A DNA stretch of 64,000 nt from positions 1 through 64,000 of IMG/VR virus record IMGVR_UViG_3300045971_000528, one strand, 5' to 3'. A program made the position numbers and the translations under genes. The stretch comes from a virus. The notes below the pieces were generated by a model that had not been told where the DNA came from, ran no database searches, and saw only the letters and a list, made by a program, of their open reading frames with translations. This document shows, piece after piece, positions 1 through 64,000 of the stretch. Positions within the stretch are counted from its first letter, which is position 1, and each line of letters opens with the position of its first letter.

Positions 1-87
1 ATGGTGTTCTCAGTTGAATGTAAAACGGACGCCGAACCACCAGAGATCTACTCGGGCGAACCAGCGTCCGTTGTTCTTGCCGAAACC

Positions 88-111
88 GGCCCGAACCGCA
101 TGGTTCGGGCC
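88..111 (-). terminator. Inverted repeat, probable terminator after the PEP-CTERM gene
   Basis: GGCCCGAACC-N4-GGTTCGGGCC perfect 10-bp stem just downstream of the stop at 132. Confidence 0.55.
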
Positions 112-131
112 GTCGAGCGTGATCTTGGTGA

Positions 132-668
132 TCATTGTGATCTACGGCGCAGATGTAGCCCAATCAAACCGATCGCCAGAAGTGCAAGACTTGAAGGCTC
201 TGGAACAGGAGACACATCAACCAGAAAAGTATTTATCTCTGACCAAGTCGCCACTTGCCCAGTCCAAGAATGAGAGACTGGAAGGGTCGCGAATGTGACG
301 AATCTTCCAATGACCGGGTCGAATGTTCTGATGTTCTCAGATGCATTGAACACTGAAGCCGCGACAACTTCAGCGCCATCAACAAGGATGTTTGCGACAT
401 TCCCACTGCTGACGCTACCATTCCAGTAGGCCAAAACTCCAGAGATTTCGACATTAGCGCCCATGTCGAAAGTGATTGGTCCTAAACCGTTGAACGTCCA
501 CTTAGTGTTGTCGTTGCCGTCGATCGCAAAAACTGCTGGACCTGTGTACCAAGTATCGGCCCATTGAGTTTCACCAGCAGCCGAAACAGCCACAGGCGAA
601 ACCCAAGTTGGCCCCGCGTGGACCGTGAAAGCCAACGCGGCGGAAAATGCAAAAGCGAATCTCTTCAT
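132..668 (-). CDS. PEP-CTERM sorting-domain protein with discoidin/F5-8-like domain
   Basis: Signal peptide MKRFAFAFSAALAFTVHA; AIDGNDNTKW discoidin-like motif; C-terminal VPEPSSLALLAIGLIGLHLRRR. Confidence 0.85.
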   Translation of the reverse strand: MKRFAFAFSAALAFTVHAGPTWVSPVAVSAAGETQWADTWYTGPAVFAIDGNDNTKWTFNGLGPITFDMGANVEISGVLAYWNGSVSSGNVANILVDGAEVVAASVFNASENIRTFDPVIGRFVTFATLPVSHSWTGQVATWSEINTFLVDVSPVPEPSSLALLAIGLIGLHLRRRSQ

Positions 669-776
669 GTTATCCCTTAGTCGATAATGAATCATATCAC
701 AACAACGTTTTGAACGCACTGCGATTTACAGGTTGCACTTACGCATAAATAACTCATTATCAGTGATGGAGCAATC

Positions 777-1445
777 ATGAAGTGTTTTCACGGATGTGGC
801 CAACAGGCGTTGTTCTTTGCGCCAACGCTGTCCCGACGAGAGAAGGCGGACGTGTGGGTCTGTGCTCGCAGAGCAGCGCAATGCCCAACCAAGATGGGGC
901 AGATCAGACAGAAGCGGTTAGACACGCTGGCTGAAGTCGATGCTGATGGTGTTGATGGCTTCACGCGCAATGCACTCGCAGTGTCTGCCTCACGTCGCCA
1001 AGAGGACGGTACTTTCAACGGTGCAGAGAAGATGGTTCAAACCAAGCGATCAACGAAAGACGCCGATGGACGTGACATCTACCAACAGACCGCCATCAAG
1101 ACCGCCATCACTCGCTTTGGTCAATACGCTGGACTGGAGGGCATGCCCGAGTTCGAGATCTACCGCTACCACGTCAAGCGCATCACCGAACAACAACCCC
1201 TGCATCTTCTTCCTAAGCATGAGAAAAGGGCCGCCTACGGTAAAGCAGACGACCCCCATCAGGTAGATCACAAATTCTCAGTGGTGCAGGGCTTCTTGAA
1301 GAACATTCCGCCCTACATCATTGGTCACATCTCCAACTTGGAGATGCTTCCATCACGCCTGAACAACTCGAAAGGGTCGTCCTGTTCGATCACGGAAGAA
1401 GCTCTGCTCGAGGGCTTCTTCTCATCGATCAGAGTTGCGCAATGA
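777..1445 (+). CDS. Putative freestanding HNH-type endonuclease
   Basis: C-terminal HQVDHKFS...GHISNLEMLPSRLNNSKG motif; N-terminal Cys cluster; TAAATA late-promoter motif at 746-751; only convincing plus-strand gene in the window. Confidence 0.6.
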   Translation: MKCFHGCGQQALFFAPTLSRREKADVWVCARRAAQCPTKMGQIRQKRLDTLAEVDADGVDGFTRNALAVSASRRQEDGTFNGAEKMVQTKRSTKDADGRDIYQQTAIKTAITRFGQYAGLEGMPEFEIYRYHVKRITEQQPLHLLPKHEKRAAYGKADDPHQVDHKFSVVQGFLKNIPPYIIGHISNLEMLPSRLNNSKGSSCSITEEALLEGFFSSIRVAQ

Positions 1446-3036
1446 GTTGCGGAGCGGCAGAGTCGAAACCTGCGATGTCCAACATTCCGGCATCCTTCGG
1501 ATCCGCGATGGTGAACTCGCTCACAGACGTTCCAATGACAATCGACTTCGCCATCGGGTTGAGCTTCTTCCGGTAATCGCGAAGCGCTTCCACCGGCTGG
1601 ATCGAACCGGCCCAAGTTTCGTTGTCGGTCAGAACAACGAACTTGTCCACCTTCATGCCGTGCTGGGAAGCATGCATCATCGGCAGAGCGCAGTCAGTGC
1701 CGCCCCACGAGAAGCGCTGCATCACCTTCAGAACCGCGTCGAGACGCATGTTCGGCGTGATCTTCAGCTCGCCCATCTTGGTGTTGAAACCACCGATCCA
1801 GTAGTTCGGCTGGTTCTTCACGACCGCGAGGGCCATGACACCAGCAACTTCTGCAGCGGTCAGGTTCGGGGAACCGTTGACGTGTGCACCAAACATGGAA
1901 CCAGAGCAGTCCACACCCACCAGGTACGAGTCATCCGTCTTCTCTTGCGTGGCAAAGGAAGCGTAGAACGCATCGTTGATGGCGTCGAGAACGCGTTGAT
2001 CAGCCTTCCAGGTCAGGGAACCCTTCTCGCCGTGACCAACGCTGTATTGCTTGAACGCCTGCAGGAGCGTGATCGGGTGGACACGCTGCTTGCGCAGGGA
2101 CTCCACGTCGCTTAGCTTCGCGATGACGTTCTTCGTACCAGCCGACAGCGGTGCGATCACGCCGTGGGCCGTCAGGGCACCCAGCTTGCGGATCGTTGCC
2201 GTCAGGCCCATGTTCACCACGAGGGCGGACAGGACATCGGCATCCTTCAGGAACTGGGTCGGAACCATTTCCCACGTGAGGTTGGAGTTGCCCTCAACCA
2301 GACGCAGAACGGTCTTCTTGTCCTCGGCACGCTTCAGGTACTCGAAGTCGACCAGCAGCTGCGGCACAGCTGCGCCTTCCGGCAGTTCACCCTTGACCGC
2401 GTAGCGGAACAGGTTCGACTGCACTTCAGACGACGGCTTCACGTGCGCCAGACGGAGCACGTCACGGTGAGCCCAGCCGTCACGCGACTGGTACTTCAGA
2501 AGCTGGAGAGCCAGCTTGTCCATTTCCTTCGACGTGTACCACTTGGCAACGCCACGCTTTGCAGCCGCGTTCCACTTGCCCATCGAGTCGAGGATCGACA
2601 CGAACATGAACAGCCAGGTGCCAGTACGAGCGATGCGTGGCAGCGCGTCGTAGGCAGCTTGCTTGGTCTCGTCGTTGCCGAACACCGCTGCGAGAGCGAT
2701 GGCCACAACAGCCGGGTCGTTCTTCGGCGCACGGCCAGCGAGCGAGTACTCGAGGGCACGGTTCACCACACGGACACCGTCAGCGGCAATGCACGCCTTC
2801 ACGGTGTTGAACGACATCTTGGTCGTGTCCTTCTTGCCGACGTAGTAGCCGGCCGACTCGGAACCCAGCGTCAGGAAGCGGTCGAGCACGCCCCACTGGT
2901 CGAGGGTGAAGGTGACACCACCTGCGTTGTTGGTCTTCATGTCAGCTTCGCGGCCCGGGATGGCACGGGACTGTGGCGTAACCGACTTGGTCGGCGACAG
3001 GGAAGCTGCGTGGGAAGTGTAGGTGTTTGCTGCCAT
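1429..3036 (-). CDS. rsr: Ro60/Rsr TROVE-domain RNA-binding protein with C-terminal vWA domain
   Basis: NNAGG..F..D....LDRFLTLGSE, KYQSRDGWAHRDVLRLAH, VDCSGSM (MIDAS), GGTDCALP, TDNETW, IADPKDAGMLDIAGFDSAAP; SD AAGGAG upstream. Confidence 0.95.
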   Translation of the reverse strand: MAANTYTSHAASLSPTKSVTPQSRAIPGREADMKTNNAGGVTFTLDQWGVLDRFLTLGSESAGYYVGKKDTTKMSFNTVKACIAADGVRVVNRALEYSLAGRAPKNDPAVVAIALAAVFGNDETKQAAYDALPRIARTGTWLFMFVSILDSMGKWNAAAKRGVAKWYTSKEMDKLALQLLKYQSRDGWAHRDVLRLAHVKPSSEVQSNLFRYAVKGELPEGAAVPQLLVDFEYLKRAEDKKTVLRLVEGNSNLTWEMVPTQFLKDADVLSALVVNMGLTATIRKLGALTAHGVIAPLSAGTKNVIAKLSDVESLRKQRVHPITLLQAFKQYSVGHGEKGSLTWKADQRVLDAINDAFYASFATQEKTDDSYLVGVDCSGSMFGAHVNGSPNLTAAEVAGVMALAVVKNQPNYWIGGFNTKMGELKITPNMRLDAVLKVMQRFSWGGTDCALPMMHASQHGMKVDKFVVLTDNETWAGSIQPVEALRDYRKKLNPMAKSIVIGTSVSEFTIADPKDAGMLDIAGFDSAAPQLIAQL

Positions 3037-3089
3037 GATGTTTCTCTCCTTTGGAATGACGGCTATCACTTGATAGCGAATGATCAAAA

Positions 3090-3386
3090 TCAACCTGTAC
3101 GACGAAAAGCGGGATCGGAGATTTCGGTCGCTACGTCGCAATGACGCGCTTCCTACACCCGTCTTGAGGCGACGAGTAACCTACCGGATTACGACCCCGG
3201 AAACATCACGCAGATTCGACGCGTAATCCCTACCTCCATGATTCGACATGGACACCTACTTCTGTGGTTCGGCACAGATACCTACTCTGCTTGTCCGGCT
3301 TGCTTTCCAACTTGCGATGGGGCACAGAGCTTCGAAGTTACAGTAGTTCGATTGTGGTAACCAATACCAACGGTCGAACAGGTTGA
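3090..3386 (-). ncRNA. Long (~300 nt) Y-RNA-like RNA with internal hairpin/GUAGG array
   Basis: 5' UCAACCUGUUCGAC-C-G pairs with 3' CGUCGUACAGGUUGA; UUGGUUACC motif; lies directly upstream of rsr. Confidence 0.7.
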
Positions 3387-3416
3387 AGTTGATTGAAATA
3401 CTGAGGGCTGACGACT

Positions 3417-3571
3417 GAATGAAAGGTCTGACAAAGAGTGGGACGGAGATTGAAGACATCACCAGGTCTTGCATTCTGTTTGTACCCTTTCGGGTAGCGA
3501 TTTGCTTCCGTTGGCTTTCGCCGTCAGTAGCTCCATGAGTAGATAACCATCGCCGATCGGTCAGATCATTC
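3417..3571 (-). ncRNA. Y RNA (Ro60-binding)
   Basis: 5' UCUGAC-C-GA pairs with 3' UUGUCAGA (bulged-C helix), followed by UGGUUAUC; adjacent to rsr. Confidence 0.8.
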
Positions 3572-3617
3572 GTTTGCGTTGAAGATCACGTGTGTGAAGT
3601 TTCCAACGCATGTAGCT

Positions 3618-3646
3618 ATTTTATACGGTTTTCGCGCTGGGTGCAA
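3618..3646 (-). promoter_or_regulatory. Sigma70-type promoter for the Y RNA-rsr unit
   Basis: TTGCAC-N17-TAAAAT on the minus strand. Confidence 0.65.
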
Positions 3647-3654
3647 CTTTTTCA

Positions 3655-4191
3655 TCAACTTTGCGCAGGTTGAATGCGCTTGTAGATCATGCCGTTCAGG
3701 TGGGCGTAACCCTCTTCATCAGGAATGATGACATGATTAGCCAAGTCGCGCTCAGCAATCCTATCATACACAAACCGGGTGACGGTATCCCCGGCTTTCA
3801 GGTCGATCCAATCGAACATGTCCTGATCCATGTAGCGCCCGAATGGCGGGTCTGAGAAGTCGACGAGCTCGGCCTCTTGAACACCAGCAGCGTCGAGCAA
3901 CTTCTGATGATCGTCCAGCGACATCGTCTCTCCCATTCGGGCAGACAGTGCCTCGCGGCCCTTCTCACGCAACCCGTCTCTGATCTCGTTGTAATCCCAT
4001 GCCACTGCACAGATCAAAGCTGCCGTGTAGAGCGAGCCGTAGTAGGTGACAACTGACAACCCAATGTAGGCAAGCCACCAGGGCCATGAACAATGGTAGA
4101 GAACGAGACTTCCACCAATCACAGTGCAAGCACCCCAAATGGATCGAGTGCGTTCAACTACATTGCCAACCTTGTCATCGAATGTTGTCAT
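3655..4191 (-). CDS. Hypothetical membrane protein
   Basis: Two N-terminal hydrophobic segments; tight packing with neighbours. Confidence 0.7.
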   Translation of the reverse strand: MTTFDDKVGNVVERTRSIWGACTVIGGSLVLYHCSWPWWLAYIGLSVVTYYGSLYTAALICAVAWDYNEIRDGLREKGREALSARMGETMSLDDHQKLLDAAGVQEAELVDFSDPPFGRYMDQDMFDWIDLKAGDTVTRFVYDRIAERDLANHVIIPDEEGYAHLNGMIYKRIQPAQS

Positions 4192-4192
4192 G

Positions 4193-4918
4193 TCAGTGGT
4201 TCTTCAGTGCGTGTATGAAGCGTCTCTTGGACTGAACCAAGTAGGTCTTTGCAACAACTTCGATGCTGGCTCGCATCGACTTGGCGATACGCTCGTCAGG
4301 TGTCGAGTGTGGATCCGTCTTGGTAGTGAACGGGTGGGGTGCTTGACCACGCCCTGCATGATGGTCATCATTGCCTGCGTAGGTGCGAATGTTACCATTG
4401 GCAAGGATCTTGCGGCGCACACGAACCGTCTTGCGCTTCTCGTCACCAATTGGTGGCTCGTAGTCACCAATGAAGTTGAGCGTGCCGTTCTTAAGGTCAC
4501 CTGCCGTAGACTTGTCCTCGAAGCCGATGGACAGAAGATGCTTGTACTCGGGAGATGAACGAACCTTGGCAATTGCTGGCGCGATGTGGTCCCTCGTAGC
4601 ACCCATCAGATTGAGCCACTCGCCAACGGTGCCCATGATGGCCGCTGGACGGTAGTCGCCACCCTTCGATGACGACTTTGGGCGGTAGTGGGCATGGTCG
4701 TAGGTCGGGCGTTGCATCTCAGGCTTGCCATCAGGACCCTTGACCTTCTCATCCTTGTACTTGAAGTGCTTGCCGGTTGCCACGAACCTGCCTTGGTTGA
4801 CATCGAAGTCTTTCTCGACTGTCGCCCCAGGGGTGTCCGCAGACACGTACACCTTCTTGCGCTCAATCTTTTGGCGGGGCTTGTTGTAGCGGATCTCGAA
4901 CAGTTCAGAGGTCTTCAT
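4193..4918 (-). CDS. Hypothetical protein with CTS-like N-terminus (MKTSELFE)
   Basis: 241 aa ORF; TAAATA motif upstream near 4946. Confidence 0.75.
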   Translation of the reverse strand: MKTSELFEIRYNKPRQKIERKKVYVSADTPGATVEKDFDVNQGRFVATGKHFKYKDEKVKGPDGKPEMQRPTYDHAHYRPKSSSKGGDYRPAAIMGTVGEWLNLMGATRDHIAPAIAKVRSSPEYKHLLSIGFEDKSTAGDLKNGTLNFIGDYEPPIGDEKRKTVRVRRKILANGNIRTYAGNDDHHAGRGQAPHPFTTKTDPHSTPDERIAKSMRASIEVVAKTYLVQSKRRFIHALKNH

Positions 4919-4970
4919 CGGTAGGTCTCAATAGGATCGATTGGTTATTTACGCCAATCGACCCCTCTGC

Positions 4971-5546
4971 CTACTGCAGGTGCTGCCAGACCCTGCTGTG
5001 CTCAGGGATGTAGGCCTTCAGGAACTCCATCTGGCAGGTCAGGATGTTCCGGTTCTCCAGCACGAGAGCCTCAGCCTTGTTGGGGGCGTACGGCACGTAC
5101 AGGAGCTTCATGCCTACTTCGTCGAGCAGGTGTGCGTCCTTGCGGTGGTTGCAGTCCTCGCAGCAGGTCACCACGTTGGTCCACTTGTCCAGGCCACCAC
5201 GCGAACGCGGGATGACGTGGTCACGCGTCAGGTGGATGTGCTTGAAGATCTTGCCGCAGTAAGCGCACATGTAGTGGTCACGTCGGAACAGGTCCGGGTT
5301 CGTCAGTGCAGGCGGCTTGTTCATGCGAGCCTTGGCCCCCTCACCCTTGACAGCAATGATTGGAGCAGTGACGATGCGTGACTGTGTACCTGTGATGCGG
5401 TTCTCACCGCCACGGAACATCACGTCGCCTTCACCCTCGCCCAGCTGCCATGCAACCAGGTTCTTGGCGTGGTAGACGATTGCGTCTTGGTGGCTGATCC
5501 AGTCCTGCGGAGTTCCGCCGACGTCCAGCTTAAGGATTCTGCTCAT
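4971..5546 (-). CDS. HNH endonuclease (McrA-like)
   Basis: RDHYMCAYCG, TRDHVIPRSRGG, WTNVVTCCEDCNHRK. Confidence 0.9.
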   Translation of the reverse strand: MSRILKLDVGGTPQDWISHQDAIVYHAKNLVAWQLGEGEGDVMFRGGENRITGTQSRIVTAPIIAVKGEGAKARMNKPPALTNPDLFRRDHYMCAYCGKIFKHIHLTRDHVIPRSRGGLDKWTNVVTCCEDCNHRKDAHLLDEVGMKLLYVPYAPNKAEALVLENRNILTCQMEFLKAYIPEHSRVWQHLQ

Positions 5547-5995
5547 GATCGTATCTGCCTTTCTAGTTCTTCTACAAACTTTACGTGGTCCTTCCGGCCC
5601 TTGGTTCTGAATTCTTCCAGCGACATCCACAGAGTGTACTCTGTCTCGTCGCACCATTTGTCGAAGTCGTGCCGATCCTGGACACCGACACCAAACACCG
5701 TGAGGTGATAGGCGCCTGAGTACAACTCGATCCGACCCTCGAATACCAACCGAAGGTCACCGCGTGCGTTGCGCATCTTGAAGCCGAGTTCTTCTTCGGC
5801 CTCGCGAACTGCTGCTTCGAGCGGTGTCTCACCTTCTTCGATCTTTCCCTTGCTGATCATCGGCCGTGGGCCACCGTACTTGGGGTCTGACGAGATCATC
5901 ATGAGGTACAGCGGAACCCCTTGATCATCCCGCAGCCAGGGAATCAACCCTGCCCGAGCGCGCTTTTCGTAACCTGATTCGTCTGATGAGTGCAT
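5543..5995 (-). CDS. NUDIX hydrolase
   Basis: Nudix box KGKIEEGETPLEAAVREAEEELG; start placed at MHSSD directly after a -10 element. Confidence 0.9.
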   Translation of the reverse strand: MHSSDESGYEKRARAGLIPWLRDDQGVPLYLMMISSDPKYGGPRPMISKGKIEEGETPLEAAVREAEEELGFKMRNARGDLRLVFEGRIELYSGAYHLTVFGVGVQDRHDFDKWCDETEYTLWMSLEEFRTKGRKDHVKFVEELERQIRS

Positions 5996-6000
5996 GATGC

Positions 6001-6044
6001 ATTTTAACCTATTGGCGGCCTGTTGTACATTCCCGACCTGTAAC
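6001..6044 (-). promoter_or_regulatory. GTTACA-box promoter
   Basis: GTTACA-N9-TGTACA-N17-TAAAAT; same architecture recurs at four other loci. Confidence 0.7.
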
Positions 6045-6048
6045 AACA

Positions 6049-6080
6049 ACGGGGTCCTGTCTAGTTGAACAGGACCCCGT
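6049..6080 (-). terminator. Intrinsic terminator
   Basis: ACGGGGTCCTGT/ACAGGACCCCGT stem followed by TGTTGTT on the minus strand. Confidence 0.7.
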
Positions 6081-6113
6081 GCCAAGGTGTTGAACTGTTC
6101 AGTGTGTGTGTCG

Positions 6114-6251
6114 TCAGATGAGTTCGAAGACCCAACGGAAGCATGCCACATCAAGGATGAAGCATGAGTATTCAATGTCTGCGTCTGGGTCAGCCTGGAT
6201 GTACTCCAGCCCAAAGGCAAGACCCATGATGAGATCGAATGAAACCTGCAT
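6114..6251 (-). CDS. Small hypothetical protein (45 aa)
   Basis: MQVSFDLIMGLAFGLEY...; fills the gap between neighbours. Confidence 0.55.
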   Translation of the reverse strand: MQVSFDLIMGLAFGLEYIQADPDADIEYSCFILDVACFRWVFELI

Positions 6252-6253
6252 AC

Positions 6254-6370
6254 CTACTTCTTTGGCGTGATCACAGACGTGACAACTGGTTTGATCCACT
6301 TGGTGTAGACCATCATCCAGAACGGTGCGAATGCGGTGCCGACTGCGACACCAATTGCGAAATCAATCAT
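6254..6370 (-). CDS. Small membrane peptide (38 aa)
   Basis: MIDFAIGVAVGTAFAPFWMMVYTKWIKP..; GGAGG SD and a TAAATA motif upstream. Confidence 0.55.
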   Translation of the reverse strand: MIDFAIGVAVGTAFAPFWMMVYTKWIKPVVTSVITPKK

Positions 6371-6419
6371 GTGAACCTCCACTACTGGCAGACGCTGCCA
6401 TTGATGCTCTATTTATGCT

Positions 6420-7460
6420 CTAGCTTGCGACACTACAGATCAGCTCATACGCCTTCGTGGTGCGCAGCAGGTCGAATGGAATCTGATCAGGACGAAGCAC
6501 CCCAGCGGCAAGTTCACCGCGCAGAAGGAGTTCGACGACAGCAACACCAGTGCCGGCCGTTGTCAGTTCAAGAGCTGTCAGCCCGAGCCCATCGTGTGAG
6601 TAGAAGTGAATGCCACGAGAAGCTACACGACCTGTGATGTCCTTTGCGAGTGCGCACAACACAACCACGTCATCACGCGTGGTGTTGAACGCCTGCTTGG
6701 CCAGCTCGACACCCTTCTCGAGGTCGTTGTCGGCCATCGCAATCAAGCGTTGGATGTATTGTAGGTGGCCAGGATGGCGCAGCGTCTTGTACTCCACCGA
6801 TGGAATGTGGTCATAGGCGTCGAGATTGCCGACACCACCTGACGTGGTGAACCCCTCATAGAGGCGACCGTCAATCATGAGAGACTCTTCGTCAGACAGT
6901 GGAGCCACTTCTTCGATGATTCCATTGACCTTCCGCGCAGCCGGCTTGAGATACTCGTTGATCAGGCCCTCTGGCGACCAGGTGATACAGTAGTGTGCTG
7001 GCCCGAAAGACACCTGGGGCAGCGCCCCCACACGCAGAATCAACTCGGCCGGTGTCGAAAGCTTCTCAAACAGTGACAGCCCGATGTAACTTACCAGACC
7101 AGGAGCCAAACCCGTTTGGGGGACAAACGTGACACGGCTGATTTGAAGAGCCTCGATTGCACGCGTGACTGAAGTGTCTTCAGTGAAGTCGATGTAGTTG
7201 CTGCCGATTTTCTGGGCAATCTCAGCGACCTGGATATTGATGAAGAACGGGGTCGAACAGATCACGACCTTTGGTGCCACATCGCGTAGCACCGCCTCAA
7301 GTTGATCACGACCAACGGCCAAGCGGGTACTGAAGGGAGTGGCAGCAAGCGCGATCTCGCTGCTGTCGATAAGGACGAAATCAGTCTCGCCGATGTGAGC
7401 GAGGATCTTGGCACACGCAATGCCGACGCGGCCAGCACCGACGATGGCGATCTTGGTCAT
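6420..7460 (-). CDS. Saccharopine dehydrogenase family NAD(P)-binding oxidoreductase
   Basis: GAGRVG Rossmann motif, GLAPG, TWSPEGLINEY, TTSGG, YKTLRHPGH. Confidence 0.9.
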   Translation of the reverse strand: MTKIAIVGAGRVGIACAKILAHIGETDFVLIDSSEIALAATPFSTRLAVGRDQLEAVLRDVAPKVVICSTPFFINIQVAEIAQKIGSNYIDFTEDTSVTRAIEALQISRVTFVPQTGLAPGLVSYIGLSLFEKLSTPAELILRVGALPQVSFGPAHYCITWSPEGLINEYLKPAARKVNGIIEEVAPLSDEESLMIDGRLYEGFTTSGGVGNLDAYDHIPSVEYKTLRHPGHLQYIQRLIAMADNDLEKGVELAKQAFNTTRDDVVVLCALAKDITGRVASRGIHFYSHDGLGLTALELTTAGTGVAVVELLLRGELAAGVLRPDQIPFDLLRTTKAYELICSVAS

Positions 7461-7483
7461 GAGAAGCTCCTAGGTTGGTGCTT

Positions 7484-7804
7484 CTATTTACCAGTGGGGA
7501 GGGGCTCTTTTCCCAGGTAGCCCATGAGCGTTTCAGCCAGACGATTGGCGGCATTGATAGAATCCTGATGCTCGCGCTCAATCATCTCGATGGTCACTCG
7601 ATGGCAGAAGGACGCGTCGCATGAGTTTCGATACTTGTTGCGCCCATCTACCCGAACGTAGTGAAATAGCGGCGTCGATCTGTTTCGATACTCGATGCGT
7701 TCGAGAATGTGATAGCCAACATGGTAGCCAGTGATGAGCTGACCAACTTCGAGAGTGTCGTCCCATTCCAACGACACGCCGTTTGGAGAGACGACGGTGA
7801 CCAT
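7484..7804 (-). CDS. Hypothetical protein
   Basis: 106 aa ORF with start overlapping the upstream stop. Confidence 0.6.
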   Translation of the reverse strand: MVTVVSPNGVSLEWDDTLEVGQLITGYHVGYHILERIEYRNRSTPLFHYVRVDGRNKYRNSCDASFCHRVTIEMIEREHQDSINAANRLAETLMGYLGKEPLPTGK

Positions 7805-8037
7805 CAGAAGGCCCAGGTCTTGCTGAAGTCTTCGCGAGCGCTGTTGGCCGCGAACGCCAGCTTTGCGATAGCCTGCACCTCGGTGAGGATAGCTACCCGC
7901 TCTTCGAAGGGCAGGGCCGGCATGTCGACGCGATACACCGTATCGGCCATATGCTCTACGGTGCCAGGACTGGCACGACGGAGCTGCATCTTCTCGACTT
8001 CAGAGAGACGACCAAAGATGATGGTGGCTTGTTGCAT
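7804..8037 (-). CDS. Hypothetical protein
   Basis: 77 aa ORF with AAGGA SD. Confidence 0.6.
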   Translation of the reverse strand: MQQATIIFGRLSEVEKMQLRRASPGTVEHMADTVYRVDMPALPFEERVAILTEVQAIAKLAFAANSAREDFSKTWAF

Positions 8038-8087
8038 ACAGTCCTTTGTGAGTGTAGAGCAATTCTACACCATTTAGGGACTGCGTG

Positions 8088-8516
8088 TTATGGAGCCTTA
8101 GGTTGAAGCACGCCAACCTTGTGGAGGGCGGCGAGACGGCGCATCATGGCTAGAGCCTGAACGCCTGTCATGTCGGCGGGCAGGATGGTTGTCGGTAGAT
8201 GATTGGCTAGCATTGGGCTTTCACGCATCGTCTCATCAGAAACATGCATCATGTCCCACTCAGCAAATTCGCGAGCCTTGACATCAATGTAACGGAGGAT
8301 CATTGGATCCTTGTGGCGCCCGTCTCTGACGATCTTGTTGTAGAGACGATTGACCGTAGCACGCTCACCTTCCATCAACTGGATGTAGAGCTGAGGGCTA
8401 GTCACGATCATGCCGCTCACGCCGATGGATCGATTGCGAGCCTGATTGCTTTCGAAGAACGAAGCATTAGGAACTGGTCCAACCGGTATGGAGATGTAGA
8501 CAACCTGGATGACCAT
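8088..8516 (-). CDS. Short BLUF blue-light sensor protein
   Basis: VYIS (Tyr), ARNRSIGVSGMI, YIQLMEG (Gln), V..LY.KI.RD.RH, FAEWDM (Trp/Met). Confidence 0.9.
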   Translation of the reverse strand: MVIQVVYISIPVGPVPNASFFESNQARNRSIGVSGMIVTSPQLYIQLMEGERATVNRLYNKIVRDGRHKDPMILRYIDVKAREFAEWDMMHVSDETMRESPMLANHLPTTILPADMTGVQALAMMRRLAALHKVGVLQPKAP

Positions 8517-8525
8517 GATGTCCTC

Positions 8526-8879
8526 TTACTTTGCGAGATAGGTGAATAGAGCCCAACCGCCAGAGGCAAGGACGGCAGCGATACTGCCTAGACGAATGAC
8601 TGTTGCAACCACAGCTTCATGACGAAGCGCGATGCGGCTTGCTTCCTCAGCGCTCTTTCCGACCAATTGAACAGTGGTGTTCAACGAGTCGAGTGCGGTG
8701 ACGGCACGAGTCAACGTGCGTTCGAGAACGATTTGGTTGCTTGAATCAAGTTGGATCTTTTGGTCCAACCGATCTACGACTTCACGATGAAAATCTTCCA
8801 TATCGGAGATGCGGCGGTCGTGGTTCTCGGCGATCTGCTCGAGAACTGCTAGCCGGGTATCAGTTGATTCTGATGACAT
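8526..8879 (-). CDS. Coiled-coil protein with C-terminal transmembrane helix (XhlA/holin-like)
   Basis: RLAVLE..HDRRISDME coiled coil plus hydrophobic C-terminus; TAAATA upstream. Confidence 0.65.
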   Translation of the reverse strand: MSSESTDTRLAVLEQIAENHDRRISDMEDFHREVVDRLDQKIQLDSSNQIVLERTLTRAVTALDSLNTTVQLVGKSAEEASRIALRHEAVVATVIRLGSIAAVLASGGWALFTYLAK

Positions 8880-8942
8880 TTCGATTTGCCTCTAGGGGTA
8901 TAGGCTCGCTCTATTTAGTACGCTAAGCGCTCGGGAGGCAAC

Positions 8943-9926
8943 TTACGGTGCAGCGCGGGTGCGGGTTCTGGGGGCTGGTGCAGGAGGAGCTGCTGGTGCA
9001 GCGGCAACGCCAGACAACTCGTCAATGAGTGCCTTCAGCTTTGTGGCAGTGGCAGTTTGCATCTTCCACTTGTTCTTCTTCATCAAGAGCAAGTTAGCAT
9101 TGACCTGTGCAACAGCTTGGTTGTACGTGGTTGGCACGACAGCAGGAGCAGCAGGGGCTGGAGCACCACCGGCAGCTGCGGAAGCGGCCGCAGGAGCAGC
9201 GGAACCACCAGCAGAAGCTGCAGCAGGAGCAGGAGTACTTGCGGCGGCAGGTGCAGAACCGCCTGCTGCTCCAGCAGGCGTGGAGCCGTCAGCGGCAGGA
9301 GCGGCTGCGCCACCATCACCATGACCGCTGTGCGGATCGGTATCAGCAGCGTGTGTTGCACGGGTCTGTTGGCTTGCAGCACTCACGAGGTCGAACAGCC
9401 GCTTGTCCAAAGTTGGATCATAGGTGACCGTCAGGATCTCGGCACCAGTAGGCACAGGTTGACTTAGATCAACTGCGATGGAGATCTTGGCCAGTGGGGA
9501 TGTCGACTTTGGCTTGAGGATGCCAGGATTTTCGTAGACAGAGAGGGCGCGGTGGTCATGTGACATCACAACGCTGAAGGTCTTTGGGCCTGCATTGAAC
9601 AACTTGGCGATCTCGGCATTCATGGTGCCGATGACGGCATCAGCAGCTTTGGTTGCCTTGTCAGGACCATCAGGAATTGCAGCAACCTTGCGAGCAGCAC
9701 CGGCATTCGCAGTGCGAACAAGTTGAGCCAAGCCAGTTTCGAAGGCCTTGCCGGCTTCCTTGGCGTTCTTGCCAGAGCGGGCAAACCAGCCAAGTTCTTC
9801 CTTGCCACGGCCGCTTACGAAGCCCTTGGCAATGCGACCGATGTTCTTGACAACGTCAACGACGCCTTCATCAAGGTCATCTTGAAGATCTTGGTCAATG
9901 GTTTTGAGCAGTGTGAATTCGTCCAT
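8943..9926 (-). CDS. Ala/Pro-rich late protein, possible head internal protein
   Basis: Acidic leader ending LDE-G; AP-rich linker; TAAATA near 9951. Confidence 0.7.
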   Translation of the reverse strand: MDEFTLLKTIDQDLQDDLDEGVVDVVKNIGRIAKGFVSGRGKEELGWFARSGKNAKEAGKAFETGLAQLVRTANAGAARKVAAIPDGPDKATKAADAVIGTMNAEIAKLFNAGPKTFSVVMSHDHRALSVYENPGILKPKSTSPLAKISIAVDLSQPVPTGAEILTVTYDPTLDKRLFDLVSAASQQTRATHAADTDPHSGHGDGGAAAPAADGSTPAGAAGGSAPAAASTPAPAAASAGGSAAPAAASAAAGGAPAPAAPAVVPTTYNQAVAQVNANLLLMKKNKWKMQTATATKLKALIDELSGVAAAPAAPPAPAPRTRTRAAP

Positions 9927-9973
9927 GGAAACTCCGTACGGGTAGTACGGTATTTATGCTGGCGGTAACAAAG

Positions 9974-9994
9974 AAGGGACCCTGTGGGTCCCTT
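9974..9994 (-). terminator. Intrinsic terminator
   Basis: AAGGGACCC/GGGTCCCTT stem then CTTTGTT. Confidence 0.6.
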
Positions 9995-10016
9995 ACAAGA
10001 AGATCCATTTGGATCT

Positions 10017-10271
10017 TTACTGGATTTGGATGAAGTCGGGAATTTTTGGGATGCCCGTTTCGATTGTGATTTTTGAGGCAGGCAGCACTGGGACCTCTGA
10101 AGGGGGAGGTGGTGCTTGTGCTTGTAGCGCGAACTGCTTCAATGCGCTTTCGAAGTTCTTCTTGGCGGCTAGGAAAATGTCTATGCCGTACAGATTGCTA
10201 AGGGTAGCAGTTGCTACCATCTCTTGTGCCAACTTTGCTAGTTGGTCTTCTGTTATGAGTTCGGCGGACAT
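10017..10271 (-). CDS. Hypothetical protein (SAHGYDQF family, divergent copy)
   Basis: ITEDQL..LAQEMVATA..NLYGIDIFLAAK resembles the 10274 and 13549 proteins. Confidence 0.6.
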   Translation of the reverse strand: MSAELITEDQLAKLAQEMVATATLSNLYGIDIFLAAKKNFESALKQFALQAQAPPPPSEVPVLPASKITIETGIPKIPDFIQIQ

Positions 10272-10273
10272 GA

Positions 10274-10498
10274 TCAGGCGTCTGTGGGTTTGGTGTCACG
10301 AGCTTCAAACACTGCGTGGATCATCATGATGTATTTGCAACGAGCTTGGATAAATTGGTCATACCCATGCGCGCTGAATGCGGCTGCTGCAGCGGCCATC
10401 GCGTCTGCAGCATTTACCAATTCCTCTTCACAAAAACCAGAGAATTGGCAGTTGGGACGATCTGGGCAATCGGCGCGGCCCAATGGTTGTTCATTCAT
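10274..10498 (-). CDS. Hypothetical protein (SAHGYDQF family)
   Basis: ADAMAAAAAAFSAHGYDQFIQAR shared with 13549-13746. Confidence 0.7.
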   Translation of the reverse strand: MNEQPLGRADCPDRPNCQFSGFCEEELVNAADAMAAAAAAFSAHGYDQFIQARCKYIMMIHAVFEARDTKPTDA

Positions 10499-10934
10499 AG
10501 TGTCTCCTTAATTTCGAGGGTGGAAGATTCCGGGACCGTATGGGAGTTGATAGCGGGTAAAGTGTCTGATGTCGATCTCCTAGTTGACACACACGAAGGA
10601 ACAACTCCATCGCATTGCGCTGCTTATTTAATGTGCATCAACCAAGTCACCCAAAATACTTCGAACCCTGCGGGCCAGCTTGGCCTTAGCAGCCTTGCTG
10701 GCCAGGACAACTGGCACTATTACCGGATCTGGGCAGACCCATCTAGCACGCTTGCCATCGGGCTTTAGCGGCTGTCGTGGTGGGAAACCTAGCGCAACAA
10801 GCAATGCTTGGCGATCAAGTACGGTGAGCGCGTCTACAACTATTACCTTGATAAGCGCAGCTCGTTGCTCTGGCGGCGATTTCTGTTGCATCTTGATCAT
10901 CCTCGGTGGTGTGGTGGCTTACTCGTCCTCTCGT

Positions 10935-12134
10935 TTAGTTCAGCTTCAAGATCGTCAGGTGCGCAGAGACCGAGCGAGTTCCACCTGCAAGAGGCGTGAT
11001 CGTCAGCGCTGTGGAATTCCCGGCTGGGTTCCGCACGGTCAGAATAGAGTTGATCACCGAGGTGGTGACTAGCGCGACTCCCTCAATCTGACTGGTGCCG
11101 GTTGCCCGACCAACAACTGTGTACGCCAAGTCGTTGCCGTTCAGTGTCAGAATGAGCTGGCCTGGTTCGGTGATGCTGACTTGGAACTGAACCAAGTACG
11201 TCCCGATCGTCGTCAGGCTGAATGAGCTTGCCGATAGACGAGCGATCGTTGAGCCTGAAGTAGGGCCGTTCTGCGGAAATGAAACGTCAGTGCCAACTCC
11301 AACTGTCGACGCGTTGTTCGGCGGCATCAGCGCGTAGAAGTCAGCGAATGCGATTACGCCATGCTCACTATCACCGCCAGCGGGACCCTGTGGACCTGTT
11401 GCGCCTTGAGGCCCAGCTGGACCTGTCGCTCCCTGTGGACCCGCAGGACCTGTTGCGCCAGTTGTACCTTGTGGGCCCGTTGCACCTGTTAGACCGATCG
11501 GTCCAGCAGGGCCAGTTGCCCCGTTCGTTCCGTTCGTTCCATTCTGACCTGCTGGACCTTGTGGACCCGTTGCTCCATCAGCACCTGCTGGACCTTGTGG
11601 ACCCGTTGCTCCATCAGCACCTGCTGGACCAGTTAGTCCTTGGGGTCCAGTGAGACCTTGAGGACCAATAGGACCGGCTGGACCTTGAGCTCCATTGGTT
11701 CCAGGCGAGCCAGCAGGACCTTGAGTTCCATCACGCCCGTCTCTACCATCACGCCCGTCGCGGCCATCTGTACCAGAAGGACCTTGTGGTCCAGCAGGAC
11801 CTTGTGGACCAACAGGTCCAGGTGGGCCAGGTGGGCAGATAGGTGGGCAGGGGTATACAGGAAAGCAACCACCCGGCGGCTTCCTCGGGAAGCTTTCATC
11901 GTCGTTACAATCGACTGGCGGCTTCGGCGGGCATGGGGGTTGGCCACCGCCGCCACCTACATTGCTCTCACTTGGAGCGTTCGTGATAGGTGTAAACCCC
12001 GATGAGATGATCGGTGCAGTGATGCCTGGAATGTTTGTGTCTGGGCCTGATGTAGTTTCAACAGGCGATCGAGCCTTCGCACGCGTTAGAACGTCGTTCA
12101 GCTCAATGAGGTATCGTTCAGTAGTTGCGAGCAT
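10935..12134 (-). CDS. Collagen-like protein with BclA-type C-terminal domain
   Basis: About 50 Gly-X-Y triplets (GPQGPAGA..), Pro/Cys-rich neck, C-terminal beta domain ([28 protein letters not shown]). Confidence 0.85.
11548..11619. repeat. 36-bp tandem duplication within the collagen repeats
   Basis: cctgctggaccttgtggacccgttgctccatcagca present twice in tandem. Confidence 0.8.
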
Positions 12135-12136
12135 AA

Positions 12137-12421
12137 TTACCCCTGTGCATCAAGCCTTGCGATGATTTGAGAAATTGCAAGTTCAATGGCAGCAAGACGT
12201 TCTTCAAGTCCATCGGGGCAACCCGGGCCTGGGGGTCCAGGTGGTCCGGGCGGGCCTTGTGGCCCTGGAAACATCGAACCGATGTTGATGATGTCATCTC
12301 CACTTGTAAGATAAGCACCCGCAATGTCCAGCGCTTCTAACGCACAGACCGGCCCGCTAGCTCTGCACCTTGTGAGAACTTGCGTCAACTCGATTAGCTG
12401 TCGCCCTGATGAATCTACCAT
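12137..12421 (-). CDS. Short collagen-motif protein; N-terminus paralogous to 10935-12134
   Basis: [15 protein letters not shown] vs [15 protein letters not shown]; [14 protein letters not shown]. Confidence 0.7.
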
Positions 12422-12501
12422 GCTCCACCACCATTGTTCTTCTTTTGTTTGGGTGGGGCGGACCCCCTCCGAGGTCCGCGCTATGTTATGCTAGTGCTCG
12501 A

Positions 12502-13428
12502 TTAACGAACTTGATTGCTCGTTGTCGTTTGGCCAACGCCTGACATGGAACCGAAGTTCACCATGCCTTGACGCGTTTCCTGCAGTTGGCTTTGGAAAGC
12601 CTGCAGTGCGCTGTTCACGGCTGCGAACTGGCTGTTGCCATGCTGGTTCTGCCAGTAGCCGCAACGATCACGCTCAGAGACGAGGGCTGCGTTACGCTCG
12701 ATGAGCTCACGGTTCAGCTGTTCCATCTTGAGTTCGTTCACGAGGGCACGTGTTGCATTGCCGTCAGCAACGATCTGTTGGCCCAGGAGAGCCGATGCGA
12801 GCTGTGTTGCAGCTGCATTCTTCGCACCTTCGAGAGCCGTCGCTGCTTGGCCGTTTTGGGCTGCGGAGTTGATGGCGCTGAGAGTGTTCGCGAACTGCAT
12901 GTCGGTACCAGCCTTGAGGGCTGCGACAGCTGTAGCGTTGTTGAACGCGTACTGTTGCTGGGCGATGAAGTACGCCGTGTCTTGAGCGACGACGCGGTCA
13001 GCTTCGGTACCAGTGCGGTCCGAATTTGCCCATGCCGCAGTCTTGACGATGTCATTCGTGTCTGCTGCTTCCTTGGCGGTCTCACGACGGATGTCAGAGC
13101 CTGAAGCCAGGGTTGTTGCACGAATTGCGCCGCTTTCGAAAGCAACATCACGACGGATGTTGGCTTCAGATTGCTGGCTCTCACGACGGATGTCAGCCTG
13201 ACCTTGGAGGTTTGCTGTTTCGTCGAGTTGGCCCGTTACGGTGCCGGTTACGATGTCTGCCATTTTGGATACCCTTTCAGTTGCAGTTTCAGCCGAAGTT
13301 GTGGCCTTGCTGCTATCATTTGAAATAATGGGCTGGACGACACTTGCTACAACTGCCGGTGCTGGTGTGATTTGTTGGCTTGTGGCCCGCAAATTCGCCA
13401 TCAGGTTGGTGTTGTCTTCGGTGAGCAT
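12502..13428 (-). CDS. Ala/Gln/Thr-rich helical protein with internal (A/S)(D/N)IRR repeats
   Basis: 308 aa ORF; ADIRRE, ANIRRD, SDIRRE repeats; start could be 13263. Confidence 0.75.
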   Translation of the reverse strand: MLTEDNTNLMANLRATSQQITPAPAVVASVVQPIISNDSSKATTSAETATERVSKMADIVTGTVTGQLDETANLQGQADIRRESQQSEANIRRDVAFESGAIRATTLASGSDIRRETAKEAADTNDIVKTAAWANSDRTGTEADRVVAQDTAYFIAQQQYAFNNATAVAALKAGTDMQFANTLSAINSAAQNGQAATALEGAKNAAATQLASALLGQQIVADGNATRALVNELKMEQLNRELIERNAALVSERDRCGYWQNQHGNSQFAAVNSALQAFQSQLQETRQGMVNFGSMSGVGQTTTSNQVR

Positions 13429-13548
13429 ACAGTTCCATTGCTTGCATCAAGCTTACGCTTGGTGTCTGAGCGGTGTAACGTCACCGGTACCGTTGTGGTT
13501 GGTTCCACAATCCTTGTCAGATCTCTTTGGATCTGTTTCTGACTGTAT

Positions 13549-13746
13549 TTACAGTGGATCGCCCAGAATACAAATAGGCACGACGGGCGGTGCTGAGAAC
13601 AGAATGCGGTTTGTCGAGATGAAGAGTTCTCGTGCGAGGATGAATTGGTCGTAACCGTGCGCCGAAAAACAGGTGGCGGCGGCAGCCATACTGTCAGCGA
13701 GAGCCAGCATCACTTCTTCGGTGATGCGATCGCTGGTGTTGTTCAT
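13549..13746 (-). CDS. Hypothetical protein (SAHGYDQF family)
   Basis: LADSMAAAATCFSAHGYDQFILARE; GGGAG SD; TAAATA upstream. Confidence 0.7.
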   Translation of the reverse strand: MNNTSDRITEEVMLALADSMAAAATCFSAHGYDQFILARELFISTNRILFSAPPVVPICILGDPL

Positions 13747-13898
13747 GTGTGGACTCCCTTGTGAACGGTGGTGAGCGGTGTGCTCTCAAGGGTATTTAGG
13801 CTTGCCGCTTCGTCTGTACCGTACGGTACAGACCTCAACCTACTAAGATATCAATAAGACATAGGAGGCATGTCCGGGACAGAATTCAGGTTGACACA

Positions 13899-13922
13899 GA
13901 AAAGGGCCCGAAGGCCCTTTTC
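13899..13922 (-). terminator. cUUCGg intrinsic terminator after the cytochrome cluster
   Basis: AAAAGGGCC-TTCG-GGCCCTTTT. Confidence 0.85.
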
Positions 13923-13939
13923 ATCATCGTAGGTGCTGC

Positions 13940-14665
13940 TTATGCGAGCATCTTCTGCACTGCAGTCAGTGCATACTTCAAGAGAGTGTCGTAGGCCTGA
14001 GCGCACTTGAATGCTGCACTCGTCGAGTGGCACTGCTCGCACTGGTCTACAGTCACTGGGTGACCAGCAGTGTAGGCAGCCTTGCCCTTGGCAATCACGT
14101 TGTCGTGGCAGGTGACACAACCAGAAGTGACGCCAGCGTGGATCTGGTCATGCGACACGGTGTCCCATGCAGTGATCGCGAAGCTTGAACCATTTGCTGG
14201 AGTCGTGTGGCAGGTGCCGCACTCAGCAGTTGTTGGAACGTGGTTCGTTGGCTTTGTCAGAGCGTTGTACACCGATGCGTACGTACCACCGTGGCACTGC
14301 GAGCAAGCGATGTTGCTGACTGTTGAGTGGTTCATCGACCAAGTCGTGGTGAACGACGAGGTGAAGTGGCAGTTGTTGCACTCGAGCAGACCCGTTGGGA
14401 TGTGGTTTGCTGAGCGGGCGACGGTGACTCGTGCTGGGTCACCATTGTGGCATGCTACACAGTTCTTTGGTGTTCCGAGGAACACGCCAGCCTTGTGGCA
14501 TGATGCGCACGTGTTACACTTCCCAGTCGAGAGGTGTGCTCCATCGAGCGTAAAGTTCGGGTGCGATTGCTCGTACATCGAACATTCAGCCGCATGGGCG
14601 CCAGTGGAAGCGAACATGCTTCCAAGGAGGACCACCGCGGCTGCAAGTAGTTTTTTCAAGGACAT
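13940..14665 (-). CDS. Secreted multiheme c-type cytochrome (7 CxxCH)
   Basis: Signal peptide; CASCH, CVACH, CNNCH, CSQCH, CGTCH, CVTCH, CEQCH; H(I/V)PT repeats. Confidence 0.9.
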   Translation of the reverse strand: MSLKKLLAAAVVLLGSMFASTGAHAAECSMYEQSHPNFTLDGAHLSTGKCNTCASCHKAGVFLGTPKNCVACHNGDPARVTVARSANHIPTGLLECNNCHFTSSFTTTWSMNHSTVSNIACSQCHGGTYASVYNALTKPTNHVPTTAECGTCHTTPANGSSFAITAWDTVSHDQIHAGVTSGCVTCHDNVIAKGKAAYTAGHPVTVDQCEQCHSTSAAFKCAQAYDTLLKYALTAVQKMLA

Positions 14666-14724
14666 CAGAATCTCCGTTACAAAAAGACGTCGTATTTATT
14701 GCCGGCCGCTGCTAGATACGCATT

Positions 14725-15405
14725 TTAGTTGTCCCAATTCCTGTACATCGTGCCGCGATTTCCGAGAGGCCGGTGGCACCCCACCTGTGAGCAATCGAGC
14801 GGAACGGGATTGCGTTGGAAATGCGTAAGCGACATCAACTCTCCATGACCGAGCCAAGTCTGTCCTGACAAGTGGCAGCCCTTGCACCAGCCTGCGCCGG
14901 ATCCAACGGTTCCATTGTGGTTCATCGTGACAGTAGTCCACACTGTGGTAGACGTGTGGCATGCCTTACAGTCGAGTGTTGAACCACCTAGAAGCTGCGT
15001 CGCTTCAGGGATGTGTTTGATTGGTTCGCCGAGAGCGCCAGCCCCGGTGTAGCTGCCATTGTGGCAGGTCTTGCACAACATCGTCGTCACCTTCGTGTGG
15101 CTGAATGTCGATGGCGTGAATGCGACTGTCGAATGGCAAGAGGCACAGTCCATCGTGCCGGTTGGAATGTGTGAAGCTGATCGATACACGGTGTTGCGTG
15201 CAGGATCTCCATTGTGGCAGTCGATGCAGTTCCTTGGTGTTCCGTTGAAGATCCGATTGATGTGACAAGATCCGCAGGTGGTGCACTTTCCGGTAGAGAG
15301 GTGGGCACCCGAGAGAATGTATAGTGGATGCGACTGTTCGTAGAGTGTGCACTCAGCGCCAAAAGCCGGCATGCAGAACATCAGGAGTAGAAGTATGAGT
15401 CTCAT
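14725..15405 (-). CDS. Secreted multiheme c-type cytochrome (6 CxxCH + CX4CH)
   Basis: Signal peptide; CGSCH, CIDCH, CASCH, CKTCH, CKACH, CKGCH, CSQVGCH; paralogue of 13940. Confidence 0.9.
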   Translation of the reverse strand: MRLILLLLMFCMPAFGAECTLYEQSHPLYILSGAHLSTGKCTTCGSCHINRIFNGTPRNCIDCHNGDPARNTVYRSASHIPTGTMDCASCHSTVAFTPSTFSHTKVTTMLCKTCHNGSYTGAGALGEPIKHIPEATQLLGGSTLDCKACHTSTTVWTTVTMNHNGTVGSGAGWCKGCHLSGQTWLGHGELMSLTHFQRNPVPLDCSQVGCHRPLGNRGTMYRNWDN

Positions 15406-15406
15406 G

Positions 15407-17428
15407 TTAGAAGTCGGTGCGGACGCCGAGGTAGAATGATTGGTTGTAGGAAGTCACATTCGCTGCATTCAGCAGATCAAGAAGGCTAGTGCGAGTGATG
15501 CTGAAGGCAGTGTCAAGAGCGAGCGACTCTGAGAAATAGTAGTTCAGTCGGACTGAAAGCCCTGTGTTCGTGGTTAGCAAGCCTGGTTGGGTGCGAACAA
15601 AGTATCGACCGAGAAGTTCGAAGCTCATCTGACCGTACTTGAAGTTGTCGACGACCGTGATCGAGGTTCCACGCCCACCACCGAACATGAAGCTCGTGAT
15701 GACATTCAAGTTGTTGCCCTTGTACCAAGTATCAGTGCCAGATAGCATCAAGTTCAGCGTGGTGTTCTTGCCAGTTCCAGCCTGCGAAGTGATCGAAGCT
15801 GGCAGATCGAGTGTAGAGATTTGGTCGATGCTAGTACCCGAGATGCTGGACACCTGAATGTCGGAACCGAGAGTCCACTTTGGTGTCAGTGTCGTGGTGG
15901 TGCCGAGCATGAATGTCGTGCTCATCGGTGTAGAGCCGGCGATGTACTTGTAGATCTGATCTTGCGACAGACCAGAGTTCGCGAACACATCACCTACTGA
16001 TGTGAACGGCTTCCGATCGATGGTGCCGAAGCCCAACATCGTTGAACGTTCAGCGAACAGAACAGGTGCCTTACGATGATCGATCATGAAGTACGGCGAC
16101 GTGAACCCAAGGGATGTGCGGCCCTGGAACATGAGAGTGTTCAACGCCTTGTACAACAGATCGTACTCGACAATGAGTGAGGAACTCAGCTGTTGGCTTG
16201 ATTGGAACACCTCGACACCGACAGCTTGTCGTTCTGCGTGTCCGTCAGCGATGCTGTGATTGTAGTACAGATCTCCTGAGAACTTTTCAGTGTCCAACTG
16301 GTAACCTACGCCAAAGAACTTCCGACTTGTCGACGAGGTCCCGACATAAGGCACGCCTCCCAGAAGGACAACCTTTGACTTTGGATCCATTGCGTAGTTT
16401 GCCACAATCCCATCGAATCTGCCAAGCGTGCCGTAACCCGAGGTCATACGACCGACCTTGATGCCCATGTCTCGGAAAGTGTCTTGCACGTCCACCGACA
16501 CGGTCGATAGATTCTGCTTCGACGATTCAGGGTGCATGAGGTTGTCGGTGCGTGAGTATCGAATGGCCACCTTCGTGGTGATCTCGTCTGCTCGATACGT
16601 TCCGGTGACACGACCGTTTGTAATCAGCGCGGAGTCGGATCGCTGAAAACTGGTGGCTGAGGGAGAGTTCGAGCTGATGTAGTAGTACTCAGACACTGAG
16701 GCGGCCGTCTTTGCATCGACACCTTGGTGTGGTTGTCGTGCCTCGAACCGGCTTGCGATCACCTTCGGTTGAGCAATCTCCAGTGAGATAAGCCGCTGCT
16801 GGATCCGCTTGAACTCAGGGCTGTCAGGGTACATCGTCAGGTAGAACTTGTACTCAGCCTTGGCCTTCTCGAACTTGCCTGCCTTCTCTTGTGCGAAGCC
16901 TGCGAGTTCCTGTGCCTCCATCGTGGCAGCAGTTGGTGACATCATCAAGATGGCGTTCAGCGATTCGAGTGCATCATCAGTGTCGCCGTTCTCTGCAAGC
17001 ACCTTCTTTGCCAATGCAAGCAGCTCCTCGGGTGTTCGCTTGTTGGTGATCATGACCACCTCTGGTTGCTGAGCTTCGGCTACCACGACAGTGAGAACGT
17101 TTTCACGCAGCAAGATGCGGTATGGCATGCGATGATCGAGGGTGATCACGATGCGCGTGCGGTCAGGTGTTGCGAGAACCTTCACCTCTCGAGTGTGTGG
17201 CTTGTCAAGGAATTCCTGATCACGCTTCTCTGGGCCCTTGGAGGGCAGATCTACTACGATCCGATACGGTGCTTCCAGCTCGAAAACGGTGGGCGGCCCA
17301 GCGACTGGATCAGTGAATGAGATCTTGGTGATCTCGGCATTTTCCGATGCGCGCACCACAATGCTCTGCAGAGAATTCGCACTGCAGATCGAGGTGATGA
17401 AAAGCAAAGGAAGAAGTATCCACCGCAC
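15407..17428 (-). CDS. AMIN + TPR + outer-membrane beta-barrel protein (porin partner of the cytochromes)
   Basis: Signal peptide; F.L..P.RIVVDL and TRIVITLD (AMIN); AKAEYKFYLTMYPDS (TPR); GRFDG and amphipathic strands; C-terminal YLGVRTDF BAM signal; GTG start chosen to avoid overlapping tRNAs. Confidence 0.8.
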   Translation of the reverse strand: MRWILLPLLFITSICSANSLQSIVVRASENAEITKISFTDPVAGPPTVFELEAPYRIVVDLPSKGPEKRDQEFLDKPHTREVKVLATPDRTRIVITLDHRMPYRILLRENVLTVVVAEAQQPEVVMITNKRTPEELLALAKKVLAENGDTDDALESLNAILMMSPTAATMEAQELAGFAQEKAGKFEKAKAEYKFYLTMYPDSPEFKRIQQRLISLEIAQPKVIASRFEARQPHQGVDAKTAASVSEYYYISSNSPSATSFQRSDSALITNGRVTGTYRADEITTKVAIRYSRTDNLMHPESSKQNLSTVSVDVQDTFRDMGIKVGRMTSGYGTLGRFDGIVANYAMDPKSKVVLLGGVPYVGTSSTSRKFFGVGYQLDTEKFSGDLYYNHSIADGHAERQAVGVEVFQSSQQLSSSLIVEYDLLYKALNTLMFQGRTSLGFTSPYFMIDHRKAPVLFAERSTMLGFGTIDRKPFTSVGDVFANSGLSQDQIYKYIAGSTPMSTTFMLGTTTTLTPKWTLGSDIQVSSISGTSIDQISTLDLPASITSQAGTGKNTTLNLMLSGTDTWYKGNNLNVITSFMFGGGRGTSITVVDNFKYGQMSFELLGRYFVRTQPGLLTTNTGLSVRLNYYFSESLALDTAFSITRTSLLDLLNAANVTSYNQSFYLGVRTDF

Positions 17429-17475
17429 AAGTGATCCAAGCGTGAACTGCGTCACACTATTTAAGGGATGGTATG

Positions 17476-17551
17476 TGGTACGTCCGAGTGGGTTCGAACC
17501 ACCGGCCTTCGCCTTCGGAGGGCGATGCTCTTCCAACTGAGCTACGGACGT
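17476..17551 (-). tRNA. tRNA-Arg(CCG)
   Basis: Canonical cloverleaf, UCGCC-CU CCG AA-GGCGA, encoded CCA. Confidence 0.9.
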
Positions 17552-17557
17552 ATTGTT

Positions 17558-17629
17558 TGGACCCTCCGGAGGGATTCGAACCCACGTTCCACGGCTTAGA
17601 AGGCTTGGCCCGTTCCAATCGGCGGAGAG
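17558..17629 (-). tRNA. tRNA-Arg(UCU), atypical
   Basis: Acceptor and T arms intact, loop CU UCU AA, CCA end; no 8-9 linker before the D arm and mismatched anticodon stem. Confidence 0.6.
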
Positions 17630-17630
17630 A

Positions 17631-17948
17631 TTATGGTTGTCGTTTGATCTTGTCGAGTTCCTCTTGAATGAACTGTTCTGTTGAGCGTTCATCCTTAGGT
17701 GGCTCGCACTGATGTCGAATCGATCCGAAGAAAGCTGCGATGTTCTCGCTGTTCTTGCCGAGAGTCTGCATGACCTCGACCGATGCAAACAGCATCACAC
17801 CGCAGATGATCAAATACACGAGGAACGAATTGCTCTCGTCAGGCTCCGGCAGGAACTTCTTGAATAGACCCTTCATCTTGAACACAACCGCCACCAGAAT
17901 GGCGATGGTGATGAGGACTACCCAGATTGATGTAGGAATACCGCACAT
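17631..17948 (-). CDS. Hypothetical two-TM membrane protein
   Basis: Two hydrophobic helices; ATG 4 nt after TAAATA. Confidence 0.7.
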   Translation of the reverse strand: MCGIPTSIWVVLITIAILVAVVFKMKGLFKKFLPEPDESNSFLVYLIICGVMLFASVEVMQTLGKNSENIAAFFGSIRHQCEPPKDERSTEQFIQEELDKIKRQP

Positions 17949-17969
17949 CAACTATTTATGGAGCGTTGC

Positions 17970-18137
17970 TCAGAGCGCTGCGATCTGAGCACGAAGCTCG
18001 GCGATTTGACGCGTCTTGCCTGGGACATTGATCTCGGCAGCGGACGAAGACTTCTTCTGAAGCGAGAGACGCAGTTCGGTCTCGAGGGCTTGCAGGCGCT
18101 CAGTCAGTTTGAGCTTCTTCTTGTCGGCGTTTGCCAT
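17970..18137 (-). CDS. Small coiled-coil protein (55 aa)
   Basis: MANADKKKLKLTERLQALETELRL...; GGAG SD; below the ORF-track cutoff. Confidence 0.65.
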   Translation of the reverse strand: MANADKKKLKLTERLQALETELRLSLQKKSSSAAEINVPGKTRQIAELRAQIAAL

Positions 18138-18156
18138 GATGAACTCCAGTGTTGAT

Positions 18157-18230
18157 TGGTAGGAGCACTGAGAATCGAACTCAGGCCATCCGGGTAAAAG
18201 CCGGAGACGCTGCCATTACGTCATACTCCC
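18157..18230 (-). tRNA. tRNA-Lys(UUU)
   Basis: UCCGG-CU UUU AC-CCGGA, CCA end. Confidence 0.9.
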
Positions 18231-18238
18231 ATGGAATT

Positions 18239-18363
18239 TGGTGGTGATGGAAGGAATCGAACCTCCCCTGGCTTTGGATGATAAAGATAACCAATCGCGG
18301 CCGGTTGTTTTGCAACTAAAAATGCAATCGATGTTTCCGTGCTGTCCACTACACTACATCACC
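18239..18363 (-). ncRNA. tRNA-shaped RNA with a Y-RNA-like module in place of the anticodon arm
   Basis: Acceptor GGUGAUG/CAUCACC-ACCA, normal D and T arms, ~70-nt insert with CAACCGG..UUGGUUAUC. Confidence 0.7.
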
Positions 18364-18374
18364 ATTGTTCTTTG

Positions 18375-18450
18375 TGGTGCCCCATTGGGGAGTCGAACCC
18401 CATCCCACGGACTACAAAACCGTTGTGCACTCCTCATTCACTCACGGGGC
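18375..18450 (-). tRNA. tRNA-Thr(UGU)
   Basis: GCCCCGU/AUGGGGC-ACCA; ACGGU-UU UGU AG-UCCGU. Confidence 0.8.
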
Positions 18451-18456
18451 ATTGTT

Positions 18457-24321: not shown

Positions 24322-24861
24322 TTACAGGATGCCGAGCTTCTTGAAGGATGCCTTGGCGAATGCCACACTTGCAGAGTCAAGGGTAGATTTGCCGTTTTGT
24401 CGGCCCTCAGCAATCTCGATCTGTGTCCAGATAAAGTCGAGCACGAAGAGAATCTTGTGGAGATTCTCCATGATGACAGTGGCGTCTGCGACATTGGATT
24501 GGACTGCCTGTAGGGCGGCGAGGGTGCGAGAGATCTTCTCATCCTCGAACCAAAGACCTGAGTCCTCAAGTTGCCCGTTGCGGGTTGGATATGGCAGCAG
24601 GGATTTGCGCGTGAGTTGCAGCTCGCCTGCAAGTAGCTGAACGATTTGGAGAACGTGTTGTCCATCGGCGCCTTGCACTACCTTCCGCATGATGTGCACG
24701 GCTTCTTTCAGGGCTTCGACGTGACCACCTGGGCGAAGCTTCAACGACAGGAAATAACCTTCAGCATTGATCTCCTTCATCAGGAGCTGTAGCAAGCGCA
24801 CGCCTTCTGCTGGAGATTCCGCCTCTTTCGGTGCTTCGCTGATGAAGTCTTTGAATCTCAT
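24322..24861 (-). CDS. CTS-like protein, LKKLG family
   Basis: MRFKDFISE-A start; ends AKASFKKLGIL. Confidence 0.75.
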   Translation of the reverse strand: MRFKDFISEAPKEAESPAEGVRLLQLLMKEINAEGYFLSLKLRPGGHVEALKEAVHIMRKVVQGADGQHVLQIVQLLAGELQLTRKSLLPYPTRNGQLEDSGLWFEDEKISRTLAALQAVQSNVADATVIMENLHKILFVLDFIWTQIEIAEGRQNGKSTLDSASVAFAKASFKKLGIL

Positions 24862-25520
24862 CGCAGCCCCAACTTCTTCAGTGCAGCATTGATGAACTTG
24901 TAGCAGGCATTGCTTGGCTCGACGTAGTCAAGCTCAGCCAGAAAGTCGACAATTCGATTGACACCAGAGGAGTAGGCCTCGAGCGATTCAGCCTGCTCCC
25001 ACAGCAACTTGGCAGACTTGAAAGCTTCCATCACATGCGGAGCGAAGACGTATCCGGCATTCTCAACAGCGACAGCATGTTCCGACATGCGCTTGAGATT
25101 GCCGTCATGCGTGAGCATCGTAACGCCTTGTAGACCAGCAAGCATGCGACCTGCAACCTTTGCATCCTGCTTCCCGATTCTGGCAATCCTGAGTGCCTCG
25201 ACGACTGCAGCCAGCTTGTTGAAGGCCTGCTCCTTACCGAACTTGTGCTCGAAGCGCAGACCGAACTTCAGGTCCTTGGACTCCTTGGTCATCTGGTCGA
25301 GGTTCATCAGCAGCTCGAGCACGGCTGCTGGGGAGAGCTCTTCTTCATTGACGCGTGACGTCAGGCCTGTCGATTGGGTCTGGCCAATGCTGATGCCAAC
25401 GGTGTCTAGGGTGAGGCGTGGTTGTTTACCAGCAGCAACAGTGCTCTTGTGTACCTGATGTGACAGCTTTGCAGTGGCCGTCTTACTGGCCTGTGTTGCG
25501 CCGAGATCAGTCAGCTTCAT
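24858..25520 (-). CDS. CTS-like protein, LKKLG family
   Basis: MKLTDL start; ends NAALKKLGLR. Confidence 0.75.
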   Translation of the reverse strand: MKLTDLGATQASKTATAKLSHQVHKSTVAAGKQPRLTLDTVGISIGQTQSTGLTSRVNEEELSPAAVLELLMNLDQMTKESKDLKFGLRFEHKFGKEQAFNKLAAVVEALRIARIGKQDAKVAGRMLAGLQGVTMLTHDGNLKRMSEHAVAVENAGYVFAPHVMEAFKSAKLLWEQAESLEAYSSGVNRIVDFLAELDYVEPSNACYKFINAALKKLGLR

Positions 25521-26022
25521 TGTAGTATCCGATCTTCTTCAGGACAGCCCGGGAGATAGACTTGCGGTAGGTGTCTGTGGCGTTACGAGCTACAACATCG
25601 AGTTCGTGGATGGCGCCAATGAACATCTGCAGTTCAGTGACGTAGGCCAACAAGCCTTCGGTGTTGGCCAGTTGCCCAGCTGCGCGACGATAGATTTCGA
25701 GGTTATCGGTTGGCAAGAAGTGCCAGTCCGCAAGCTTCGTCAGGCCCGAATAGAGTTGACCACATGCATCTGACTTCACGAGCTTCGACAGGGCCTGGTT
25801 CACCTGTGACAGCGGGTATGCAGCAGCGGTTTTCGCTTGGGTAGTCCGACCATCGGGCGGCTCGTTCATCATCTTGATTGCGAGATCGACCAGTTCATCT
25901 TGGTCATTGATTGCCTTGGGCAGCTTCGTGTTCGAGTCGAGTTCAATTAGGGCGCCAGCAATCAAGCCCGCCTTGCCATTGTGCTTGAGCTTCCTCACTT
26001 CATGGAGCTGCTGTAGCTTCAA
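25507..26022 (-). CDS. CTS-like protein, LKKLG family
   Basis: TTG start overlapping the upstream TGA, (M)KLQQLHE; ends RAVLKKIGYY. Confidence 0.7.
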   Translation of the reverse strand: MKLQQLHEVRKLKHNGKAGLIAGALIELDSNTKLPKAINDQDELVDLAIKMMNEPPDGRTTQAKTAAAYPLSQVNQALSKLVKSDACGQLYSGLTKLADWHFLPTDNLEIYRRAAGQLANTEGLLAYVTELQMFIGAIHELDVVARNATDTYRKSISRAVLKKIGYYNEAD

Positions 26023-26600
26023 GAAGATCTCCAAGGATTGTTGCCAGCGAACCACTCATGTTCGTAGTGCTCGCCATGAGCGCCCATCTTGGCATCGTGG
26101 AGTCGATCACGAGCCATGTCGTCCCACATGTCTGCGAGATAGTCGTACATGCCGTAGTTCTTCTTGCCTCGACCACGGCCCATGACGTTCTTCTTGACAG
26201 CGAGATTGATCTCATCCATCGTGACGTCATGCTTGTCCATGTAGTCGTGCAAGCTGTCGATCGGGTCGCCGTCAGGGAAGGAGTTGCCGATGGCATTCTC
26301 GACCTCATCCCAAATCTCTGCGAGAGATGGGTGACTGAGCTTCTTCAGGCGGGCAGCATCGCGTTCAGCACGACGATCTTCACGTTCCCACTGTGCGCGC
26401 AGCTTTTCGTCTGACGACTTTTCAGAGCGCTCTGCGCGGGTAGATGGGATGTCGCGGCTGTTGATCCAGTTCTTCACTTCGGTCGGGTGTTCCCAAAAGC
26501 CGTCGATCTTGCGGAACTTCTTTGGGTAGCCCGACATGTTGTGGACAGTCCACGTTTCAACGCCTTGCATTTCCTTGAGGTATTCACTCAGTCGCATCAT
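26019..26600 (-). CDS. CTS-like hypothetical protein
   Basis: MMRLSEYLKE start. Confidence 0.75.
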   Translation of the reverse strand: MMRLSEYLKEMQGVETWTVHNMSGYPKKFRKIDGFWEHPTEVKNWINSRDIPSTRAERSEKSSDEKLRAQWEREDRRAERDAARLKKLSHPSLAEIWDEVENAIGNSFPDGDPIDSLHDYMDKHDVTMDEINLAVKKNVMGRGRGKKNYGMYDYLADMWDDMARDRLHDAKMGAHGEHYEHEWFAGNNPWRSS

Positions 26601-26976
26601 ATCCATCCACGTTTATCGAATCTGCTCGGTAGGTAGACCAGTTCTCGTCTTTGTTGCGCTGGTCTGGTCCATAGGCCCTGTGCTGTTTCGCGATTGCAAT
26701 GCCTGCACCACGAACAGCATCAGCCATTGTCTTCCGATATTGGGCAGCATAGAGCGTGCCATCAGACCGCATCACCACGGCAGCGAACATATTGTTGTCT
26801 TCGCCGTCATGGTCATCATGCACGTTGCAGTGACCGACATAGACTGGACGACCAGCGCCATCTTCACCCACCTTGCGTACCACGAACGTGTACATCAGCT
26901 TGTCCAGCTTTGGCTGATTCTTGAACGTCACATGGAAGATGTGGTTGCGGGTCTCGAAGAGGGTCTGCAGCTTCAT
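26584..26976 (-). CDS. CTS-like hypothetical protein
   Basis: MKLQTLFE start. Confidence 0.75.
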   Translation of the reverse strand: MKLQTLFETRNHIFHVTFKNQPKLDKLMYTFVVRKVGEDGAGRPVYVGHCNVHDDHDGEDNNMFAAVVMRSDGTLYAAQYRKTMADAVRGAGIAIAKQHRAYGPDQRNKDENWSTYRADSINVDGYDATE

Positions 26977-27497
26977 TAGTCGCCGATCCTTCTAGCTGTG
27001 ATGCCAAGCTTCTTCAAGCCAGCACGGCAGATGGTAGCGCGATACTTTGCATCGCCCTCGTCTTGATTCTGGCGAGGGTCTGACCCAACTGCAATGTTGT
27101 TGAAGGCGCTAAGCAGCTGATAGATCTTCTTCATGTTCTTGACGCTCTCAATCATGTGAGCATGACTGGCTTTCATCAACTGCATTGCCTCTTTCATCTC
27201 CTTAACGCCTTCCAGCTCTTCGAAACTGGTGCCCTCAAAAGCCTCGAAGGCATCTTGAATGGCGTGCGTTTCTTGTTCTTTCCAGGTTTCGAGGGCGCTC
27301 AGCCGATCATAAAGGGAGATGGATCCCTCAGTGTCCATGTGCACATGAAATAGCTCGAGAGCAACCTTAACATCCTTGTTGATGTCATGCTCTTCCCAGA
27401 TCTGGTAGAGCGCTGGGTCCGAGTAGCCCAGTTCCTTAGCGAGTTCCCTCAGGAGGTTTCGCTGGTCAATGGTTTCAAAGAGTTGTTGAAGCTTCAT
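26976..27497 (-). CDS. CTS-like protein, LKKLG family
   Basis: MKLQQLFE start; RAGLKKLGI; TAAATA near 27519. Confidence 0.75.
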   Translation of the reverse strand: MKLQQLFETIDQRNLLRELAKELGYSDPALYQIWEEHDINKDVKVALELFHVHMDTEGSISLYDRLSALETWKEQETHAIQDAFEAFEGTSFEELEGVKEMKEAMQLMKASHAHMIESVKNMKKIYQLLSAFNNIAVGSDPRQNQDEGDAKYRATICRAGLKKLGITARRIGD

Positions 27498-27535
27498 AGC
27501 TGCACGTAGTTGTACAGCTATTTATGGCCTGGCCG

Positions 27536-28066
27536 TCAGACCAAGATGATACCGAGCGGCAGATCCAACTTCTTCATGGTGGCCTTGGCTACAGATCGAT
27601 CAAAGCTGTCTATGTGGGGCAGAGTGATCTGCTCATGACCCATGGCAATGTCATTCAACCGACGCATGACGGACACCAGACGCGTCACGTTCTGCGTAAA
27701 TGGAATGACTGGCTTGCGGTACATCCGGAACTCGGCTAGATCATCAGATTCGGTGGACAGATCCAGCATGTGGACCGGAGATACATCACAGAAGCCAGTC
27801 TTGCGTAGATTTCTCAGGCAAGAGCGGGTTCCTGGGATCGATCGTGTGGTAACTAGATTGCGCAGGGAGCTAAGCTCGTCCTCGAAGTTGATCTGCCGAA
27901 CAGCGAAGCGGTGCAGCGTTGCGGCCATTGCGTAGCAGTCTTCAAGATCTGCACCCTTGACCATGACAAAGTTCCCGAAGCCCGAACCTTCTGGATGCAT
28001 CTGAATCCAAGCGGACCGAAGCAGATCGATCTCAGGACAGGAGGTTGCTACCTCATTGAGCTTCAT
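27536..28066 (-). CDS. CTS-like protein, LKKLG family
   Basis: MKLNEV start; AKATMKKLDL. Confidence 0.7.
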   Translation of the reverse strand: MKLNEVATSCPEIDLLRSAWIQMHPEGSGFGNFVMVKGADLEDCYAMAATLHRFAVRQINFEDELSSLRNLVTTRSIPGTRSCLRNLRKTGFCDVSPVHMLDLSTESDDLAEFRMYRKPVIPFTQNVTRLVSVMRRLNDIAMGHEQITLPHIDSFDRSVAKATMKKLDLPLGIILV

Positions 28067-28584
28067 ACTGGGATCCCCAGGGCCTTGAGTGCAGCCTTGG
28101 CGATGGTCTGCTCGTACTTGTCATGGACACCATGCTTGTTTTCGGCGTACTTTACGAGTGACATGATGTAGTCGAGGGCGTGCCGCAAGCCGATGGCGAT
28201 ACGCTGAATCTCAGGGCGTGGATACTTGCCAAGAATCTCGTCTTCCTTGTACATCTTGGCAACCAACGGCCAGTACTGGAAGCGATAGACTTCCACATCA
28301 TCACGTTGACGGCTCTGCCACCATGAAGAGGGCCGAATCTTGGTAGGTTTGTGGATCCGTGAACTACCAGCCAGTCGAATCAAGCCACATTGGTAGGACG
28401 TTGCCATGCCAGCGCCGAGAGCTGAGTTGTTGTTCTTGTACTTCTCGACAACCTCGACGGCGTACTCCATGATGGCTTTGGAGTGCTTACCCAATGCCGG
28501 CATGGGAATATCGTAGCCGCACTCCTCAACCGCTTGTCGGACGAACTTCTCTAGATCGGGAATGACGATGTCTTCAAGGAGCAT
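28063..28584 (-). CDS. CTS-like protein, LKKLG family
   Basis: MLLEDI start; AKAALKALGI; ATG 4 nt after TAAATA. Confidence 0.7.
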   Translation of the reverse strand: MLLEDIVIPDLEKFVRQAVEECGYDIPMPALGKHSKAIMEYAVEVVEKYKNNNSALGAGMATSYQCGLIRLAGSSRIHKPTKIRPSSWWQSRQRDDVEVYRFQYWPLVAKMYKEDEILGKYPRPEIQRIAIGLRHALDYIMSLVKYAENKHGVHDKYEQTIAKAALKALGIPV

Positions 28585-28591
28585 CAGCTAT

Positions 28592-28846
28592 TTACAGCGG
28601 ACGTAGCCCTTTGCTCTCGAGATACCGGGTCAATTCGAAGATGTCCCGCATCCGAGTGCCGTCTTCGGCAGTCAGACAGCAACTACCAGACGGGTTGAAC
28701 CTGCCCTTGGTGTGCAACGCCATCTCCTTGACACCAACGACGGAGTCCGGCTCCTTGAAGCCGAGGTAATGGAGGGTGAGCAACATGGCCTGAACTTCAG
28801 GCGCTTGCCACAGGGTGGCGTGCGTGAGATAGAGGGAGAATTTCAT
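28592..28846 (-). CDS. Hypothetical protein
   Basis: Start overlaps the upstream stop. Confidence 0.55.
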   Translation of the reverse strand: MKFSLYLTHATLWQAPEVQAMLLTLHYLGFKEPDSVVGVKEMALHTKGRFNPSGSCCLTAEDGTRMRDIFELTRYLESKGLRPL

Positions 28847-29058
28847 CAGTCGAGCAGTTTCTGGGTTGGGCGGCACTTCAGGCCATGCCTTGTGGCGAGG
28901 TTGTCCATGTGCTGCTCTGCTTCTTCTCGCGTTTCAAAACGTGCCATTGAAGCGATGTCCCATTCATCGTACTCCCAAGTGTAGACCTGAGCGACACTGA
29001 GTTGGGACCGATCACCACGTGGGTAGATGACCATGTAGGCGAGATCAGTTGACATCAT
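28846..29058 (-). CDS. Hypothetical protein
   Basis: MMSTDLAY..; 4-nt overlap with the upstream gene. Confidence 0.55.
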   Translation of the reverse strand: MMSTDLAYMVIYPRGDRSQLSVAQVYTWEYDEWDIASMARFETREEAEQHMDNLATRHGLKCRPTQKLLD

Positions 29059-29240
29059 CGACTGCCAAAGATTGCCGCGAGCGCGGCAAGGGCAAGGAAA
29101 AAAGCGACGATGGCCATGCGCACCAACCAAGCACCGCCAATCCAGACGCCAACGAACAGGGCCGCGTTCAGCCAGAACCCGATGAACGGGCTCAGGCATG
29201 TGAACACGATGGCGACAATGAGCATTGCAAGACTGATCAT
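29055..29240 (-). CDS. Small hydrophobic membrane protein
   Basis: 61 aa, almost entirely hydrophobic; ATGA overlap with the ligase gene. Confidence 0.6.
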   Translation of the reverse strand: MISLAMLIVAIVFTCLSPFIGFWLNAALFVGVWIGGAWLVRMAIVAFFLALAALAAIFGSR

Positions 29241-30334
29241 GGCTTCTTCATCTCGTTGGGTTTGAATTGCGCTCCAGCCCGCCAGTGTTTCTGTGTCTGG
29301 ACATGCCCTTTGCGGACGTACTTGGCGACCGAAGTCTTGAACTCGGAGTACTTGAAGGAGCTAGCCAGTCGGACCACGTAGCCCTCACGCCGCTCCCATA
29401 GTTTGTCGCAGAATGCAGAGGCATATGCAAGTGCTTCCTCGTTGAAGGGGCCGCGATACAACACCTCCACCGGCGTGACACCAAGCAGTTCGAAGTACTC
29501 GAGGGTCTCGTCCCAAGAGAGGCAGACATTTCGCTCGTTCCACAGGCTGAAGCCGAGGAAGTACGACTCAAGGTCGTAGTACGTGATCGAGTGCTGCGCC
29601 CAGAGGTTCTCACCACAGATGCGCCAGCCTTCAGGCAGATTGAAGCAGACGTTGTTGATCAGGAACTGTTTGACCCACGCACGATCTTCACCACCACGAG
29701 AGTCGATCGACCGAGCGTGTACGTGACCATCGCTGTAGCCTGACGTGTTCTCGCCGTCCATCTTCACGCTGATGATGACCTCCTTGCCGGTGCCGTCATC
29801 GTGGTAGAACTGCGAGCAGTCCTTCAGCGCCTTGTCGTCGTCATGAATGCCGGGCGAGAAGGGCAAGTGAAAGGTCCGACCGTACTTGACGTAGGCGGTG
29901 TAGAGGTCGAGCTTGCCGCCCTTACCAAGGACCTTCTGAACCGACTCGTCGAAGAACAGTTCACCTTTGGTACGACGACCATCTTCGAGGATGTAGTCGC
30001 CCCACTTGGTGATGGGCTGCTCCGGATAGAATTGGTCGGGAACCACAATGTGAGTGATGCCGGCAACTTCACGTGCTTCTTCAACCGAGATCTCGGTAGT
30101 CTCGCACAGCATGTGGTGGTCCTCACAGACCGTAACACCGTTGTCGAGGTAGTAGCCTCCATTGGACCAAAGCCGTCGTTCGATCAAGTGATGGGCGTCA
30201 AGCTTTGGAGACTCGTCAGGGCTGATCTCGTAGAACCCCATGCCATGGCGGTTGGCGCAGAACACGCAACGGTACCCGTCACGTTTGAAGACGCCTTCAC
30301 GGAAATCATCGCGGCTGAGGAGTTTTGGTTCCAT
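29237..30334 (-). CDS. HNH domain fused to an ATP-dependent RNA ligase domain
   Basis: N-terminal RDGYRCVFC..LDAHH..NGVTVCEDHH; ligase KY.RT.HLP.SPG, motif I KMDGEN, GEN, EGYVVR, AKYVR. Confidence 0.9.
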   Translation of the reverse strand: MEPKLLSRDDFREGVFKRDGYRCVFCANRHGMGFYEISPDESPKLDAHHLIERRLWSNGGYYLDNGVTVCEDHHMLCETTEISVEEAREVAGITHIVVPDQFYPEQPITKWGDYILEDGRRTKGELFFDESVQKVLGKGGKLDLYTAYVKYGRTFHLPFSPGIHDDDKALKDCSQFYHDDGTGKEVIISVKMDGENTSGYSDGHVHARSIDSRGGEDRAWVKQFLINNVCFNLPEGWRICGENLWAQHSITYYDLESYFLGFSLWNERNVCLSWDETLEYFELLGVTPVEVLYRGPFNEEALAYASAFCDKLWERREGYVVRLASSFKYSEFKTSVAKYVRKGHVQTQKHWRAGAQFKPNEMKKP

Positions 30335-30370
30335 GGTGCATTATACACCAATGGCCAGATCAGAGCAACC

Positions 30371-30967
30371 TCAATAGCGCTGAATTTGTTCGATCTTCAG
30401 TTGAGACCGGGACAGGACGTCCTTGATGGCTTCGAACCGCTTCTTGCGTTCGGCATCTTCAGCTTGATCTGCTGCGCTCTTAGGGGGCAGAGTGATCTTC
30501 ACTGGGACCTGTACCGTCTGAGCAATTGGGGCACCCACTGGAGCAGAAGCAGCCAGGTGTGGCACCTCGCGAGTGTGAACTGGTTCGGGGCCCATGCACT
30601 TGAATCCGGCTGCAGTCAACCGCTCGCATTCAGCTTCAGACACGGCGGGGGCTGGTGCTGCCACAGCAAGGCGGATTGGTGCAGGCTGCTGCACTGGAAC
30701 CATGACCGTAGTGGTCTGGGGCGGCTGCAGACGGGCTTCGCCTTGCACCATGAGAGTGAGCAGGGTTTGCTGGACACCAGCAAGCTTGCTAACTTCGATC
30801 GTGAGGTCTTGGACCTGCTTCGCAGACTTCGCAGAGACTTCATCGAGCTCGCCAGTTTTGGCGTATCGCTCATCGATCTTGAAGATCAACGGGACTGTTG
30901 TGACGAGAGACGCAATGACGGCAGCGACGGTGGCAGGAACACCGATCTTCTTCAACAACTCCAGCAT
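30371..30967 (-). CDS. Membrane-anchored coiled-coil/Pro-rich protein
   Basis: N-terminal TM MLELLKKIGVPATV.., coiled coil. Confidence 0.7.
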   Translation of the reverse strand: MLELLKKIGVPATVAAVIASLVTTVPLIFKIDERYAKTGELDEVSAKSAKQVQDLTIEVSKLAGVQQTLLTLMVQGEARLQPPQTTTVMVPVQQPAPIRLAVAAPAPAVSEAECERLTAAGFKCMGPEPVHTREVPHLAASAPVGAPIAQTVQVPVKITLPPKSAADQAEDAERKKRFEAIKDVLSRSQLKIEQIQRY

Positions 30968-31128
30968 TACTTCTTCTCCAGCGAAGCGACTTTGGCTTCG
31001 AGCACTTCGATGCGTGCATTCTGCTCGCGTGTGTACTTGTACTGGTAGTAGACTGGCACGAACGTGATAGCAAGCACCACTAAGGTGGCGATGCCGGCAG
31101 GGAAGCCATGCTTCCTAAGAATTTCCAT
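30967..31128 (-). CDS. Small TM + coiled-coil protein (53 aa)
   Basis: MEILRKHGFPAGIATLVVLAITFVP.. parallels the N-terminus of 30371. Confidence 0.6.
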   Translation of the reverse strand: MEILRKHGFPAGIATLVVLAITFVPVYYQYKYTREQNARIEVLEAKVASLEKK

Positions 31129-31433
31129 CATGGCATTTCTCCGGGTTTCACATCAGTGCGTAGTTTCTGTTGATCAAGCTCTTTGCGGGCGAGCGTGATC
31201 CGCTGTCTGTCTTCTGGCGTTATGTGAGGTAGGGTCTCAAGCGCAGACAGAACGAGCAGTTGTCGATTTGCAAGCTCATTGATTTCTGCAGCAAGACGAG
31301 CGTCCGTGTCTCGCATTTTGCCATGAACCGCTGTCAGTGAAGCTACCTGCCCAGCAAGCGGCACAAAAACCACTGCACAGATGACTGCAAGAATTATCAG
31401 GGCAGAGCGGTTTTCTTTGAGATATTTGAGCAT
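31128..31433 (-). CDS. TM + coiled-coil protein
   Basis: MLKYLKENRSALIILAVICAVVFVPL; AGGAG SD; TAAATA upstream. Confidence 0.7.
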   Translation of the reverse strand: MLKYLKENRSALIILAVICAVVFVPLAGQVASLTAVHGKMRDTDARLAAEINELANRQLLVLSALETLPHITPEDRQRITLARKELDQQKLRTDVKPGEMP

Positions 31434-31531
31434 AGCAGGTCTCCTACTTGGCCTATTTATGCTCAAACTGCCCAGAAGCTTATAGCTCTCAGGAGAGCTC
31501 TTGTATGTCACAAGAGCTCTCTGGTGAGCTA

Positions 31532-32494
31532 TTAGAGAACTACCAGCGATGTGCCGCACTCAGCACAGAACTTCGTGCCGAACTTGTTCTCGGTGCCGCA
31601 GGTTGGGCAGGTGACCTTGGTCTTCACGGTGACAGGTGCTTCCACAACCGTCTCGCCGATTTTGCCCATGATCTTCAGCACCATCACGTGCTTCTGGCCA
31701 TCAGTTGGGAACCATTGACCAACATTGAACTTCTGCTCGGAGATGGAACCTGGAACAGTGATGCCGGCAACAGCCTCAACCTTCGACTGGCCACCAGCGG
31801 CCTGTGGGAAGTAGAAGTCTTCCTGTACCGAGGTCGGGTCATACGAAGCATTCACTTGGTTCACGAATGCCTGTGTTGGGCCTGCGCTGGCTGCAGCGTT
31901 GAGGGTCATGCCTTCGCCTGAGGTAGCAGTGAATGATGTCGCGGGCGCTGCACTGGCATTCTGTGCGAAGGTCGTAGAGGACTGCACAGCATTCTGCAGG
32001 TTGCCCATGGAAGCGCCACGTAGGACGCCAGTGGAGCACCACACTTCAGGCCAACGCGGGTACGTGCGGTGCCAGTAGTCTTCAACGTAGGTGCGCTTGA
32101 CGATCTCTTCCCTGATCGTGTTCACGATCTTGGCAGGCTCACGTTCAAATTCGAACTCGACACGGATCAAACCGTCTTCGGCTTGGATACCACGTGGGCC
32201 ATCCTCAATCTTCTGGGTCCGTTCGATGAACTTGAACTTGTGTCCCTTGTCCATCTGACCGGCAATCAGGAAACGCTCGAGGTCTACAGTGCCATTGGCG
32301 GGGACGATCAGGCTGGTGCCCTTGGTCGCATCGACGCCATCTACGGAGACCCGTACGAGTGCGCGAACTGAGTTGAGGTTCTTGAAGTGGAGGGTGTATT
32401 CAGCGCCGAACGGCATGAACACGGTGTCGCCAGACTCGCGTAGAACGCGGCCATTATGCTTGACGGCGACGACAAGCTTTTCTTGATACATCAC
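31532..32494 (-). CDS. Hypothetical protein with C-terminal zinc ribbon
   Basis: CPTCG...KFCAECG at the C-terminus. Confidence 0.8.
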   Translation of the reverse strand: MMYQEKLVVAVKHNGRVLRESGDTVFMPFGAEYTLHFKNLNSVRALVRVSVDGVDATKGTSLIVPANGTVDLERFLIAGQMDKGHKFKFIERTQKIEDGPRGIQAEDGLIRVEFEFEREPAKIVNTIREEIVKRTYVEDYWHRTYPRWPEVWCSTGVLRGASMGNLQNAVQSSTTFAQNASAAPATSFTATSGEGMTLNAAASAGPTQAFVNQVNASYDPTSVQEDFYFPQAAGGQSKVEAVAGITVPGSISEQKFNVGQWFPTDGQKHVMVLKIMGKIGETVVEAPVTVKTKVTCPTCGTENKFGTKFCAECGTSLVVL

Positions 32495-32602
32495 GTATCT
32501 TCCTTTCCCAACAACTTGAAACCGTCCACAGACTAAGGACGCGAAGAGTTAAAGTCTGTCGTGCTGGTAGAGCTATTTAATCACAAACCCCGAATTGCAC
32601 CG

Positions 32603-33055
32603 TCAGTCATTCAGGTTGCTGATGGCCCATAGGACGCGGATTTCCTTACCACTATCATTGACATCGGACAAGCGAAACAGCTTCTCTTCGATTTCGTCAA
32701 TGTCACATGATGGCCATGACAGGTTTGCACCAGTGTTCCGTGACACGTAGATGTGGCGGCCTTCGCCAGCATACTTCTGGAGTTCATGGACCAGATCCTT
32801 CAGGAAGAACTTAGCACGCTTCGCCAGCGGAATGCGCATCGAGTCTTCTTCCTTCTTCCAACCGCCCTTGGGTAGGAAGGTGCCACCGAACCAGGACATC
32901 TCGCGGCGAACACGCGGCAAGCCATCATGGGCGCCGTTGCCGCTCCCATCAATGGTGATCTCGTACTTGGCGGCTTGGCCACGATACCACCTGACATGAT
33001 CAAGTGCAAACGATTCACGTCCAGCCTGCCCAACAGATACTTCACTCAGCTTCAT
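32603..33055 (-). CDS. CTS-like protein, WxGG family
   Basis: MKLSEV start; SWFGGTFLPKGG. Confidence 0.75.
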   Translation of the reverse strand: MKLSEVSVGQAGRESFALDHVRWYRGQAAKYEITIDGSGNGAHDGLPRVRREMSWFGGTFLPKGGWKKEEDSMRIPLAKRAKFFLKDLVHELQKYAGEGRHIYVSRNTGANLSWPSCDIDEIEEKLFRLSDVNDSGKEIRVLWAISNLND

Positions 33056-33521
33056 TGGAGATCCACCAGCAGATACGAGGATAGTCGAAGCGATGATTGA
33101 CAAAAGGATCCTTGACCTTTGCCATCACGCGCATTTCGGTAAGAGTGTCTTCGCCTGGACGAACAGCGCGCATCGTGTTGGTGCTCCAGGTCGGCTGGTC
33201 ATTGATGTAGACCTTGTAACCATCGGCGATCTTTGCATCAATGACCTTGGCAACTTCCTTCAGCCAGAGCATGACACGCTTCTCGAAGGTAAGACAGATG
33301 CCTTCACGTCGCTTCTCTTCGTCTGCAACACCATTGTGGAATACCAAGGTGCCGCCAAACCAGCAGCCCTCGTGTTCACGGTGCGGGGTGCGACGACCGC
33401 TAAATGAACCATTCATGACACCCATGTCTAGAGTGCGGGCAAGCTTCTTGTACCAAGCTGCATGCTCGGAGCGGAACTCTCGAGCTTCAAATGGGATGTA
33501 GGAGACCTCGTCGAGTTTCAT
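33042..33521 (-). CDS. CTS-like protein, WxGG family
   Basis: MKLDEV start; CWFGGTLVF. Confidence 0.75.
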   Translation of the reverse strand: MKLDEVSYIPFEAREFRSEHAAWYKKLARTLDMGVMNGSFSGRRTPHREHEGCWFGGTLVFHNGVADEEKRREGICLTFEKRVMLWLKEVAKVIDAKIADGYKVYINDQPTWSTNTMRAVRPGEDTLTEMRVMAKVKDPFVNHRFDYPRICWWISNEAE

Positions 33522-33991
33522 TTCGGTTCCGAGATGGACCAGAGGACCTTGAGCTGCATTGGAATGACGAAGCGACCATCGCCGCGCGAGACGTCCTGGT
33601 ACACACAGTCACCGACAATGTCCTCCGCCTGGCGTGGAGTGTCATCATCCTTGATGTAGTGGGGGCTGGGATTCCAGCCACGTGGGTGACTGACAATCTT
33701 GACGTAGCGATCTGGGAACTGCTTCGCTTTCTTCAACAGGAAGGACGCAAGTTGCTTCTTGAAGCCAGTGAAGCGGCGTTCAGGAGACAAGCCGATGTCA
33801 TCAACACCAGTTCTGTCAACGTCTTTGATCTCGCCGCCAATCATCCATTGGTCAGGTGAGTGAAACTCCAGCTTGCGTGTCATCAGTTTGAAGCCAAACT
33901 TCTTGACGAAGTCAGCGAACTCCTGCTGCTCGGCCTGGGCCCAGTCTGGTGCCTGCTTTGGCTTGGCTTCGAATAGTTCGATCGTCTTCAT
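33518..33991 (-). CDS. CTS-like protein, WxGG family
   Basis: MKTIELFE-A start; WMIGGEI. Confidence 0.75.
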   Translation of the reverse strand: MKTIELFEAKPKQAPDWAQAEQQEFADFVKKFGFKLMTRKLEFHSPDQWMIGGEIKDVDRTGVDDIGLSPERRFTGFKKQLASFLLKKAKQFPDRYVKIVSHPRGWNPSPHYIKDDDTPRQAEDIVGDCVYQDVSRGDGRFVIPMQLKVLWSISEPK

Positions 33992-34302
33992 GTGTGGAAT
34001 TCTGAATTGCTGAGGGTGAACCACTCGGCTCCTGAATGCGACTTCTTCTGGCGTAGCTGAAGCTTCTCGAGGTTCTTGTCGTTGATCACGATCCAACGGT
34101 TGTCCTCCAGCTTGACGGAGGTTGCACCATTACCGCCTGGATTTTGAGGAGGATCCCATTCAATAAACTTGACAATGCCGCCATCGCCCTTGTAGTAGAA
34201 GCGAACTTCCGTGCCCTTCTTGAGAAGGTTGCGCATCACCGTCAAGACGAAGGGAGCTTCGTCTGGCAGGCGATCATCTTCGAAGAGTTCAAGGACCTTC
34301 AT
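33988..34302 (-). CDS. CTS-like protein, PLI-KG family
   Basis: MKVLELFED..PFVLTVMRNLLKKGTEV. Confidence 0.8.
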   Translation of the reverse strand: MKVLELFEDDRLPDEAPFVLTVMRNLLKKGTEVRFYYKGDGGIVKFIEWDPPQNPGGNGATSVKLEDNRWIVINDKNLEKLQLRQKKSHSGAEWFTLSNSEFHT

Positions 34303-34631
34303 TTGTGGTCATCATCCGAGGGTGAACGTAGGGTGAACATGTCCTTTTGGCTAAAGGAGGACCGCTTGTTCTGAAAGAGCTTCAACTTGTCCAGGTTCAC
34401 GTCGTTGATTGTCATAGAGCCAAGACCGTAAGACAGCTCGAAGACGCTATAGCCCATTATGGTGCCTACGGTTGACGGCACCCATTCAAGCCCCTCGATC
34501 TGGCCACCTTCGCCCTTGTAGTAGACGCGAACCTCCGTGCCCTTCTTGAGCAGGTTCTTGATGATGGTCAGCACGAAGGGTGCCTCGTCAGGGAGGCGGC
34601 CTTCATCTTCGAACAGTTCAGAGACACGCAT
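34299..34631 (-). CDS. CTS-like protein, PLI-KG family (close paralogue of 33988)
   Basis: MRVSELFED..RLPDEAPFVLTIIKNLLKKGTEV. Confidence 0.8.
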   Translation of the reverse strand: MRVSELFEDEGRLPDEAPFVLTIIKNLLKKGTEVRVYYKGEGGQIEGLEWVPSTVGTIMGYSVFELSYGLGSMTINDVNLDKLKLFQNKRSSFSQKDMFTLRSPSDDDHK

Positions 34632-35068
34632 CAGTCATACTCCACGTAGAGGATGGTGCCGCGTTTGAATTGCTTTTCCATCTCGGGGCTGCTGATTGCC
34701 CACATCATGGCTGCGAGTATCTGTTGCTCAACAGTTTCTGGGTCTAGCACTTGGACAGCAGGACTTGCTTTCGCGTTGAAGACCTTGACACGATCTGCCT
34801 TCTCCATCAGGCGGCGTGCTACGGGAACAGCGACTTTCTTGGCATAGAGCTTGACGCGCAGCGGTCGATCCAGCAGTTCGTCATCATCCTCAATGACAAC
34901 CCCGAACTGAATCTGCATCTGCTCGTTCCACCTGTCGCTGTTAGAGTGTCTGGCGCGACTAACTTTCGTCCAGATCTTGAGGTCAAAGTCAATGCCACCC
35001 GCCACCAAGTAGTCTGCTTGGTTAGTACAGAGATCACGAAGATCGGAATGAGGAGTGACGTCGTTCAT
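34631..35068 (-). CDS. Hypothetical protein, distant WxGG family
   Basis: 145 aa ORF coupled on both sides. Confidence 0.65.
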   Translation of the reverse strand: MNDVTPHSDLRDLCTNQADYLVAGGIDFDLKIWTKVSRARHSNSDRWNEQMQIQFGVVIEDDDELLDRPLRVKLYAKKVAVPVARRLMEKADRVKVFNAKASPAVQVLDPETVEQQILAAMMWAISSPEMEKQFKRGTILYVEYD

Positions 35069-35922
35069 GCTAGGCGCCGATAGTACTTCTCGATGAGGTC
35101 ACCGAGCTGGGTGTTAGGGACCTGGAGCGCAGTCTTTGGAAGCACGGTGCCCTTTACCTTGGCAACGCCGCGTGACGCCCAGCGCGGGCCGTCGCTTGTC
35201 TGTTTCATCTGTGGTTTGTTGCAGATGTCGATGTATTCGTCGAGATCCTTGCCGTAGCCGCCGTATCCTGGCTTTGCAGTAGCATCACCACCTGCTACGT
35301 GCCACATGTAGAACAGTTCACCGGTCAGTCTACTGTTGGCAACAGGATCTTCTTCAATCCGAGCCATCATCTTCTTCAAGGACTTGTGAACTGCGGGTGT
35401 TACGTTGGCGTAGATGGTTCCCCACAGTCCGCGTACCTTGTCAGAGGAGGCCATCAGATCGACGCGAAACGGGAGCCCAATGTCCGCACGCTCTTCACCA
35501 AAGGAGACGTACCACCGGCACCATGCACGATAGACATTGTCCCCGAAGTCCTTCATCTCCACTGACCTGAGAGCATCCATGACCTCGTCTTCGGTCATCG
35601 AGACCTTGACCTTGGGTCCATTAGAGGAGCTGTTCGGGTAGACAGAGACCTTGCGGCCATCTTCTGTGTAGGACATCAATAGCTTGCCAAGCGCCTTGAG
35701 GAAGACCCGGCATCTGGCATCGAACGTCATCAGGTGCTTCCTGTCAGCGGTGTTGCCACCCTTTGGTGACAGACTTCCGCCGTACCAGCAACCGTCTTTC
35801 ATGAAGCCAACCATCTCGGACCACGTAACATCGTACTTGGCTGCTAGCTCACGCATGTCCTTGTTGAGACCCTTGCCGATCTCGAACGTGTTCGTCTCCA
35901 TGATGAGCTCTGTCACTCGCAT
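35065..35922 (-). CDS. CTS-like protein, WxGG family
   Basis: MRVTELIME start; KGLNK..ELAA; CWYGGSLSPKGG. Confidence 0.8.
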   Translation of the reverse strand: MRVTELIMETNTFEIGKGLNKDMRELAAKYDVTWSEMVGFMKDGCWYGGSLSPKGGNTADRKHLMTFDARCRVFLKALGKLLMSYTEDGRKVSVYPNSSSNGPKVKVSMTEDEVMDALRSVEMKDFGDNVYRAWCRWYVSFGEERADIGLPFRVDLMASSDKVRGLWGTIYANVTPAVHKSLKKMMARIEEDPVANSRLTGELFYMWHVAGGDATAKPGYGGYGKDLDEYIDICNKPQMKQTSDGPRWASRGVAKVKGTVLPKTALQVPNTQLGDLIEKYYRRLA

Positions 35923-36827
35923 CAGATGTGCTGCCGTAGGAACTGATCGAAGGCTTCCATGTCAATGCGCTGGCTGCTCATTGGCAGAACCTTACGAGAG
36001 ATCTCCATGTAGGCCATTGCGACTGGCTGTGGGCACTCTTGACCAGTGACCTTGCCGAGGTAGGCTCCGAGGGCGTTGCGCATCTTGCGGAACTTCTCAG
36101 TCTCGCCTGTGATTGGCTTGACGCTGACGCGGCCGTTCCAGTACTGTTCGCCTGAGTGAGCTCGCTTGAAATTCCGGAAGTCTAGATCAATGCGCTTGGC
36201 TTTCTCGATGGTCATGGTGCCACCACAGTCGATCGCCATGGATTCTTTGGGGTTGTACTCCATCGAATGACCCCTTGCGCGCCGTTCGATTTCTTCAGGA
36301 TCCTTTGGATCTGTTGGCCCGTAGAAACGGCCAGTGAATCGAACAGCGATCGTGCCGGCCATCGAGGCAGGTTGGCTGACATACCATGCAAGGCATGGCA
36401 TCACTGGAGCCGTGACGTTGCCAGGTGGAAAATTGTCGACAGCAGCGGCTATTAGCTTTGCGAGTGCCTCACCCGCCTTGACTTCTTCCTTGTGCTTGGA
36501 TCGTTCAGCACCGGCAGCGACCATCACAGTACGACCATCAGCGATGTAGCCTTCGAGTTTCTTGGCCAGCATCTGCAAAAAGCCCTTGCGGCGGATGTCT
36601 AGCCGAATGCGACCCTTGTCTGGATCCTCATTGCGGCTGCCGCCCTTTGGACCTAGGCCGCCACCATACCAGCCGCCTTCAGCGCCAACCTGCGGCCAGC
36701 CCATGCCTGCGACCAAGGTGAGGTCGAGCTCGGCAGCAAGATCCTTGAACTCCTTGTTCATGCCCTTGATGGCGGCAAACGGATCTGTGGGTTCGGAAGT
36801 GTCTTCGTGAAGTTCTGAAATCAGCAT
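35922..36827 (-). CDS. CTS-like protein, WxGG family
   Basis: MLISELHE start; KGMNK..DLAA; GWYGGGLGPKGG; TAAATA near 36849. Confidence 0.8.
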   Translation of the reverse strand: MLISELHEDTSEPTDPFAAIKGMNKEFKDLAAELDLTLVAGMGWPQVGAEGGWYGGGLGPKGGSRNEDPDKGRIRLDIRRKGFLQMLAKKLEGYIADGRTVMVAAGAERSKHKEEVKAGEALAKLIAAAVDNFPPGNVTAPVMPCLAWYVSQPASMAGTIAVRFTGRFYGPTDPKDPEEIERRARGHSMEYNPKESMAIDCGGTMTIEKAKRIDLDFRNFKRAHSGEQYWNGRVSVKPITGETEKFRKMRNALGAYLGKVTGQECPQPVAMAYMEISRKVLPMSSQRIDMEAFDQFLRQHI

Positions 36828-36865
36828 GTAAGCTCCAATGGCTGGAGCTATTTACGCCGGTGGGA

Positions 36866-37306
36866 TCAGAACAGTGGATGAACCAATCGCACTCGAAAGC
36901 GGGCTTCAGCCACGTACGTCGCTCCGCTCTTCGTGATGAAGCTCTTGTTGGTTGTCTGGGCCTCCAGATTCGCAACGGTGAGCGCGCTCTGTTCGGCGGT
37001 AAGCGTATTAGCCCCATCTGCCCGAAGGACACCCCATGTCCCTGGCATGACCTGGGGTAGGCCGTCAGCCAGCAGCTTGTAGATGACTTTGATGCGGATC
37101 CGGAACGGCATATCCTGAGCAAACTCATCGACGACGGAATCCACCTTGAACCCGACGGTCCAGCCGTCGAACATGGTCGAGGTCTTCAAGACCTCAACCT
37201 GCATGTTGAAGCCGAGTTCCATCTCGCGGTTGTACTTCTCGAGAGCAGCCACAAGCTGCCGCTGGAAGTCGTCAGCGGACGGTTTCGCGGTGACAGCGTA
37301 GGCCAT
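36866..37306 (-). CDS. Hypothetical protein
   Basis: 146 aa ORF coupled to the upstream gene. Confidence 0.65.
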   Translation of the reverse strand: MAYAVTAKPSADDFQRQLVAALEKYNREMELGFNMQVEVLKTSTMFDGWTVGFKVDSVVDEFAQDMPFRIRIKVIYKLLADGLPQVMPGTWGVLRADGANTLTAEQSALTVANLEAQTTNKSFITKSGATYVAEARFRVRLVHPLF

Positions 37307-38217
37307 CAGGCAGCCAATCCAGCTTGCTTCAGCTGCTTGTGGGAAGCCGACTGCTTAGTCGCATGGTAGCGAGTCGCTTGCTGCATCCAACGATGGGTGG
37401 CTCCCTTCACAAGACCTTGAGGGCAGTAGACACGCTCTCCAGTGAAGAGGTCGGTGACCATGCCCTGGATCTTGCGGGTGCCGAAGCGCTCACGTTCATG
37501 CTGGTTCAGTTCTTCCCAGGTCTTTGTCAGACGAGAGGTCTGCTGGCCGAGCATCTTACTCCACCCCACGAAGAAGGTCTGCGGCTGAACGCCGTGGTGT
37601 CCTGGGCGGACGAAGGTGATGGTGGCAATCGGCACGTCCTTCACCTCGAAGTGGTACCAGACACCGTCGACCAAGCGGAGAACGTTGTCCTTGTCCAGCC
37701 AGCGAGTGACCGCGAAGTCTTCGGCTGCCGCACGTTCGGACCTGATCCTCTTGGCAGATTTTTGACCCAGCTTTTGGGTGCGCTTGACGGTACCGTCCTT
37801 CGGGCAGACGTAGTAGTCGTGGTAGAGTTCCTTGATGGGAACGTAGCCCTTGTCGGACCAGCGCTGAAGAGCAACCACCTGACCAGCTTCGTTGAGCTTG
37901 GTGTTGACCTGAATCAGACGGGCGAGATCATCGTGAACGTCGTGATTGGTCTTGGTCTGCGCGGCGACCTTGGCACAGAACTCGCTGTAGCACTTGTCCC
38001 ACTTCTTGCCGACGCAGGAGCGGAGCCAACCTTCGAGGACGCTGTTGTTGGTGTGCTTCTCTTTGCGGTCATCCCAACTGTCGTAGCGGCGCTTCATCGA
38101 CTCGCGACCACCGACCTCGTCATCTGCGAACCCCTTGTCGCGGCGATGTTCCTTGAACCCACGGCCAGAGCCGTAACGTTCGGGTTCGGTCAGTACCTTG
38201 GCGAAGTCTTCACGCAT
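37306..38217 (-). CDS. Basic hypothetical protein
   Basis: 303 aa; LRSCVGKKWDKCYSE, YVCPKDG. Confidence 0.75.
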   Translation of the reverse strand: MREDFAKVLTEPERYGSGRGFKEHRRDKGFADDEVGGRESMKRRYDSWDDRKEKHTNNSVLEGWLRSCVGKKWDKCYSEFCAKVAAQTKTNHDVHDDLARLIQVNTKLNEAGQVVALQRWSDKGYVPIKELYHDYYVCPKDGTVKRTQKLGQKSAKRIRSERAAAEDFAVTRWLDKDNVLRLVDGVWYHFEVKDVPIATITFVRPGHHGVQPQTFFVGWSKMLGQQTSRLTKTWEELNQHERERFGTRKIQGMVTDLFTGERVYCPQGLVKGATHRWMQQATRYHATKQSASHKQLKQAGLAA

Positions 38218-38220
38218 CGA

Positions 38221-38553
38221 TCATTCCTTGAAACGGTCTTTCAGTTGTTCACACGACGGGGTGCGGCAGGCAGTTCCAACGCCACCGCTTCCACACGGGC
38301 AGCTACGAACCCAGCGCCACTGGTTGATGAGGTCGGGGTTCAACTGCGGAACTTCACCGAGACGGCCCTTGGCCGCGTAGAGATAGCCAGCCTTGAACTC
38401 GACGAGAACGCCGAAGACCCGCACCTTGGCGTATTTATCGCCGTCGTACTGCACTGGTGTGCATTCGCGGACTGGAGCGTCCTTGCCGGGCTCGTCGCCC
38501 AGGTGAATCATCGGGTAGTCGGTCCAGGCACGGAGGGTAGAGGTAGTATCCAT
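38221..38553 (-). CDS. Hypothetical protein with Cys-rich C-terminus
   Basis: AWTDYP..LGD..G..APVR, YDGDKY; CPCGSG; start just after TACAAT. Confidence 0.7.
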   Translation of the reverse strand: MDTTSTLRAWTDYPMIHLGDEPGKDAPVRECTPVQYDGDKYAKVRVFGVLVEFKAGYLYAAKGRLGEVPQLNPDLINQWRWVRSCPCGSGGVGTACRTPSCEQLKDRFKE

Positions 38554-38583
38554 ATTGGATTGTATCACAGTTTGTTGAATGAA

Positions 38584-38607
38584 GCACAAGGCCCGAAGGC
38601 CTTGTGC
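38584..38607 (-). terminator. cUUCGg hairpin terminator
   Basis: GCACAAGGCC-TTCG-GGCCTTGTGC. Confidence 0.75.
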
Positions 38608-38627
38608 AGGTTGAAGAGCGGACTCGA

Positions 38628-40361
38628 TCAGTTGCCGAACGGAACCAGATCGACCACCACTCGGGTGCCGACGCTGATCACGCCGCGGTTGGCGACTTCA
38701 CCCGTCTCGAAGTTCAGTTCGACGTACATGCGGTCGGAGTTCTTGGTGTTGACCACTTCGATCATGGCCGTCGTGTCGAACATCGTGAACGCCTTCGGGA
38801 AGAGACCCAACGCATCGGTGTTGAAGTAGCGGAAGGTCTTGGCCTTCACGTCGTACTTCGTGAACTCGTTCATGGACTGATTCACGCAGGTGGCCTGGCC
38901 GTTGTACAGCTTGGCGTACTGCGGGTTCTGCGAACCGTACACATCAGCCGACGTGACTTGGCCGGCGACGTGTTGGAGGTACGTCGTTTCGCCAGTGGCC
39001 GAGTTCCACAGCGTGCAACGGGTGGACATCCAGGTGGAGCCGCTGCGGCCGGCGTGACCGTAACCTGGCTCGCTCGTCCACTTCGGCATCGCAAAACCGC
39101 CGGTGCCGGATGTGGGCGCCAACGTCTGGAAGAACACGCCGTCCTTGTACATGGCGTAGGTGCCGGTGACCGGATCAGAGACGCCGTAGGAGAACTTCGG
39201 AGCTGCGGTCCACAGAGTGGAGGCGCCGGTCTTCGGGTCGATGATGTGAACGCCGTCATTCTGGTTCGACTTGATCGTGCCGTCGGCATCGACGAAGTTG
39301 CCCCAAGTGAACGAGGTAGAAACGGCGGAGTTGCGCACCATCTTGAAGCCGGTGGAGCCCTTCTCGTAGACCAGAACACCGACGAAGGCACGATCGGCAG
39401 AGGTACCGACCAGGTACTGGCCGTTGTAGGCAATGGAACCGTTGCCGGTCTTGACCTTGGCGTCCAGCGACGTGAGGTCAGTCAGGGTGGCGGTGTAGTT
39501 GTCGGAGACATCCAGCACACGGATCTGGCCGCCTGCGTAGATCAGGACGGCTGACTGGCTGGTGTTGAAGGCCTCGTCACCAGCGGGAATCACGGTGGTG
39601 ATTGAGTCGGCAGTGACGGTGGTGTCGAAGACGGTGCCGTCACCAGCGATCACGAATTCGCCGGTGCGGAAGGTGACGTTGCAGTCCTTGTCGACGGTGT
39701 CGGGAACCTGCATCTTCGCCAGCATGTGGCCCTTGACCGGATCCAGCGTCCAGATCTTCTCGACCACGACTTCAGTGTTCGAGGTGTTGCAGTTCAGGGT
39801 GGCATTGCTCTTGGTTGTCAGTTGGGCACCGAGGCTGGTCAGCTTGCCATTCACCAGCTTGTTCGTGAAACCGTGGTTCGAACCGTGATTCAGCTTCGGG
39901 CGGTCATCGGCGAGTGCGTCGCCCATGATCGGCGACATCAGCTTGTAGAAGGCCGTCGTGATGGTGTCGAAGAAGGCGCTCGCCACGGTTGTGTTGCCGG
40001 CGGTGCGAGCCAGGATGTCCTTGCGGGTCAGACTCAGGCGCGTGATGCCGACCTTGACAGGTGCTGCTGACGGGGTCGGTGCAACGGCGACAGGCGGGGG
40101 AGTCACGACCACTGGCGTCGGTGCGACAGCGACAGGATCGGGTGCAACAACGACAGGATCGGGTGCAACAACAACAGGCGCAGAGAGTGCGGGCGGGGTC
40201 GAAGCGACGGGGGCATCGGCAATAGGAGCCGAAGTGCCAGTCGCGGGGGCGGGCGAAGACGAGGTGCTGGATGGGGTATCACTTCCACCGCCGCCGCAGG
40301 CGGTCAGTGCGGCCGCCAGTGCCAGGGTTGAGAAGGAAAACAGCTTGCGTTGAGTGCTCAC
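38628..40361 (-). CDS. Large lipoprotein with Pro-rich linker and beta-rich domain
   Basis: Lipobox ALAAALTA-C-GGGGS; VAPDPV repeats. Confidence 0.85.
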   Translation of the reverse strand: MSTQRKLFSFSTLALAAALTACGGGGSDTPSSTSSSPAPATGTSAPIADAPVASTPPALSAPVVVAPDPVVVAPDPVAVAPTPVVVTPPPVAVAPTPSAAPVKVGITRLSLTRKDILARTAGNTTVASAFFDTITTAFYKLMSPIMGDALADDRPKLNHGSNHGFTNKLVNGKLTSLGAQLTTKSNATLNCNTSNTEVVVEKIWTLDPVKGHMLAKMQVPDTVDKDCNVTFRTGEFVIAGDGTVFDTTVTADSITTVIPAGDEAFNTSQSAVLIYAGGQIRVLDVSDNYTATLTDLTSLDAKVKTGNGSIAYNGQYLVGTSADRAFVGVLVYEKGSTGFKMVRNSAVSTSFTWGNFVDADGTIKSNQNDGVHIIDPKTGASTLWTAAPKFSYGVSDPVTGTYAMYKDGVFFQTLAPTSGTGGFAMPKWTSEPGYGHAGRSGSTWMSTRCTLWNSATGETTYLQHVAGQVTSADVYGSQNPQYAKLYNGQATCVNQSMNEFTKYDVKAKTFRYFNTDALGLFPKAFTMFDTTAMIEVVNTKNSDRMYVELNFETGEVANRGVISVGTRVVVDLVPFGN

Positions 40362-40437
40362 GTTATGCTCCGGTAGGTCCTGCGGGATCTTCCCCGCCTG
40401 TGGTATCAGAGGTGTTCAATCTCTGTTTCAGTAAGAT

Positions 40438-40481
40438 ATTGTAAGTCGCAGCCTGCTAGATGTACACAACAAGAGTGTAAC
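40438..40481 (-). promoter_or_regulatory. GTTACA-box promoter
   Basis: GTTACA-N9-TGTACA-N17-TACAAT. Confidence 0.7.
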
Positions 40482-40618
40482 GACCTGGACTTGTAACTAG
40501 GGGCCGTAGCCGCTTGCCCACACGCAAACGTACCCAGGATCCGCTTCGTACAGATCGAGGAACTCGTCGTACGTCATCATGCCGAGGTATTCATCGCCGT
40601 ACCAAACTTCGACCATGA

Positions 40619-41050
40619 TCAAAGCACCTGCAGTTTCGAGAAATCGCGGACATGGGCGTTTTCGTACCAGAGCCGGCCTTGAACGCTTTCCTGCGTCAAC
40701 CGACCCGTGCGCTTCAATTCTTCTTGTTCGTTCTCGGATGAAGTGATGCGGACGCAGGCCGACGGTGTGCACTGGATGATGTACACCGATTGCGTGACGA
40801 TGTTGACCTTCTTGAGATTGGGGCAGAAGCGCTCGAGCCGCTGGTACAGCGATCGTTCCTCGACGATATTCATCCACCGTTCGGGATAGAAGAACGTGAC
40901 CTCGGTCAATTCGGGATTCACACGCTCTTCATCGAACACTTGGCGCAGAACGCCTTGGCCCATGTGAAGTTGAAATTCGAGGTTGTCATCTCGCATGTGC
41001 GGGCGACGTTGCACGAGAACGAGTAGTTCGAAAGGGTAGTTCATGTTCAA
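40619..41050 (-). CDS. Hypothetical protein
   Basis: 143 aa ORF; YPE and TQSVYII motifs. Confidence 0.7.
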   Translation of the reverse strand: MNMNYPFELLVLVQRRPHMRDDNLEFQLHMGQGVLRQVFDEERVNPELTEVTFFYPERWMNIVEERSLYQRLERFCPNLKKVNIVTQSVYIIQCTPSACVRITSSENEQEELKRTGRLTQESVQGRLWYENAHVRDFSKLQVL

Positions 41051-41370
41051 GCCGTGTTGAGAGTTGCGCCGATCTGCTTGGTGACTTCGCGTTCGCGCTG
41101 ATGGGCTTCAGCCTTGCCACGCACACGCTCCATCACTTCCACGACGAAGGCTTCGGCTCCGTGTTGGCGAATGGCCTTGCACAGGGTCCAGTCCTTGGCT
41201 TGAGTGAGGGCGCGGGTAACGTGTCGTTGCCAACGGCCTTCGACTGCCTTCTTCGGGGAAAGACCCGAGCAGACGGTCATTCCGATGTAGACCTCAGCGG
41301 TCGGCTTGCACGTGACCTTGTAGATCGCGTGCATACGGTCTGACCGCTTCTTGCGCTTTACTTGTTCCAT
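41047..41370 (-). CDS. Small GIY-YIG domain protein
   Basis: AIYKVTC..EVYIGMT..RWQRH, AHQRE, LN. Confidence 0.8.
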   Translation of the reverse strand: MEQVKRKKRSDRMHAIYKVTCKPTAEVYIGMTVCSGLSPKKAVEGRWQRHVTRALTQAKDWTLCKAIRQHGAEAFVVEVMERVRGKAEAHQREREVTKQIGATLNTA

Positions 41371-41422
41371 AAGCCATTATACATCAACTTGACGTTGAGA
41401 TGTGGCTAAAGTGTAACCGTCG

Positions 41423-42178
41423 TTACTTGACTGGGGCGCCTGGTACTACCGGGGCGGTGTCCATCTTGCGTGCCTTCGACAGCGAATGGATCTGGGCTGC
41501 AGCGGCAGCGAGCTGACGACGAACAGTCAACAGCGTGTAGTAGACCTGAGACACTGCGGTCTTGCGGTCTTGGCCAGCAGGAGCATCTGCTGGAGTAGCC
41601 ATCAGCTTCCGCTCAAGCAGGTCTGCCCCACCGTCGATGTTGAGGGTGAGAGCGGTCTTGTCGAGGGTCAGCACGTCAGTGATGAACTTGGCATGCGTGG
41701 TGATGAACTTGTCGTTGTTCGGCCCGACGTTGGCGAACTGACCTGCCTTCACAGCAGCAATGGCACGGTCGGCTTCTTGAACAGTGATGATGCCTTGCTG
41801 TTGAGCTGCACGCTGGAACTGCTTGTGCATCTCTTCGCAGGCTGAGGACATGGCCGTGAAGGTCGTGTAGGCGCCTGCAGCTTCGTCCTTGGTGCGCAGC
41901 AGATCAACGAACGTTGTCATGTTCGGCGTCGTCTTCGGCGCCCTAAGAATTGCTTGTAGCGTCTGTGTGGCTGCTGCAAGGATCTTTCGGTGCTGGTCAG
42001 GCGACAGCTTCTTGAGGACCTTCTTGTGCTCTCGCTCGACATCGCTGTATGCAGAGCGCCAGCCAGTTCTGATGTCAGACACCACTTGGCGCAGGCCTGC
42101 AGTGATGTTGTCCTCACCACCAGCCGAGTACTCGAGGAGCAGGTGCTCCTTGAACGATGGCAAGTTAGCTTCCCGCAT
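41423..42178 (-). CDS. Late protein with CTS-like leader (SFKEHLLLE)
   Basis: 251 aa helical ORF. Confidence 0.7.
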   Translation of the reverse strand: MREANLPSFKEHLLLEYSAGGEDNITAGLRQVVSDIRTGWRSAYSDVEREHKKVLKKLSPDQHRKILAAATQTLQAILRAPKTTPNMTTFVDLLRTKDEAAGAYTTFTAMSSACEEMHKQFQRAAQQQGIITVQEADRAIAAVKAGQFANVGPNNDKFITTHAKFITDVLTLDKTALTLNIDGGADLLERKLMATPADAPAGQDRKTAVSQVYYTLLTVRRQLAAAAAQIHSLSKARKMDTAPVVPGAPVK

Positions 42179-42902
42179 TGATCAGCTCGGCCTTCAGGGC
42201 GCGGTAGGCGGTGTCGACTTCACCAAGCTGAGTAACGAAGTCGCCATTGAGGGATGCAGCAGAGGTGCTGAAGTTGTCATCAGTCACCTGCATCCAGTTT
42301 TCCCAGCGTGGTGAGTGAACGATCTTCTCGATCTCGCCAATTTGAACACCAACCTTGAGCAGCTCTTCAGTGAAGTCGCCGCTGTCGTCGTAGTCCTTGG
42401 CTTCAGTCAGACGACCTTCAGCAACCTTGCCACGAACGGTGACAGTGCGACCGTTCTCGTCCTGAATGGTGTGGCTGTCGCCAGAGGAACGGATGATCTT
42501 CTTGGCACGAGTGACTGTGGTCTTGCCGCCAACAGTGCTCACGATGTTCTTGCCTTCATCGCCTTGATCAGCGGCGCCAGCCATCGCTTCATCTACGTCG
42601 CGATGTGCTTCACCTGCTTCATCGGCCATCAAGTCGACTTCAATGTGCGTCATGTGCTTTTCAACGAGACGCTTGAAATCTTCGAAGGCATTCGCTAGTA
42701 CATGAGAACTCATGGGACCTGCGAAATGTTCGATTGAGCCACCAACCCCAAGGGCGTCTTCGAGATCAGCTAGACTGTCATTGACGTAGTCAAGGACGGC
42801 ATGAAACTGGTGTGATGAGACGCCTTCCTGAATGGCTGGAGCTTGCTCCTGCACTTGAGCCGGGCGGAGGGAAGAGAGTTCTTGCAGACGTGAAAGGGAC
42901 AT
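42165..42902 (-). CDS. Acidic late protein, possible head internal protein
   Basis: IQE-G, VDE-A, LTE-A candidate protease sites; TAAATA near 42927. Confidence 0.7.
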   Translation of the reverse strand: MSLSRLQELSSLRPAQVQEQAPAIQEGVSSHQFHAVLDYVNDSLADLEDALGVGGSIEHFAGPMSSHVLANAFEDFKRLVEKHMTHIEVDLMADEAGEAHRDVDEAMAGAADQGDEGKNIVSTVGGKTTVTRAKKIIRSSGDSHTIQDENGRTVTVRGKVAEGRLTEAKDYDDSGDFTEELLKVGVQIGEIEKIVHSPRWENWMQVTDDNFSTSAASLNGDFVTQLGEVDTAYRALKAELINAGS

Positions 42903-42947
42903 GAGAGTCTCCGGATGTTCGTAGCTTATTTATCGTTCCGGACAGCA

Positions 42948-42969
42948 GAATGGGCCCGAAGGCCCATTC
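42948..42969 (-). terminator. cUUCGg hairpin terminator
   Basis: GAATGGGCC-TTCG-GGCCCATTC. Confidence 0.75.
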
Positions 42970-43017
42970 ATTTTGCGCGCGCTATCTTGAAGCTAATGCT
43001 ATAAATCGGCGGCGGAG

Positions 43018-43482
43018 TTATGGTGTTGGTTCTTCTTCAGGCGGAAGATCGGTAGGAGCTCCATCCAGGTCTTCGTCTGGCGGTGTTTCGTCTTCTGGTG
43101 CAGGTTCAGCCGGCTCATCGAAGGCGCCTGTGTCCTGCTGCATGCCGGTTCCCCAAGCCTGATGCAGGTCGTCGACCGCATTAAACAGCGTCTCGATAGC
43201 AGAGTGCACTGCATCAAGAGCACCCATATCTCCGCCAGCCTTGACACCAATGTGGTGCAGCTTGTGTGCCTGACCTGTAGCACCTGGTGCATGCTTGAAG
43301 ATGGACTCGATTTCCTCGAGCTTGTTGCGGGCCTGGTCGATCTTGTCGTAGAAGCGAACGATCTCCGCACGCGACAAAACGGGGTGCGGCTTTGGGCCCA
43401 TCCCGTATTCGTCTTGATCTTCAGTGATCGGAGTGGCTGATTCGTGCAGGCTCAGCAGACCCGAGAGGGTTGTGAAGGACAT
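43018..43482 (-). CDS. Acidic late protein
   Basis: LHE-S and ITE-D sites; acidic tail; TAAATA near 43506. Confidence 0.7.
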   Translation of the reverse strand: MSFTTLSGLLSLHESATPITEDQDEYGMGPKPHPVLSRAEIVRFYDKIDQARNKLEEIESIFKHAPGATGQAHKLHHIGVKAGGDMGALDAVHSAIETLFNAVDDLHQAWGTGMQQDTGAFDEPAEPAPEDETPPDEDLDGAPTDLPPEEEPTP

Positions 43483-43508
43483 AGGAACTCCATGTTGGAT
43501 GCTCCTAT

Positions 43509-44177
43509 TTATGCCCGGTTCCGCTCATATTGCAGCTCGTCCAGCCATGCCATGAACTCCCGATAGACCTCGATTGCTGGCTTCGGCGGCTCGAAATCCT
43601 GCAGTTCGACGATCCCGATGTTCAGCAACCGCGTCCAGTTGGTGCCACGACTCGGCATCAGGTGGTAGGCCTCGATCGTGAGGGCGTACATGTCGGCCCA
43701 CTTGATGATGTCACGGGTTGTGGAATCCGGTTCTGACAGGCCGAGGGATTGCCAGATGGTTTCCATCATGCGCTGCTCGATAGCACCGTATGCCTCCTTC
43801 ATTCCCGGTAGCTGCTTCAGCGGGGTGGGTAGGTCGAGCAAGTAGGCCTCGCTGCCATCATGCACATGCGAATGAAGAAGGACGGTACCGGTGATGTAGT
43901 GCGCAACCTCACCGTGGAAGTGGGTTTCGTTGTAGAAGCTCTGCCGAAGACCTGTCTCTTTGGGATCCTTCAAGCGCTGAACGATCTTGGCGACTGCTGT
44001 GGAGTGTTGTCCTACCGTGTAGGGCAGGGTGGTCATGGTGTGACCTGCATACCGAGGCATGCGACTGAGTGCCCACCCCATGTCACGATGGTCGATCTGC
44101 TCCACCTTCGGATCGAGGAGGTCGATATAGAGACCACTCACGGTCTCGATGCAGTTGGTTCCAACTGGTGTGTTCAT
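43509..44177 (-). CDS. HD-domain phosphohydrolase (YfbR/YfdR-like)
   Basis: LSRMPRYAGH, YTVGQHS, HDGSEAYLLDLPTPLK, KWAD. Confidence 0.9.
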   Translation of the reverse strand: MNTPVGTNCIETVSGLYIDLLDPKVEQIDHRDMGWALSRMPRYAGHTMTTLPYTVGQHSTAVAKIVQRLKDPKETGLRQSFYNETHFHGEVAHYITGTVLLHSHVHDGSEAYLLDLPTPLKQLPGMKEAYGAIEQRMMETIWQSLGLSEPDSTTRDIIKWADMYALTIEAYHLMPSRGTNWTRLLNIGIVELQDFEPPKPAIEVYREFMAWLDELQYERNRA

Positions 44178-44713
44178 GCCGTTCTCTTGGTTGTGGCGAC
44201 TAGACGAATGTCTCCCTTGCCGCCGTAAAGCCGATGCCGGCTGTAGAGCTCCCCATCATCCCAGTAGACAGGACAGCGAATGCTCAGGTTCTTGAAATCA
44301 TGGGCCCAAATAGTGAAGAAGTCTCTTCGAACGAAACTCTCCCACAGGGCTTTCGAGTGCTTCGTGTGGGTCTTGCCTGATGCGACCAACATGCCATCAT
44401 CATTGATGACCGCGCGGTAGAGATCCTTGGCCAATCCCTGCCCACGAAATGCAGGGAAGATCCAGAGCTGCTCGACTTCCCATGCAGTCCAGCCGGGTCG
44501 CTGCTTGAGCATGAGCCAAGCCATCGGCCTTGGGCCTTTGGATGTCTCTCGGAAGATGGCGTAGTAGACTCGAAACCCAAGCCCGCAGCAAGGTAGCTGC
44601 ACCACTCCACGTTTCCCAACAAACCGATTGGGTCCTTGCTGGTGGCGACGCGTGATGATCTTGTAGGTCCATTCCCAGTATGGACGCGTGATGCTCTGCT
44701 CGAGAATCTGCAC
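44174..44713 (-). CDS. GNAT-family acetyltransferase
   Basis: IFPAFRGQGLAKDLY acetyl-CoA motif. Confidence 0.75.
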   Translation of the reverse strand: MQILEQSITRPYWEWTYKIITRRHQQGPNRFVGKRGVVQLPCCGLGFRVYYAIFRETSKGPRPMAWLMLKQRPGWTAWEVEQLWIFPAFRGQGLAKDLYRAVINDDGMLVASGKTHTKHSKALWESFVRRDFFTIWAHDFKNLSIRCPVYWDDGELYSRHRLYGGKGDIRLVATTKRTA

Positions 44714-44717
44714 TAGC

Positions 44718-44927
44718 TCACCACTTGTTGATGGGGCAGGAAGCTTCGAGCAGCTTCGTCTTCAGATCGAGGAAGCAACCGCAGAGGTCGCATTGGTGTG
44801 TCATTTTGCGATAGTGCGGACATGCTTGGCAGACCTTGACACGTTCGCCCGCCAGTTCACCATCAGCCATGGGTGGCAGCTCGCCCTTCATAAGCTTGCG
44901 TGCGATGTCTTTGAGGGTCAAACTCAT
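44718..44927 (-). CDS. Small Cys-rich protein (DUF6171-like)
   Basis: RVKVCQACP..CDLCGCF..K....SCPINKW. Confidence 0.75.
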   Translation of the reverse strand: MSLTLKDIARKLMKGELPPMADGELAGERVKVCQACPHYRKMTHQCDLCGCFLDLKTKLLEASCPINKW

Positions 44928-45337
44928 GAGCGCCTCTTGTTGCTGGAGAGGAGAGCTTGGAGCTCGTCCTCAGACACGTACACATCGTTGCCTTTGTTGT
45001 AGGCAGGCGCCACATTGAACTTCCGCTCGCGTGCAGCCAGTTCGCGAGCCAGCATCTCAGGATCCTCGGCGTACTGGAGCTCAGGTCGAGCCACAGTTTT
45101 GGTGCCACCGTGGCGGATGTACTTCGCTGCATGGTGTGGATGCAGACCTTCGCACCTGTCTGTGAGCATGCGGGGCGGGTTGCTCTTCGGCTTGATGGCC
45201 GTGATTGACGTCTGCCGAATGCCGCTCGACATGGTGCTCACAGACTGTAGCCATGCATTGTATTCGGCTTCAAGCTTCTGCCATCCCGGCTTGCGCTTCT
45301 GCTTGCCTGGTCGAGTGTGTATACGAAGTAGTCCCAT
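44924..45337 (-). CDS. Basic hypothetical phage protein
   Basis: VAPAYNKG motif; start 7 nt after TACAAT. Confidence 0.7.
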   Translation of the reverse strand: MGLLRIHTRPGKQKRKPGWQKLEAEYNAWLQSVSTMSSGIRQTSITAIKPKSNPPRMLTDRCEGLHPHHAAKYIRHGGTKTVARPELQYAEDPEMLARELAARERKFNVAPAYNKGNDVYVSEDELQALLSSNKRRS

Positions 45338-45374
45338 GATGCCATTGTATCACGACAATGGGTCGGAGCGACCT

Positions 45375-46079
45375 CTACTTGCGACGTTTGTAGAGGATGA
45401 GCGCCAACCCAGCGACCAGCAGCGACAGCGTTGATGGTTCAGGAATGCTGGGTACGACAACTGGAATGTAGATGGGCGGCGATGGCTGCCACACAGGCCA
45501 TCTGTTTGGATAGTCAGGCTCTTGCGGCACGATGCTGTTGGTCTGTGGCAAGGGGGCTGGCGGCACCATTGGAGTATCGGGCGGGGTCGTAGCACCGCCA
45601 CCTGGTATTTTGTCGCCAGTTCCTGGTGGAACCCCGGCACCACCACCACCACCACCACCCTTTGATTCTGGTTTCGGTTCAGGCTTTGGCGCCACGCGCG
45701 TGATTTGGCTGAGGTTTCCGCAGATAGTGGGGACAATTACACAATACCCGTCGCTGCAATAGACCATACCACGTTCGAGAGCATCCGGCTTCCACTTGTC
45801 GCGAGTAACGGTAGCGCACATCTGGTTTCGTCCAAAGTGCATCCCACGCAGATCAGTGTACTCGTGCTTGCCCTTGATTTCAGTCTTCGTAATGTCAACG
45901 ACTTCATCGAACTTGCGCTTTGCAATCCGCTGTTGCAGCCGATCGCGAGTCTCTTGTGGGATGTCGGTGTAGTGCTGCACTGCAGACGGCACATCACCCT
46001 GAAACCGGTTCGCCCCTGGATTGTCCCAAGAGCATGACGGGGTTGAGATGATAGCGGCGAGAGCGAGGGCACTGAGCAT
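45375..46079 (-). CDS. MHFG-family PEP-CTERM protein
   Basis: CSWDNPGANRF.GDV..AV..Y.DIP, MHFG, VPTICGNLS, IPEPSTLSLLVAGL..YKRRK. Confidence 0.9.
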   Translation of the reverse strand: MLSALALAAIISTPSCSWDNPGANRFQGDVPSAVQHYTDIPQETRDRLQQRIAKRKFDEVVDITKTEIKGKHEYTDLRGMHFGRNQMCATVTRDKWKPDALERGMVYCSDGYCVIVPTICGNLSQITRVAPKPEPKPESKGGGGGGGAGVPPGTGDKIPGGGATTPPDTPMVPPAPLPQTNSIVPQEPDYPNRWPVWQPSPPIYIPVVVPSIPEPSTLSLLVAGLALILYKRRK

Positions 46080-46093
46080 GCCCTATTTATGGC

Positions 46094-46399
46094 TCAGCGC
46101 ATGTCGTGCCCAGGCTGATTCACGTGTACCGTGTAGTTGTTTTCCGACAACCACGTTCCATCGACCTCTTCAGCATCGATGCAAGGCACCACAGACTTCC
46201 CCGTTTTGTTCTTGAGGATCCTATGGTCGGTCAGATCGTAGATCCAACTTGCCTCAAATGTCAGCCGCTGTGGAAGCGCGGCACCATTATCGAACCTCGG
46301 CCGAGGAAGGATGACATCGTACTCGATCCCGCCAAGACGCCGACCCACTACGTGATAGTAGTGGGTCTTTACACGCACCCTGACGAGTTCGCGGGTCAC
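46094..46399 (-). CDS. Hypothetical protein
   Basis: GTGA-coupled ORF. Confidence 0.55.
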   Translation of the reverse strand: MTRELVRVRVKTHYYHVVGRRLGGIEYDVILPRPRFDNGAALPQRLTFEASWIYDLTDHRILKNKTGKSVVPCIDAEEVDGTWLSENNYTVHVNQPGHDMR

Positions 46400-46665
46400 G
46401 CCTCGACTTGTTCAGGCTGAGCAGCCTTGCCGGCACCACGGAGAATGCGCTTGCCGGCGGTCTTCTCGGCCTTGCCGCCAGACGACTCGTGCTCCGCCTT
46501 AATCATCTCGGCGATGCGCTTCAGCACTTCGGGATTGTCCCGATAGCCCCACTTCTTGCCATGGGACGGCGTGGTGCGAGCCGGACCCTTCTCACCGTTC
46601 TTGTGCATCAAAGTAATGCTGCGAGCCTTGGCGAGGTTCCGGGCGTTCTTGCTGTTGCGGGACAT
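46396..46665 (-). CDS. Small basic protein
   Basis: GGAG SD; 89 aa. Confidence 0.7.
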   Translation of the reverse strand: MSRNSKNARNLAKARSITLMHKNGEKGPARTTPSHGKKWGYRDNPEVLKRIAEMIKAEHESSGGKAEKTAGKRILRGAGKAAQPEQVEA

Positions 46666-46709
46666 GTGGTCTCCAGTTGAATAGATCTATTGTAAGTCGA
46701 GAGCCGGGT

Positions 46710-47816
46710 TTAGCAGGCTCTTTCGTCAGGTTGCAGCATCGAGATCAGAGCACCGATGCGGGCTTGTTCGATGCCCTCACCGATTTCCTTGCCGCTCATG
46801 CCATCGGCCACGAACACGGGTGCCAGTTGAGAAGCCAGCGGTTGCGCGAGGCTGAAGCCACCCACCATTTCGCGGGCAGTGAATGTCTGCGCTGTGCCCA
46901 ACTTCGCCGCGCCGTAGCTGATCAGCGTGAACAGCTCCAGGCGCTTTTCATTCTGCCAGCCGATGCGCCGCAGCAATGCACTCAAATCGCGGGCGGTATG
47001 ATTGGCTGTGCGGTTCTGGCTGATGAACTGCGCAAATGCCCAACCTTCGCTACCGCCGACCTGCATCGAGAACGCTTGATCACTTTGCGCGATGGCTGTG
47101 AACGCCAGCACACGTTCGTCCTTGTTGAAGTTCTGGCGAACCCAACCAGCAACATCGGCGAGTCGCAAGGTGTTCATGCCGCGGAAGAAGCTGACGTGCT
47201 GGGTAACCTTCAGCTCATGCAGCATCTTGAAGAAGCGCATGCAGCCCTTGACCGTGCACGTCTTCAGCACCTTGACAATCTCGGCAGCGAAGCGCTCCCA
47301 CGGCAGCTCATTCAGCTCGCCGCGTGCGACCATTTCCTGCGCGAATAACAGCGTGACGTCAGCGACCGTGAAATCCTCGAAGCGACCGTAGAAGCGAGCC
47401 AAACGAACGACGCGCAATGGGTCTTCCTTGAAGGCACTCGACACATGGCGTAGGATGCGCTTGTTGATGTCGTTGATGCCGTCGAACGGGTCGATGAACT
47501 CGCTGGTCTCTTCGTCCATGGCGATCGCATTGATCGTCAAGTCACGACGGCCCAGGTCGTCGGCCAGCGTGACATCTTCGTCGTAGTGCACCGCGAAACC
47601 GTGGTAGCCGGCCCCCGTCTTGCGCTCCGTGCGAGCGAGAGCGTATTCTTCACCCGTCGTGGGATGCAGGAAGACAGGGAAATCGGCACCGACTTGTTCG
47701 TAGCCCATGGCCAGCATCTCTTGCGGGGATGCACCAACGACTACATAGTCACGGTCCTGGATGGAGTTGCCCATCAACAGGTCACGAACTGCGCCACCAA
47801 CGAGGTATTGTTTCAT
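46710..47816 (-). CDS. cca: tRNA nucleotidyltransferase (CCA-adding family)
   Basis: YLVGGAVRD, DRDYVVVG, EYALARTERK, RRDLTINA, EDPLRVVRLARF, ER. Confidence 0.92.
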   Translation of the reverse strand: MKQYLVGGAVRDLLMGNSIQDRDYVVVGASPQEMLAMGYEQVGADFPVFLHPTTGEEYALARTERKTGAGYHGFAVHYDEDVTLADDLGRRDLTINAIAMDEETSEFIDPFDGINDINKRILRHVSSAFKEDPLRVVRLARFYGRFEDFTVADVTLLFAQEMVARGELNELPWERFAAEIVKVLKTCTVKGCMRFFKMLHELKVTQHVSFFRGMNTLRLADVAGWVRQNFNKDERVLAFTAIAQSDQAFSMQVGGSEGWAFAQFISQNRTANHTARDLSALLRRIGWQNEKRLELFTLISYGAAKLGTAQTFTAREMVGGFSLAQPLASQLAPVFVADGMSGKEIGEGIEQARIGALISMLQPDERAC

Positions 47817-47822
47817 GGTGCT

Positions 47823-47865
47823 ATTCTATCACAGCGGGTAGGAATGTACACTACGAAAGTGTTAC
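47823..47865 (-). promoter_or_regulatory. GTTACA-box promoter for cca (leaderless)
   Basis: GTAACA-N9-TGTACA-N16-TAGAAT; ATG at the 7th nt downstream. Confidence 0.7.
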
Positions 47866-48031
47866 CGCGGCCGATGGATCTGTTCGTGGGTTTCGATTTT
47901 GTGGCACTTACGGCAGATGTGCCGCTCAGACCAGAAGCGGTAACCAGACCGCAGGTCTTGATCCTCGACGGTGTCAAGGTACCGCCACTGGTGATTGCAC
48001 CAGAGCATGCTTTTGATCCAAGCTAGGATGT

Positions 48032-48433
48032 TCATGCCCAGTCCAGCAACATGCCCACGTCTAGTTCGAGAACGATGGCATGTCGATCTTGAAGGGTGAT
48101 GTCAGCCCAGTCCAAACAGGCGGGGTCGATCGCGCCGTCCTTCATGAGCATGTTCAGCGAGATGCGGAGGTTGGTGTCGGTGATGGCATGACCGTGAATC
48201 TCGGAGTCGTAGCCTTCCAGCCGAAGCTGCGCGACTGCATGAATGTCGCTTGGGCTGTCGTCATCATCAGCCTGCATGGACACACCGACCCCGGTGATCT
48301 TGCAGTAGCGGGGGAATTCAGACTTGCCGTGCTTGCCGTTGCCATCTTCACCAAACATGAAGATGGTCTTGCCGAGCATGGCACGTTCAAGCAGGATCCT
48401 GCAGTCCTGGCGAAGTTCTTCAAGAATTGTCAT
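48032..48433 (-). CDS. Hypothetical protein
   Basis: 133 aa ORF. Confidence 0.65.
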   Translation of the reverse strand: MTILEELRQDCRILLERAMLGKTIFMFGEDGNGKHGKSEFPRYCKITGVGVSMQADDDDSPSDIHAVAQLRLEGYDSEIHGHAITDTNLRISLNMLMKDGAIDPACLDWADITLQDRHAIVLELDVGMLLDWA

Positions 48434-48581
48434 TGAGTTGGCGCTGCAGATCGCGCTTCAGGTTCTGGCGGTTGAAGTCCTTCGGCCCACGCATACGACC
48501 GCCCTTAGCAGCAAGCAACACATCGTTGAGCTGCTTGGCGCGGGGTTTGGGGATATGAATGGTGAAGGTGGTCTTTTGCAT
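48420..48581 (-). CDS. Small basic protein (53 aa)
   Basis: MQKTTFTIHIPKPRAKQLNDVLLAAKGGRMRGPKDFNRQNLK..; directly downstream of a promoter. Confidence 0.6.
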   Translation of the reverse strand: MQKTTFTIHIPKPRAKQLNDVLLAAKGGRMRGPKDFNRQNLKRDLQRQLNDNS

Positions 48582-48589
48582 GATGAATC

Positions 48590-48633
48590 ATTATACATCG
48601 GGTACGTGCACATGTACACCGTCAAGATGTAAC
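48590..48633 (-). promoter_or_regulatory. GTTACA-box promoter
   Basis: GTTACA-N9-TGTACA-N17-TATAAT. Confidence 0.75.
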
Positions 48634-48834
48634 CTCAACTGTTAGATCCCACATAGCGTTTTCGATGTCGAGATCGGCCGCCAGGATCTTACAGCCCGGA
48701 GATTGCTGCTGCGCTTGCGCCACCATCCACTGCCGTTCGTCAGGCAGAACACCAAGCGCCGTACCCATGATGGCATGGTCGGCGATGATGTCCTCTTGCT
48801 CAGGACTACATGGAACTCGAATGGTCGTCATCAC
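48622..48834 (-). CDS. Hypothetical protein
   Basis: 70 aa ORF coupled to the phosphatase gene. Confidence 0.55.
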   Translation of the reverse strand: MMTTIRVPCSPEQEDIIADHAIMGTALGVLPDERQWMVAQAQQQSPGCKILAADLDIENAMWDLTVEVTS

Positions 48835-49784
48835 TCTATCTCGTCAAATGAGGTGGCGCCCTCAGCCCTCTTGGCTGGTGGGGTATCGATGACAAGAGGT
48901 TCAACCTCCCAGAATTGCGTTTCGGTGGCTTGATAGAACTTCCATGTGCCAAGCTCAACGCACGTCATGCGCTCCCAACCAGTAGCATCCGTGTCGTACG
49001 AGCCGTAGGCGCATGTGTCGATGTTCGTCTGCCCGATGATGGTGAGTGGGCGCTGCACGATCGTGTGACCACTGATGATGTGACTCAACTTGTCGTTGAA
49101 CATCTTCGGCTTGTTGCCATTGAGGTAGACCGTACGTTTGATCTTCTCGACGTTGGACAGGTTGGCCTTGTAGAAGTTATAGAAGAGGAAGCGGCCCCAC
49201 ACAATGTGGTCGCCGTCTCGGGTCTGTACATTGTTCAGCGCAAGCACCTTGGCTGGGTCAGCAAGGATCTCATCAGTCACCTCATGTCCAGGTGGGAACT
49301 CGGCGTGGATCACGTGGAACTTCTTGCCATCAGGTCGTTCGATGGTGATGAGGAGCGGAAGCTCCTCAACAAGCGGGAACAATTCAAACAAGGCCTTGCT
49401 GTCTGCTTCAATGACCGGACGCTTCGATTCGTCTGTGATGAAGCTAGTGCGGTGCTGCCAATCCTTGTAGGCCTGAATGCCCCATGCCCCGCCATTCTGA
49501 ACCCAGAACTGGCCCATGTACCCGCCATTGAATGCCTCGAGCATCATCTGCTCGTGGTTGGCAAGCACACAGTGGAACCACGACTCGTTCAACAGCTGAA
49601 GACAGCGAAGACTGTCAGGCCCGCGATCTACCAGATCGGCAACGCTGACGAGACGATCCTTGGTAGGATCAAACCTAACGCCAGCCAGCAGATTCACCAA
49701 GACCGATAAGGATCCGTGAATGTCCCCAACCACGAAGTCTCTGCCTTCATGGTTGGGTGGTAGGGTCTTGATTGGATTTCGCAT
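48831..49784 (-). CDS. Calcineurin-like Ser/Thr protein phosphatase (lambda NinI/PphA-like)
   Basis: GDIHG, DLVDRGPDS, ANHE, IHAE, SGHT, IDT. Confidence 0.9.
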   Translation of the reverse strand: MRNPIKTLPPNHEGRDFVVGDIHGSLSVLVNLLAGVRFDPTKDRLVSVADLVDRGPDSLRCLQLLNESWFHCVLANHEQMMLEAFNGGYMGQFWVQNGGAWGIQAYKDWQHRTSFITDESKRPVIEADSKALFELFPLVEELPLLITIERPDGKKFHVIHAEFPPGHEVTDEILADPAKVLALNNVQTRDGDHIVWGRFLFYNFYKANLSNVEKIKRTVYLNGNKPKMFNDKLSHIISGHTIVQRPLTIIGQTNIDTCAYGSYDTDATGWERMTCVELGTWKFYQATETQFWEVEPLVIDTPPAKRAEGATSFDEIE

Positions 49785-49813
49785 TCGATACTGCCAAAGG
49801 TGAGGAGTTGTAT

Positions 49814-49999
49814 TTACACCCTCAACCCCTCGACAATATCGTGCAGTTGGTCAGGATGGTCGATGAGGTATTGTTTGATCGCGTAGAGGACACACTGGTC
49901 CAGCCCGCCGATTTGACCGTTGCAGCGGTCATTGGCGTTCTGGACAACAGTGAGAACCTCCTCGCCCGTGATTGGGTATTCGAGGAGGTTACGCATCAT
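49814..49999 (-). CDS. Hypothetical protein
   Basis: MRNLLEYPIT.EE. Confidence 0.55.
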   Translation of the reverse strand: MMRNLLEYPITGEEVLTVVQNANDRCNGQIGGLDQCVLYAIKQYLIDHPDQLHDIVEGLRV

Positions 50000-50808
50000 G
50001 CCAGCTTGAAGACGTCGCGGAAGGCGACCTTGACGATGCGGCCCGACAGATTGACCATCACGTCGGCAACGACACGGAAGAACTCGGTCAGCAGGTCACC
50101 GAAGATGAGGCTGAGAGCGTAGGCCGGCCACAGGAACGTCCAAGCACCCACGTGTTCGGTCAGTTCACCGCGGTTGATCTTCGGCTCCACGCTCAGCTTG
50201 TCTGCACCGAGAACCGTGCCGATGATGCGGTCTTCTTGACATTGAGCGCGGAAGCAAGAATTGGTGATGAAGGACTTGATGGCATCGACTGCAGTCTGGA
50301 AGGCACCCCATTCGGCACCCCGTTCACGAGCTTCGCGGATCAGATCGGCGTGGGAGATGTCAACCCGGCCTTCATTGTCCTTGAAGCGAACGGATTCGGT
50401 CGTCTTCAGCCAGTCAGACCATAGACCAGCCAAATGGCGAGCAGAGCGGCGGATGGTGAGACCGAACTCGAGACACGAGTAGACCAAGCCAAGGCCGAGG
50501 TAGGCAGCCAGCGGCGCCCAGAACGACCAGTTGCGAACGACTTCCCACAGCACGACGCGGTCTTGCGCCTTCGTGATCACCGTAGCAGCATCCTTGCCGG
50601 TACCCATCACGGCATCAACGTGCGCAGGACCAATGAAGGTGAACTCCGGCCAGTAGTACCAAGCCAGTGCCACAAGGCCGACACCGATAAGGTACCACTT
50701 TGGTTCCTCATTGGTCGTACGTCGGTCGAATGCCGTGGCAACGATGAGCGCCAGGAAAAACGCGCTGATGAGCGCCAGTTCGAGAAGGCCAAGACCCAGG
50801 AAAATCAT
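49996..50808 (-). CDS. Multi-pass membrane protein
   Basis: Four hydrophobic segments; WTFLWP. Confidence 0.75.
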   Translation of the reverse strand: MIFLGLGLLELALISAFFLALIVATAFDRRTTNEEPKWYLIGVGLVALAWYYWPEFTFIGPAHVDAVMGTGKDAATVITKAQDRVVLWEVVRNWSFWAPLAAYLGLGLVYSCLEFGLTIRRSARHLAGLWSDWLKTTESVRFKDNEGRVDISHADLIREARERGAEWGAFQTAVDAIKSFITNSCFRAQCQEDRIIGTVLGADKLSVEPKINRGELTEHVGAWTFLWPAYALSLIFGDLLTEFFRVVADVMVNLSGRIVKVAFRDVFKLA

Positions 50809-50869
50809 GGAGTTGCTCCAGTTGTTGAGAGTTTATTCTAACACTCTCAACTGTTGGAGCGACCTGGTA

Positions 50870-51148
50870 TCAGGTCCGGTAGTGCATCCTCGACAAGCGG
50901 AAGATGCGTGCCGCCAGGCGTTGGTTCGCCATCATCTGCACAGTCCAGGCCGTCTGCTTGAACTTCTCGTAGTCCTCACGACTGAAGCCGAGGGTGCAGA
51001 AGTTGCCGTAGTCGTCGACTGCGTTCAGGCGGACCTGTGCAGTCGGCAGTTCGATCTCGCAGCAGGGGCAGGGACCGGGATTTGGCTCACGTGGTTGGTC
51101 CGTCAGCCAATACTTGTTGGTGTGTTCCCAATCAAAGATGCGAATCAT
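50870..51148 (-). CDS. Hypothetical protein
   Basis: ATGA-coupled ORF. Confidence 0.55.
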   Translation of the reverse strand: MIRIFDWEHTNKYWLTDQPREPNPGPCPCCEIELPTAQVRLNAVDDYGNFCTLGFSREDYEKFKQTAWTVQMMANQRLAARIFRLSRMHYRT

Positions 51149-51585
51149 GCCAACCCCTTGTCGAAAAGACAACCACCGTGCAAGCAGGCAACGCCCGCCG
51201 CTTCATTGTGTAGCGCCTCAACCCGCATGCATCCCTTCTTGCAGGGGTGCACCTTCGGCTTGCGATCTTCGCGCTTGCGCAGGAGAACCACATCACTGAC
51301 CTTGTAGCAGAGGATGGCAAGCTGGTCGTAGTAGTCCATCGTCATGTCGATGATGGCGCTGATCTGATCGTTCGTGGCCATGATGCGCACTGGGATCATG
51401 CGCTCGATGAAGAGCTCACCGTCCGGTGCCACCCACTGTCCCTTGGCGGGGGTGAGGATGGTGAGGCCGCCAGAAATCATGCGAACCTTGGCATCCCAAA
51501 CCCGGTGGTAGCGGGTCGTATAGGGCTTACCGCCGATGCGACGAACTGTCGGCACCAGAATTTCCCACATGTATGGTGTGTTCAT
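51145..51585 (-). CDS. Hypothetical protein
   Basis: WEILVPT, GGLTILTPAKGQW, ERMIPVRI. Confidence 0.7.
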   Translation of the reverse strand: MNTPYMWEILVPTVRRIGGKPYTTRYHRVWDAKVRMISGGLTILTPAKGQWVAPDGELFIERMIPVRIMATNDQISAIIDMTMDYYDQLAILCYKVSDVVLLRKREDRKPKVHPCKKGCMRVEALHNEAAGVACLHGGCLFDKGLA

Positions 51586-52043
51586 CTCAGTTTGAGTTCC
51601 GCGTATGCTTCATCTTCGTTGATGTCGAGGTCCATGGAGAAGCTTCTGGCCAAAGCCTGCATCTTCTTGTTGGTCCGCAGGCAGGACACGAAGATCAACT
51701 CCGTGCCATCTGCTCGGCAGTCAGCGATGATCTGCGCCATGAGCATCTTGCCCAGCCCCTGTGTACGGTGCGCTTCATCTACGGTGAATGCGGCCTCAAC
51801 ACTCTTGCGGCCACTAACGTTGATGTGGCATGCAACAGCCATGGCTGCAAGCTGGCCTTCATGGAAGATGCCATAGGCGGTGTCTGTCTCGAAATTGAGG
51901 ATGGTGTCGATGTAGTTCTCGACGCCCCAGTCGCTGAGGGTAGTGCAGAACCGCATGTGACGGTCTTCTGGGCTCAGGCGAAGGTAGTGTTTTGTGATAG
52001 CCGGACGGTCTTCTACCGTCAGCATTTTGAGTGTGTGCGTCAT
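51582..52043 (-). CDS. GNAT-family acetyltransferase
   Basis: LSPEDRHMRF, EAAFTVDEAHRTQGLGK, N..MQALAR. Confidence 0.88.
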   Translation of the reverse strand: MTHTLKMLTVEDRPAITKHYLRLSPEDRHMRFCTTLSDWGVENYIDTILNFETDTAYGIFHEGQLAAMAVACHINVSGRKSVEAAFTVDEAHRTQGLGKMLMAQIIADCRADGTELIFVSCLRTNKKMQALARSFSMDLDINEDEAYAELKLR

Positions 52044-52059
52044 GATGTGTGATGTGTAG

Positions 52060-52134
52060 TGGTCTCTCTGGCAGGAATCGGACCTGCGTCTCAGGCTTAG
52101 GAGGCCCGCGTATTCTCCACTATACGACAGAGAG
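52060..52134 (-). tRNA. tRNA-Arg(CCU)
   Basis: CGGGC-CU CCU AA-GCCUG, ACCA end; TAAATA at 52142-52147 immediately upstream. Confidence 0.9.
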
Positions 52135-52144
52135 TGTGTCCTAT

Positions 52145-52399
52145 TTACTCACCCACGAGAATCAGATTGAGACAGCCGTCATCGTCGGCAACTACCAGGC
52201 TGCCGAACTTCCACGTTCTGCCACCAGACCATTCGCCAGTGCGGTCAGTCAGATCGAGCTTCAATCGCTGTTCCGAGCCCAGTTCGCGTAGCTCCTTGAC
52301 GGTGCCCTTGGATGGCATGAAGGCGGTCACAAGTAGATCGCCTTTGTGCGCGATCGTGGTGATGCGACTCGCGTGAAGCATGATGCGTATGAAGTCCAT
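52145..52399 (-). CDS. Hypothetical protein
   Basis: Start 7 nt after TACAAT. Confidence 0.6.
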   Translation of the reverse strand: MDFIRIMLHASRITTIAHKGDLLVTAFMPSKGTVKELRELGSEQRLKLDLTDRTGEWSGGRTWKFGSLVVADDDGCLNLILVGE

Positions 52400-52433
52400 G
52401 GTTGTATTGTATCACAACCATGGACCAAGAATG

Positions 52434-53192
52434 TTACCGCTTGCGCTTCTTCCTGACCGCGGTTACCTTCACAGGTACGTAGAAGCCAGTGTCGCCCAAC
52501 ATCCGCCGAAGCTCGATCAAGTCTGACCATCGCTCCTTCGTATTGGCTGCACCGAGGATGACGACGGTAACCACCGCCTTGTTGATCTCGGTGATGACGA
52601 CCAAGCAGCCGCCAGAAGAGTTGATGAAGCCAGTTTTGGAGAGGTAGAATGACCAACCTTCCTTCGTCAGGAGCGGATTGGTGCTGTTGCGCTTGCCAAC
52701 TTCGGTGACTGTACGTGTCGAGATCTCAGCAACATCTGTCTGGTAGAGCTCCTTCGCCAGCAAAGCAAGCTGCCTCGCCGAGGAGGTGTTCTGCGGGCTC
52801 AGACCGGATGGCTCAACGATGGTGGCGTACGACGATTGATTCTCGGGAACTGTTCGGCCAAGAGCAACAGCGGCAACATTGTCAGAGGAGACGAGAGCAA
52901 GCTCCTCGAGCTGCTTGCGAGTGTACATTTGGCCGGGTTTCAGAGCCGAATGCTTGCCACCAGCGGCATCACGGAAGTCGAACTTCGAGATGCGAATGAG
53001 CTCCAGCGGATCCAGTGGGAGTGAGTTGTTGACAACCACCAGCTTGGAGATAGATGCAATGGGCCGGATGTCGTCAGCGTTCTTCTCGAGAAGCACGTTA
53101 CCATCCATGTCCTGCACAAGATACGTCGACGCTGTCAGAGCGAAAGCATGGCCTGTCCAGCAAAGGACAAGTGCAAGCAGAAACCGGGTCAT
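52434..53192 (-). CDS. Peptidase S11 D-Ala-D-Ala endo/carboxypeptidase (PBP7-like)
   Basis: Signal peptide; SxxK (RPIASISKL), SDN, KTG triad. Confidence 0.9.
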   Translation of the reverse strand: MTRFLLALVLCWTGHAFALTASTYLVQDMDGNVLLEKNADDIRPIASISKLVVVNNSLPLDPLELIRISKFDFRDAAGGKHSALKPGQMYTRKQLEELALVSSDNVAAVALGRTVPENQSSYATIVEPSGLSPQNTSSARQLALLAKELYQTDVAEISTRTVTEVGKRNSTNPLLTKEGWSFYLSKTGFINSSGGCLVVITEINKAVVTVVILGAANTKERWSDLIELRRMLGDTGFYVPVKVTAVRKKRKR

Positions 53193-53419
53193 CTCTTGTC
53201 CAGGTTCCAGAAGGCAGTGTCGACGAGCGCCTGCTGTTCCTTCTCGTTGTACTCACCGTTGCCGCGACGGTGGCTGTAGGACCACGTGCCGATCTTGTTG
53301 AGCAGCGCAACGACCGCTTGGTGATTCATCGTCACTTCACGATGGAACTGGAGGTCATGAAGAAGCTGCTCGTAGACAGCGATCTTCTCTTTCTGGGTGG
53401 GGTGTTTTGGTGCAGTCAT
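53189..53419 (-). CDS. Hypothetical protein
   Basis: 76 aa coupled ORF. Confidence 0.6.
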   Translation of the reverse strand: MTAPKHPTQKEKIAVYEQLLHDLQFHREVTMNHQAVVALLNKIGTWSYSHRRGNGEYNEKEQQALVDTAFWNLDKR

Positions 53420-54030
53420 ACGATGATGCAGTTGCTTTCCTCGCAGCCCAGGATCTTAGAGCAAGCGAAGTAGTCGTGGCCGCTGAAGCCATAGTGTGGG
53501 TCGGTGAGATAGTGCACGCACTGACTCGAATCAAAGTCAGCACCGTCGTCAATGGCCACGTGACAGTCAATTTCCGGATGGTCACGCAGGAAAGCTTGAA
53601 CCTCTAGCCCACGCTTTTCCCACAGTCGTGGTGTGACGCCAACCAGCTCGACCTCAAAGCCGAGCAGCTTCAGGTAGAGACCCAGACATTCGAGGTGTTC
53701 AGGCGACCCGTACTCGATGTCGCATCGTCCTTCGAGAGCTGGAGACATTTTGCTGAAGTAGACACGGTGCGAAGAGGACAGCACAACCTTGGCACCTGAC
53801 CGCTTTGCCAGCCGGTTGAGCAGCGACACTGAGGTTGGGCAGAATGTCTGGAAGGACTGGATGACACCGTAACCGAACTCGCCGCCCGGGCACTTGCTCA
53901 GGAGCTGCATGGTCCAGTCAGCGATCTCTGTCTCGGTGCCGTTGCTGGCTTCCCAATAGGTGCCGGTGCGGGCAAGACAGGATGCGATGGAGTTTGCGAC
54001 TCCATCGATGTCGAGGAAGATCGCCTTCAT
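53416..54030 (-). CDS. HAD-family phosphatase (RNA-repair 'Swiss Army Knife'-type HAD)
   Basis: IFLDIDGVAN, VVLSSS.R, RGLEV, AIDD. Confidence 0.85.
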   Translation of the reverse strand: MKAIFLDIDGVANSIASCLARTGTYWEASNGTETEIADWTMQLLSKCPGGEFGYGVIQSFQTFCPTSVSLLNRLAKRSGAKVVLSSSHRVYFSKMSPALEGRCDIEYGSPEHLECLGLYLKLLGFEVELVGVTPRLWEKRGLEVQAFLRDHPEIDCHVAIDDGADFDSSQCVHYLTDPHYGFSGHDYFACSKILGCEESNCIIV

Positions 54031-54275
54031 ACCCGTTCTGCAGAGCGCCGTTCGTCAGCCGAGGTGTTGGTAAGCGTCAGCTTGCCGGAGTCTTCGTCGA
54101 TGCAGAAGGTGATGACGTCGCCGACAACGTAGTCATGCTCGACCACCCATTCTGGGCTGAACGTCAACAGGAGTTCTCCGCTCGGCAGCTCATGACACTG
54201 GATGGCATCACCGCTGGGGTCGTGTTGGGGATCTTCTGGGAACTGCTCGTTGCTCAGTGTCTGGTCAAATTGCAT
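54027..54275 (-). CDS. AbrB/MazE-like small protein
   Basis: GELLLTFSPEW....DYVVGDVITF. Confidence 0.5.
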   Translation of the reverse strand: MQFDQTLSNEQFPEDPQHDPSGDAIQCHELPSGELLLTFSPEWVVEHDYVVGDVITFCIDEDSGKLTLTNTSADERRSAERV

Positions 54276-54346
54276 TGTGCATCCTTCTGGTGATTGTTCT
54301 ATTGTAGCACATCCCGGGCACCACTGGTCTGGCAGATGCAGGTTGA

Positions 54347-54691
54347 TCATTCGAGCCGCCCCATCTCTCGGTCATGATCCTCTTGATCGACGTCTGCGAG
54401 CTCAAGCGATCCGTCCTTCTGTGGGCGCAGTTCGAGCTGGTCAATGTGCATGGGGATGTGGTAGCCCTTGGAGTGGAACTCGTTGCCATCAGCACCCTTG
54501 ATGTCGATCCACATGGTCTCTGCATCTCGCTCACCTGAGCTGAGCTTGTTGGGCTCGATGTAGGTCCTGATGACAGTGCAGAGCTCACGACCATAGTCGT
54601 AGAAGATGACGCGCTTGTCCTTGCTGAGCGCTCTGCTCAGGAGTTTGTAGACCAGAGGAACGTCCTCGTCGGCGATTTCGTATAGCTTCAT
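54347..54691 (-). CDS. PLI-KG family, CTS-like
   Basis: MKLYEIADEDVPLVYKLLSRALSKDKRV. Confidence 0.75.
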   Translation of the reverse strand: MKLYEIADEDVPLVYKLLSRALSKDKRVIFYDYGRELCTVIRTYIEPNKLSSGERDAETMWIDIKGADGNEFHSKGYHIPMHIDQLELRPQKDGSLELADVDQEDHDREMGRLE

Positions 54692-55029
54692 GTGATCCCC
54701 AATTCGCGCAGCCGACCCCACTTGGGCTTCAGCGTCCAAATGTCACCATCCTTCTCAATCCCGATCAGATGGTCCATGTCTTCGGTGTCCATTAGAATGA
54801 GCGTTTGCTCTCTGAACCCCGTGCCAGGATACCATTTGCCGCGATCGCGGAATGCTTCGGTGTACACCATCTTGTAGCGCTTGCCATCATGGAAGAATTT
54901 GGTGGCGATGCACATTGTGTTGTCGCGGTCTGTAATGCGCAACGCTGTCTGGTCAACGGTCGTTTGGAAGTGCTTCAGTGCCAGCTTCAGTATGAGGGAC
55001 CCGATGTCCTCAATTTCATGCAACATCAT
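54688..55029 (-). CDS. PLI-KG family (divergent), CTS-like
   Basis: MMLHEIEDIGSLILKL. Confidence 0.7.
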   Translation of the reverse strand: MMLHEIEDIGSLILKLALKHFQTTVDQTALRITDRDNTMCIATKFFHDGKRYKMVYTEAFRDRGKWYPGTGFREQTLILMDTEDMDHLIGIEKDGDIWTLKPKWGRLRELGIT

Positions 55030-55348
55030 TTGGCATCTCCCATTCGCCCTTCAGCAACCAGCACCAGCCACCGCTCATTTGGTCGTAGTGCTTCTTCAGT
55101 TGGAACGTCTCTAGCCAAGCAGCGTGCGTGAAGTACGTGGTCATTGTTGAGCTACCACCGAAGTCGGACTTGTAGAAGAACGTGTAGTCGTTGCTGTCAC
55201 TGTCGTATTCCGCCTTGAACATCCAACCAAGGACTAGAAATTGATCGTCTTGCTTCACGCTCAGCTTTACTCGCTCGCCCTTGGCCAGCAGCTTTTGGAC
55301 GACGGTGAAGATCAGCGGAGTGTCGTCAGAGATTTCATCGAGTCTCAT
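55016..55348 (-). CDS. PLI-KG family, CTS-like
   Basis: MRLDEISDDTPLIFTVVQKLLAKGERV. Confidence 0.75.
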   Translation of the reverse strand: MRLDEISDDTPLIFTVVQKLLAKGERVKLSVKQDDQFLVLGWMFKAEYDSDSNDYTFFYKSDFGGSSTMTTYFTHAAWLETFQLKKHYDQMSGGWCWLLKGEWEMPNDVA

Positions 55349-55701
55349 AGGTCATGACCCCCGAGATCCGTATTGTTGCCAGATGCTGGAACATAGAGGG
55401 CTGGCACCAGAGGGCCCCACTTGTTTGGATAGTGTTTCTGCCGAATGTCTGCGCGCTGCAAGCGACCGGCTGGCTGTGAATACTGTTTCGAGACATTGGT
55501 GTACACGTTGAAGGTGTACACCTCGAAAGGCTTGTCAGGCGTTGGCGCAAATGAATCCACCTCGAAGCTGGTGATGCGACCCAGTGTAGACTCAGTGCCA
55601 TCATCTTGGACTATGACCATCAGCACTGGTTCTTCCTTCTTCAGGAGACTGCGCAGCATCTTCACCACGAACGGTTCGGCGTTGAGTTCGTCGAGTCTCA
55701 T
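55345..55701 (-). CDS. PLI-KG family, CTS-like
   Basis: MRLDELNAEPFVVKMLRSLLKKEEPV. Confidence 0.75.
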   Translation of the reverse strand: MRLDELNAEPFVVKMLRSLLKKEEPVLMVIVQDDGTESTLGRITSFEVDSFAPTPDKPFEVYTFNVYTNVSKQYSQPAGRLQRADIRQKHYPNKWGPLVPALYVPASGNNTDLGGHDL

Positions 55702-56018
55702 ATCAGCCCGCTCTTCTTGAAGGTCCAGTAGAAAGCAGGGCCGTCATCATCCTTGCCCAACTCGATGGTCGATTCATCTGCTTCTGGGCCAGTGCGCCAT
55801 GACGTGCCTATTTCACCAGACACTGCAGCCTTCGGCCAAACGATGCCGTACATCGTGCTGCCTGCAGCACGACCGGAAGTGGTGATGTCAACCACCCGGC
55901 GCGGGCGACCAGAAGCACCGATGAAGTAGACGCGATCGCCCTTCTCCAGCTTGCGCTTGATGATGGTCACAGCCAAAGGATCCTCGTCGGTGACGTCATT
56001 GATCTCATCAAGGCGCAT
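55698..56018 (-). CDS. PLI-KG family, CTS-like
   Basis: MRLDEINDVTDEDPLAVTIIKRKLEKGDRV. Confidence 0.75.
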   Translation of the reverse strand: MRLDEINDVTDEDPLAVTIIKRKLEKGDRVYFIGASGRPRRVVDITTSGRAAGSTMYGIVWPKAAVSGEIGTSWRTGPEADESTIELGKDDDGPAFYWTFKKSGLI

Positions 56019-56343
56019 TGACGACCTCCCACTCTTTGTCGCCGACCTTCTTGATGTCCAACAGACTGTCCAAATCTGGATCATGATCCCTTATGCTCAA
56101 CATCCAGATCTGCGGATTGCGGCTCGTAGACAGATTATACATCAGTGCGTAGCGATCTTCATCCTTTCCTACGTGCGTCAACTGACCATGTGCGGGAAAG
56201 ACAGTCAAAGTGCCAGTGTTGGTAGGGAACCGCTTCTTCTCGATGTTGAGCGTGACTATCTCGCCCTTGTCAATGAGGCGCTTCATCAGCCCAAGGATCA
56301 GCGGATCCTGATGATCTTCTTCGAACAGTTCGGTGACCTTCAT
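56008..56343 (-). CDS. PLI-KG family, CTS-like
   Basis: MKVTELFEEDHQDPLILGLMKRLIDKGEIV. Confidence 0.75.
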   Translation of the reverse strand: MKVTELFEEDHQDPLILGLMKRLIDKGEIVTLNIEKKRFPTNTGTLTVFPAHGQLTHVGKDEDRYALMYNLSTSRNPQIWMLSIRDHDPDLDSLLDIKKVGDKEWEVVNAP

Positions 56344-56627
56344 CGCATCTCCCAGGAGACGATCTTGCCGTCTTTTCTCTCGAGTGGATGGAGCATCATG
56401 CCTTCTAGCTGTTCAGGTGTCAAGTAGTCAACACCAAAGGTTGGCTCACTGCCGGCCGTGTCTACGATCTCATAGGACAATTGATACTGAAACTTCTTGG
56501 GAGCGTAGATCAGCGACAGCACCTCACCATAGCCTTGGTAAAAGACAGGCTCGCCCCGATCCTTGAGCTTGTGAACAAGCTTGTAGATGAGCGGCACATC
56601 TGCCTCGTGAATTTCAGTGAGCTTCAA
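56340..56627 (-). CDS. PLI-KG family, CTS-like
   Basis: MKLTEIHEADVPLIYKLVHKLKDRGEPV. Confidence 0.75.
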   Translation of the reverse strand: MKLTEIHEADVPLIYKLVHKLKDRGEPVFYQGYGEVLSLIYAPKKFQYQLSYEIVDTAGSEPTFGVDYLTPEQLEGMMLHPLERKDGKIVSWEMR

Positions 56628-56956
56628 TTTTCAATCACCCAGACTTCGTCTTTTGCGTAGTGCTTCAGTTTCAGTTCATCATCAACAGTCTCAGCCGGTT
56701 CGGCCCAACTGTGGGTCGTCATGCCACCGGGAGAGGTGTAGTAGATGAAGAGATTGCCAACCTCGTACTCGACGCGGTCGACTGCGCCATCCTCGTAGTG
56801 CCCCTTCTTGCCATTTCGCGTGATGACTTTGTATCCGTTCTCTTCGTCATCCTCCATCCAAAGATGGATGTACAGAGTCGCCTCATCCTTCAACAGCTTA
56901 TTTAGGACAGTCAGAAGCAGCGGACGGTGCAGATCCAGTTCTTCAAGCAGCATCAA
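56624..56956 (-). CDS. PLI-KG family, CTS-like
   Basis: MMLLEELDLHRPLLLTVLNKLLKDE. Confidence 0.75.
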   Translation of the reverse strand: MMLLEELDLHRPLLLTVLNKLLKDEATLYIHLWMEDDEENGYKVITRNGKKGHYEDGAVDRVEYEVGNLFIYYTSPGGMTTHSWAEPAETVDDELKLKHYAKDEVWVIEN

Positions 56957-58182
56957 CGTTTCTCCCGACGCTGCTTTTCCAGATCTGCCAGGAATTCAGG
57001 GGTGTATGTGAAGCACCAGACATCACCCTTCTTCACGAGAGTGAAGCAGTAGTCCATGGCTTTGTAGCTGAACTTCTGGACAGGCACCCACCCCTGAGTG
57101 GTAGATTGGTACGCGATATTCAGGCCGTCAGACTTTTCCTCAATGCGAGTGATGTCACCGATGAAGCCATGGAAGCCCATGTCAATCAAGATCTGGTGTC
57201 CCTTGTTGTAGAGCTGAAGCAGAAGCGTAGCGACCAGCGGGATCTTCCCATCATCTACCTCTTCTTCCAGCTCCTCTGCTTGATCAGGATCATAGCGCAC
57301 CATCCAATGACCCTCATGCTTGTCAAGTGTCATGTGGTTCTCGAGATGTTCCCGATCATAGGTGATGCTTTGCCGATTGTTGCCATGCGGGCGCATTACC
57401 TTAAAGATGTAGCTGCCATCCCACTGATAGAGATCTTCTAGCCATGCTGGTTCACCCATGTCTTCAGTGTCATAGAAGAACATGGCGTCCTCCTTGACCT
57501 TTCGCTGCGCCAACAGCTTCCTCACTTGGGTGAAGATGAGTGGATCCTTCTCCAGCTCTTCCCTCACTTTGCGACTACTTTCGCTGCCAGCATCCTCGAT
57601 GCGATAGATCTCCCACCCATTGTGGTCACCACGCAGATCCCACAGGTGCATCAAACTGTCGGGAATGGTAAGGCCGTAGTACCTACCCGTCTTGAGTTGT
57701 TCGAACTCAAAGGCGGTGCGCGCATCCTTGGTACCTTCAGCATGTCGTAAGATCTTCTTCAGCTCGAAGGTCCTCACGCGCTTGTGTTCCATGCGCTCGT
57801 CGTCATCGATAGATTGGTAGAGGACCTGCTCGCCCTTCTTCATTCGTTGTCTTAGAATGGTCGTGAGGATCGGTTCGCGATCATCGTCAATGTCTTCAGT
57901 GATGTCACGGTCTTCTTGCATCTCCCACTCAAGGTCACCGTTATTGTCACGCTTCATGATCGTCCAGCGATCGGCATTCAGCTCATTGATGCGTCTAGAA
58001 GTAACACCGATACCGGGACACTTGAATTTCAACTGCCAATGGTGGGCATTGAACAACGGATCGTCATGCTGCTCGGTAATTTTCTCGAGATAGTAGTGCA
58101 GCTTTCCCTGGCCAATGTAGACAGTGTTTCCAGTATCGTGCAGCTTCTGTACGACCTTGATGATCAGCGGCATGTCATCCAT
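56953..58182 (-). CDS. PLI-KG family, four tandem domains
   Basis: PLIIKVVQKL / PILTTILRQRMKKG / PLIFTQVRKLL / PLVATLLLQLYNKG separated by acidic linkers. Confidence 0.8.
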   Translation of the reverse strand: MDDMPLIIKVVQKLHDTGNTVYIGQGKLHYYLEKITEQHDDPLFNAHHWQLKFKCPGIGVTSRRINELNADRWTIMKRDNNGDLEWEMQEDRDITEDIDDDREPILTTILRQRMKKGEQVLYQSIDDDERMEHKRVRTFELKKILRHAEGTKDARTAFEFEQLKTGRYYGLTIPDSLMHLWDLRGDHNGWEIYRIEDAGSESSRKVREELEKDPLIFTQVRKLLAQRKVKEDAMFFYDTEDMGEPAWLEDLYQWDGSYIFKVMRPHGNNRQSITYDREHLENHMTLDKHEGHWMVRYDPDQAEELEEEVDDGKIPLVATLLLQLYNKGHQILIDMGFHGFIGDITRIEEKSDGLNIAYQSTTQGWVPVQKFSYKAMDYCFTLVKKGDVWCFTYTPEFLADLEKQRREKR

Positions 58183-58504
58183 TGCGTACTCTCTTTAGTT
58201 CCCAATCATCTGGTGCATCTTCTGTCTTGAGACCGATTCGCGTCTTTTCCAGTGTCCATCTTGTTTCAGCTTCATCTGGGGTCATACTCACCCCGATGCC
58301 ACCATGTACATCAATGCTGTAAGCTGGGCCATGATACTCGTCACTGTCCATTGTGCGTGGATGATCAACAACTACCTTGCCAATCTTGCGCACTTCGAGC
58401 AATGCAAAAGACCCCCTCAACCAGATGCGGTCACCCTTAGCCATCAGCTTCCGCATGGTGCTGATGAGCAATGGTTCACGTTCGGTGATTTCACTGAGGA
58501 TCAT
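58175..58504 (-). CDS. PLI-KG family, CTS-like
   Basis: MILSEITEREPLLISTMRKLMAKGDRI. Confidence 0.75.
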   Translation of the reverse strand: MILSEITEREPLLISTMRKLMAKGDRIWLRGSFALLEVRKIGKVVVDHPRTMDSDEYHGPAYSIDVHGGIGVSMTPDEAETRWTLEKTRIGLKTEDAPDDWELKRVRNG

Positions 58505-58892
58505 TGGTCAGGATCCATGAAGGTGATGGGCTTGCAGGCACAAGGGTAAAGGTGGTGTCAAATTCATCAGCCCAAATAGCTGCAATTTGATTGCCATTGC
58601 CAGGACCACGGGAGTTCGGATCTACGTCGATCTCGTACTCGATCTCGATGAACAATCGGTTCGGATTCTTCACGCTTGGGTTGCTATCGCCACCACAACG
58701 TCGCGCATCGTGCGCCTCGAAGATGCGACCATTGTCGACGCGATACTTATCATGGGTGCCTTCCATTCCCAGATCATTCGAGGCATCTAGGGTGCAGTCA
58801 AGCCACACACGCTCACCCTTCGCAAGCTTGCGGCGAATGATGTTGATGAGGATCGGAGTGTCGGTCGGATCGGTGATCTCGGTCAGCTTCAT
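58491..58892 (-). CDS. PLI-KG family, CTS-like
   Basis: MKLTEITDPTDTPILINIIRRKLAKGERV. Confidence 0.75.
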   Translation of the reverse strand: MKLTEITDPTDTPILINIIRRKLAKGERVWLDCTLDASNDLGMEGTHDKYRVDNGRIFEAHDARRCGGDSNPSVKNPNRLFIEIEYEIDVDPNSRGPGNGNQIAAIWADEFDTTFTLVPASPSPSWILTNDPQ

Positions 58893-59539
58893 TGCTTCTC
58901 CAACACGTAGTCTTTGCCATTGTTGATGGGAGACAGGGTGTAGTCGTCAGGATCGATGTACATCTGTTGCATGAAGCTGCTCGCTGGCACGGGTCGCTTG
59001 TCCATGAAGTCGATCTGCACCCCGCCATGCTCATCGTGTTCCATCTTGGAGACCTCGAAGGAGCAAGCACCGTGGTTGTTGTGGCGACGAATGAAGATCG
59101 TGCCGCCCTTGGCATAGATCTTCTTGGCAAGGATAAGCATCAGCGGCATCCCGTCAACTTCCTCCTTGACGACAGATTCGCTATTGACGAACTCCCAAGT
59201 GCTTCGACCCATGTGCTTGAACTGCTTCAGCATGTAGCAGTCCTCGAAGGTATCAGCATTGATCATCAAGTTGGTTTCGCCCTTGTACTGGGTATCGTCA
59301 GGTAGATCCTGTTTCACGTAGGTCAATTCGATCACATTCTCAGTGCCAATCAACCCCTGTATGAGACTGCTCGGGTTTGGTTTGGTTTCAAGTCGCAGGA
59401 TCGGACCTTCATGATGGACCTTCATCGCGCGCAGAGGCATGTCAATGGACAGCCATACCTCTTCGCCTTTTGCTAGCCGCTGCTTCACCAACTTGGCAAG
59501 CAGCGGCAGATCTTCTTCGTGGAGTTCAAAGAGCTTCAT
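58889..59539 (-). CDS. PLI-KG family, two domains
   Basis: MKLFELHEEDLPLLAKLVKQRLAKGEEV; VKEEVDGMPLMLILAKKIYAKG. Confidence 0.8.
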   Translation of the reverse strand: MKLFELHEEDLPLLAKLVKQRLAKGEEVWLSIDMPLRAMKVHHEGPILRLETKPNPSSLIQGLIGTENVIELTYVKQDLPDDTQYKGETNLMINADTFEDCYMLKQFKHMGRSTWEFVNSESVVKEEVDGMPLMLILAKKIYAKGGTIFIRRHNNHGACSFEVSKMEHDEHGGVQIDFMDKRPVPASSFMQQMYIDPDDYTLSPINNGKDYVLEKQ

Positions 59540-60225
59540 GCGCCCGCCGACATGTTACCGGTCACTGCAAGTGCCGGCTTGCCATCGATCCTAGTGAACT
59601 CGCCACAACGCTCGAGGTCATCATCAACGTAGCCAAAGGCCTGTGGTATTCTGCCGCCTGGCGCGATCACCATGAATTCAATCTCTTTGCCAGAGGCTTT
59701 ACCTTCAGTCTTGCGCTGAAAGCTGGTGATCCTGCCCTGCCACTCAAGCTTGTCCTGGTCATCGATGCGCCAGAAAAGATTGACTTCTTCCCCCTTGTCG
59801 AGGAGCTTCTGCAGGACCTTCTCGAGTAGAGAGACATCAACCTCTTCATCAACCTGCTTCACGCGGTTCGTCAGAATCCAGTGGCCGTCCTCGTCCTTCT
59901 TGAAGTCATAGCGATCATCAAAGCTATCAGCACGGACCCATTCTTCCTTGCCGCCAGGGCGGGTCATGTGCTTCCACTTGATGAAGAGACGGGGAATATC
60001 AAAGGCCTTCTCTGGCGCAGCCAGCGCACCACCCTTACCGATACCACCGACCTTGAGCGGGGCGCCCATCCGAATGCCAACGATGTCACCGAAGACGCGA
60101 TTGGATCCGTTCGATAGCTTGGCCCAGATCTTGACCTCGTCAGTTTTCATGCGCCGCAAGATGATCCGCGCCAACAGGGGCAGATCATCGTCGAAGTCGG
60201 ATTCGAGGAGGTGTGATACGAGCAT
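59536..60225 (-). CDS. PLI-KG family, two domains
   Basis: MLVSHLLESDFDDDLPLL; VDEEVDVSLLEKVLQKLLDKGEEV; ATG 4 nt after TAAATA. Confidence 0.8.
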   Translation of the reverse strand: MLVSHLLESDFDDDLPLLARIILRRMKTDEVKIWAKLSNGSNRVFGDIVGIRMGAPLKVGGIGKGGALAAPEKAFDIPRLFIKWKHMTRPGGKEEWVRADSFDDRYDFKKDEDGHWILTNRVKQVDEEVDVSLLEKVLQKLLDKGEEVNLFWRIDDQDKLEWQGRITSFQRKTEGKASGKEIEFMVIAPGGRIPQAFGYVDDDLERCGEFTRIDGKPALAVTGNMSAGA

Positions 60226-60251
60226 CCCCTATTTACGGGGATGCGAGGCTG

Positions 60252-60563
60252 TCAGTCAGCAAGCTTGAAGATGCGGCCGGACCAGTAGGTGGCTTGACGG
60301 GTGCGGATGTAGCGGCCCATTTCCTTGCCTTCCGTGTAGTAGTCACACGGCTTTCCATCCTTCACCCAGCCACGCACTTCTTCGGTGAGGCGGACGACCT
60401 GGGCAGCTTTGCGGCCCTCGCCACGGACACCGAGGAAGATGCCCTCGTAGGTGCCGATGAAGGAGCTGCGACCACCGGCCACAGCCACGATGCGATCGCC
60501 AGGTTGGATGGTCTGGCCAAACTTGTTGAGGAAGGACTTCGGTTCGTAGGTGATTTTCTTCAT
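60252..60563 (-). CDS. Hypothetical protein, paralogue of 61487
   Basis: NKFGQTIQPGDRIV..YEGIFLG. Confidence 0.7.
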   Translation of the reverse strand: MKKITYEPKSFLNKFGQTIQPGDRIVAVAGGRSSFIGTYEGIFLGVRGEGRKAAQVVRLTEEVRGWVKDGKPCDYYTEGKEMGRYIRTRQATYWSGRIFKLAD

Positions 60564-60865
60564 GTGCTCTCCGTTTCGGTGACGGTCAAGCTACCACAGT
60601 GCAGCTCCCACGTCTTAGTTTCTGGATCTTGAATGAGACGCGCCTGCTGCTCGATCTTGTCGATGTCGATCATGCAAGACAACCCGCGCCACTCCTGGGT
60701 CTGGCGTGCAGCCATATGGTATCTGATAGCCACGCAGTCATTCACAATGTCGATGCGATTGATCACTCGCGGCTTCGGCTTCAGGTGGTGGTTGATGTAG
60801 TCGACTCGGGTGCCCTTCTTGAGAAGGATGTTCACCATCGAGACGAGGATGGGAACCTCGGTCAT
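60560..60865 (-). CDS. PLI-KG family, no CTS
   Basis: MTEVPILVSMVNILLKKGTRV. Confidence 0.7.
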   Translation of the reverse strand: MTEVPILVSMVNILLKKGTRVDYINHHLKPKPRVINRIDIVNDCVAIRYHMAARQTQEWRGLSCMIDIDKIEQQARLIQDPETKTWELHCGSLTVTETEST

Positions 60866-61197
60866 ATCGGGCCGAGACCGTACGACTCAGTCTTCTTCGC
60901 GTGGTTGATCTTCAGTTCCCAGATGGTGGGTGCAGTCTGCTTGATGAAGGCGCAGTGCTCGAGTTCTTCGTGTGTGAACACTGAAACGTCATGCACGTCG
61001 AAGTTGAACTCGTACGTGATGCGGTAGCGAAATTGGATCGGTTGGGCCGCCGGCCATTCGACTGCATCAATTGCCACCAAGATTCCACTGCGTCTACCGC
61101 CGGCATGTTCGAGATCCACCCGGACGGTTTCGCCTTTGCGAAGTAGACCCTGCAAGATCCCGAAGATCAGCGGATGGGGTGTACTGAGGGTAGACAT
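60862..61197 (-). CDS. PLI-KG family, no CTS
   Basis: PHPLIFGILQGLLRKGETV. Confidence 0.7.
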   Translation of the reverse strand: MSTLSTPHPLIFGILQGLLRKGETVRVDLEHAGGRRSGILVAIDAVEWPAAQPIQFRYRITYEFNFDVHDVSVFTHEELEHCAFIKQTAPTIWELKINHAKKTESYGLGPI

Positions 61198-61454
61198 GTG
61201 AAGTCTCCTATGCGAAGGGTCTTTACCCCGTTGATCTCTACTAGGTCTGCATTTTCCTCCAGGAACTCGACGCTAAACATCTCATTGCGTCGCTCGGGGG
61301 TCTCGTACATGAACTGCACCATCCCGCCCAACCCACCAGGAATGATGGAGACCAAGTCGCCCTTGCCGTTCTTGTCGAACTTCGACTCGAACACTATCCA
61401 CTTGCCTTCGTTCAGCAACTTGATAGCGCAGTGGATGGCGAGCGGGAGTTTCAT
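61167..61454 (-). CDS. PLI-KG family, no CTS
   Basis: MKLPLAIHCAIKLLNEGKWI; start 7 nt after TATAAT. Confidence 0.7.
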   Translation of the reverse strand: MKLPLAIHCAIKLLNEGKWIVFESKFDKNGKGDLVSIIPGGLGGMVQFMYETPERRNEMFSVEFLEENADLVEINGVKTLRIGDFTCLPSVHPIR

Positions 61455-61486
61455 GATTGGATTATATCACGTCCACCGGAAACGTG

Positions 61487-61840
61487 TTAGATTGTGTGGC
61501 CGATCAGATCCTTGACCGTGATGCTGGCATGGCAGAGCGACTGCTCGTAGTGTAGCTTGGTGCGCTTGCCACTGAGCCGCTCGACGATGTAGTAGGTCTG
61601 CTCGCGCTGCAGGGTGTATGGCGTCTCGGGATCTTTCCGATACCACGTCTCGACCCTCATGATGCCCTTGAAGGTGCCTTCATCGACAGACGTGGCTCGA
61701 CCGCACTGGGCGAACGTGACAACTGGATCGCCGACGTTGATCTGTTTGCCGAAGCGACTGTTGACGGACTCCTCGAGGGGTTCCTTCTGCGAGCCGAACG
61801 CGCGCTCGTCGTAGTGGTGACGGTATCCATAGCGGCTCAT
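61487..61840 (-). CDS. Hypothetical protein, paralogue of 60252
   Basis: SRFGKQINVGDPVV..DEGTFKG. Confidence 0.7.
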   Translation of the reverse strand: MSRYGYRHHYDERAFGSQKEPLEESVNSRFGKQINVGDPVVTFAQCGRATSVDEGTFKGIMRVETWYRKDPETPYTLQREQTYYIVERLSGKRTKLHYEQSLCHASITVKDLIGHTI

Positions 61841-62094
61841 GTCGGTTCTCCGATCGTGAGGGTGACAGGTACGGCCTCGTAGCGGGGCCATGGTGTGAAG
61901 CTACCGCGCCCAGCACTGGTGACCTGGCGGTTGAAGTCATCTTGTCGATCGGCATCCTTGTTCTTCTTGCCGACAACCGAGAAGGCGCTGCCCTTGGTGT
62001 AGAGCTTCGGGGTGGCATACTTGCCGTAGCCAGACTCGTATTCCTGGGTGCCTATCTGGCGGATGAAGTAGAACTGTTGCGTCGCAGCGCTCAT
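61837..62094 (-). CDS. Hypothetical protein
   Basis: AGGAG SD; 85 aa. Confidence 0.65.
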   Translation of the reverse strand: MSAATQQFYFIRQIGTQEYESGYGKYATPKLYTKGSAFSVVGKKNKDADRQDDFNRQVTSAGRGSFTPWPRYEAVPVTLTIGEPT

Positions 62095-62136
62095 GAGGTT
62101 CTCCTGTGAGAGGAGAGGGGCCGAAGCCCCTCGTGA

Positions 62137-63186
62137 TCAGGCGCTCTTGCCTTCCTTGAAGTGCTTGCCGACGGACGGCCAGTACAACAGGTTGGTGCCG
62201 GCGACGACCTTGCGGTTCGTGCTGGTGGACTGGATGAACACGTCCCATTCGCCGAGGTTGTCAGGCGACAGCTTGGCGTCGACGCTGGGCAGACCCACCA
62301 TCTGGCGAGCAGCCGGGCCGGCGAAGACTTCGCCCGTCTTCTGGTTGCGGACGGCGATCAGCTTGTAGCCCTGCACCTTCAGTTCGCTCTTGGTGAGCTG
62401 GTAGAAGGCGGCGCCCTTCAGCATCTTCGTGCCCAGGCGGGCTTCGACGAAGTCACGGATCTGCTGTTCGTGTTCGGCAGGGCCGACAGGCAGGAGCTGC
62501 ACTTCGGCGCCGACGTTGACCAGCGCGGCCTTGACGTCTTCGATGTTGACCTCGGCCATGTTGGCGTAGAAGCGCTTCGTCGACTTCATGCCCTTCGAGC
62601 GACCAGTCATGTAGTCGGTGAAGGCGGCAGTGGCTTGCGCTTGCGCGACTTCGACACCACGCTGGGTCTGCTCCCAGGCCAGGATGTTGCCTTCGTGGAC
62701 GCCCAGGCGGATGAGATTCTTGACCTCGGTGGCCGGCACGCGGAAGGTGAAGGTCCAGCGGTCAGATGCGATCAGCTCTTCCATCTTGGCGATGGCGCGG
62801 CCGGAACTCCAGCGACGGCTGTGTTCGTCGCGACCGTCGGTCGTCAGCGAAACCAGGAAGGCGGCATCGGGCTCGTTGGCGCCGGGTTGGCTCAGCAGGT
62901 TGTCGATGGCGTCGCCGACTGCATCCCACAGGGGCGTGCCGCCATTGGTGGAGTAGGACGAAACGGGGGTGAGGGCTTGAACGGGCTGGCCGTCTACCAC
63001 GACGCGTACGTCGGTGGTGTGACCGTAGCCGAGCTCCAGGACTGAGACGATCGTCTCTTGACCGGAGGCAGCCGTTGCGGCTGCGATGGAAGCAATGAGA
63101 CCGTTGTAGTCGTTCATTGCTGGGCGAGCGATCCGGGTCATGGAGCCGGAGTGGTCGCGGATGAGGGCCATGAAACTCTTGGACAT
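62137..63186 (-). CDS. vWA domain protein
   Basis: MIDAS DHSGSM, GGTPLWDA, TDG. Confidence 0.85.
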   Translation of the reverse strand: MSKSFMALIRDHSGSMTRIARPAMNDYNGLIASIAAATAASGQETIVSVLELGYGHTTDVRVVVDGQPVQALTPVSSYSTNGGTPLWDAVGDAIDNLLSQPGANEPDAAFLVSLTTDGRDEHSRRWSSGRAIAKMEELIASDRWTFTFRVPATEVKNLIRLGVHEGNILAWEQTQRGVEVAQAQATAAFTDYMTGRSKGMKSTKRFYANMAEVNIEDVKAALVNVGAEVQLLPVGPAEHEQQIRDFVEARLGTKMLKGAAFYQLTKSELKVQGYKLIAVRNQKTGEVFAGPAARQMVGLPSVDAKLSPDNLGEWDVFIQSTSTNRKVVAGTNLLYWPSVGKHFKEGKSA

Positions 63187-63322
63187 GTTTGCAAATTCCT
63201 TCAAAGACAAAGTTGATGTTGGGAACAAAGTTTGCCGTCTTCCGACGGCGTTCTATTTATACCAATCCACTCTGGTATTGTATCACACCATCAACCTGAC
63301 GTGTCAGGCTGATTGTAACGTG

Positions 63323-64000
63323 TTACTTGATGGAGCAGACCTTGGCAGCTTGGGCCATGGTAGGCCACATAGGACCTGTCAGCTTGGCACCCTTTGGCAG
63401 CGGAATGATGATCCCCGTCTGCTTCTGCACCTCAGCAATGCTAGACCTGAAGGTTTGTGGCGTGGCCTTGGAGGCTGCATGCGGGTAGATGAAGACCAAT
63501 ACCTCGAGGGTCTTCTGATCAACCAGCACCTTGTAGAAGGCTGTGGGAACTACCACCGCATTCTTACCAATCGTGGTAGCACCCTTCAGGTCGTAGATGG
63601 GACCGACGTAGACAAGGATGTCATCGCCACGGCCAGCTGCCCATGCACGTGAGCGGACCTCAAGAGACTTCCATGCGGCACGATTCAGGCCTGGGAGTTG
63701 GGGTGCCGCGTTCGACAGGACGTTGCTCTCGAGGGAGAGTTGGTCTGTGGACCGCATGTCAGCGCTGTTGGCCATGTGGCCAATGTCGTAGCCTGACTTG
63801 GCGTAGTCCTTGGTCTCAGCGCGCTTCCCAGCCGGGACAGACGGCTCGGGCTTGAAGCCAGCAGCGCGATCATCGCATCCAGTGGCTGAAGCAGGAGTCA
63901 GGGTGTAGGCGACCCATGCCGGGATCTTGGCCTTGTTGTCATGCGCAAGCGCGTAACCTTCACGACAGATAGGCGTGATGTCAGACTTGGAGACTTTGGG
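63323..64000 (-). CDS. DNA/RNA non-specific endonuclease (NucA/EndoG family), 5' end outside the window
   Basis: SGYDIGHMA, LSNAAPQ..LNR..W..LE, VPTAFYKV; frame open to the window edge. Confidence 0.88.
   Translation of the reverse strand, partial: PKVSKSDITPICREGYALAHDNKAKIPAWVAYTLTPASATGCDDRAAGFKPEPSVPAGKRAETKDYAKSGYDIGHMANSADMRSTDQLSLESNVLSNAAPQLPGLNRAAWKSLEVRSRAWAAGRGDDILVYVGPIYDLKGATTIGKNAVVVPTAFYKVLVDQKTLEVLVFIYPHAASKATPQTFRSSIAEVQKQTGIIIPLPKGAKLTGPMWPTMAQAAKVCSIK

What the first reader, a model, noticed from the sequence alone, without database searches (positions are those of the whole stretch)
3090..3386. Giant Y-like RNA carrying a tandem array of hairpins each followed by GUAGG
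Seen inside the closing helix (minus strand), in order: CUCUG..CAGA-GUAGG; UCUGUG[CCGAAC]CACAGA-A-GUAGG; UCCAUG[UCGAAU]CAUGGA-G-GUAGG; AUUACGCG[UCGAAUC]UGCGUGAU; CCGG[..]CCG-GUAGG; ACUCGUC[..]GACGGGU-GUAGG; then GUAGC. Stems differ in sequence but keep pairing, while YCGAAY loops and GUAGG linkers recur. Inference: a multivalent protein sponge or scaffold (CsrB-like logic, or decoy sites for a sequence-specific RNase or toxin) tethered to Ro60.
Basis: partly seen in the sequence, partly recalled or inferred. Interest (0 to 1): 0.75.

Follow-up and report, generated by a model that had tools for sequence, protein, structure and literature searches.

The report
Giant phage Y RNA, repeated hairpins
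Just upstream of its Ro60 gene, an uncultured jumbo phage encodes a roughly 310-base partner RNA (a Y RNA) whose cargo is a row of hairpins, three of them copies of one conserved hairpin-plus-GUAG element; it is a new, unusually large variant of a known RNA class, and what the repeated element binds is unknown.

Summary
On the minus strand (about 3394-3083), a long closing helix encloses seven hairpins. Five GUAGG lie within 134 nt (0.34 expected; 0 of 1000 shuffles reach 5), each directly 3' of a stem.

The RNA sits 45 nt upstream of a Ro60 (rsr) gene. It carries the same Y-RNA "handle" as five other RNAs in this window. Related phage contigs have a homologous RNA, and their helices covary strongly.

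The repeat array itself is not family-wide. The family shares one invariant cargo element, a 7-9 bp stem followed by G-UAG-R. A covariance model of that element, built without the window, hits once per relative. It hits three times in the window (26.2, 26.2 and 15.4 bits) and twice in the closest relative, L045. Between the window and L045, the stems of the extra hairpins have turned over completely but still pair, while the CGAAU loops and GUAGG linkers are unchanged.

Best reading: a Ro60-tethered scaffold RNA in which one binding element has been multiplied. Its partner is unknown.

It is not a YrlA, tRNA, 5S or CsrB-type RNA by the tests run here. No expression or binding data could be obtained. 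The scan held no look-alike of this sequence, but it has noted other phage Y RNAs.

The parts
3083..3394 (-). Whole large Y RNA (Y2), about 312 nt from closing helix to closing helix
   Evidence: Fold. Homologous RNA upstream of rsr in related phage contigs. Covariation.
3378..3394 (-). Closing helix, 5' strand
   Evidence: Pairs with 3102-3083. In alignment A2, 7 of its 12 pairs show compensatory changes (helix 1).
3083..3102 (-). Closing helix, 3' strand, preceded by a U-rich tract at 3109-3103
3356..3377 (-). Handle, 5' half: CCG motif, short loop, helix strand ending in GG, then UUACC
   Evidence: The same signature occurs at six minus-strand sites in the window and twice per locus in relatives. 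It resembles the ET08 YrlA/YrlB 5' ends.
3110..3118 (-). Handle helix, 3' strand (CCGAUCCCG)
   Evidence: Pairs with 3369-3361. It is 98% paired across 8 RNAs (helix 2). Compensatory variants: AUUGG/CCAAU in L008 and AUCGA/UCGAU in L009.
3285..3329 (-). H1: long irregular hairpin with a conserved core capped by a four-base loop
   Evidence: helices 3-5. The core is 33 of 35 identical to L045 and served as the search motif.
3253..3283 (-). Unit Ha: 6-bp stem, loop CCGAAC, then A-GUAGG; a paralogue of the family H5 unit
   Evidence: Model R1, built without the window, scores it 26.2 bits (E 5e-4), equal to the true orthologue.
3227..3257 (-). Unit Hb: 6-bp stem, loop UCGAAU, then G-GUAGG; the extra hairpin absent from most relatives
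   Evidence: The window shows a 21-column insertion against 7 relatives. R1 scores it 15.4 bits when scored alone. L045 has the same unit with a different but complementary stem, scoring 29.4 bits.
3201..3227 (-). Hc: 8-bp stem, loop UCGAAUC, then GUUU (family position H3)
   Evidence: The stems are only 2 of 8 identical to L045 on each strand yet still pair; the loop motif and the GUUU linker are kept.
3178..3200 (-). Hd: 4-bp stem with a 9-nt loop, then UAGGUU (family position H4)
   Evidence: The hairpin sequence is identical in L018. There is a compensated C-G to U-A change against L045. R1 scores it only 5.4 bits, so it is not an H5-type unit.
3150..3181 (-). Unit He (family H5): 7-8 bp stem followed by invariant G-UAG-G; the one universal cargo element
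   Evidence: R1 scores it 26.2 bits. There is one such hit per relative, always upstream of rsr. Invariant flanks around a covarying stem are shown.
3119..3149 (-). H6 (contains GUAGC) and the conserved 3' block ending at the handle
   Evidence: H6 is 19 of 21 identical to L045. The 3' block is conserved in clade A.
3424..3570 (-). Y1: a second, smaller Y-like RNA directly upstream, with the same handle
3618..3646 (-). Putative promoter for Y1-Y2-rsr (TTGCAC, 17 nt, TAAAAT)
   Evidence: Read. A TATAAT-like box sits at the equivalent place in relatives. The consensus scan did not flag it.
1429..3036 (-). rsr, the Ro60 orthologue (535 aa)
   Evidence: Pfam TROVE (5e-24) and Ro60 vWA (6e-53).

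Best explanation
This is a phage-encoded Y RNA, the noncoding partner of the phage's own Ro60 protein. It belongs to a family found so far only in uncultured, mostly jumbo phages.

It has two parts. The first is a handle: a closing helix, a CCG motif, a short helix ending in GG, and UUAYC. The handle is shared with at least five other RNAs of this phage and presumably docks on Ro60. The second is a very large cargo made of a row of hairpins.

The family's only invariant cargo element is a 7-9 bp stem of free sequence followed by G-UAG-R. In this phage and its closest relative, that element has been multiplied, giving three recognisable copies in the window. Selection has held the loops (YCGAAU) and linkers (GUAGG) fixed while the stems drifted with compensation.

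The most likely working model is a Ro60-tethered scaffold that presents several copies of one sequence-specific binding site to a host or phage factor. By precedent the factor could be PNPase or a tRNA-binding enzyme. More copies would raise the number of sites offered, or the binding avidity.

Shown here: the structure, the conservation, the handle, the reiteration, and the constraint on loops and linkers.
Inferred: Ro60 binding, existence as a discrete RNA, and everything about the partner.
For: - **Gene context.** rsr is a clear Ro60. The RNA ends 45 nt upstream of it on the same strand.
- **Handle.** It is shared with five other minus-strand RNAs in the window, occurs twice per locus in relatives, and resembles the ET08 YrlA/YrlB 5' ends.
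- **Covariation across 8 RNAs.** 89.6% of cells are paired versus 77.0% in shuffles (0 of 500 reach it). 28 pairs have double changes versus 12.4 (0 of 500), and slid registers give 12 or fewer.
- **Closest relative L045.** Same seven-hairpin layout. Hb and Hc stems have turned over but still pair, CGAAU loops are kept, and GUAGG is kept after Ha, Hb and He.
- **Model R1** (16 relatives, window excluded). Its only strong hits in 64 kb on both strands are He and Ha at 26.2 bits each; the next best is 16.5. Hb scores 15.4 bits alone. L045 has two hits, and every other relative has one. New loci have one hit each, 100-240 nt upstream of rsr.
- **Motif counts.** GUAGG 5 versus 0.34 expected; CGAA 6 versus 1.95. 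The window has the most GUAGG among 47 rsr upstream regions.
- **Literature.** Y RNAs tether Ro60 to effectors, and phage Y RNAs are known (PMC4201824). phiLo Ro60-Yrl-PNPase complexes form, CGAA is a Ro60-binding determinant, and an RNA with two such elements gives higher-order complexes (PMC12135203).
Against: - No expression, end-mapping or binding data exist.
- The array is seen in only two contigs. Most relatives manage with one unit, so extra copies could be dispensable.
- The canonical GNCGAA(N)G Ro60 motif is reduced to CCG in this handle.
- Rfam YrlA and YrlB do not match.
- Hd does not score as a unit.
- Two of the five GUAGG are not conserved in L045.
- No candidate partner emerged from the neighbouring genes.
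Confidence: 0.6

Rival explanations
1. It is not a free RNA but the structured 5' leader of the rsr mRNA, acting in cis, for example in Ro60 autoregulation or mRNA stabilisation.
For: There is no terminator-like site between the RNA and rsr, and the gap is only 45 nt. A conserved, covarying hairpin sits between the RNA and the ribosome-binding site.
Against: In the closest relative, the RNA ends about 750 nt upstream of rsr with an insertion in between, yet it is fully conserved. It has the same handle as RNAs elsewhere in the tRNA array that are not next to rsr. M. smegmatis YrlA and YrlB are likewise co-transcribed upstream of rsr and then processed (PMC4201824).
Confidence: 0.12
2. The hairpins mimic tRNA arms (anticodon-arm-like or T-arm-like loops with GAA, and an acceptor-like stem plus U8-A9-like UA). 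The array would then be a decoy or sponge for a tRNA-directed enzyme or defence nuclease.
For: YrlA-type Y RNAs are permuted tRNA mimics with a closed acceptor-like hairpin, a conserved UA and then the D arm. The order H4, H5, UA, H6, handle is topologically the same. L014's H3-H4 aligns to this phage's tRNA-Phe positions 27-65 (P=0.017, one of six tests). The phage has 27 tRNAs, and unchecked notes report RNA-repair and tRNA-maturation genes.
Against: The tRNA and YrlA covariance models find nothing, even at E up to 10 on 317 nt, although YrlA is detected in ET08. R1 does not hit the YrlA acceptor-UA-D junction of ET08 or L028. Loop lengths vary from 4 to 9 nt. A 6-nt linker separates H4 from H5, unlike a T arm stacked on an acceptor stem.
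Confidence: 0.13
3. The CGAA-bearing hairpins are extra Ro60 binding sites, so one RNA collects several Ro60 rings into a higher-order particle.
For: In phage phiLo, each base of CGAA contributes 3-4 fold to Ro60 affinity, and the Yrl RNA with two CGAA hairpins forms higher-order complexes. CGAA is enriched in the window, L014 and L020.
Against: In this phage's own handles, only CCG is conserved and the following two bases vary, so CGAA is not its handle motif. Here CGAA sits in hairpin loops, not in a bulged terminal helix. Several family members have 0-2 CGAA.
Confidence: 0.08
4. The extra units are a neutral, recent local duplication of a structural hairpin, with no function of their own.
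For: Only two contigs have more than one unit. Cargo hairpin number and sequence vary widely in the family.
Against: Between the window and L045, the stems of Hb and Hc changed at most positions yet stayed paired, while loops and linkers stayed fixed and the flanking RNA is nearly identical. That is the signature of constraint, not decay.
Confidence: 0.07

Closest known systems
Bacterial and mycobacteriophage YrlA/YrlB Y RNAs (Chen et al. 2014, PMC4201824; Rfam RF02553, RF02565)
   Same: Encoded just upstream of rsr on the same strand, often two in tandem. The termini pair into a stem. The 5' strand carries a CG-containing motif followed by GGUUAYC-like sequence (ET08). The cargo has a hairpin followed by UA and another stem.
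   Different: About 310 nt instead of about 80-130. There are no recognisable T or D arms. The Rfam models do not match. The handle motif is reduced to CCG. The cargo is six or seven hairpins with a reiterated unit.
Thermus phage phiLo Ro60 with Yrl1/Yrl2 (PMC12135203)
   Same: Phage-encoded Ro60 with two upstream Y-like RNAs. CGAA motifs are present. There is a precedent for several proteins binding one RNA and for recruiting host PNPase.
   Different: The phiLo RNAs are small stem-bulge-stem molecules with CGAA in the bulge. Here CGAA lies in cargo hairpin loops, and the invariant element is stem plus GUAG.
Deinococcus radiodurans Yrn1 in the Ro60-Y RNA-PNPase (RYPER) machine
   Same: Two-module logic: a Ro60-binding stem plus an effector-binding module.
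   Different: No sequence or structural match was tested beyond Rfam, and the effector here is unknown.
CsrB/RsmZ-type protein sponges
   Same: Tandem hairpins with a short recurring motif, giving possible multivalency.
   Different: The CsrA motif is GGA presented in hairpin loops, with many (about 7-22) copies. Here GGA is not in the Ha-He loops, the recurring motifs are GUAGG in linkers and CGAA in loops, and there are only three to five units.

Membership tests
Y RNA in the broad sense (Ro60-associated noncoding RNA) | Encoded next to a Ro60/rsr gene on the same strand | tested here: met
   The RNA ends 45 nt upstream of a TROVE plus vWA protein. The same arrangement holds in relatives.
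Y RNA in the broad sense (Ro60-associated noncoding RNA) | The 5' and 3' ends pair into a long stem that carries the Ro60 site | tested here: met
   The closing helix and handle helix both show covariation.
Y RNA in the broad sense (Ro60-associated noncoding RNA) | Conserved 5'-strand motif GNCGAA(N)G or GGUCCGA | tested here: inconclusive
   Only (A)CCG is conserved in this RNA and its siblings. Some Y1 copies read ACCGAAAGG.
Y RNA in the broad sense (Ro60-associated noncoding RNA) | Physically bound by Ro60 | not testable with these tools
   Needs immunoprecipitation or a gel shift.
YrlA subfamily (Rfam RF02553) | Match to the family covariance model | tested here: not met
   No hit at E up to 10 in the window or E up to 1 in five relatives. 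The positive control ET08 is hit at 37.4 bits.
YrlA subfamily (Rfam RF02553) | Near-invariant T and D stem-loops forming a tRNA elbow | tested here: not met
   No GGUUCGAAUCC-type T arm or GCUCAGU..GAGC-type D arm is present. No tRNA model hit.
YrlA subfamily (Rfam RF02553) | Closed acceptor-like hairpin followed by UA and then a stem | tested here: inconclusive
   The topology is the same (H5, UA, H6), but R1 does not detect the ET08 or L028 junction.
CsrB/RsmZ-type sponge | Multiple GGA motifs exposed in hairpin loops | tested here: not met
   The loops of Ha-He contain no GGA; it occurs in stems, linkers and the H1 apical loop.
rRNA look-alike cargo (5S, 16S, 23S) | Local similarity to rRNA above chance, consistent across the family | tested here: not met
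   For 16S and 23S, z is 1.8 or less. For 5S, the best P is about 0.02 in 4 of 19 RNAs, at different 5S regions. No 5S model hit.

The most novel reading that the evidence does not exclude
The stem-plus-GUAG unit is a dedicated docking site for one host or phage protein, and phages tune the number of sites on the Ro60-tethered RNA by duplicating it. That would make this the first multivalent Y RNA: a Ro60-anchored scaffold or sponge that gathers several copies (or several subunits, such as a PNPase trimer) of its partner.
Probability: 0.25. Interest if true: 0.75.

Novelty: new variant of a known kind. Interest (0 to 1): 0.55.

Why it matters
Y RNAs are thought to work as tethers with one Ro60 site and one effector site, and for most bacterial and phage Y RNAs the effector is unknown.

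This family offers a short, sharply defined and invariant candidate effector site: a stem plus G-UAG-R. It also offers a natural experiment in which that site has been multiplied while its stems were rewritten. That gives a clean bait for pull-downs and clear mutants to test.

The Ro60 clade is abundant in metagenomes (5,980 proteins at E 1e-100 or better). The phage carries at least six handle-bearing RNAs with different cargos. Ro60 in these jumbo phages therefore looks like a hub served by interchangeable RNA adaptors, and this is the largest adaptor seen in this window.

Tried and rejected
- **rRNA look-alike cargo.** Smith-Waterman alignment of ten Y2 RNAs against E. coli 16S and 23S gave z of 1.8 or less. 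5S gave P of about 0.02 for the window (a 17-nt match to loop C) and for 3 of 18 others, at inconsistent places. Rejected as unsupported.
- **tRNA or YrlA membership.** Rfam models were negative, with a working positive control. R1 does not find the YrlA acceptor-UA-D junction. Local similarity to the phage's 27 tRNAs was significant only for L014.
- **Tandem repeat by sequence.** TRF found nothing.
- **Coding potential.** No stop-free stretch is conserved in frame or position across six RNAs.
- **Presence in cellular genomes.** The H1-core motif gave 100 hits among 185,579 species genomes, none with the handle.
- **Annotated phages.** No blastn match. Ro60 is under 40% identical to all 368 phage records with a match.
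- **Partner protein from synteny.** NUDIX, HNH, a 241-aa protein and a 178-aa protein are syntenic. The two unknown proteins match no Pfam or PHROG family, and the 178-aa one has no informative atlas neighbour.
- **Closer relatives.** Two subclade-specific motif scans returned only L045 plus coding false positives.
- **Loop-to-linker pairing.** I considered CGAA pairing with GUAG as halves of a bulged-G or loop-E motif. By my own reasoning, the one-base connectors make a same-hairpin pseudoknot implausible. This was not tested.

Full report
**1. What is there**

Read on the minus strand, the stretch 3394-3083 begins and ends with complementary segments (3394-3378 and 3102-3083). RNAfold gives -109.9 kcal/mol (z = -2.7 against 100 shuffles) and recovers the closing helix and most hairpins.

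GUAGG occurs five times on this strand between 3285 and 3152, at spacings of 26, 26, 49 and 28 nt. Each copy lies zero or one base after a stem. The other ~63.9 kb of the window hold only 18 minus-strand copies. In 1000 dinucleotide-preserving shuffles of the RNA the mean count is 0.34 and none reaches 5. CGAA occurs 6 times against 1.95 expected (P=0.004).

**2. Context**

The ORF that starts 45 nt downstream (3036-1429) is a Ro60 orthologue, with TROVE and Ro60-vWA domains. The window is a virus record with 27 tRNA genes. The Ro60 is under 40% identical to every Ro60 in 368 annotated phage records, and the RNA has no blastn match there. Relatives occur in IMG/VR and metagenome contigs of up to about 377 kb. 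The Ro60 clade numbers 5,980 proteins at E 1e-100 or better. The gene order NUDIX, HNH, a 241-aa protein, a fast-evolving 178-aa protein, then the RNAs and rsr is conserved.

**3. It is a Y RNA with a shared handle**

Every related locus has two tandem RNAs upstream of rsr. Each starts with a CCG motif followed 8-10 nt later by RRUUAYC. The window has six such sites on the minus strand: two here (3560 and 3373) and four in the tRNA array. These share a common architecture: terminal helix, CCG, helix ending in GG, UUAYC, cargo, complementary strand, U-run, terminal helix. A first-stage note on this genome describes the same handle.

The known mycobacteriophage ET08 YrlA and YrlB have a very similar 5' signature. 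Published work defines Y RNAs by this kind of terminal stem with a CG-containing 5' motif next to rsr (PMC4201824). I therefore file the RNA as a Y RNA in the broad sense. Ro60 binding itself is inferred, not shown.

**4. The structure is real**

An alignment of eight close RNAs gives an RNAalifold structure of 53 pairs. Counted explicitly:
- 89.6% of cells pair, versus 77.0% after shuffling partners (0 of 500 reach it).
- 28 pairs carry changes on both sides, versus 12.4 (0 of 500).
- Sliding the partners by 1-3 columns drops this to 12 or fewer.

The helices are the closing helix, the handle helix (98% paired), H1 with a conserved core, and hairpins H2 to H5. The window has a 21-column insertion relative to all seven others, which is one extra hairpin.

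**5. What is and is not conserved**

The array of GUAGG is not a family trait. Across relatives the hairpin positions are kept, but linkers read AUAG(G) after H2, GUUG after H3 and AUAGG or AUGAG after H4. Only after H5 is there an invariant G-UAG-R. CGAA enrichment is significant only in the window, L014 and L020. Multiple GUAGG occur only in the window and L020. Among 47 distinct rsr upstream regions, the window has the most GUAGG (5; the next has 3).

A motif scan found the closest relative, L045, which lies on the same contig as L001. It has the same seven-hairpin layout. The pairwise alignment is gap-free through the array. It is nearly identical in the handle, the H1 core (33 of 35) and H6 (19 of 21). 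The stems of Hb (3/6 and 2/6 identical) and Hc (2/8 and 2/8) have been rewritten but still pair. The loops keep CGAAU. GUAGG is kept after Ha, Hb and He, and GUUU after Hc. The GUAGG after H1 and after Hd, and the final GUAGC, are not kept.

**6. The array is a reiteration of the universal unit**

I built a covariance model (R1) of the H5 stem plus GUAGR from 16 relatives, leaving the window out.
- Searched with filters off over the whole window on both strands, its only strong hits are the orthologue He (3181-3150) and the unit Ha (3283-3253). Both score 26.2 bits (E about 5e-4); the next hit scores 16.5 bits.
- Hb shares linker bases with Ha, so it was masked by overlap. Scored alone it reaches 15.4 bits.
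- Hd scores 5.4 bits and is not a unit.
- In relatives there is one hit per RNA. The exception is L045, where a second hairpin that was not in the training set scores 29.4 bits.
- In 44 further loci the model hits once per locus, always on the rsr strand and 100-240 nt upstream. These include Ro60 proteins down to about 58% identity.

So one sharply defined element is universal, and in the window's sublineage it has been multiplied.

**7. What it is not**

- Rfam has no match at E up to 10, including YrlA, YrlB, tRNA and 5S. YrlA is detected in ET08 as a positive control.
- R1 does not detect the YrlA acceptor-UA-D junction. The resemblance of H5, UA and H6 to that junction is therefore topological only.
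- rRNA similarity is at chance for 16S and 23S. For 5S it is weak and inconsistent.
- One alignment of L014's H3-H4 to the phage tRNA-Phe anticodon arm, variable loop and T arm (P=0.017, one of six tests) hints at a tRNA origin but is not corroborated.
- GGA is not presented in the Ha-He loops, so CsrB logic is not met.
- The H1-core motif with the handle is absent from 185,579 cellular species genomes.

**8. Mechanism**

*Established elsewhere.* Y RNAs tether Ro60 to effectors such as PNPase. In phage phiLo, Ro60, Yrl RNAs and host PNPase form ternary and higher-order complexes, and CGAA contributes to Ro60 affinity (PMC12135203).

*Shown here.* There is a Ro60-type handle. There is a cargo whose only invariant part is a stem plus GUAG. 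Copies of that part are multiplied, with purifying selection on loops and linkers.

*Inferred.* The handle docks on the phage Ro60. The repeated units each bind the same sequence-specific partner, so the RNA acts as a multivalent scaffold, or alternatively as a sponge.

The cis-leader rival is weakened because L045's RNA lies about 750 nt from rsr yet is conserved. The partner's identity remains open, and the neighbouring unknown proteins gave no clue.

**9. Limits**

No read data could be obtained and no further close contigs could be fetched. Expression, RNA ends, processing at GUAGG, and the breadth of the reiterated sublineage are therefore untested. The scan's index held no look-alike of this sequence, although other phage Y-like RNAs have been noted in other genomes.

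Noticed in passing
window 3424-3570 (-): A second, smaller Y-like RNA (Y1) with the same handle lies between a putative promoter (3646-3618) and the large RNA. Relatives also carry two in tandem.
   Followed up: partly
window 23543, 22099, 18728, 18304 (-): Four more handle signatures (CCG..RRUUAYC) lie inside the tRNA array, so the phage has a repertoire of Y-like RNAs with different cargos. The one at 18304 is followed by a T-arm and an ACCA end.
   Followed up: partly
window 3062-3077 (-): A 7-bp hairpin between the Y RNA and the rsr ribosome-binding site is conserved, with different stems, in relatives; its flanks are kept as UUGCU ... AGCCG. It may be a processing or translational control site.
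   Followed up: partly
window 3655-6220 (-): The gene order NUDIX hydrolase, HNH endonuclease, a 241-aa unknown and a fast-evolving 178-aa unknown, directly upstream of the Y RNAs, is conserved across many loci. The two unknowns match no Pfam or PHROG family.
   Followed up: partly
L001:2252-3000 (same contig as L045): In the closest relative, about 750 nt of extra, coding-looking sequence is inserted between the large Y RNA and rsr.
   Followed up: no
L014:1139-1455: L014 carries a second copy of the handle's AGUUGGUUAC segment in the 3' part of its cargo, next to the handle's 3' strand. This may offer an alternative pairing. Its H3-H4 segment aligns to the window phage's tRNA-Phe positions 27-65 (P=0.017).
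   Followed up: partly
window 3261-3277 (-) and L009:2850-2862: There are short matches to conserved 5S rRNA segments. The window's Ha matches loop C over 17 nt, and L009's H5 3' strand plus AGUAGG matches the loop E strand. Each has P of about 0.02, and the matches are not consistent across the family.
   Followed up: yes
window 132-719, 8088-8516, 10935-12134, 13940-15405 (-): The phage has unusual accessory genes: a PEP-CTERM protein with an F5/8 type C domain, a BLUF blue-light sensor, a collagen-repeat/BclA-like protein, and two multihaem c7-type cytochromes.
   Followed up: no
whole window: GTAGG is over-represented overall (100 against 54 expected), mostly on the plus strand (77 copies). 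This is probably a coding or composition bias unrelated to the RNA.
   Followed up: no

Follow-up and report, generated by a model that had tools for sequence, protein, structure and literature searches.

A miniature PCC3-related barrel and multiheme cytochrome module on jumbo phages

PCC3 porin-cytochrome c gene clusters are found in Beta-, Alpha-, and Gammaproteobacteria (He et al. 2017, PMC5566968; Hoover et al. 2023, PMC10734462). They have been predicted from genomes, and their function has never been tested experimentally (PMC12442390). In the bacterial clusters matched in this work, a cytochrome of 21, 24, or 27 hemes and a second, variable cytochrome of 10-94 hemes precede the porin, and a protein of around 273-310 aa with two WxxxHx13H motifs and an SGxxG motif is also encoded. 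Because the porin, the heme counts, and this last protein all fit the published description, we regard these clusters as PCC3 (PMC5566968, PMC10734462).

Other outer-membrane electron-transfer systems are organized differently. The MtrAB, MtoAB, and PioAB systems combine a barrel of 26 strands with a cytochrome of 10 hemes. Cyc2 of iron oxidisers is a fused cytochrome-porin, in which a single polypeptide harbors one heme and a small barrel. Among the viruses, phages are known to carry auxiliary genes for photosynthesis and for nitrogen, sulfur, and carbon metabolism. The amoC-phages carry a NapC/NirT-family cytochrome (bioRxiv 10.64898/2026.06.18.733297), and Borgs and other Methanoperedens elements carry multiheme cytochromes (e.g. 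PMC13444090). A full-text literature search yielded no account of a phage with an electron-transfer device that spans the cell envelope, and no publication describing a phage module of the PCC3 type.

Here we describe such a candidate module, which consists of three minus-strand genes encoding a barrel protein and two cytochromes, cytA and cytB, framed by two TAAATA motifs and a UUCG hairpin terminator (Table 1). It lies in a stretch of 64,000 nucleotides (the window) of a 106-kb IMG/VR viral contig, G000, which CheckV estimates to represent about 29% of its genome.

Table 1. Features of the module, with window coordinates.
Feature	Position	Strand	Basis or context
Outer-membrane protein gene, 673 aa; signal peptide, AMIN, TPR, and barrel	15407..17428	-	
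AMIN domain, residues 20-117	17078..17371	-	Pfam PF11741 and structure search
TPR domain, residues 133-219, BamD-like	16772..17032	-	Pfam, NCBIfam, and structure search
22-strand beta-barrel, residues 237-673	15410..16720	-	AlphaFold2 model secondary structure
cytA, 226 aa; signal peptide, six CxxCH and one Cx4CH (CSQVGCH)	14725..15405	-	
cytB, 241 aa; signal peptide, seven CxxCH, C-terminal amphipathic helix	13940..14665	-	
TAAATA late-promoter-like motif	17458..17463	-	29 nt upstream of barrel GTG start
Second TAAATA motif	14693..14698	-	27 nt upstream of cytB ATG
Intrinsic terminator hairpin, UUCG loop, U-rich tail	13899..13922	-	Sequence and RNA fold

The initial annotation of this DNA had proposed an AMIN-TPR-beta-barrel protein with a terminal Phe, and each part of that description holds. 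The Pfam AMIN model covers residues 26-105 (E 9e-7, 29.4 bits against a cut-off of 20.5), and the domain resembles the AMIN domain of AmiC (Z 12.6) and the AMIN/B2 domains of PilQ (Z 12.1-12.6). AMIN is a periplasmic, peptidoglycan-binding type of domain. The TPR region is matched by Pfam TPR families at residues 140-213, slightly below their cut-offs (E 1e-4 to 6e-2), and by an NCBIfam BamD subfamily, also under its cut-off (E 4e-6); in structure searches it aligns with BamD at Z 12.8-13.1 and an rmsd of 1.9 A across 98 residues. The AlphaFold2 model, with a mean pLDDT of 88.6, places an AMIN-like beta domain at residues 20-117, five TPR helices at 133-219, and the barrel at 237-672, with a helical insert at residues 459-499 in a presumed extracellular loop. 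All the features of a BAM-dependent outer-membrane barrel are present: a signal peptide, 22 strands mostly above a pLDDT of 90, and a C-terminal beta-signal. The protein ends in ...GVRTDF; the G.R.DF pattern is kept and the terminal Phe is found in nine of the ten close relatives. Within the barrel motif GRQ....G.LGRFDG, residues G326, R327, G333, F338, D339, and G340 are invariant in 50 homologues. The gene begins with GTG. An alternative GTG at 17455, giving the 682-aa product of database entry P0002, was passed over for the start at 17428 because it abuts the TAAATA promoter motif. The upper limit of the unit, originally placed at 17463, is the end of that motif, and the coding sequence ends at 17428.

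The model of the barrel protein matches the barrels of 22-strand TonB-dependent transporters at Z 17-18, and Foldseek gave generic barrel matches and nothing more specific. Sequence searches of the PDB yielded only TPR repeats and weak cytochrome matches (E >= 0.015), no PHROGs family was found for the module, and tblastn against INPHARED phages gave no match to the barrel or cytB. The closest metagenome proteins (P0003-P0011) are 33-54% identical, and whether they are of phage or bacterial origin is undetermined.

The two cytochromes, previously read as secreted paralogues with 7 and 6+1 heme motifs, have exactly this composition. Both exceed the cut-off of Pfam Cytochrome_C7, and the four-heme N-terminal half is invariant between them. 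Each has the features of a c-type multiheme protein, namely a Sec signal peptide, CxxCH motifs, and conserved distal His residues, from which covalent heme binding is inferred. The seven CxxCH motifs of cytB, along with six additional His residues, are invariant among 15 homologues at around 50% identity. The AlphaFold2 monomer model of cytB was unusable (pLDDT 42.5). Besides cytA and cytB, no ORF with two or more CxxCH motifs was found in the 106-kb record.

A relationship to PCC3 is evident in all three proteins. An HMM built from the phage barrel together with its close relatives matches PCC3 porins (E 1e-82 to 1e-149) along positions ~25-572 of the 572 in the profile, so that the homology extends over the TPR and the entire barrel region; it finds matches in 31 of 301 genomes in the family of a Methylophilaceae MAG and in at least 401 metagenome loci. 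At residues 60-225, cytA shows 47-57% identity to the last ~170 aa of the variable PCC3 cytochromes and has their tail motif GWCKGCH...DCS..GCHRPLG..G..Y..W, including the Cx4CH, whereas cytB matches the first ~200 aa of these proteins as well as their internal repeats. The two genes are paralogues that have been cut down from a variable, or "extracellular", PCC3 multiheme cytochrome, cytA keeping the four-heme head and the conserved C-terminal tail and cytB the head and one three-heme repeat.

In other respects the phage module departs from PCC3. The many-repeat "extracellular" cytochrome, with a median of 34 hemes, is absent; what is a 10-94-heme protein in bacteria has collapsed to 6-7 hemes and is split over two genes. 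The barrel protein has an AMIN domain at its N-terminus, and the module resides on a T4-like jumbo phage behind late-promoter motifs. On the G000 fragment, no motif or protein match was obtained for the PCC3 inner-membrane protein (~300 aa, five helices, two WX3HX13H motifs, SGXXG), and neither the 21-27-heme periplasmic cytochrome nor ccm genes were found there. With the inner-membrane protein and the periplasmic cytochrome both missing from this contig, the connection to the host inner membrane remains unspecified. Some related phages do keep a shortened inner-membrane protein of 145-158 aa with both WxxxHx13H motifs (G002, G305, G307, and G308), either adjoining the module or elsewhere, and no match to it was obtained in the complete genome G306. 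In phylogenetic trees, the phage module forms a separate, fully supported clade (SH-aLRT 100) that falls inside or beside the bacterial PCC3 porins. The node linking it to particular bacterial porins is unresolved, and no host was assigned from it.

PCC3 was among the families first suggested for comparison, and it is supported. Membership of MtrAB/MtoAB was rejected, given the absence of a family match, the 22 strands, and the non-decaheme cytochromes. MtrB_PioB was not listed in a Pfam scan at E up to 1, no Pfam or NCBIfam match to an MtrA/DmsE-family decaheme cytochrome was obtained, and the MtrC/MtrF domain scored 20.8 bits, below its cut-off of 30. Structurally, MtrB (6R2Q chain B) is only an intermediate match to the barrel model, with an rmsd of 7.2 A and a Z of 13.2 that is lower than for the 22-strand transporter barrels. 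The general plan is nonetheless similar: an outer-membrane barrel is paired with a multiheme cytochrome of the periplasm that is small yet can reach across the barrel, and a large surface cytochrome is not required, as is also true of MtoAB and PioAB; the phage barrel protein differs by its added periplasmic AMIN and TPR domains. Cyc2 is likewise a minimal outer-membrane electron-transfer device, but it showed no homology to the phage module in Pfam and NCBIfam family scans. The amoC-phages and Borgs offer a parallel in carrying host-type respiratory heme proteins as auxiliary genes of large mobile genomes; theirs, however, are single inner-membrane or archaeal cytochromes, none of which has been described with an outer-membrane barrel partner.

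The module is preceded by late-type promoter motifs of the phage itself. Both TAAATA motifs reported upstream of the barrel and cytB genes were found, and the window as a whole contains 32 copies against 4.0 expected, an eightfold enrichment that none of 100 shuffles reached. All but one of the 32 lie on the coding strand, usually 20-30 nt ahead of a start codon. The motif resembles the T4 late promoter, TATAAATA. No sigma-70 promoter was found within the unit by a consensus scanner. The cytA gene is translationally coupled to the barrel gene, its start codon lying 1 nt past the barrel stop (TAA-C-ATG), and the cytB ATG is preceded at 8 nt by GGAG. The UUCG terminator said to close the unit was also confirmed: the hairpin AAAAGGGCC-UUCG-GGCCCUUUU, 15-40 nt past the cytB stop, folds with a dG of -19.5 kcal/mol (z -4.3), and none of 200 shuffles folds as well. 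The consensus scanner missed it, since its rule lets A/U pairs consume the U tail.

The source contig is a fragment of a jumbo phage with T4-like relatives. It encodes 27 tRNAs, a Ro60-like protein, an RNA ligase, a CCA-adding enzyme, and collagen-like tail-fibre genes, and viral records G002 and G003 share other genes with it, along with part of the gene order flanking the module. The G000 fragment gave no match to Gp23 or terminase, and Terminase_6N (PF03237) had no match in four viral records. A T4 Gp23-type capsid gene is present in every one of the six module-bearing records that yielded a match; it is found in G004 and in all five of the large module-bearing records. One of the latter, G306, is a genome of 369,145 bp with terminal repeats, 100% complete, that carries both the capsid gene and the module.

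The module recurs widely among such phages. Scanning viral sequences with a single barrel sequence gave zero matches; the counts given here come from alignment-based scans. In IMG/VR, 21 loci on viral contigs carry it, with ~13 distinct barrel sequences. The usual order is barrel, cytA-type, and cytB-type gene, although in some phages the barrel is accompanied by a cytB-type gene alone, and G306 has only the barrel and one heptaheme cytochrome. A barrel and a cytochrome are paired in 20 of the 21 loci, that is, in every locus where the barrel region is present. One bacterial chromosome, the Methylophilaceae MAG, bears the same mini module. With dN/dS values of 0.05-0.23 among phage copies (0.05-0.2 for cytB), the module has been conserved by purifying selection in many related phages.

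We consider it probable that this is a miniaturised, phage-borne PCC3 derivative that acts as an outer-membrane electron conduit. Of the porin-cytochrome conduit originally proposed, the homology of barrel and cytochromes to PCC3 is established, whereas heme binding, assembly, and electron transfer are all still inferred, there being no experiment on either PCC3 or the phage module. Late in infection, all three proteins would be exported by the host Sec system, the cytochromes would receive their hemes from the host Ccm system, and the barrel would be inserted by the host BAM machinery through its terminal-Phe beta-signal. Reliance on the host for cytochrome c maturation, already suspected, is required, because no CcmC/CcmF-type genes (PF01578) were matched in the five phage records searched. 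The AMIN domain may tether the barrel to peptidoglycan while the TPR domain provides a periplasmic docking platform. A chain of 6-7 hemes, ~60-70 A in length, could then lie in or at the 22-strand barrel, much as MtrA does in MtrB. Electrons would thereby have a short route through the outer membrane, linked to periplasmic carriers of the host. Electrons might be taken from, or dumped onto, extracellular iron or humic substances, sustaining the redox and energy metabolism of the infected cell during virion production; the direction is left unspecified. Which cytochrome occupies the barrel is unclear, as some phages have only a cytB-type protein and yet it is cytA that bears the tail shared with PCC3. 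Late expression is also odd timing for a metabolic device, and counts against the conduit. On the further proposal that a T4-like jumbo phage lineage evolved and kept its own minimal PCC3-derived conduit, comprising a 22-strand barrel, a 6-7-heme cytochrome, and sometimes a halved di-heme inner-membrane protein, in a mostly phage-borne clade, our judgment is evenly divided.

Such a conduit, if real, would be the smallest natural porin-cytochrome wire known, and infection by these viruses would directly change how electrons are exchanged outside the cell, including iron and humic redox cycling, in natural waters; a functional module would give viruses a direct influence on iron and humic redox chemistry. 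The phage module is a naturally minimised version of PCC3, a system that is widespread but untested. Its three small genes, or four in relatives that also have the mini inner-membrane protein, should be far easier to express and solve than proteins of 27 to 94 hemes, and could make PCC3 function directly testable or serve as a compact component in bioelectronic engineering. The dissection into cytochrome head, repeat, and tail, and into peptidoglycan-binding and TPR domains of the porin, gives rise to concrete hypotheses on PCC3 assembly.

The same sequence evidence would apply to a module that is redox-active without conserving energy, either a surface ferric reductase that acquires iron for the iron- or heme-demanding enzymes of the phage, or a safety valve for reductant, metal, or oxidant in the periplasm. 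Late timing suits a short-lived helper of this kind more than a respiratory rebuild, and the barrel with one heptaheme cytochrome in G306, where no inner-membrane protein was matched, fits a device that draws on any periplasmic reductant available. We nevertheless judge it unlikely, as the shortened inner-membrane protein kept by relatives points to a defined inner-membrane connection and no iron-uptake genes were seen adjoining the module.

It is improbable, in our estimation, that the barrel is instead a channel for secreting or anchoring surface cytochromes, for mineral adhesion or cell contact, with the cytochrome placed much like an autotransporter-like tail within it and no transmembrane conduction. 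In bacteria, the cytochromes that partner this barrel family have up to 94 hemes, too many for the interior of 22 strands, the conserved C-terminal tail of these is the part that cytA retains, and the TPR domain is BamD-like. Phages without cytA, however, retain the barrel and cytB, and a heme chain held in the barrel would still conduct, so that this possibility overlaps with the conduit that we favor.

Outer-membrane proteins for exclusion are commonly phage-encoded, and the module is close to tail-fibre-like genes, both of which would suit a non-redox role in outer-membrane remodelling, receptor masking, or superinfection exclusion, with the cytochromes as incidental passengers. Passengers would hardly be expected to keep seven heme motifs and distal His residues invariant in phage copies only ~50% identical, to show the low dN/dS of cytB, or to accompany the barrel so consistently, and this role is highly improbable.

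Finally, the origin of the module in host DNA that entered a viral contig by mis-assembly or mis-binning, or as a decaying relic, is so very unlikely as to be almost negligible, the initial annotation having also argued against host contamination, because despite the lack of a detected capsid or terminase gene on the source fragment and the mini module on the Methylophilaceae chromosome, the module is present at 21 viral loci, including a complete genome with terminal repeats, its large relatives encode Gp23, two of its genes follow the phage's own promoter motif, its GC content is uniform across the region, other viral records have some of its flanking genes in common with it, it is under purifying selection, and its clade is cleanly apart from bacterial PCC3 porins.

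Three adjoining minus-strand genes make up the module, just as the initial annotation had described them, and they encode a barrel protein and two cytochromes, cytA and cytB. The AMIN-TPR-beta-barrel architecture with a terminal Phe that had been read from the sequence is borne out by Pfam, by an AlphaFold2 model and by the C-terminus. Pfam places an AMIN domain at residues 26-105 (E 9e-7, passing the cut-off) and TPR repeats at residues 140-213, the latter slightly below the cut-offs. The model, for which 50 homologues served as input and which has a mean pLDDT of 88.6, consists of a signal peptide, a beta-sandwich (residues 20-117), five TPR helices (133-219) and 22 strands (237-672), with a helical insert (459-499) in an expected extracellular loop. 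When the model was compared structurally against all of the PDB, the best fit for the barrel was with 22-strand TonB-dependent transporter barrels (Z 17-18, around 365 residues aligned), and MtrB gave a Z of 13.2. The TPR part resembles BamD (Z 13, rmsd 1.9 Å) and the N-terminal domain the AMIN domains of AmiC and PilQ (Z 12-12.6).

Coordinates of the module and associated features (L-numbers are loci extracted around homologues; all other positions are those of the window)
Feature	Position	Strand	Description
Barrel gene	15407-17428	-	GTG start, 673 aa, C-terminus GVRTDF
cytA	14725-15405	-	226 aa; six CxxCH and one CSQVGCH
cytB	13940-14665	-	241 aa; seven CxxCH
308-aa protein just past module terminator	12502-13428	-	Ala/Gln/Thr-rich, coiled-coil appearance
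Two collagen-repeat (G-x-y) proteins	10935-12134, 12137-12421	-	larger matches tail-fibre PHROGs, E 1e-40
27 tRNA genes	17476-23732 (-) and 52060-52134		26 in one array directly upstream of module
RNA-repair/handling set, three genes	1429-3141, 29237-30334, 46710-47816	-	
Halved inner-membrane protein	L002:12913-13350 (+); L112:2645-3121; L124:6682-7152; L128:1492-1941		
Mini module of Methylophilaceae MAG	L005:7789-8340 and 13765-14409		order cytB-type, barrel, 5-heme cytochrome

The two cytochromes had been proposed to be secreted paralogs with 7 and 6+1 heme motifs, and these counts hold. Both carry Sec-type signal peptides without a lipobox, and both share an invariant four-heme N-terminal half that opens with AEC.YE..HP. 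The start codon of cytA lies 1 nt past the barrel stop codon (TAA-C-ATG).

The initial annotation had also suggested a search for PCC-type porin-cytochrome clusters, and a profile built from the barrel and the nine relatives closest to it indeed matches PCC3 porin loci, with hits in 31 of the 301 genomes of the family to which a Methylophilaceae MAG belongs and in at least 401 metagenome loci. In the bacterial loci the barrel gene encodes 720-840 aa and is preceded by a cytochrome with 21, 24 or 27 CxxCH motifs as well as by a second cytochrome with anywhere from 10 to 94; these loci also encode a protein of 273-310 aa in which SGxxG lies between two WxxxHx13H motifs. As published (PMC5566968, PMC10734462), PCC3 has four parts: the porin, an "extracellular" multiheme cytochrome that varies, a periplasmic cytochrome with 21-27 hemes and an inner-membrane protein of five helices. 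The matched bacterial loci, judged by their sequences, fit this description exactly. The function of PCC3 is still unverified (PMC12442390). The cytochrome maturation genes ccmABCEFGH are often found downstream of the cluster in this family, and in loci L018-L026 (for example L020:3691-9353) the full set directly follows the porin gene. The variable cytochrome of these loci harbors up to 68-74 CxxCH motifs, and that of metagenome locus L092 harbors 94. The peptidoglycan-binding domains that precede the TPR differ among PCC3-family porins; many bacterial ones have SPOR (PF05036), and AMIN is found instead in this phage, in phage locus L125 (3959-5962) and, by alignment, in two metagenome homologues, P0003 and P0005. 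The PCC3 publications consulted say nothing of a TPR in the porin, with no occurrence of the term in PMC10734462.

The relationship extends to the cytochromes. Residues 60-225 of cytA are 47-57% identical to the last 170 or so residues of the variable PCC3 cytochrome, and the tail GWCKGCH...DCS..GCHRPLG..G..Y..W, in which the Cx4CH motif lies, is common to both proteins. The first 200 or so residues of the variable cytochrome match cytB, and positions ~93-225 of the cytB profile match its internal repeat many times. By these alignments cytA and cytB each consist of parts of the variable PCC3 cytochrome, head plus tail in cytA and head plus one repeat in cytB. Among systems of the PCC3 kind, the module is a derived and incomplete member. 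In the porin trees the phage barrels form a clade, the mini clade, together with one bacterial copy and nine metagenome proteins whose origin is unknown, and the branch between it and the canonical PCC3 porins has an SH-aLRT support of 100. The bacterial copy lies on the Methylophilaceae MAG chromosome JABFRO010000001.1, flanked by transposase genes, and this MAG gave the only full-length mini cytochrome found among the 301 genomes of its family. It may reflect transfer between phage and bacterium. This locus, the only mini module found on a bacterial chromosome, sits between IS200-like and DDE transposase genes, and the genes around it are those of an ordinary chromosome (pilin, ammonium transporter, cyclic glucan synthase).

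The source record, whose bases 1-64000 form the window, is a 106,081-bp IMG/VR virus, estimated by CheckV to be around 29% complete, and no capsid or terminase gene was found on this fragment. The tRNA array, the RNA-repair genes and the collagen-like tail-fibre genes nevertheless give the record itself a phage-like appearance. A search with the cytochrome alignment recovered 21 module loci on IMG/VR viral contigs, which amount to some 13 distinct barrel sequences since several loci are near-identical. The barrel gene is followed by cytochrome genes in 20 of these loci (barrel, cytA-type, cytB-type in 16; barrel and cytB-type only in four), and in the remaining one, cut by the contig end, only a cytochrome is present. 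A major capsid gene of the T4 Gp23 type is present in all five large module-bearing records, one of which, G306, is 369,145 bp long with direct terminal repeats and rated 100% complete; a sixth record, G004, also has a Gp23 match (E 1e-131). Two related records, G002 and G003, have further genes in common with this one and preserve the succession gene X, barrel, cytochromes, collagen-like fibre gene; in G002 a homolog of the larger collagen-repeat protein occupies the corresponding place downstream of the module. The least saturated phage pair has dN/dS values of 0.13 (barrel) and 0.07 (cytB), within an overall range of 0.05-0.23, from which the phage copies are inferred to be under purifying selection. 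Given this recurrence, the shared neighbors and the selection, host contamination, which had been argued against from the outset, is very unlikely to be the source of the module, as are chimerism and decay.

The expression signals first noted in the sequence, two TAAATA motifs and a UUCG terminator closing the unit, both stand up to analysis. The window contains 32 copies of TAAATA where 4.0 would be expected, a count reached in none of 100 shuffles; 31 of the 32 copies are on the coding strand, usually 20-30 nt upstream of a start codon, a pattern like that of T4-type late promoters (TATAAATA). Within the module, copies lie 29 nt upstream of the barrel start and 27 nt upstream of the cytB start. 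Downstream of cytB, the hairpin GGGCC-UUCG-GGCCC with a U-rich tail folds with a dG of -19.5 kcal/mol (z -4.3). A search of the unit for sigma-70-like promoters gave none.

Neither the 21-27-heme cytochrome nor a match to the PCC3 inner-membrane protein was found in the 106,081 bp, or around 29% of the genome, that is available here, and the complete genome G306 likewise has no match to the inner-membrane protein. Some related phages encode a halved version of 145-158 aa, roughly half as long as its bacterial counterpart, with both WxxxHx13H motifs. It adjoins the module in G002, G305 and G308, its start overlapping the end of the cytB-type gene in G002, and lies away from the module in G307. 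CcmC and CcmF are absent from all five phage records searched, so heme attachment must fall to the host, in keeping with the dependence on host cytochrome c maturation originally inferred.

We infer that the host Sec system would export the three proteins, host Ccm would attach the hemes and BAM would insert the barrel, with the AMIN and TPR domains in the periplasm because an even-stranded barrel has a periplasmic N-terminus. A chain of 6-7 hemes in or at the barrel could then offer a short route through the outer membrane, with carriers of the host periplasm feeding it, although the direction of the electrons and any extracellular partner are unknown. Which cytochrome might occupy the barrel remains open: cytA carries the PCC3 tail and is predicted to be translationally coupled to the barrel gene, but barrel plus cytB forms the universal core of the phage loci. 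The inferred working is like that of MtoAB/PioAB, but the module is no member of that family. Multiheme cytochromes have been described in the literature for amoC-phages and Borg-type elements; a full-text literature search found no description of a phage porin-cytochrome module.

Elsewhere in the record, the 308-aa protein has no match in Pfam or PHROG. Three proteins make up the RNA-repair set: one Ro60-like and RNA-binding (phrog_850, E 3e-67), one an RNA ligase (phrog_24030, E 5e-127) and one a CCA-adding enzyme, or tRNA nucleotidyltransferase (phrog_2244, E 3e-90). The N-terminal 90 or so residues of the ligase have matches to HNH endonuclease families as well. Several tRNA genes are long for their type, namely Glu (89 nt, 21852-21940), Gln (89 nt, 23369-23457), Asn (95 nt, 23556-23650) and Met (83 nt, 19860-19942), and may contain introns or extra arms.
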